Of a stretch of DNA of 32,842 bases, positions 1-32,842 are shown piece after piece. The stretch is from Ionaspis alba (lineage: Eukaryota): NCBI GenBank assembly GCA_964255285.1, contig CAXUUL010000098.1:1-32842 (forward strand), given 5' to 3'. Below the pieces are notes generated by a model that saw nothing but the letters and a program-made list of their open reading frames with translations, ran no database searches and was not told the DNA's origin. Position 1 is the stretch's first letter. The number at the start of each line of letters is the position of its first letter. Made by a program: the position numbers and the translations under genes.

Positions 1-602
1 GTGGGAGGGGGAGGGTTAGGAGCAGGGTTAGGGTCGAGGTTTGTGCGTGTAGGGAGGCGTGCATGAGCTGGAGTGGGGAGATTGTGTTAGCGGGTTCGAC
101 GAGTAGAAGGGGAAGCGAGCGAGAGGAAGGAGGACGTACGGCATCAGCACCGACATGGTTCTGCCAGCTTGCACAGTCGGGAAAGGACGTCGCCAGCAGC
201 TCTGCCACAGGCTCAGAGCTGGCGGCTGCGAGGATGAGCGGGGTGTCCCCGTCGGTGTTGCGCGAGATGCCGTCGTTTTCGTGGCCGGCTGCTATGAGGA
301 GTTTCTGAGAGCTGTTAGAAAGATGGATAATGTAGAGCGTGGTGTGGGAAGGAGAGGGGAAGTGGCATACTGCTATCTCAAGCAGGCCGAGCTTTGCGGC
401 AAGGTGGAGCGAGGTATTGGATTTATCGGCATAGTCAGGGTTCTTGAGGTGGTGGGGATTGTTCTTGATGATGCGGCGGAGGAGAGGGAGATCGTTGAGG
501 TAGATGGCACGGCGGATGCGGATGGAGACGCCGATCCTGAGGTTTGGCTCTTAGATTAAGTTCGTGGAGTAACGGTTGAGCACTGATGGAGACTACATAC
601 AT
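1..602 (-). CDS. AVO2: Ankyrin-repeat protein, TORC2 subunit Avo2-like (3' end runs off the window)
   Basis: Not in the ORF track. Spliced exons 602-601, 536-371, 304-140, 67-<1; introns 600-537 GTATGT..CAG, 370-305 GTATGC..CAG, 139-68 GTACGT..CAG. Translation MIGVSIRIRRAIYLNDLPLLRRIIKNNPHHLKNPDYADKSNTSLHLAAKLGLLEIAKLLIAAGHENDGISRNTDGDTPLILAAAS...GADALMHAS contains ankyrin motifs (NTSLHLAA, GDTPLILAA) and resembles the fungal Avo2 N-terminus. Confidence 0.75.
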
Positions 603-612
603 CGTCTGATCG

Positions 613-618
613 TTACAT
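613..618 (-). promoter_or_regulatory. Minimal uORF (ATG-TAA) / alternative 5' splice donor upstream of AVO2
   Basis: Minus strand reads ctcaccATGTAAcgatcagacgAT|gtatgt. The ATG is in CACC context and is followed immediately by TAA, 10 nt before the split main ATG. Confidence 0.5.
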
Positions 619-947
619 GGTGAGCAGTGGCCGTGTGAGGAGAAGGAACGGACTGGACTCGGGGAGCTGGTCGTCGTTTAAGAGCAGCTACGGTTAATTC
701 GTGGGCTACGCGGTTCGGGAGAGGTCAATATTTGTATGTTGTTTTATTATTGGGGGGCCCGCTGTTGGGCTAGCAAGCACCATGCAAAGCTTCTGCACCA
801 TCCTCGCCGCCCTCTCGATCGGAGGAGGTACCGTCTAAGAACACAGGGTGGTGAAAGCTCACAACTCCTCTCGTCCAGCATGCCCTATGCTGTTTGTTAT
901 ACAGGTGCAGTTGGCCCCAAGCACCATCGACAAATCCATGCTCAGCC

Positions 948-3004
948 TCACATTCCCTCAAAGTCGCCCCCAACATCATCGTCGTCCATCTCTCCATCCA
1001 CAATCTCCTTCGCAAGCTCCCGCTCCCTCTCACGTGCCTCCTGAGCATTTTTGAGTTCCAACCGGTGCTGGTTCATCGGAAATCTCATAGCCTGGGCTTG
1101 AGGTCAGCACATCGCTTTATTTTCTCACACCAATCTAACATACCTTGACACTCTCGTCGTGCAAGTTGAGACATGCTCTGATACGTTCATGGAAGGCTTC
1201 TCCTGGTTCCCGGGTGGCATAGATATCACCCACATCTTTGCTTTTCATGTAACCATGCTCGTGGTCCAGAGTAGCCTCAATAACTCCATCTCTTATAGCC
1301 TTGGCAACGATGTACTCTGCGGTCTCCTCGCTTGGCAGTCCTAATCTTAGACAGATATCCCTCAACGAGATTCTGGCGTATGAAAGTGACATCATGCGAA
1401 TACCGGTCTTGATTACATTCTGTCGCAGCCGAAGAATGAGAGTATAGGTACCATCACGCCGGAAATTATCGTTGTGGGACTGGACAATCTTAAGAAAACT
1501 GTCAAGATCCCCAACGCGAACAGCTTGCACTAGCTGTAAGTATGGTTCTAACGCACGTTCGAGGCTCGGCTGACGGAACGTTGCACGATCAGGAATGTCG
1601 CCCATAAGCAGCTCAACAATGATCAGGAGTTTGGTAGAAGCTTGGTAAAAGCCTCCTGCGCTGTGTGTAGATGGTGATTTGCGGGTGGCACTAATCAAGT
1701 GCTCATGCGCTTCGGTATAAGATAATTGTATTGCACGTATTCGTCCAAGGTAGTACAAGTACCGAGCAATTTGATTGTTCGAGGCGGCCGGAGGAAATTG
1801 AGAGTGTGAAATGAGTAGATCAGCCTGAGTAATATGGGAAGTAGATAAATAATTCCGTAGAAGTAAAGTCGTGACAGTAGCTTGGGTGTCCTGGTCTTTT
1901 CGAAGTACTGACGTTCGCAGAGCCGCGAGCAGGTTCTGCCGAATCGAGACTGCTGGAGACATAGGTGACGGAGGAAGAGGCGAGAGTTGTTCGAAGAATA
2001 ATGAGTAGTAGAAGTATACACGAGCAGAAAGTGCGTCGAGGGTCCGACGGTTGAGCGTACGCAACCTTTCCACAAGCTTACTCGAGAATGATGCACCCTG
2101 CTCGATAGCTTTCGCGTCATAGAGGTAGATCTGAACTAAGATAGAGAGGTATGTGTCGACTTCAGGCAGAATTTCCTTAGACGAACTCGACGACTTTCCC
2201 GAATTTGACCGGTCCCGAGTCTGCCCGTCAATCTCCATATCAGAATTGGAGGCTGCTGGTTTGAACGAGGCATCTTCCTTCCCGATGCCAGCAAGAAGCG
2301 ACTTTGCTATAGGACTGGATGAGGTATAGGTCTCCGTGATGACCTGTGTAAGGAGATCGGGAGAGAGATGTTTTCGGACCAAGGAAATTGAACGTAGGAC
2401 ACGCAGTGTAAAACGAGCATCGAACTGTGCAACAGCTTTCTCAAGAAGATCGAAGTTGGCTTTGATATCTTGCAAAGAGCAGTCAGCTTTCAAGCATATT
2501 CGGATCGTTGTCGCTTGATAACTCACCTGCATGGGCTTTGACCTTGGGATCTACCACTTCCGGGGCTTTATCAACTGCGTCTGTCTTTTCCGTATCGGCC
2601 ATTGCGACGTCTCCCTCAGAGTCCTTACCAGGTGCTGCAGCGAGCTTAGAGCTATTGGGAGGTGGTACAACAACAGTCATCTCGTCGTCGCCGTCTTTGC
2701 TTGATTTTAGCCGGCTTTGCTCCGCTAGGTCATCGCCCATCTCGACGTCTTCTGCACCATTCACACCATTTTCGACTAGTTCAGTACCGTTTGTTTTTGC
2801 TGTTTCACCGTTGGTATCTTTTGAGGACGTATTGGACGTGGTCTTCTTTGTATTTCCGGCTTTGCCCTTTGATGACGTGGTCCGCGCAGGTATTGGCTTA
2901 TCTTTATTGGACGTAGAGCTCTGAGAATCCGATCGTGCCTTTTCACCGTTGGTAGAAGAAGCAGACTCTTTGCTCGACCTAAGGTTCCTTCGCTCACCAG
3001 GCAT
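948..3004 (-). CDS. RPN3: 26S proteasome lid subunit Rpn3 (PCI domain)
   Basis: Exons 3004-2527, 2468-1144, 1091-948; introns GTGAGT..AAG and GTATGT..CAG. Motifs ARYLYYLGRIRAIQLSY, LLMGDIPDR, LRLRQNVIKTGIR, AEYIVAKAIRDGVI, FHERIRACLNLHDESVKAMRFP. Confidence 0.96.
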
Positions 3005-3246
3005 CCTGCTGATGAATAAGAGCTAAGCTCCCAAGAGACCAAACAAAGAGCTGGTGCCTTGACGTCACGGCTTGGACTCGGAAGGCCTGGAAGAGAAAGC
3101 TGCTGGTCGGCAAAAGTAGGGTCTAATGACAGAGGAAAGAGGCTTAGAGGTCGATTATGCTTCTGATGTTATCGGGGCGTTGCAGTTGGAAAGTTCACCT
3201 GATGAATGTCGCGGAAAGGAGCGCTAGTGCAAAAAAGGTCAGAACA

Positions 3247-3252
3247 GCCACC
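3247..3252 (-). promoter_or_regulatory. Possible Rpn4/PACE-like core (GGTGGC) in the RPN3-SPC34 divergent promoter
   Basis: GGTGGCTG on the minus strand ~245 nt upstream of the RPN3 ATG. Only the 6-nt core of PACE (GGTGGCAAA) matches. Confidence 0.25.
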
Positions 3253-3531
3253 AAGCCGCCGCGCACAGTAAGCGTGTTTTCTTGGCGTTTGTTTTCTGTC
3301 AGGCACACTTGTGAATCGTCGAGAATAACACTATTGAAGCCGACAGAGTCATGGTCCCATTAACTTGCGGGGATACCTGAAATCTAGAGACCATCTCAAA
3401 GGCAGGCTGTGAAAAGCATCATGTCAATTGAATCCCGTTACGACTTACTTGTGCATCCGTCAGAAGGACTCGTATGACCCCACAGGTCGACTTGCAGGAC
3501 AACAACAAGCCGAAAAGACGCGTGATTGGCC

Positions 3532-4397
3532 ATGAATGCGCTAGAGAATCATCTCGAGCAAATCTCACTCTCTGCTGCAGCCATTTCCGACCTCCCGTCC
3601 GTTCTCCTGACGTTAGAAGTCCCCGAGCTATATACTGATGATTGACAATAGATTTCCCCCTCCCAAAATATTCACAAATGCGCTTCTCCATCACCACGAT
3701 ATCACTGCCCTGATCAGAGACACGGAGCCCCATGAACGTGCCTTGTTCACCGTTGCCCCGCGTCAACCGGGCTCATTTGAAGCAAGCACTAGTTCTGCCC
3801 GGAGAGCGACTACCTTTGGAATTGACACTAATGGGGAGTCGGCCAGGAATGGTCTAGGCGTGTACAATGGCCCAAGATCTACTACAGCGGTAGGGAGGGT
3901 TCTCGGAGCCGATGTCCTCCACCAAATCAGAAAGGGAGGGAAGTCAGATGGCAAAGATGTGGGAGATGTAGATGTGAAATTATTGTTGAAGGGCGCAGAG
4001 AGGCTTTGTGAGGTCTAGTATGTTGCCTGACAACAACGGTGCTATGGCAATGCTTATAAGCCTCAGTCCTATCAAAGGAGCACGGGACAAAATTGATGTT
4101 CTCCGATCACGCCATGAGCGGCTTTCTTCTTCCATCGCATATTACGAGGCACGAGCTGCCAAGCAGGCTGCTCAGCTTGATAAAATGAATAGACCGAAGG
4201 AATACAACGAGCATGAAACTTATGATGATGACGACGATGATGTCATACAGAGTTCCATGAAAGTAGAGCCGGTTCAGATCTCTCGCGACGACATCAGGCG
4301 CGAAGAAGAAGAAATGAGAGAATTGGAGGAGAAGAAGAAGGGATTAGAGGAGAGAGTGAGCGGAATGGAGAAAGATCTCGGTGGGCTACTCAGATAG
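3532..4397 (+). CDS. SPC34: DASH/Dam1 kinetochore complex subunit Spc34
   Basis: Exons 3532-3596, 3652-4017, 4067-4397. Protein MNALENHLEQISLSAAAISDLPFPPPKIFTNALLHHHDITALIRDTEPHERALF...LLKGAERLCEVYPIKGARDKI..., with a C-terminal coiled coil; matches the Spc34 signature. Confidence 0.9.
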
Positions 4398-4801
4398 ATC
4401 TGGAACCGAAACGAGGGCTCTTCATCACAGTATGCTCGAGAGGGTGTCCTTGGAAAAGACTGAGTCCATTTGAGATATACAAGACATTTGAGCTTCGAGT
4501 AGAGCAGCAGCACGCTCTTTCGGTCACCATGAATACTCTCGCCGCAACAGATGTGAGATCTCAACACCAAAAGCTCGTACGTGCTTGAATAGATAGGTAC
4601 CTAATTTCTTGCTCAATCAACGAAAACGTCCCTTATTTCTCAGATATCAAAGCAACAGTGGTTTTAATAGTATTACAACTGTGCTGTAAATCTCAATTTG
4701 TTTTCGCTTGCCACAATAACTCACTCGGTGGTTTGGACGCCTTGAAAGTAGGAAATTGTGATGGAGCTCATGTCTCACTTCTCCACTTCAGCAACGAGAA
4801 T

Positions 4802-6726
4802 ATGAAGCCACAGGAGGCTCGCTTGGGAGTGATAAAGAAGGTTGCCTGCCTGGGGTCTGGCTTTGTTGGAGGTATGTGTAAGCTGCGCTTCGCCCAGCGA
4901 TCTCAGACTCACAGAGATGTAGGACCAACTTCTGCTGTCATGGCCTTCAAGTCTGATGCCAGGGTGACAGTAGTAGATGTCGATGCCAAACGAATTGCAG
5001 CTTGGAATTCCAATTCTTTACCTATCTTCGAACCTGGCCTAGACATGGTCGTTCGAGCGGCTCGTGATGGTATGCACATTTGCGACGAAGCCAAACCTAC
5101 AACGATCGAGAATCTGCACAGGGACGGAACCACCATACAGTCCCAGGGGCATCCCAATCTTTTTTTCTCCACGGATGTCGACCGAGCTATCGAAGAGGCG
5201 GATTTGATCTTCATCTGTGTCAACACCCCAACAAAACCGAGGGGCTTCGGTAAAGGCTCTGTGCCAGATCTTAGCTTCGTAGAAGCTGCAACTCGGAACA
5301 TAGCAAGGGTTGCAAGAAGTGATAAGATCGTCGTGGAGAAATCTACAGTACCATGCAAGACAGCGGAATCAATCCAAGAGACTGTAAATTTTCCAATGAC
5401 TCACAGAGACTTGTAATCATACTAAAGTCTTTCAGCTACTGGCCAATGCTCAGCCGGGAATCAATTTCGATGTGCTGAGCAATCCAGAATTCCTTGCGGA
5501 AGGCAGTGCGGTTATGGATCTTCTACATCCCGATAGAGTCATAATCGGTTCTCATCTGACTCAATCCGGTCTGCGCGCTGCTTATTCCCTCGCGGAGATT
5601 TATGCGCAATGGGTCCCGCGAGAGCGGATAATCTCCATGAGTCTGTGGTCTTCCGAGCTCTCGAAACTGGCTGCGAATGCAATGTTGGCTCAACGAGTAA
5701 GCAGCGTCAACGCATTGAGCGCAATTTGCGAAGCAACAGGCGCAGATGTGGAGGAAGTTAGTCACGCATGTGGTCTAGACTCAAGAATCGGTCCGCGTAT
5801 GTTGAGAGCAGGTCCTGGCTTCGGTGGAAGGTATGTTAGAGATGACAACTATGCAGGAAGTCCGACTAATATCTTGCGTCAGCTGTTTCCGGAAGGATAT
5901 CCTCAGCATTGTCTACCTCTCTGAGTCTCTGGACTTGTATGAAGTGGCAGATTACTGGCGCGCAATCATAGAGATCAACGAGTACCAAAAATCGAGGCTT
6001 ACCAAGCGCATCGTCTCGTGTCTGTCCAACAGTCTTGCGTCAAAAAAGATCGCAGTTCTCGGTTTTGCGTTCAAGAAGAACACGAGTGATACTCGTGAGT
6101 CGCCAGCGATCACCCTAGTGTCGAATCTTTTGGCAGAGGGAGCGCATGTGACAATATACGACCCAAAAGTACAGGATGCGAAGATCTTAAAAGACCTTAC
6201 GAACGAAATTGGAGACCTTGCGAGCCTAGAGATGGGTGTAGAGGTTTGCAATTCGGCTTATGAAGCCTGCTTGGCCGCTGATGCCATTGTTGTGATTACC
6301 GAATGGGATGAATTTAGCAACAGATCTAGCACCGACATAAGGAAAATGATTTCAGCAGAAGCAGTTTTGCCGGAGAAAGACCGAAATCGAAGCTCTTGGG
6401 TTGAAAAGCCTATCATTGTATCTCCGACCTCGAAAACCAATTGCGGTTCCTCTAGGCTCCAGAACGGGGTACGCGAACATGCTCCAGAGAATGCAAAAAG
6501 CCCAGGTCTCGTTGGAGACCATGAGAATTATGGATACCCGTCTGATTACACACCCTTGGATTGGGCACGAATAGCTCGCGATATGAAGAAGCCTGGCGTC
6601 GTTTTTGATGGCAGAAACATTCTCGATGCCGACAAACTCAAGGCTCTTGGACTCAGGGTGGAATCGATTGGGAGGGCTAGCTCGGCGATTCGTGATACTG
6701 GGCTTCATGACTACGTCGAGACTTAG
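4802..6726 (+). CDS. UGD1: UDP-glucose 6-dehydrogenase
   Basis: Exons 4802-4871, 4923-5383, 5436-5830, 5883-6726. Rossmann [58 protein letters not shown], catalytic [33 protein letters not shown]. Confidence 0.94.
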
Positions 6727-7448
6727 TGGAGCAGATTAGAATCGCTGATGGTATATCGAAAGGTAGACGGAACTTTTAGGTTCAGTTTGTCATGCAAGGA
6801 GATTTTGGTAGACTAGGAATCCTCAGTAGACTGCAAGAAACCATATACCGTGATTGATGGACGGATGTCAGTTTAACAGAAAATAAGTTTTTCTAATGTG
6901 TAAGGAGAGTAACACCAATTGGATCCATTGCTGTCATGTGAGGAAGTATCCCTCTCCTGTTAGTTCAGAGTTGTCAAGACCACTCAAGCAAGAATAGTGA
7001 GCGGCAGCATGTTCTCCGTTCATTTCCCGATGCGTTGCAACAATTCTGTTATATTATAGGGGCAATATGTATTCTGTGCTAAGAAAACTGCCTGTGATGT
7101 TTAGCTTCGGTCCTGGGCAAAGCCACATTGCGTTTGTACTCATGTGCCACAACCTTATTATTGAGCCTCACACGTCAACCTTGGTAGGCCAAGTGCGGTG
7201 ACCACAATCATGCTTCTATCGCTCTTTGCCTTTGACTCTTCATACCAATCATCAAATTTGTGAGAATACATGTCACTTGTAAAGAGCCTGTCCGAAATCC
7301 GCCTTGGCTTAGGTGTTTGAGTAGAGTGAGCATATCCTATATCTACCAGTCTTTCTAACATAGCCAATATCTTGCTTCCATTTTCCGGCAACGAGATTGC
7401 CGCCTATCATTATTTTCGAAACACTACTTCATACTTACCGCCAGCAGT

Positions 7449-9245
7449 ATGAATGCTCAGATTCCGCAGGCCATGTTACCTCCTCTGGAGAAACTTATCA
7501 GACCCGATCAAGTCCAGAATATTCTTTGTCTATCGCCGGAGAAGCGAGTTCAATACCACGAAGGAATTACGGCATTATGGAAGAAGATTCAGGATCATCC
7601 GCAGTTGGACAACCCTGAGCGTATCGGCGCGCACAAGAGACTGGCGGATGTCTCGAACGTATTAAAGCTTCAAATGCAAAAGTGGAGGCAAGAAAATGGT
7701 CAAAATGCGGCTGCTAATAACCCTCGTCCTATGGGACAGCCTGGTGCGGGTCCAGCTCCAGGCTTCAATGGTGCGAGCTACCGACCGCAACCACAGGGAC
7801 CTCCGGCAGAGGCGTATAGCGAAAACGTCAAGGCACAAGTGCGGGCTCTGGCTCTAGCAATCCCACCGCAAGTGGCGGCAATGTCACTGGAAGATCGTCA
7901 AGCCTGGGCCCAGAATGAGAAACGGAAGTATGCAATATTATTAAAGAGATACGAAGAGGCGAATACCCAAATGGCTGAACTTCAAAATGTGGTTGCTGCC
8001 CGTCGTCAGCAAGGACGCGAATTCAATGCAGAAGAGAGGCAAACCCTAACCACACGACAAGCGCAATACCGTCAAGTCCTCAATGACACCAAAGATCAGA
8101 TTTCGCAATTCCGAAAGGCACAGGACCATTATAGAGATCAACAGCAGCTTCTAGCCCAAGGTGGTGGTCCCAGCACTCAACCTCTAGCAAGGCCGAATGC
8201 GCCAACGCAGACACCGTCGCAGACGCAAGGCATCTCATCTGGCGCCCCCAATACAGCGCAGACGGCCACCGAATCTCCCAGCATCTCATTGCCACCAAAT
8301 CCGACCCTAGAAGCTACGCGGAACCAAACGAGTCAGGCAGAACAACCACACAACTCGATGAGTCCTTCCGTCACTTCAACACAAACTCAGATTCCAACTA
8401 GTCAACCACATACTTCACAACCGCAACCAACTTCAGCAGCAGGTGTTCCTGCTTCACAGCCGACAGTGACCGCGCATTCACAACCACATCAGTCACCTCA
8501 ACCTAATCCAGCACAGTTACCCAACTCAGGACAAGCTTACCCACTATCTCATAAAGCAGCTGTAGCTCACGCACAACGATCCTATTCTCAACCCAACGGC
8601 TCTCAGTCAGCCACACAGGCCCACGCGCATCCTAACATCCCTAACGAAACTACGCCTGCGAACACCAAATATCCTATCACCAAACAGCTACAAGTCACTC
8701 CTCTTGCACCAGTCCAGATGGGTCCTGCTCGACCCACGCTGTCTGGGGGGCCCAGCACCGGCGCCATGGGTTCTATGGGTCAACCCGGCATTCAAAAGCA
8801 TCCTGGTTATGTCCTCGAAGGCGAAGGTGAACGGGTACTGAGCAAGAAGAAACTTGAGGAACTCGTGCGACAAGTCACTGGTGGCAGCGATGGAGAAGGA
8901 GCCGAGGTGCTAGATCCTGACGTTGAAGAGGTGAGTCCTTTACAGACCCGAATCATATGTCGCTATTCTCGAAACTGGCTATTGACACATCGACAGACTC
9001 TTCTTGACGTAGCGGACGAGTTCGTCGATAACGTCATCATCGCTGCATGCCGTCTTGCCAAACTTCGCCAGTCTGCCACCCTCGAACTGCGCGACATCCA
9101 ACTCATCCTCGAGCGCAACTACAACATTCGTGTTCCTGGCTTTGCATCGGATGAGCTGAGGACGGTGAAGAAGATCCAGCCGACTCAAGCTTGGTCGCAG
9201 AAAGTCGCAGCGGTGATGGGATCTCGCTTGACGAAAGAAACTTGA
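7449..9245 (+). CDS. TAF12: TFIID/SAGA subunit Taf12
   Basis: Long Q/P-rich N-terminus and C-terminal histone fold RVLSKKKLEELVRQV...LDPDVEE|TLLDVADEFVDNVIIAACRLAKLRQSATLELRDIQLILERNYNIRVPGF. One 66-nt in-frame intron 8931-8996 (GTGAGT..CAG). Confidence 0.93.
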   Translation: MNAQIPQAMLPPLEKLIRPDQVQNILCLSPEKRVQYHEGITALWKKIQDHPQLDNPERIGAHKRLADVSNVLKLQMQKWRQENGQNAAANNPRPMGQPGAGPAPGFNGASYRPQPQGPPAEAYSENVKAQVRALALAIPPQVAAMSLEDRQAWAQNEKRKYAILLKRYEEANTQMAELQNVVAARRQQGREFNAEERQTLTTRQAQYRQVLNDTKDQISQFRKAQDHYRDQQQLLAQGGGPSTQPLARPNAPTQTPSQTQGISSGAPNTAQTATESPSISLPPNPTLEATRNQTSQAEQPHNSMSPSVTSTQTQIPTSQPHTSQPQPTSAAGVPASQPTVTAHSQPHQSPQPNPAQLPNSGQAYPLSHKAAVAHAQRSYSQPNGSQSATQAHAHPNIPNETTPANTKYPITKQLQVTPLAPVQMGPARPTLSGGPSTGAMGSMGQPGIQKHPGYVLEGEGERVLSKKKLEELVRQVTGGSDGEGAEVLDPDVEEVSPLQTRIICRYSRNWLLTHRQTLLDVADEFVDNVIIAACRLAKLRQSATLELRDIQLILERNYNIRVPGFASDELRTVKKIQPTQAWSQKVAAVMGSRLTKET

Positions 9246-9629
9246 TGACCACTTGTCGATGAGTTGGAACGCTCTCGTCTTGTATTCCTATCACTGGCGT
9301 TTGGTGCATCAATACAATGGATTTCGTCGATTGGGCTTTTATGATCAAGGAGGGGGGGGAGGAAGGTACCATGTCTGGCTGGACTGGCGCGGCTGATTGG
9401 AGCGTGCTATGTTTCTGAAACTATGTGACACTGTTTGTTGAAGGATGAAGCCATATCAAAAATGGCAGAATCCCAGAATCTGATAGTGATTGATGTCGAT
9501 GCTTCTACCGTCTCAAGATATCGTTATGCATAGTTAGGATACAGTCATCCTTGCTTCTTATCTATATTCTCTAGTACCCAGCCCATCTTGTAGTCCAACG
9601 TTCTACGCTTACCACCAAATAACTTACCA

Positions 9630-11143
9630 CTACCGTCCCAAGATATGACTAACCACACTTCTCTTCTTTCCCGTCTCCCTCTCACTGCCTCTAATCGGCA
9701 AACTAAACACACTCTTCTCCTTCTCCCCTTCGCCACCACCGCTCTCCCTTTCCCTCCTGTCCCGCCTCTGACTCCTAGACCTCCTACTCACATGGCCACT
9801 CCTCGAAGAAGACTTTGCACTCCTCTTCTCATCGGATCTCCTCTCGCGGCGCTCATCTTTCGACCCCGCCTGGCTGATACTATCGCTCGGTGCCACCGAC
9901 GCCAAATCGTCAATCTTCAGCGCTGGGCTCAACGCTCTAGGCCTGGCATCACCACTGGCACTATGGCTGTGACTGTGGCCGGATTTAGGACGGTCGTCCC
10001 GAGCTGAGAGGGACGTGTACCGAGACCCGGCGCGGCTGCGCGGAAGCGGAATATAGTCAGCCTGGGTGACTGTCTTCGTGGACGAGGTGTGGGAACGCGC
10101 TTTGCTGTGGTGAGAGGACGGAGAGCGCAAGGGCAGAATCTCTGAGTGTACGCTACGTGCGATGGAGGGGCGGATGGGTGGAGCCCGCGGGACTGGGCAA
10201 GCGGGGGCTTCGCTGGGAGGGGCGAACGTTTCGATGAGGGTGCTGTGGCGTGATGATGGAGGCGCTGCTTCGATATAACGATGGCGAGTGTGCGTGCTGC
10301 CTGGAGAGAGTGTTGAGGGGCTTTGTGGATGCGAGCGACGCGAGGAGGCTGTAGAGCGAGGGGTTGGAGGGCTTTCGATTGCCTGATAGAAAGCTGGACT
10401 CCAAGGAGTAGATATCCTTTCACGGGGAACGCTTTCTGACTCGGACTTCGTCATGGCGTATGCTATGGCGGCGCCGGCGGCTGCACCTAAGAGGGTGCCG
10501 ATGAATGCTTTCGAAGGGTCTGACTTTTGCTCAGTTGGGGTAGATGTGGTGACAGTTACTGGTGTGGTGATGTTGTTGACGATCATTTTGAGAGGACTTC
10601 GATCTGTGGTTAGGCCGGGGCTGGCGGTGCTTTTAGTGACATCTTTCTGCCAAGTCAGAACTCGACTGCCTTCGGCGACCAGGGAGCCAGTGTCTGATGG
10701 TATGGTGTTCTCTGTCTCTTTGTTTCCGCGATAGACAACTTCGATAGAATTGTCGTCGAAGTCGAAGACGGCAGCGCTGTAATACTCTGTCTGATGGTCT
10801 CGCACCGCAGGCTCGCCGTGAATACGGCCGCCAGCTTTGAGGGCAGCGACGAAGAAAGAGTCGACGACGGCACGGGATGGGGCAGAGAAAGCAATGTGTG
10901 CTGCTCCAGCTTTGGTGCTTCAGATATCAGGTATCAGTGATGGCTTTCAAGCAAAGGGCGCATCGAGAGAAAATACCCTGGAGATTCCTGGCAGATGAAG
11001 AAGTCCGCATGATCGATACCGAACCCGATTTGGTTACCTTGTTGACCGATATACCTGTAGCCTAGTGGTGAAAGTGCGGAGAGAAAGAACGAACAAGATG
11101 TTGGGAGATGAGACACTGTCAGGCCGATGTGAGAGATAGACAT
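9630..11143 (-). CDS. VOC/glyoxalase-bleomycin-resistance domain protein with long Ser/Arg/Pro-rich C-terminal tail
   Basis: Exons 11143-10977 and 10917-9630 (GTATTT..AAG). MSISHIGLTVSHLPTSCSFFLSALSPLGY...GTKAGAAHIAFSAPSRAVVDSFFVAALKAGGRIHGEPAVR...YYSAAVFDFDDNSIEVVY is a typical VOC pattern. It is followed by the hydrophobic segment FIGTLLGAAAGAAIAYAM and low-complexity sequence. Confidence 0.82.
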
Positions 11144-12144
11144 TTCAGGATGCAGCGTGATTAGTGCTAGACAGAGCTGTAGAGCAAGTTCAATGCACAA
11201 GATTGTTACTTCGCTGTAGATATTTGTAGGTTTGATATAGTAGCAATAGGAACAGACCTTCCATCCGGAGATTTGCATAAGCATCCGCGATCTCCCAAAC
11301 GCCCAAAAGCGAGGCGACCCATACGAGGAGTGCTGGTACCTTACACCTGTCTAGGGTTTGCTTCATCAAGAGCGAATGAGGTTGGATCAGGGACCAGAGA
11401 TCCTAAACTACCCGAGGTGTGACCCGAATTGAAGCTGCCACGTAAAACACTCTGCAGCTAACGCGGGCACGGGCTGTGGTTGGGCGCCATCGAACAACCC
11501 ACGAATGATAAACAACGCATTCATGTCAATCAGAACAACCACAGTTCAGTGAAGTGATGCGCGAGTTGCGCGAAACGATTTGAATTGTCAAGCAGATTAT
11601 CAATCCTTTGGTTTATGATAAAAACACGCCGATGTTCTCGGGAAGTTCGTGAACTTTGTACAAGCAGTAGCGGTTCTTATTCTCGTGCACGAAAATGAGT
11701 ATTCCCACTTGTAGTAGAACAAATCAGAAGTGACTATACAATGCTTTTAGTTTTCTTCGTAGTGAGCCCGACGTTGTTGAAATATGTCAACCCCAATCGC
11801 GACTGACTTTTCCCCCCATGAATGCGAACGCGCCAGCTATGGCAGTGATTCAAGCCATCTTACCTTGCCAAACATATGAGGAAAATAGCAGAGCAGAAGA
11901 GACAAAGAAGATGATAGAGCAGGTTGAAGTGCTCCATCGAAGACGAGAAGCGCCTTGAGTCTGTTGAACCTTCCATGTTCTTGTTGCAAGGACAAAAGCC
12001 AGATCCAAAGATTCTCAACGCAGTCCATGGAGACACGAACGAGGGAGCTTTGATGTTGGTATCGCAGCTGTCATACGTGTTCCACACTCCCATCTTTGTC
12101 CCAACAAAGTCCTCTGAATCTTCATCTTCCACGAGAGCCAAAGC

Positions 12145-13210
12145 TCAGATAATGTCCCATACGTCCTCCGCTGCGTGGCAGAATTTGCTGCAGGCGACGC
12201 TCGCACTTAGACTGTAGTTGCTGATACTGATCGAGTCGTCTTTGAAGGCATCTGCAAAGTCATCTTTACCTTTAGCCATAGCTCCAACGAAAACACACAC
12301 GCTCTCTCTCGGGCCTAGATCAGCTATGTAGTCCCTTACTCTTACCACTTCTGCGTCGAAGCTGAGTGTGACCTTGCGGCAGTTGGGTGGGAGATGACTA
12401 GTGATCGGATTTTTGATGACTTTCAACAACTTCTCTTGTGAATTTGTTGAGCGAATGGAAAGTTTGTGTAGTAATTGGACCATTAGACCAGCGAATCGCT
12501 TGAAGGTACGGGGTATCCGGACAGTAGGACTGACTTCGATGAGAACGCCTTTAGCAGTATGAATGTAGATTTGTAGCTTGCCGGCTTTGTTGATCGGCGA
12601 GTCGAGGAGGGTGAGGAGGCACTATCCGAAGCTCAGTCTCGTTTCCTGCACGGCCAGAAATCATTATTATTGGAGTCGAAAGGGCAAACCTGGTGAGTGA
12701 TGTCTGGTCTGGCATCACTGATGTCGCGGTTCATCTTGCGCATAACTCCAATATGCTCATCGCTATTCAGCAAAGAGTATTTCTCATCCTTTATCGAGTT
12801 ATTCCTTCCACCATGTGATGCTTTGTACGTTTCGAGGCTGGCGTTTGAAAGTACGACAATGAGACGTTGGGTGTCCTTATCTGTCGAAGCAATCGGGACG
12901 TGTTGTTCGGCAACGAGTTGTGGTAGCTGCGGCGGAGGGCACGATTGAGTCCCTGTTGAATGGAGAACCATTTCCAGATCAGTTACAACTTCCTTCCACT
13001 ACCGAGCAAATCCCAGTGATTGTTGAAATCAGTGGTATTGACTGTCGTTGAGGTGCGATGTGTGGACGTGGGATAAAAATTCCAGTGAAAATGGTAAAGG
13101 AGGGGATATGTGGGGTAAGAGAAATCGAAGTTCAACACAGTGCCAAAGCAACCATGACGGAATGCAGACGCACGTATTCTCTTCTTCTCTCTGCCTTCAG
13201 GAGAGGACAT
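12145..13210 (-). CDS. EMG1: 18S rRNA pseudouridine N1-methyltransferase Emg1/Nep1 (SPOUT)
   Basis: Exons 13210-13174, 12952-12690, 12621-12145. Motifs [91 protein letters not shown]. Confidence 0.95.
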
Positions 13211-13676
13211 AATGGCTTTAGAGCTTTTTGAAAACTAGCTGTGATGTATCGGGGGCCGGCTGAAGGGTAAATGAGTCGCTCTCTGAGAATATGATTACAA
13301 AGAAAGAGGACTGGAAGCCTCTGATGATAACGTGAATGTATTCTAGAGAAGTTTGCACTTGACGGGCGAAAAATGTGTCAATATCTTGAACGTTGGGGAT
13401 ATTGGATATACTGTAGACTTGAGGAGGAGCTGTTATCGAAGATGGAGTATGTGTATTGAATTCGGGTGATTTATAGAGTGGTTCACCAATTGATACTAAA
13501 TCCTCCATGCTTTTCAGGGTCTTCTTCCACTTTACCTCACCAATCAAAACACTCTTTCTTCGTCCATGAATTATTTCGAATATCAGATCCTTCCAAGGTA
13601 GCTTTTCGCTCTATAGGACTCTCATGTTATGTTGAGAGTCAGGATAGTATGAATCCAATCTCTCTAACGTGCTAAG

Positions 13677-16328
13677 TCACGTCCCTGGCGGACTCCCGAG
13701 CCAGTCTGGCCTTTCCTCTTCCACCATGACTCCGCTGTTCCGACCAGCACTGCTCCCTTGACTGCTAGGTCTAGCAGGACTTTCAGACTTCCTAGGACTG
13801 CCGGATATTGATGCTACGCGCTGATTGAGATTGAAAGGTACTTGTATCGCAGGAATTACCATTTCATTGAACCTTTCCACTCCTGTTGCGATAACGGGGC
13901 CTGCTTCGGTCTTTGCTTCCTCTTCCACAGATTCCGCCGGTACGAGTTTCATCTGAGCAGTCCACCTCTGTATCAGCTGTCTCTTGAGACGCGACCACCC
14001 TCCTAAACCATCGAACTGATCTTCGGTATTTTCGGTCCGGATTGTTTTCTCAGGAGCACTCCAGTATACAATGAGCCACCATTTCCATCGCTGCAGCCTG
14101 CCTTGGGGTACAATATACGGGCGAGGCCCAGTGCGTGACCAAAGTAATGGATGTGCTGTAGCCAGTTGATAAAACAGTTGTTCGTATATCCCACGAGAAT
14201 AAGGAGTTTGTCGCGATCGCTGGATAGAGTGCTTGAGAATGAACCAAGAGGCCAAAACCACCACCATTAGTGGTACAGCTGATATAAAGAGCCACATAAT
14301 GCTAGGGTTGTTGGCAAAAGTGTCAACATTGGTTCCAAATACGCCCACAATGAAAGTCAGTGGCAGAAAGACGAAGGTGATGATGGAAACCAGATACATG
14401 CTCATGCTCATGTGCAGCGAGTGGCGTGAATCTCGAATGCCCACAGACTTGTACATCAGGTCAGACAAGTTGTTGATTGGCTTGACCAAGTCTTCTTGGA
14501 CAAGGTTGTTCAATTTCTCAAAGTCTCCGGGACTGGATTCGAGCCAATCCTCTGGTGAGTTGTCGGCTATTTCTCTGAGATTGGCCTGTAATTCTTTGAT
14601 TATCGTCTTGTGTACGAACATCAGGCGCTCCACAGTCAGAAACATGCTGCCGTTTATGATGAGTTCGTTCTGACGGGATTCATCCGCTGGTTCGGCATAG
14701 ATCTTGTCTTCGAGAATCCCCACGTGATGACTGGCAACGTCCAAAAAAGTGTCCCAGGATCCAGCTAAGGATTTCCAAACATCCTGTATTACTAGTTTTG
14801 CGCACATCAGCGCCATCTCCTCGTCGCTTGCGATGTCTTGAGACTCCCACGCAAGGTAGAATGGCAGCCGCCGCCACCTTGCTTCGATCCGACGACGTGC
14901 AGGAATCATCGTGTCTTCTATGGACCCGAACTGCGAATTCTCAAATATGATGATGGTATTGCAATTATCAAGGCTGTCTAACTGTGGGAAATATGCGTTG
15001 GGGCCACGGTGTGTATGATCATTCTCATATGGACTCGGAATGTCTGGATCGATAGGGATATCTGAGCTCAGCTCCTGATGCTGAATATAACAGCTCTGTA
15101 TATTGTCCGTTAGATACATTCTTGAGCTGGCAAGTCGATCAGGGCCGATGTCATACCACTCGCTGGGCGTAAACATCATATCCGTAAACGGGGACATCAT
15201 CTTGATCATACCAATTCAACTCCATCACTTTGTCGGAAGTATCTGGGTTGGCTTGGGCAGCGGGATCTCGAGCACGATAGGGTTTCAAGTAATCCATTCC
15301 AAAAGCACTGATTGAAAGCTTCCGCCAAGGATCGTGCACTGTCTTATAGGACTTAGCAGTCAATGAAGGTTTACCTCCATGGCGTCGTGGACGTTTGCAT
15401 TCGACAAAACGGGCAAAGTCAGTGCCAACCAGATCGTTCCTAGCATTGATGTTGAACTTGCGGAGTAGAAACTGAGTGGCCCAGTCGGCGTTCTGAACGT
15501 GAAATACCCGAAGCATAGCATCCTCTCGTCTCGATGGCTGAAGCTATTAGCCGGATTCGAAAAACAGAAAATGATATATTTACATTGTGGTAGAGCTTCC
15601 GGAGACCTTCAACATCTTCGATTTCTTGAGCTGCCACCTTTCGAGTGGCCTGACGAGGATCTGTTGACGAGTCAGCAAGAATTACTCGGATTTTTAGGGT
15701 GCAGTCAGACCATGTTTAATATAGTCCACTACAAGCACACGTCCTTTCTTTAGGTTTGCAGCGGTATAGTGCTTGTACCATTTCAAACCAGGACTCCTTG
15801 GCCTTGCATGCCAGGCTACTTTGATTTAAGCAGACCGTCTATGAGTGGGAAGTGGCAGCACGAACATCTCTGTTTGGGAGGGTAATGTAAATGGGGATCC
15901 TGAACGTGGTAACGATCTTCGAGGGTACTCCGAACTTCGGGTGCTGAATGGTTGGATCCTAAGATCATGATCAGCAATAGTCGCAGTTTCGGTATTACAA
16001 TCGTACCTCTACTTTCTGATCTCCCTTCTTGGCTGAATCTAGCTGTCGTGCTTAGATTTGGCCATCCGCCTGCTGGACTCCGCGGCTCCATGATTCTGCG
16101 TTATTTTGTCCATACACAAGTAGTGTAAACAGAGGAGGTAGAGAAGCATCTTCACTGTGATATGTACGGACTCGAAGAGTCACAGCTCCCGAGGCGGCAG
16201 GCAACCTGCCGTGCCTCGTGGTCATTCCCATGTCATGCGGCTCATTCATCAGTCACTAGCGCGCGGCAGGACAAACAAACATCTGTATCTACGCGAGAGA
16301 ATCGTGTAAACTTCGTCCTGGGCTTCAT
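13677..16328 (-). CDS. Fungal CorA-like (2TM-GxN) membrane protein; 5' exon structure uncertain
   Basis: Last exon 15095-13677 has a coiled-coil stalk then YLVSIITFVFLPLTFIVGVFGTNVDTF and a second TM (WLFISAVPLMVVVLASWFIL). Five clean upstream introns link it back to LSTTARF (~16050). The probable start MKPRTKFTRFSRVDTD at 16328 cannot be joined cleanly (see findings). Confidence 0.75.
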
Positions 16329-16768
16329 GCATATTGTTTTGTCTCCTTTCTCGCAAGGCTGGAGAAAGAATGATACAGAGGCTGATAGCTCGGTCGATCG
16401 AACCTTAAGAGATCTTGATGCGTGCTCATCCTACGGGGATATTCTGATTGTTTTCCATTCAGGGATTGTGTTCCGGATGACCCGAAGGACGAGCATATAC
16501 ATCACCCTTACGGCCGTTTGTGACACTGTAATGGCTCGTGTAGATTGTGCGGAATCTGTGTCTCTTTGGCGGTCTGCTTCGCTCCTGTATTCTTGGAGGA
16601 GACCCTTACCACGTCACTTGTTATTCAACACCCCGCAGTCTCCCAGCAGGCTTTACCCAGGACAGACTTTTGCTCAAACCGATATATACCACCTTCATGT
16701 GTCCATGAATGAAAATATACTCATCTCACTTTGCTCCCGTTTCTCGTGATCCTCTTAGGAATGGAACC

Positions 16769-17541
16769 ATGACCTCTGAACGAGACGCCGCAATCCTCGA
16801 GCACGGCTTTACCGCCGTGCCTCTCGACATCGACAAGTCACTCGAGCAGAATTCCAAACCCTTTGATCCACCCCAGACCCTCCTTGTGAAAGACCTCCCC
16901 TCCCCTTCGAGCCCCCTCATCGACAGCATCCAAGCCTTTGCCCGTGACAAACTCAACACCCAGACCTACAATCACTCCATGCGAGTCTACCATTACGGTC
17001 CTCCTTTGTTCCCCAAGCTCACAGATTCCATCCCTAACGGCCTCTAGGCCAAGCAATTCTAACCACGCATTTCCCACACTGGCAGGTCAATTCCACAACC
17101 TATCTCCTTACGTGTCTTCTCCACGACCTCGGTACCACAGCCGCCAACCTTTCGTCCACCCTCCTTTCCTTCGAGTACCATGGCGCACTTCTCTCTCACG
17201 CACTCCTGACCCAGCATTCATGCCCACAAGCTCAAACAGAAGCCGTAGTCGAGACCATCATCCGTCACCAAGACATCGGCACCACAGGCACCATTACCAC
17301 TCTGGGCCAGATTATCCAGCTAGCGACCATGCTGGACAATATCGGTGCGCACGCGGAACTCGTGCATAGAGCTACTGTGGAGGATGTAGTCACCAAGTGG
17401 CCGAGGATGGGATGGAGTGGATGTTTTGCTGGAGTAGTAAGGAAAGAGATGGAACTAAAGCCTTGGGCGCATACAAGTGCATTGGGAGAGGGGCTTGCGG
17501 ATGCGGTGGAGGGGAATGAGGTTATGGCTGCTTGGGATTAG
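16769..17541 (+). CDS. HD-domain cyanamide hydratase (urea hydro-lyase, Ddi2/3/CAH-like)
   Basis: Exons 16769-16997 and 17048-17541 (GTCCTC..CTAAC..TAG). Motifs TYNHSMRVYHYG, TCLLHDLGTT, LSFEYHG, AVVETIIRHQD, LGQIIQLATMLDNIG, WPRMGWSGCF, EMELKPWAHT. Confidence 0.87.
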
Positions 17542-17856
17542 GTCAAAGACGAGTTTGTTCAGTTGAGATGATATATTCTCCTGGAAAGGGGGCAGTGATC
17601 GAAGGGATAGTTGGGTACGACATGAATACTAAGGGAGCCGATTGTTAGCCAGAGGGTTGGAGAGGGCACTGGGATGGAGATGTACCATTGATGGATAGGG
17701 TTCTACAGATGTAGGATATTTTTACTCGCAGAAACTTCTTCGCGTTCCCAGCCTATCCATGTATTCCCAAAACGTCAATGCTGGCAAATATCGTACCTCC
17801 CGGCTTGTACACATGCCAATCATAACAGCGTGATCATCCCCGAGACGATTACCTCT

Positions 17857-19493
17857 TTATACATCCAACATACTCTTCACCTGCTGCGGTCGACTCCGAC
17901 TCGCCGTCGTGCTGATCGTCATCTGACTCATCGCTCGTCCCGAGCTCTCGCTGTCCGACAACGACAGAGCAGGTCTTTGAACTGCGTCATCAGCACTCAG
18001 ATGTCTATCCCTTGCCGAATCTTCTTCGCGATCTCGGAACGGGTTCTCGTTCTGACTGTCATCTCGAGGACGAATGGGCATATTCCCCAGCTCGATCTGC
18101 CTTTCAAGATTCCGGCTTGTAGCCCTCCCTCCTCCAATTTCTCTTGTCATATCTTTCAGCCCCTGTGCAGGCGACATGCGATGTTGGAAGCCCAAGCCTC
18201 CGCCCCACCACCAGGGCCGTCGATGACGGGGATATCCGATCTCGGCATCTATAGTATGGCCCCGCTCGATACGTTGGCGAATGAGCTCTCGATCTTCGTT
18301 TGGGTCGACGAAGCCGAAGACCTCGTTGACGACGATGATGAGTACGATGGGCGCATAACCTAGACCATAGAGCCATCCTTCATTGTTGTTAAGCTTTCCA
18401 AAGTTGAGGTCCCAGAGGAAAGAGCTAGCCGCAGCGTAGGCAACCACAACCAAGAGGAGAGGTATCGTCAGAAGGAACCTCAAGGGAACGGAACGCCAGA
18501 AACCTATGAATCGACTGAAGACTCCGCGATTGCGTGGTTTGTAGAAATGGACAGAATGGTGCAACGAGTAACACATCGTGCACCAGGCAGCAAAAGCAAG
18601 GAAAGCGGCTGCTTTAAAACGGACGTCTGTTGCATTAGGCTTGGCAATGTCATTGACCTGTTGATTTGTAGTCTGGGCGTCAAATGGAGTCCAATTCCGA
18701 GGAATATTCATGAAAAAATTCTGTGGAGGGCTTCAGCATCTGCCAGCACTTTACTGCTGGAAGAACTCACAAGCCAAGCGAAGAGGTAGAATATCAGAGG
18801 CATGTAGAACTCTTCCCTTGACCTCCTATCGTTTTGACGCAACGCGTTCGGATCTTGGTCGTAAAGTTGACGTTCTTGCCAGGAGCCCCTGGTAGCATTA
18901 TCAGTCATGCAGCACTACAACGGGGTGTCCTTGGCCTACCAATGCCGTACACCTTCCCACACAGTAGCCAAGATACCAGGCATCATCAAATAGAAAAAGA
19001 AATTCTGAAGAATGATAGCAAGACTCTGAAGATAGTCCCGGTCCACGTCAACGGCCGAAACGCAACTGATGATACCGCAAGCAGCAACAAAAAGCATCCA
19101 ATACCACTGCCATCGCCTTCCAATGGCATGGAACCTCTTCTCGTTCGGTAGAAATAACTTTCCATGTTTCCGCAGATTCACCAGTGTAAACATGATCGAT
19201 GCAGCGAAGAAGCATGCGAACACAATCCCTAAACTCCCCCTCTTCTGTATGCCATACCATGGATAGTAACATGTCGTCCCGTTGATGAATGTTCCGTTCG
19301 ATAAGAGCACTGGATGCAATTGCGGGAAGGTGAGGTAACAGTCTGAGCCGTTGGACAGCGTGTGATTATCGTAGAGTGTGTAGTTCCAGTAATTCAGAGT
19401 CGTTCGATTGAAGTGCGCTCCATTGATGAGGACGTCGGAGGAGTTCTCACCCTGTGGGAAGGATAGCTCTGCCCGAGGGTAGAAGAGATGCAT
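17857..19493 (-). CDS. Conserved fungal multi-TM membrane protein (DUF2434-like)
   Basis: Exons 19493-18940, 18888-18771, 18720-17857. Motifs HFNRTTLNYWNYTLYDNHTLSNGSDCYL, LRKHGKLFLP, GRRWQWYW, DVDRDYLQ, WEGVRHWGSWQERQ, NEDRELIRQR; several TM helices. Confidence 0.82.
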
Positions 19494-20549
19494 TATTGCT
19501 GTTGAGGAGCAACGGACCCCAGATTCAAACAATATAGAACACGGCTATGTCCCGCTTTAAGGTGCGGCCTGATACGAATATCGCTCAAATGATGCGTAGC
19601 ATAGGATTGATCTTGATCTTTCAGAGGGGTGTACCAGACGCGGATTCGAAGGATCATGCGATATGTAAGCCGGCCCTGCCGGAAAGCCTTTCGATGGTTT
19701 GGCACATTATCAAATGGCCTGCCGGGGTCAGTCTTGTGCTAAGTGAGGAAGAGAAGACGCGCTGTCACAGGATCTACCTTTGGAAGCAGAGCCTTAGTGT
19801 ATGTACAATGCTTTTCGAGCAACTGAGCCACTGTTTGCCTAAAGCGTATGACGCCCTTCAGTGTCGGACGTCGGGGTCTGGGGATCCGTCATTCCGATGA
19901 GTGCTGAAAGAAGACAGCACCTCGCAATATTTAGCGGCCTGATCGTAGTGAAAAGCCCATTTTCGTCGCTAAAGCTCGGGTGGTTTAGTCTACTAAACAT
20001 TAACGACGCCCCACTCCTTGGAAACGGCTTCACGATTTTGTAGCTGACGTTTACAATTACCGTCGCTTGAGGTTATTCGATGCAAGCTCTAGACAGTGCT
20101 ATATGTATGTATGGGCCACCGTTCCACGATGAAGACTGGGAAGAGGTTTCGTCCCATGTTCCTTCAACCTGGTCGCAGTTGGCTACAGATCTCTACCCTT
20201 TCCGGAGAATATCATAATTGACTCGATTTATGGTTCAGCGAGGTCTCAATAATGCCCAATCTCCCCTCTTCTTAAAATGTGTCGAGAGGATTCCACAGTG
20301 ACTCAAGTTTCCCCTCGTAAGGACAGGCAATTCCGTAGGCAGCAGGAGCCCTGCGCCGCATCCAACCATCGAGTCGATCGTGCATAAGCAGGTGAGTGGA
20401 AGTGCTAACTGAAACATCCTGTTGCTACTCAGGATCAGAATTGTGTCCCTTCCTAGCAACATAAAAACCGCTTGCTATTCATTTGATCTTTCGAATTCAC
20501 TCCTTCATACTATCTACTCTAGGTCCAAGAGATATATCTCTCCTTCACC

Positions 20550-21383
20550 ATGCATACACTCAGGACTCTTGAAGGGAACACAATCGAAGAGATGCTGAAT
20601 CCGCCCTTCCGGAGTGTGAACTTTGATGACGAAGCTGCCATCGTTCAGGTCAGCACCCATCTACGGCTCGCGTGGACTGCTCTACCAGGCGACGATACTT
20701 CCATCGATGCCGTGGGATGGTTTACGAGAGATAGCAGTTACCGGACAGACGAAGAACGGAAGCTAGTTCCACAGAATCCTAACAAGGACGACTATCGTAC
20801 TGCTTGGCGGGAATCTGTTTACCACATGTGGAATCATGTCTTCTACGATGTGATGCGTTTCCTACCTGAAGTGGGCATGGGCGTGGGACATATCCATCCG
20901 CCATCCCATGACGCTTTTGCAATGGATTATCCTCAGGTTGGGGACAGTAATGGGAGCGTTGCGGTGAAGAAGAAATGGGACACTAATGTGTTGATCGTCC
21001 CGGCTTTTTTGGAACCTGGTGTCTCGATTCGAATGTTTGTTAGTCAAGCTAGCGAGAACGGGCAGTCGCAGAAAACGCTGGGATCTTTCGACGGTTTCAA
21101 TACCGCTGATATCTGGTGGCTTAAGAGTGGCGTTGAGGTGTGCTTTTATGTCGAAGGTGACTACGAGAAAGATCGCAAAGGCGTCGCTGCGGTCTTGGTC
21201 TACGGGATACTATGCATGGAGAATAGCGGAGCAGGGAAGAACGTCAACAGGGCTGCCGTCGACACAAAGGACAGAAATGGCGAAACTGGAGATGGAAAGG
21301 ATGCATTGATCGTAGAACGCCTGAAGGGGGCTCGGATCGTCGGAGTTGGTCCAGGATCGCAGGAGCACGGCAACGCCGCCTGA
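20550..21383 (+). CDS. Hypothetical protein, 277 aa, single coding exon, no family recognised
   Basis: ATG in ttcaccATG context after a CT-rich leader; long uninterrupted ORF with globular composition. Confidence 0.65.
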   Translation: MHTLRTLEGNTIEEMLNPPFRSVNFDDEAAIVQVSTHLRLAWTALPGDDTSIDAVGWFTRDSSYRTDEERKLVPQNPNKDDYRTAWRESVYHMWNHVFYDVMRFLPEVGMGVGHIHPPSHDAFAMDYPQVGDSNGSVAVKKKWDTNVLIVPAFLEPGVSIRMFVSQASENGQSQKTLGSFDGFNTADIWWLKSGVEVCFYVEGDYEKDRKGVAAVLVYGILCMENSGAGKNVNRAAVDTKDRNGETGDGKDALIVERLKGARIVGVGPGSQEHGNAA

Positions 21384-21639
21384 AGCTCTACCGCATTCAA
21401 TGGGTCAGCTGGTTAGATATAGGGTAGCCCCTGTGCAAGATGAACGAGAAGGCAAGAGAGTCTCTCGCAGTCACGATATTTTCGTTAAATCGATGTTCTC
21501 TCTGAACTCATCACATTAAAAGACACTGCTGAGACTTGAAAACGAATCTAACGCCCAACACCGCTCGAAAACGTCGCACTGTCTATTATTTCTGGGCAGC
21601 CCACCCTAAAGCCACACGTCCGATAAATTTTCAGGTCTT

Positions 21640-22822
21640 TCAATTCCCGGACTTGCCCTCGGCTTCCTCAATCTCATTCATCCTTTCCATTGCAAGCTTA
21701 GCGCGTTGTCCAGCCTCCTGCCCAACCTGCTCGCTTAGCTCCCCGAATCGCATTTTCCAAAAATCCCATCTCTCTTTGCAGAAGCCTTCTCCCTTCCCTG
21801 TGTACAGGATTCCACGCTCCGGCCTTGGTTGATCGAACGGCTCGCAATCTTTGTGGCAGTTGTGGCCGGTGGATACCGCAAAGAAGACGTCTCCGCTCTG
21901 GATAATCCACTCTGCTGCGACGATGAGGTCACACTCTGCAAGCATCTGGGCCCGATCAGAGTGCTCGAGACCAAAGACCAGCTCTGTAAAAGGCCAGTTG
22001 CTATTCCAGAATGCTAGCTCTTTGTGGAAGAGCCTGGCTGCAAAAGAATTGAAGTTGAACCATCTTCGTATGCTATCCTCTGATGGAATTCCGGGCATAT
22101 CTCGTGAAGGTGCTATCGGATTCAGCAATTAGCTTCTATTTTGACTGTTTATGACCTCGACAGGGGTCGTCAGACAAAGAGACAGGAAACTTACAAGCAG
22201 CGTCTTCCCATATAAGTAGCCCAAACAACGGTAAATCTGTCCAGACGCAACAATCACTCTGTTACAACCCTTGTCAGCCATAGCTTTAGAGCCTTCAACA
22301 AGGAAAGTGGCATTTATTTACATAACAGATGCAATAAGTCCCTAACGAGATTCGACTCAGCTCCTCCACCATCAGTACCAAATTTGATTGGCCTTCAGGA
22401 TGATTGTACGGCACAAGATCGGCGACCATCTCCAGCATTGACCAGAAAAACCACAAGAAGGTCTCTGCTTTTTCCCCGGTCTTGTGGCGTTTCATGTACG
22501 CCTTTTTGGCGCTGTCGGAGGCATTCGATGGTTTCGCTTTACTAAGGTCCTCTCCTTTGACAAGGTCCGTTTCATCACGTTTGCCGTCTTTCTCTTGTTC
22601 TGTGTCCGGGTCGGTTTGATCTTCTTCATCCTTAGCCGGTGTGGACACGAACTCTTGAAATAGTAAGTTGGCCTTATGTGCTGCCGTGGCCGGAGAAATT
22701 TTGCAGCTATCGCCGTCAGGTCTTAGAAGAGCGCTCAAGATGTCAAGCACCCGCAGATCCCTGTCTGAAAGGTCCTTGTCCTCTGCGAGAGACGAAAGGT
22801 CAATCGTTTCCGTGCTCGCCAT
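21640..22822 (-). CDS. DUF3632-like alpha-helical protein
   Basis: Exons 22822-22322, 22258-22195, 22112-21640 (an alternative in-frame ATG lies at 22837). Motifs FLWFFW, LVPYNHPEGQSNLV, VWTDLPLFG, WFNFNSFAARL, VAAEWIIQSG, GFCKERWDFWKMRF, AMERM. Confidence 0.82.
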
Positions 22823-22927
22823 GTTTGCACTTTGCATTCATGTATGACAGCGGCGTCTGGGAATGTTTCGGTAAATATCTCACACTACTGCGTCGTACTT
22901 TGGTTCTGGATCCTGTTTCGCTCGAGA

Positions 22928-22956
22928 ACGATCTTAGACTACGATCTTAGACTACG
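22928..22956. repeat. 13-bp perfect tandem duplication (ACGATCTTAGACT)x2 + ACG
   Basis: acgatcttagact acgatcttagact acg read directly, ~105 nt upstream of the DUF3632 ATG. Confidence 0.8.
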
Positions 22957-23110
22957 GGAGCACGAGCTCTTTTAAGTCCAAAAATTTCTCTGCACTCATT
23001 TGGGGCACCATACCTGTTTCCGCTTGCAGCATTCCAAGGTAAAACAATGCAGACGCAAACATCCACCGTCCTTTGTTGCCCTAGGCTGAATTCGTCTGCT
23101 TATCGAGTTT

Positions 23111-23398
23111 CTTTATACTCTTTATGAACGGCTATGTCTCAGACACTCATGTCCCAATGTATACATTCATTCCACCGGCAGTTTGGGGCCAGGAGCCCGG
23201 ACCTCCTCCTCGGTCGGAGCTGTTGCACTGTCGAACAGGGTGTCTAGGGGTCTTGGAGAGGTAGATGTTCTCTTTGCTGGTATCTGAGCTGAACACTTTG
23301 TGTTAAACATATCTCCAAGACACGAAAAGTGCTGTATTACTTCAAGTCAGATAGATGAAGAGGATCCGCCTAACAATTCTATCTGCCTATCTATAAAG
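23111..23398. promoter_or_regulatory. Divergent promoter with two outward-facing TATAAAG boxes
   Basis: TATAAAG on the minus strand at 23117-23111 (towards DUF3632) and on the plus strand at 23392-23398 (~140 nt before the RNase ATG at 23540). Confidence 0.45.
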
Positions 23399-23539
23399 CA
23401 GGGCATTTTCGCCCACCTGATGATGCATTTCTCCTGCTCTTCATACACTCTAGTAGCCGGCCTTACAGATCTTCATTCAATTTGGACAAGAACAGACGGC
23501 TCCCGCAGACAGAACAGCCATCAAAAACCGAGACCTCCG

Positions 23540-24464
23540 ATGCCTTCGCCGAAGGACAGAAAGTCTGCAATCTCACCCGCCTTATCTAATGCATCCAACG
23601 AATCATACGTGAGTAACCTCTTTGAATCCTATTTCCTCGAATCGTACTGACGTCTTTACCCAGTGGTCCAATCAGGGACTGGAGGATCAACATCCACTAA
23701 GACGCGTTAAGAGAAGCGCAGCCAAGAAAGCTGTAGATGAAGCAGGGGAAGAACTCAAAGTGCGACGTGGCTATCCAAAGTTGTTCCATAACAACGAACG
23801 TCTCCCCTTGAGGGCTGCGGCTGGCGACATCAGAGAGTTTCCGCTCCTCCCCAACATGACCTGGCAGCGTGGGACTAAACCTGAGCTTGTCCGTGTGCTT
23901 TACCCGAGTAACAAGAACGACAAGGAAATAGACGTGGTATTTCATGATCCTCGTCTTGCGCACCGAGGGCCGAAAAGAGACTTCTCGTTGGGAGTGCTTC
24001 ATTCAACGTCTCAATCGCAAAGCAAAGCTTCATCCGCTCAAATGGAACATGGTGTAGGAGGCAGTGAAGCAAGAGTGCAAGCTAGCTCTGGGTCTCCGGA
24101 TCCGTCGAATCTTTCAGTCCATTCCGCTCCTTTGATGAGTGCCGCCGCTTCGAGCATTCCCATGGCTCCGATCAGTCCCACGGCTTTGTTCAGTCCCCCG
24201 CCTCCGGCCAGTCCCATGTCTTTGATCAATTCCGTGGCTTCGATCAGTCCCACGGCTTTGCTCAGTCCCCCGCCTCTGGCCAGTCCCACAGCCTTGATCA
24301 ATTCCGTGGCTTTGGTCAGTCCCACGGCTTCGATCAGTCCCACGGCTTTGGTCGCTCCCCCATCTTTGGCCAGTCCCACCATTTTTATCAGTCCCTCGAC
24401 TTCGAGCGGGACTCCCACCTCGCCAACTTGGCAAGGTCTTCCAGAATCAATGGAACAGCACTAA
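23540..24464 (+). CDS. Non-secreted microbial ribonuclease (RNase T1/ribotoxin, BECR-fold) with Ser-Pro hexad-repeat tail, 289 aa
   Basis: Exons 23540-23608 and 23664-24464 (intron GTGAGT..CTGAC..CAG). GYPKLFHNNERL, REFPLL, PELVRVLY, DVVFHD and DF parallel RNase T1 YPHKYNNYEG, YEWPIL, PGADRVVF, GVITH and F in order and spacing. Confidence 0.72.
24117..24404 (+). repeat. Coding 18-bp minisatellite (consensus ATCAGTCCCACGGCTTTG) with 72-bp higher-order unit
   Basis: 13 clear units from 24171: ISPTAL FSPPPP ASPMSL INSVAS ISPTAL LSPPPL ASPTAL INSVAL VSPTAS ISPTAL VAPPSL ASPTIF ISPSTS, plus 3 degenerate upstream units. Confidence 0.92.
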
Positions 24465-25227
24465 TTCGAGAGTCTGGGACGAGAGGCCACATGGGAAGCA
24501 AACAGAACGATGCTCTTTCCTGCACCTCTGGTAGGAGAGCAGGCGGAAACAGCACCTAGCAGCCGTGGGCAAATTTGGCCTTGACCCCCATATCTTTAAT
24601 GTCGGGAGTTGTTTTTGTTTGTTTTTGTTTGTTATTGCTTTTTGGGTATTTTTACCTTGCCTCTGGTTTGATAATAATGTTTGTTCGCTCAAGTCTGTCC
24701 TCGAGTCGTGGTTTTGGTTCCTAGGCGGGCAACTTTGTACTGTACAACATCCTTAATTACATAGCTAGACTGTCATTCTTGAGTAAACCGCTGATGCGTT
24801 CGTACACCATCTCCTCCTCTATTATCGTTACATAATGAGCATTCATCACGATCTTTCAGACTCCGTCTCGTAGTTGATGGCTTTTGCCATATCACTCCCC
24901 TAGCAGCCTGCCGGCTTCTTCCACTCACCTATTTGTTGACTCTTATACAGGGGGTGAAAAAATGCTATTGTGCATCATCGAGCGGCTCAGCAACTATGTG
25001 AACGATTGTGCCCTGAATCATTACTTTGCTCCGTTACCTATGATCTAATATGCAAGAAAATCTACTGGATGCGAGTAACGAGCCTGACGTTGCTTTTCCC
25101 ATCCGGCGCCATGGTTGAATATGCAAGGGATGAAGACCTCGAAGCAAATAGCCCAACCGACAAATATCACGTAAAAGCCACCGAATTGCGAATGTTAAAG
25201 CTTCCTCAATATCAAGATTTATACAGT

Positions 25228-28200
25228 TCAGAAAAGTCCGTCGATCTCTCCAGTCTCTGGGTCAACATCTACGTTCAAATATCCAGGAGCAGTAGGTAAT
25301 CCAGGTATTGTCTGAATGTCGGCAGCCAAAGCATAGCTACGCAAGTCAGCATGGATCTCCTGGCTGATGCTTGATACTTACAGGTAACCGGCGCCCACGG
25401 CTAGCCTGACGTCCCTGATCGGAACCGTGAAGCCCGTGGGTGCTCCCTTCAGCGCTGGGTCATGGCTGAGCGAATATTGTGTCTTTGCAATACAGATCGG
25501 TAGGTTCCCGAAGCCCTGCTTCTCATACGTATCGACCTTCTTCTGGGCGAGTTCGCTGAATTCGACTTTGTCGGCTCCATACATGATCTTGCCAATGCGC
25601 TCTATCCGATCTTGTACACTCCCAGTTGTGTCGTACAGTAGCTTGAAGTTTTTCTCCTTGGAGCTAGCTGCTATGACTCCCTTTGCGAGGTCGACGGCTC
25701 CCTTCCCGCCTTCCGCCCAGTGATTGGCGGGAATAGCATCTTCTGCGCCAGCAGCAAGAGCCTCGTCGCGGATAATCGCTATCTCTGCTTCAGTGTCTGA
25801 TTCCATCTTGTTAATGGCCACGACAACAGGGACGCCGTACTCTCGGGCATTGGAGATGTGCTTCCGAAGATTGATACAACCCTTGCGAAGGATATCGACA
25901 TGTTCTGTTCTGTACACTTCGTGAAGTGCTCCACCTGGGGTGATTTCCGGGCCACCACCATGGACCTTGAGCGCACGAACAGTAGCGACAATGACGACGA
26001 CATCGGGGACAAGACCCGAAGAACGGCATTTGATGTTGAAGAATCTCTCCCCTCCCATAGTGAAGTCGAAGCCAGCTTCTGTCACGACGAATCCAGTCTT
26101 CTCATTATGATCTTCATCGGTCTCAGTACCTGCCAGTTTCAGAGCAAGCTTGTCCGCCAAAACGGAGCTGGCACCGATACTGATGTTTGCGAATGGTCCG
26201 GCATGGACAAAAACTGGAGTACCTTCCAGTGTCTGCATCAAATTTGGCTTGATCGCGTCCTTCATCAGTGCCGTGAGAGCACCGCCAGCACCAATATCGT
26301 CACAAGTTACAGGATCGCCACCCTTTGACGTTGCGACCACCATTCTACCAAGTCGTTCCCGCATATCTCCAAGATTGTTGCTCAAGGCCAGAATTGCCAT
26401 GCACTCGCTGGCAACAGAAATGTCGAACCCAGTCTCCCTTGTATGGCCTTTCTCGGTAGGTGCTTGACCAACAGTAATACCTCTAAGATGACGGTCATTA
26501 ACATCGAGAACTCGTCTCCATGTGATGGTCTCCGGATCTATATCTAGTCTAGCGAACTTCGTTATCTCTTCTGGAGTCAATTCATCAGGGTTGGTCTTCG
26601 TTATGCCTAGCTTTTTGAGCCTACGGAACATAATGGGTTGAAACTCTCGCTTCCCTTTCTTTGCAGGTACCAAACGTTTGTAGAGCGCGCCATCCTTCTG
26701 TGTCGATTCATGAAACATCCTAGTTTCGATAGCTGCAGCTAGGAGATTGTTGGCCGCAGAAATAGCATGAATGTCTCCAGTGAGATGCAAGTTGAACTCG
26801 TCCATAGGAATGACCTGACTGTAACCTCCCCCGGCTGCACCTCCTTTGATTCCAAATGTAGGTCCCTGACTTGGCTGCCGCACATTTGCGAAGGCTATAC
26901 GGTTCAGGTGTCCTCCAATTGCCTGTGTAATGCCCATGGTAGTCGTTGATTTTCCTTCTCCGAGAGGTGTCGGGGTGATACCTGTAACAAGAACGTAACG
27001 TCCGTTACGGCGATGACCTAGTCGCTGTAGAAGATCCAAGTCGACCTTGGCCTTGTACGCTCCATAAGGTTCTAGTTCATGAGACGCAATTCCGACCTCA
27101 TCTGCAATCTGTGTGATCAACTTGGGACGCTGCGATCTGGAGACTGCGATGTCTGAGGGAACGGGACTTTGTAATTTTAGCGGTAGTGGCCGTATATGTC
27201 TGGCCTTCTGTCTTTCGAAGTAGGTGGTGGCAGAATCGACCACATTTTGCAGGAGCATAGCAACAGTCATGGGACCGACTCCACCAGGAACAGGAGTAAT
27301 CTTTGATGCGACTTCGGCAGCTGATTCGAAATCCACATCTCCAACCAATCTTTGCCCAGATTTCTTGGTATCATCCGGGATGTAATTGGTACCAACATCA
27401 ATCACTACCGCACCCGGCTTCAGCCAATCGCCCTTAACAAAGTTGGGTTTCCCAATTGCAGCAACCACGATGTCTGCCCTTTTGACGTAGTCCTCAAGAC
27501 CTTCTGTCCGCGAATGGCAGACAGTGACAGTGGCATCGGCGTTCCTTAATAGGTAACTGACTGGACTGCCAACTATATCACTTCGCCCAAGGACCACTGC
27601 GTTTTTGCCTTTCAATTCGACATCGCTCTCCTCGAGTAAGACCATGACTCCCTTAGGAGTGCAGGGTGTGAATAGTGGCTTCCCTCCCTTCTTAGCCAAT
27701 TCTCCTATGTTGATAACTCCAAAACCGTCCACATCCTTTTCATCTGCCACCGCTGAAGTCACGGCATGCTCCGAAATATGCTTAGGCACGGGCAGTTGTA
27801 CCAAGATACCATGTATTGAAGGATCATTATTGAAGCGGGTAATGTTCTGAAGTAACTCCGGCTCGGTGATGGACTCCTCATAATGGATGAGGTTGCATGT
27901 GATGTCCGCCTCTTCAGCAGCCTTCAATTTCATGCGAACATAGGTGCTGGAGTCGGACCGGTCCCCAACTTGTATAATGATCAAAGATGGCTTGTAACGT
28001 GGATTGGCAGCTTGTGTCTTCTTGATTTCACCACTAATTCTTTCCCGTATGGATTTAGCAATGGCCGTGCCATCGATCTTTGTAGCAGTCATCGTGACGG
28101 TACTCGAAGAGAGAGACCGGTTGGCATGAAAGGTGAACGACTGTAGGCTGGGAGAAATGGTCCTAGAGCCAGTTTTTCTATGTACGAGCGGGGTGCAGAG

Positions 28201-28392
28201 TCTCGAACGTGAGTGTAGGATTGAGGCCCGTAGGCTCGAGTAGGATCGGACAGCCAATGCGAGAATTGAGTGTGAAAAATACGGCCTGCCGTGGAACGAA
28301 TGTTGGATTGGCAAAGATTTATTCCGGTGAAGTAATTGGCGGCGGAAGATCAACACCCTAGGGCTGCGACACGCTGTCTTGGAGGATTTCAT
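25228..28392 (-). CDS. ADE3: Trifunctional C1-tetrahydrofolate synthase (Ade3/Mis1 type); core start 28092 with in-frame N-terminal extension
   Basis: Exon 1 ends at 25382, intron 25381-25337, last exon 25336-25228. Motifs KDVDGF, PCTPKG, GRSDIVG, TPVPGGVGPMTVAML, TPTPLGEGKSTT, GIKGGAAGGGYSQ, HAGPFANI, TEAGF, ICIAKTQYSLS, IQTIPGLPTAP. Confidence 0.96.
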
Positions 28393-28398
28393 CTTCTG

Positions 28399-28404
28399 TG
28401 ACTC
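28399..28404. promoter_or_regulatory. TGACTC (Gcn4/CpcA- or Bas1-type) site in the ADE3-TIF34 divergent promoter
   Basis: TGACTCT ~310 nt upstream of the core ADE3 ATG; a short motif that may occur by chance. Confidence 0.3.
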
Positions 28405-28701
28405 TTCACCCAAGGTCGTACATGTGACATAGGCATTCTCGCCCCTTTCGATATCCCGTCAACGGAGTGGACACAATATCTACGCCATATTCTAGTCTCA
28501 TTCCAGCGCCTGTTCCTTTTTGCCTCTGCGGCCCAAACCTAGATCTTAAGCCAACCGCCAGTCCAGTCATCTTTGCGCAGGAGGCCAAAAAAAAACCCGC
28601 CCACCTAATTCTTTCGCTTGCGGCTCGCGCCAAATCACGCCCGGAATTACGCAAGGTTCAAATCCTCGCGCCCTATTCCACTCCACAACCCACGTTTCAC
28701 T

Positions 28702-29919
28702 ATGAGACCGATATTATTGCAAGGCCATGTAAGTACTTTCGGTTCATGATGCGGAAGGACTTGCACTAATAGGACTTCACAGGAACGGTCTCTGACCCAG
28801 ATCAAGTGAGCCCTCATGCTCCGATATGAATAGCTCCGGAGCACTTTTGCTAAACTTCCGGCAAGATACACACGAGATGGCGACATCCTGTTCTCCACAG
28901 CAAAAGACCAAGTCATTTGTGCGTGGTTCTCTGCCAACGGGGAGAGATTAGGAACCTATCATGGCCACCAAGGCGCACTCTGGACCGTCGATGTCGACCC
29001 CACCACAACTCTACTGGCAAGCGGCGCCGCAGATAATACAGTGCGTTTATGGGATGTGCGGACAGGAAAGTGTATTAAAGTCTGGGACTTTAATACTGCT
29101 GTGAAAAGAGTTGAGTTCTCAGAGGATGGAACGCAACTACTCGCCGTGACGGAGAAGCGTATGGGATTTCTCGGAACAATAGTCGTTCTGGACATCAAGC
29201 TTGATGTGGAGGCCGAGCAAGAAGATACTAAGAGGTTGACCATTACCTGCGATGAGAGCAAAGCTACTGTAGCGGGTTGGAGCTTCTTATCCAAATACAT
29301 TATTGCTGGCCATGAGGACGGGTCGGTTTCACAGTACGATGCGAAGGTGGGAACAAGAGGATATCTACTAGGGATATACTCGCTGACCTTTTCAGACTGG
29401 TGAATTTCTGATGAATGAGTTTGCGCACGAGGATGGGATGCAAGTCACGGATCTTCAGTGGTCAGCAGACAGAACATACTTTATAACAGCCTCTAAGGAC
29501 AAAACAGCTAAAGTGCGTCCATCTTTGTTGGTTTGCTTCCTTACTAATCTTGCTAGCTTATATCGGCTAGAGACCTGCGAGTGCTGAAAACCTACGTATC
29601 TGACACTCCTCTCAATACTGCAGCAATAACACCGAAGAAAGACTTTGTGATACTCGGTGGTGGTCAAGCCGCTATGGACGTCACAACAACTTCGTCACGG
29701 CAAGGAAAGTTCGAAGCTCGTTTCTACCACAAGATCTTCGAGGATGAGATCGGGAGGGTGAAGGGACATTTTGGACCTCTAAACACAGTAGCTGTGGATC
29801 CCCAAGGTCGAGGTTACGCCAGTGGAGGAGAGGATGGGTATGTGCGGGTGCATCACTTCGACAAAGGCTATTTCGATTTCATGTATGAGACAGAGAGGGA
29901 ACATCAAAGAAGGGGATAA
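28702..29919 (+). CDS. TIF34: Translation initiation factor eIF3 subunit i (WD40)
   Basis: Exons 28702-28728, 28783-28805, 28866-29346, 29396-29512, 29557-29919. [18 protein letters not shown]...[16 protein letters not shown]...[12 protein letters not shown]...[12 protein letters not shown]...[14 protein letters not shown]. Confidence 0.96.
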
Positions 29920-30290
29920 GTTGATAGGATTAATTGGGGAGCTTCTTGCTCTGGTGTTCAAGGGAATGACAGGCTTCATGAAACCTGCAGCAGCATCTCA
30001 ATCTAGATAAAAGTGTGTCTTGCTAGATTCTACGATAGAACTGCGTTTCCTGTATCTAGCGTGTCCAAGTCCAGGATCTGACTCTCCCACATTTTCCTCC
30101 TAAGAAGCGGAACCCTAGATGTGTGTGAAACTGCCCGAGAGTCCTATGGGAATTGCCGAGGCCTGACGTACTTTTTGTACTTTTTGTTCCGCCCCACTGG
30201 CGGCCGACAACCTCCGATTTCACAATCCGGGAGGTCGCCCAAATCCAAACCCAGACCATTGGGTCTTCAGTACTTCCAATTTTACTTGTA

Positions 30291-31711
30291 ATGAACGTAC
30301 TCTCCCCATATACGTCCCGCCGATTCGGAGCTTTCCTCCTCCGCCAGTCCTGTTGCCCATCTCCGCTCTCCTCGAATTGCCCAAGAATACTCCAAACAAT
30401 TTCCTTCCCCTCGAGAAGCATGTCTTCAATTCCCAAAATCAAAGTCAAGAACCCCGTCGTCGAGCTCGACGGGGACGAAATGACGCGCATCATCTGGAAA
30501 GACATCAAAGACAAATTCATCCACCCATACCTCGACATCGACCTCAAATACTACGACCTAGGCCTACCGTACCGGGACGAAACGAACGATCAAGTTACAC
30601 TGGATGCGGCTGCGGCGATCAAGGAGCATTCCGTGGGGGTGAAGTGCGCGACTATAACACCGGATGAGGCGAGGGTCAAGGAGTTCAAACTCAAGAAGAT
30701 GTGGTTAAGTCCCAATGGCACGATTAGGAATTATCTGGGAGGCACCGTCTTCCGAGAGCCGATTGTTATTCCACGGATCCCGAGACTGGTGCCGGGGTGG
30801 AAAAAGCCGATTGTGATTGGAAGACATGCATTCGGTGACCAGTACCGGGCGAAGGACCTCGTTGCAAAAGGTGCAGGGACACTGGAAATGGTCTACACGC
30901 CCAAGGGTGGGGAGCCGGAGCGGATTAAGGTGTTTGATTTTGCGGAGGACGGAGGAGTTGCCCAGACGCAGTATAATACGGACGAGTCGATAGCGGGTTT
31001 CGCGCATGCAAGTTTCAAGCTGGCGTTGAGTAAATCGCTGCCGTTGTATATGAGTACGAAGAATACGATTTTGAAGAAGTACGATGGGAGATTCAAGGAC
31101 ATTTTCCAGGCTATCTACGAGAAGGATTACAAGAAACAGTTCGAGGCTAATGGGACTTGGTATGAGCATCGGTTGATTGATGATATGGTCGCGCAGATGA
31201 TGAAGAGTGCTGGGGGATATGTTATGGCTCTGAAAAGTGAGTTGGCCCTCGAATCTTGTCATGGTTTCTTGCAGCTGATGATTTAGACTACGACGGTGAC
31301 GTTCTCTCCGACATTGTCGCCCAAGGCTTTGGATCGCTGGGACTCATGACCTCCGTGCTCATCACGCCTGACGGAAAGACCTACGAATCGGAAGCGGCTC
31401 ACGGGACTGTAACCAGACATTTCCGAGAACATCAGAAAGGAAAGGAAACTTCGACAAACCCCATAGCTTCAATATTCGCCTGGACAAGAGGACTGGTGCA
31501 ACGAGGGGTTCTGGACGAGACGCCGGAGGTAGTTGCATTTGCGGAGAGTCTTGAGAAGGCATGTGTGGACACGGTGAACGAGGATGGCATCATGACCAAG
31601 GATCTGGCCCTGGCATGCGGGAAGACCGAGAGGTCGGATTATGTGACTACGACTGAGTATATGAATGCCGTGGAGAGGAGATTTCGGACGAACTTGAAGG
31701 CGAGACTTTAG
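30291..31711 (+). CDS. IDP1: NADP-dependent isocitrate dehydrogenase with mitochondrial presequence and C-terminal PTS1
   Basis: Exons 30291-31236 and 31287-31711. Motifs [70 protein letters not shown]; ends KARL*. Confidence 0.96.
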
Positions 31712-31991
31712 AAGGTAGGCTGGGTTTCTTGTATATAGGATCATATCACAAAGGCAGATCGCATATCGATGATCTGGGCAACTCAAAGAGATTTTTACTC
31801 GAACCTCAGCGTGGTTGTCATAGCTTTCGTATCGTACCGACACAATCATCTATTTCTATCAATGCCGCCTGCACTCCAAAAGCCAACAGTCACACGCCTT
31901 CGAACTCCCTGATAGCAGACCGACCGCCTCGAAGTCCCCTTCAGACCAGTCGCCCATCGTTGATATCAAAGCCATCTCTCGATTCATCCGC

Positions 31992-32523
31992 TCAGTGCTT
32001 ATCAGGTAACGGCTCTCCCGTCTTGGGACTAATCTTCAAGACCCTGGCCACCTTGTTCAGTAGTGCCTGGTTCTTGATCGCCGTCCCGCTCTCCAACAGC
32101 TTGATATCATTCGCCTGCGCATTGACCTTCTGAGCTAGTTGCGCTTGCGTCAATTTGAATCCCTCCTGCGCTCGGCGATTCTTGATGGCTTCGGCGATCT
32201 TGGTGTCCAGTTTCTGCGGAGCGACGATGTCATCGGAGCGGTCGACTTTTGTCAGGCGTTGGCCTTCGCTGCCAGATGCTTTGTTGGACTTTTGCGAGAT
32301 AAAGTGTCAGTAGTGGCATTCTGGTGATGATTGAGCGAGGGCTGCGGAAATGAGATAGACTTACGGTATTTGCAGATGCGAATTTCTTTTCCGTAGCGAC
32401 GATGGCGCCGGAGCGTTGAGCAGCGTTCAGGGCACCTTTGCCTCGCACGACGGTTTCACGTTGGCCGGCGCCGCCTTTGGAGGATTTGCTGCCGATTTTG
32501 GTAACGGTGTCCCATTCATCCAT
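31992..32523 (-). CDS. MBF1: Multiprotein-bridging factor 1
   Basis: Exons 32523-32365 and 32288-31992 (GTAAGT..AAG). [11 protein letters not shown]...ALNAAQRSG...TEKKFASAN...[13 protein letters not shown], then [14 protein letters not shown]...ESG. Confidence 0.94.
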
Positions 32524-32842
32524 GGTGATTTTATTGTGTGTATGGATTGTGCTAGAAATTGTCGGTTGTGGGGTATGATGTTATGAGAAATGTTGTGACT
32601 TTGCGAGTTTTTCTCAAATGTAAAGACAGGTAGGTGGTAAGAATTTATGTGGTGTCGAGGAATAAAATGATGGGACAAAGTTGTCGGGTTATGAATCAAT
32701 AATGAGACGTTTAGAATATGGTGAATCACACGCTAGAACTGATGGGGAACCCGATCGATGGCTCGCTTTCTTCCGAGGTTCAGCTCAAGTGGTCGCATAT
32801 ATCGAAGCCTCGATCTTGTGGCGAAGTAATATTGAAATCACA

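Follow-up and report, generated by a model that had tools for sequence, protein, structure and literature searches.

We found that the stretch of Ionaspis alba DNA analysed here (the window, 32,842 nucleotides) carries a gene that probably encodes a non-secreted, disulfide-free RNase N1/T1 protein from a distinct and uncharacterised clade found across the Pezizomycotina; judging from its sequence and a structural model, the product would be an intracellular and probably active guanine-preferring endoribonuclease. RNase T1 is a textbook secreted enzyme, and to our knowledge the fungal T1 family has been studied almost only in the form of extracellular enzymes, ribotoxins and plant-pathogen effectors. 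The loss of the signal peptide and of the disulfides, together with retention of the Glu-Arg-His set, would mean either that an RNA-cleaving activity is kept under control inside the cell or that the scaffold has been put to a new use, and either alternative raises a testable question, namely what the substrate is and how the cell is protected.

The gene has two exons (23540-23608 and 23664-24464) and encodes a basic protein of 289 aa (pI 9.55, 0 Cys). Its features, and those of the adjoining upstream sequence, are as follows.

21640-22837, minus strand: DUF3632 gene, the divergent neighbour
23392..23397, plus strand: TATAAA box-like hexamer, read from the sequence, 23 nt 5' of the in-frame ATG at 23420 and 143 nt 5' of the ATG at 23540
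23540..23608, plus strand: exon 1, 23 codons, with a polar N-terminus and a final E-S-Y that opens the RNase domain (hydropathy maximum 0.78)
23609..23663, plus strand: intron of 55 nt, with GTGAGT, a CTGAC branch point 13 nt before its end, and CAG
23664..24464, plus strand: exon 2, ending in a TAA stop
23664..24002, plus strand: RNase N1/T1 (PF00545) domain, exon-2 residues 1-113, from Pfam, PDB profile search, AlphaFold2 (AF2) model, fold searches and family conservation
24003..24461, plus strand: C-terminal tail of about 151 aa, without a Pfam match
24130..24395, plus strand: tandem repeat inside the tail, an 18-nt unit in 14.8 copies
24163-24341, plus strand: higher-order repeat inside the tail, a 72-nt unit in 2.5 copies
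24462..24464, plus strand: stop codon TAA, read from the sequence

Transcription may start at or after 23420, in which case 23540 would be the first usable ATG. The 55-nt intron is the sole canonical intron within 23400-24470, and an alternative acceptor at 23675 is likewise in frame. Splicing joins ...ESY to WSNQGL..., and since the resulting 9-residue string is uninterrupted in the relative P0014 and nearly so in the relative P0005, both the intron and the start codon are supported. Several frames are open across the repeat tail irrespective of coding, as might be expected if the gene were an unexpressed relic or a chance ORF; however, the ORF is intact, removal of the canonical intron recreates a conserved motif, every family-invariant catalytic residue is in place and the fold prediction is confident, which makes a relic or chance ORF very improbable.

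The family assignment was made by profile and by structure. PF00545 matched the whole of exon 2 with 25.8 bits and the domain alone with 28.3 bits (Pfam cut-off 24), spanning protein residues ~21-136, while NCBIfam gave no match at E<=1. When a profile of the relatives was compared with the PDB, RNase T1 was found at E 1e-9, with the YP, N, E, E-x-P and PG..R elements aligned; RNases T1, F1, Po1 and Ms were matched at E 1e-9 to 1e-6, U2 at 1e-4 and restrictocin/sarcin at ~5e-3, and no bacterial RNase was matched at E<=1. The domain thus shows homology to fungal T1-type RNases and not to the bacterial Sa or barnase types. A single-sequence AlphaFold model reached a pLDDT of only 42.7, and an AlphaFold2 domain model built with 35 aligned sequences was used instead (pLDDT 92.1, pTM 0.85). 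The model contains a helix at residues 17-26 and strands at 56-60, 76-81, 90-94 and 107-109. In the AlphaFold and Foldseek comparison, which the first-pass annotation had suggested as a check, a microbial-RNase fold was predicted and the best matches were all RNase T1; with VIA-align, residues 1-111 of the model superimposed on residues 4-104 of T1 with a Z score of 12.1 and an rmsd of 2.3 A over 95 residues. Taken together, these results confidently predict that the domain adopts the RNase T1 fold, of the alpha+beta microbial-RNase type with a single long helix against an antiparallel sheet, as the first-pass annotation had claimed for T1.

The closest known structures are RNases T1, F1, Po1 and Ms, which share the fold with Z scores of 11.4-12.1 and rmsd values of 2.3-2.5 A over 95-97 residues, and whose Tyr38, Glu58, Arg77 and His92 (T1 numbering), as well as the guanine-loop Asn and Glu, have equivalents here. 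Counting from 23664 as exon-2 residue 1, these are Tyr37 (23772), Glu58 (23835-23837), Arg77 (23892-23894) and His94 (23943-23945), and the guanine-loop motif Y37-P38-K39-L40-F41-H42-N43-N44-E45 lies at 23772-23798. The earlier claim that the Tyr/Glu/Arg/His set is kept, with Lys at the His40 position, was correct, including the positions given for it. The Glu and the Arg were aligned to T1 by the profile; the equivalence to His92 comes from the motif and the strand position. In the model, strand 56-60 holds Glu58, strand 76-81 holds Arg77, and strand 90-94 ends in His94. This placement mirrors that of Glu54, Arg72 and His87 in Po1, with strands 52-56, 71-76 and 82-86 as described in PMC11487538, and was counted in favour of the catalytic set. 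In the guanine loop, T1 has Tyr42-Asn43-Asn44-Tyr45-Glu46 and the present protein Phe41-His42-Asn43-Asn44-Glu45, so that the Asn44 and Glu46 equivalents and an aromatic residue at the Tyr42 position are conserved, with the Asn43 and Tyr45 positions being variable.

The first-pass annotation had treated the protein as an oddity, and this did not hold: the protein belongs to a broad family. With the single protein as query, a word-indexed search gave no homologue at E<=1e-3; an exhaustive search of representatives recovered 55 relatives, 25-51% identical, in Eurotio-, Dothideo-, Sordario- and Orbiliomycetes, all but one of them (P0057) named "hypothetical". The closest relative found is 47-49% identical, the value varying with the alignment. 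PF00545 was matched at E<=0.01 in 26 of 35 aligned sequences of the clade, and a precomputed PF00545 assignment was present on 22 of 25 matches. The clade has in common the Arg/His/Glu set, the absence of signal-like N-termini, variable disordered extensions and a near-invariant His-Asp-Pro motif in the loop that leads from the catalytic His to the last strand. With 12 residues in this protein and usually 11-14 in the clade, the loop is longer than that of RNase T1 (about 7 residues). A conserved Arg-Arg before helix 1 and long disordered N- and/or C-extensions are further differences from the T1/F1/Po1/Ms enzymes. Searching the literature for T1-type RNases that are not secreted yielded only secreted effectors, immunotoxins and unrelated topics, and none of the records described such proteins; in the part of the Colletotrichum SRN preprint that was available, signal peptides are marked on a PF00545 tree and members without one are not discussed.

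Conservation was counted across 56 sequences. The Arg77 position is Arg in 55 sequences and Lys in one, the His94 position is His in all 54 sequences covering it, and the Glu58 position is Glu in 45/56. In the base-recognition loop, the Asn44 equivalent is Asn in 50/56 and the Glu46 equivalent is Glu in 46/56, and Phe occupies the Tyr42 position in 47. The His40 position is split between His (25 sequences) and Lys (23), the protein studied here having Lys39 in the Tyr37-Pro38-Lys39 segment. In place of the catalytic Glu, one subclade has His and another Ser, which shows that the clade tolerates altered chemistry. In addition, the near-invariant Gly74 (Gly in 52/56) is Glu here, and Tyr93 (Tyr in 51) is Phe. 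Because of these two non-consensus positions and the Lys at the His40 position, catalysis may be weak.

These substitutions, and the loss of the catalytic Glu in two subclades, speak for the possibility that the T1 scaffold has been kept for binding RNA or nucleotides with little or no catalysis left, as in the powdery mildew RALPH effectors. RALPH effectors are secreted proteins without catalytic residues, unlike the clade, which retains Glu/Arg/His and, by a hydropathy heuristic, lacks signal-like N-termini. Their structures are good fold matches to the model (AVRA10 Z 10.0, AVRPM2 9.7, BEC1054 8.3), and an inactive protein would fit a cytosolic location more readily than an active one. However, T1-type enzymes score higher than the RALPH effectors (Z ~12 versus 8-10), and the essentially invariant Arg77 and His94, along with Glu58 and the base-loop Asn and Glu kept in 45-50 of 56 sequences, form the pattern expected of an enzyme. 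Moreover, the His40Lys mutant of T1 is partly active according to the title of PDB entry 2aad and to PMC11487538. We therefore regard a pseudo-enzyme as possible but unlikely, and an active endoribonuclease as the preferred reading.

Two other groups with the same general fold are more distant. The ribotoxins alpha-sarcin, restrictocin and hirsutellin A share the superfamily fold (Z 9.9 for sarcin and 9.4 for hirsutellin), yet the domain is closer to T1 by every score (Z 12.1; E 1e-9 versus ~5e-3). Ribotoxins are disulfide-bonded, and their long basic loops and N-terminal hairpin target the sarcin-ricin loop of the ribosome; these elements are taken to be absent here on the basis of a 120-aa, T1-sized domain compared with 130-150 aa. 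Bacterial barnase and RNase Sa belong to the same broad microbial-RNase superfamily, but RNase Sa was only a remote structural match (Z 4.4) and had no profile match at E<=1.

In contrast to the T1/F1/Po1/Ms enzymes, the protein has no recognisable signal peptide and no cysteines. Signal peptides were assessed by a hydropathy heuristic, the maximal 9-residue Kyte-Doolittle mean, and not by SignalP. By this measure, no signal-peptide-like segment follows either ATG (maxima of 0.78 after 23540 and 1.34 after 23420), in agreement with the earlier claim that neither start yields a classical signal peptide. Among the 14 ATGs in 22838-23600, a hydrophobic stretch follows only the one at 22844, which is ~700 nt upstream, where the divergent neighbour gene starts, and no usable signal-like upstream ORF that could be spliced in was found in this interval by the same heuristic. 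Across all 56 sequences, the N-terminal 9-residue hydropathy window never exceeds 2.01, and the NCBI intron-aware models of relatives have long hydrophilic N-extensions. RNase T1 has two disulfides. Po1 has three (PMC11487538). The earlier statement that the present protein contains zero cysteines was borne out over its 289 aa. In the clade, the position of T1 Cys103 is occupied by Ala, Gly, Ser or Pro in 54/54 sequences covering it, and a lone Cys at the Cys6 position is kept in 10/56.

All characterised fungal T1 RNases and ribotoxins that we know of are secreted, and the present protein could in principle be extracellular after all, through unconventional export or a missed signal exon, with its Ser/Thr/Pro tail serving as an O-glycosylated stalk. 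The tail resembles the stalk regions of secreted fungal proteins in being 60% Ser/Thr/Pro/Ala, and the relative P0057 has been automatically named 'Extracellular guanyl-specific ribonuclease Fl2'. However, a signal-like segment is absent after both ATGs and in the upstream ORFs (heuristic), a strong N-terminal hydrophobic window is found in 0/56 sequences, there are no cysteines available for disulfides, the N-terminus of P0057 is itself polar and acidic, and the tails of the relatives are acidic or Q/N/Y-rich, unlike stalks. An extracellular protein is thus improbable, and residence in the cytosol or nucleus is the location that we favour.

The basic patch (RRVKRSAAKK...KVRR) that had been put forward as a possible nuclear localisation signal coincides with the first strand and the helix start of the fold (model helix 17-26). 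Its Arg-Arg is a family hallmark, the two positions being Arg in 37/41 and 30/41 of the sequences covering them. Since the patch is a conserved strand and helix of the fold, it is not acceptable as a dedicated localisation signal, though the protein may still enter the nucleus. The C-terminal tail is Ser/Pro-rich and acidic (pI 5.3), carries 13 Ser/Thr-Pro sites and is presumably disordered. Several frames of its repeat region, on either strand, are open, and an open frame by itself is therefore no evidence of coding. The tails of the relatives are unrelated to it and range from 0 to 151 aa, with at least 40 aa in 15/55.

The first-pass annotation had further proposed that the RNase is toxic to its own cell and acts in antiviral defence, in meiotic drive or in cell death upon allorecognition. 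The clade diverges fast, with the closest relative only about half identical, and its distribution is patchy, as such a role might predict; cytosolic toxins of bacteria with related folds also offer a general analogy. A metagenome scan with a Sordariales-type alignment gave six loci, of which L006 was rejected as spurious (17 residues at E 3e-4, with no match on rescan). At 3/5 of the Sordariales-type loci the gene is tandemly duplicated, with one copy frame-broken, and HeLo and NACHT genes occur at a distance of 5-8 kb in one locus, a proximity that was seen once and may be due to chance. A scan with another alignment (A3) gave no loci. In the window, by contrast, the gene is single-copy and its neighbours are housekeeping genes, namely those for Rpn3, UDP-glucose dehydrogenase, TAF12, C1-THF synthase, eIF3i and isocitrate dehydrogenase. 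The 17 long ORFs scanned there included no NLR, HET or HeLo gene and no linked inhibitor or NLR/HET-type partner, and no barstar-like gene was identified as a partner. In PADLOC, nothing matched at E<=1, and no Rfam family reached its gathering score anywhere in the window. An alignment-based search for longer, NLR/HET-type fused forms found none, which is weak evidence against the self-toxic role. Comparison of the window with the three related loci scanned (L002, L004 and L005) revealed no conserved partner, and a Pfam scan of their 111 ORFs did not detect DUF3632. The DUF3632 neighbour was considered as an inhibitor and rejected, being absent from these loci, and the DUF3632 abstracts point to no such role. 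On this evidence a dedicated self-toxic function is unlikely.

How an intracellular endoribonuclease of this clade might work can be outlined from its T1-like parts. The protein would stay in the cytosol or nucleus, bind single-stranded RNA, read guanine through the Y-P-K-x-F-x-N-x-E loop and cleave 3' of G by transesterification, with Glu58 acting as the base and His94 as the acid. The transition state would be stabilised by Arg77 and by Lys39, which substitutes for His40, and the reaction would probably be slowed. The Ser/Pro-rich repeat tail is specific to the lineage and carries proline-directed phosphorylation-type sites; most likely it is an appendage that serves regulation or localisation and lies outside the enzyme. 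An unregulated cytosolic T1-type RNase should be harmful to the cell. The bacterial barnase and RNase Sa enzymes, with the cytoplasmic inhibitor barstar, illustrate that a cell producing an RNase of this kind has to be shielded from it. Here, the shielding could come from an inhibitor, from expression that is low or conditional, from attenuated chemistry or from a narrow choice of substrate. The mushroom ribotoxin-like protein ageritin and the cytosolic rice RIPs are RNA-damaging, leaderless proteins kept inside their producer, as described in PMC8068006, PMC7582721, PMC6628440 and PMC7867109; however, their folds and chemistries are unrelated, so the analogy is conceptual only. Because the clade diverges fast and shows tandem duplications, our leading guess for its role is conditional RNA cleavage in stress, development or conflict.

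A broader proposal, which we advance tentatively and hold to have a small though real chance of being right, is that members across the clade are live, disulfide-free T1 enzymes of the cytosol or nucleus that are restrained by an inhibitor or by disordered, phosphorylatable tails and are freed by stress, infection or a non-self signal to cut cellular or viral RNA (e.g. tRNA or rRNA). If so, the clade would be a eukaryotic intracellular counterpart of the bacterial barnase-type toxin systems, and the Glu->His and Glu->Ser subclades would represent re-tooled chemistries. The clade also provides a natural series of active-site variants, with His or Lys at position 40 and Glu, His or Ser at position 58, and its disulfide-free T1 fold may be of use in protein engineering.

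The gene was modeled on the plus strand of this fungal eukaryotic DNA (GC about 50%) as follows.

23540-23608, plus strand: exon 1, 23 codons, opening with the ATG
23609-23663, plus strand: intron of 55 nt, with GTGAGT, a CTGAC branch point 13 nt from the end, and CAG
23664-24464, plus strand: exon 2, ending in TAA
24003-24461, plus strand: C-terminal tail of 151 residues, acidic (pI 5.3), 60% Ser/Thr/Pro/Ala, with 13 Ser/Thr-Pro sites
24130-24395, plus strand: tandem repeat in the tail, 18-nt unit in 14.8 copies, plus a 72-nt higher-order unit

This intron was the only one found when 23400-24470 was searched by pattern for a canonical 5′ site, a branch point and a 3′ site; the same scan found a second possible acceptor, in frame, at 23675. 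The spliced product has 289 residues and a pI of 9.55 (residue numbers here count from 23664). The splice is independently supported, since the string across the junction (E-S-Y from exon 1, W-S-N-Q-G-L from exon 2) is unbroken in the relative P0014 and recurs nearly intact in P0005, as ESYYSNTGL preceded by a 22-residue polar N-terminus like that of the query in length and character.

The RNase T1 fold proposed by the first-pass annotation was confirmed by profile, model and structural comparisons. The whole exon-2 protein scored 25.8 bits against Pfam PF00545 (ribonuclease N1/T1) and the 120-residue domain 28.3 bits, which clears the curated cut-off of 24 bits only narrowly. A PDB search with the query alone matched RNase T1 marginally (E 0.64). 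A1, the profile of its relatives, matched the secreted fungal RNases T1 and F1 best (about E 1e-9), followed by Po1 and Ms (1e-6 to 1e-7), U2 (1e-4) and restrictocin/alpha-sarcin (about 5e-3), and no bacterial RNase was matched at E≤1. In this alignment, the family motif Y-P-[KH]-x-F-x-N-x-E falls on T1 Tyr38-Pro39-His40...Asn44...Glu46, E-[FYH]-P on Glu58-Trp59-Pro60, and P-G-x-x-R on Pro73-Gly74...Arg77. AlphaFold2 produced no usable model without an alignment (pLDDT 42.7); with A1 it gave a model (pLDDT 92.1, pTM 0.85) whose helix spans residues 17-26 and whose strands lie at 56-60, 76-81, 90-94 and 107-109, and for which the best 40-odd Foldseek matches in the PDB were all T1-type RNases. 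VIA-align placed model residues 1-111 on T1 4-104 with Z 12.1 and an rmsd of 2.3 Å over 95 aligned residues; Z was 9.9 for alpha-sarcin, 9.4 for hirsutellin, 8.3-10.0 for the RALPH effectors (RNase-like powdery-mildew effectors) and 4.4 for RNase Sa. Taken together, these E-values and Z-scores show that the domain is homologous to fungal T1 RNases and that these enzymes, rather than ribotoxins or bacterial RNases, are its nearest kin.

The active-site residues named earlier lie exactly where they had been placed: Tyr37 at 23772, Lys39 at 23778, Glu58 at 23835, Arg77 at 23892 and His94 at 23943. In the model, Glu58 is third in strand 56-60, Arg77 is second in 76-81 and His94 ends 90-94. RNase Po1 has its Glu54, Arg72 and His87 placed likewise, in strands 52-56, 71-76 and 82-86 (excerpts of PMC11487538). 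The putative equivalence of His94 to T1 His92 rests on this predicted placement and on the motif rather than on a residue-level structural alignment. Having Lys where T1 has His40 does not disqualify the query, since the T1 His40Lys mutant is described as partially active (title of PDB 2aad; excerpts of PMC11487538), and Lys39 would take over the electrostatic role of His40, less efficiently.

The protein had appeared to be an orphan oddity, a status it loses as a member of a family with 55 relatives. Of these, 34 came from an exhaustive HMMER run against 1.84 billion cluster representatives (E≤1e-3, 4 of them at E≤1e-10; identity 31-51%) and another 21 from a word-indexed profile search that followed. 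PF00545 was tagged or matched in 22 of 25 hits of the second search and in 26 of 35 aligned family sequences. The sources include Penicillium, Teratosphaeria, Melanomma, Chaetomium and other Chaetomiaceae, Podospora, Nemania, Fusarium, Cosmosporella and Arthrobotrys, which we take to span Eurotio-, Dothideo-, Sordario- and Orbiliomycetes. All named relatives are annotated as "hypothetical" or "uncharacterized" apart from P0057 of Fusarium, auto-named "Extracellular guanyl-specific ribonuclease Fl2", whose N-terminus is polar, acidic and not signal-like.

Across 56 sequences, query included, the Arg77 position holds Arg in 55 and Lys in one, and the His94 position holds His in 54, the remaining two ending before it. 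Glu58 is Glu in 45 (His 5, Ser 4, Lys 1, Asp 1), the Asn44 and Glu46 equivalents are kept in 50 and 46, and the His40 position is His in 25, Lys in 23, Arg in 3 and Ser in 3. The Glu-Arg-His set is thus kept under evident constraint, as judged from these alignments. Unlike T1, the family has an Arg-Arg pair preceding helix 1 (R at the two positions in 37 and 30 of 41 covering sequences), a Tyr-His-Asp-Pro motif (Y 51, D 45, P 44) and a longer loop, mostly 11-14 residues, from the catalytic His to the last strand. The query itself has Glu at the Gly74 position (23883-23885; Gly in 52/56 and in T1) and Phe93 beside the catalytic His (23940-23942; Tyr in 51/56), both of which may affect activity.

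A maximum-likelihood tree was built from 54 rows, leaving out two short ones; in it the query groups with P0003, P0004, P0006, P0007, P0008, P0037 and a Ser58 subclade, a grouping whose support (84/67) is not strong. The Ser58 proteins P0005, P0014 and P0015 are monophyletic (100/100), as is a His58 quartet (98/84); these changes of the catalytic base are therefore inherited states, not random decay. Arg77 and His92 are retained in the Ser58 trio and in the proteins with His at Glu58 (P0012, P0017, P0027, P0030, P0031), and in the His58 subclade the His40 position is occupied by Ser or Arg; both subclades may have altered chemistry. In the favored reading, the query would be a guanine-preferring endoribonuclease acting inside the cell. 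A rival reading makes it an RNA-binding scaffold that has lost catalysis, like the RALPH effectors, and another a silent relic; the query keeps Glu58, Arg77 and His94.

The whole protein contains no cysteine and no classical signal peptide at either start, as the first-pass annotation had held. The highest 9-residue Kyte-Doolittle mean, used here as a heuristic, was 0.78 from ATG 23540 and 1.34 from ATG 23420, an in-frame start farther upstream, and signal-peptide cores have hydropathy far above these values. A TATAAA at 23392-23397, 23 nt before ATG 23420, suggests that transcription would start at or past that ATG. Among 14 ATGs between the neighboring gene and exon 1, only ATG 22844 is followed by a hydrophobic stretch; it sits where the divergent neighbor begins, about 700 nt upstream, so splicing it in would need an atypically long intron. 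In the first 40 residues of the 56 sequences, no 9-residue window exceeded 2.01; the T1 Cys103 position is Ala in 39, Gly in 12, Ser in 2, Pro in 1 and never Cys, and a lone Cys occupies the Cys6 position in 10. Signal peptide and disulfides thus appear absent from query and clade alike. Unconventional secretion is the rival here, hinted at only by the Ser/Thr/Pro tail. The query matches PF00545 in sequence, fold and catalytic triad but lacks three features of the classical secreted enzymes, His40, signal peptide and disulfides, so it is best filed as a distinct clade of this known kind. No description of non-secreted T1-type RNases was found in the freely searchable literature; a conserved, apparently cytosolic T1 enzyme is of specialist interest, and bolder functional claims would be speculation.

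The basic patch R-R-V-K-R-S-A-A-K-K...K-V-R-R, suggested earlier as a possible NLS, is part of the folded domain, because the model places it across the last part of strand one, helix 17-26 and the loop leading to Tyr37, and its Arg-Arg is a family hallmark. The domain is basic overall (pI 9.84), as is usual for RNases. Pfam gave no match to the tail of 151 residues, whose translation is deduced solely from the fact that neither a stop nor an intron follows the domain. The length of an ORF carries no information there, since the 18-nt repeat keeps at least 4 of 6 frames, on both strands, open for 110-157 codons (24038-24559). The tail may serve regulation or localization. Extensions of at least 40 aa, widely varying in length and of low complexity (acidic, Ser/Pro-rich or Gln/Asn/Tyr-rich), occur N-terminally in 21 and C-terminally in 15 of the 55 relatives. 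The C-terminal tails of P0006 and of P0053 and P0057 (Fusarium) are rich in Gln, Asn, Tyr, Pro and Ser and recall the low-complexity regions of prion-like or RNA-granule proteins.

The family HMM found a single copy in the window, and the Pfam-matched genes among its 17 longest ORFs were called housekeeping: proteasome subunit Rpn3, UDP-glucose dehydrogenase, TAF12, a CorA transporter, eIF3i, isocitrate/isopropylmalate dehydrogenase and fungal DUF2434, together with the first two genes below, after which the long ORFs lacking a Pfam match are listed.

21640-22837, minus strand: DUF3632 gene, two exons, divergent from the RNase gene, with a shared intergenic region of about 700 bp
25378-28458, minus strand: C1-tetrahydrofolate synthase, convergent with the RNase gene
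9630-10919, minus strand: long ORF, no Pfam match at E≤1e-3
16129-16749, 17692-18363, 20523-21383 and 31657-32133, plus strand: likewise

The ORF at 17692-18363 overlaps the DUF2434 gene on the opposite strand. The parts of the DUF3632 literature consulted gave no sign of a function, and nothing in the window links the query to allorecognition, drive or antiviral defense.

Sordariales-type relatives occur on five metagenome contigs (L001-L005), three of which carry same-strand tandem pairs with a long N-extension on the upstream copy and a short downstream copy.

L001: 2-487 and 2381-2833
L002: 7402-8307 and 9929-10336
L005: 5018-5416 and 6530-7856
L002, 224-1231, minus strand: NACHT (NPHP3_N) gene
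L002, 1493-2709, plus strand: HeLo-domain gene

The second L005 copy is spread across three reading frames, being either frame-broken or affected by sequencing errors, and the L004 copy is divided between two ORFs. The family diverges fast, is patchily distributed and includes tandem duplicates and a decayed copy, features that fit a gene used conditionally or related to conflict better than a core housekeeping enzyme. DUF3632 was absent among the 111 ORFs of L002, L004 and L005, and no partner gene is conserved between clades, as far as the few loci compared show. The NACHT and HeLo genes were seen at one locus only, 5-8 kb upstream of its RNase genes, and this proximity may be coincidence. 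Thioredoxin and short-chain dehydrogenase neighbors are common to L002 and L005.
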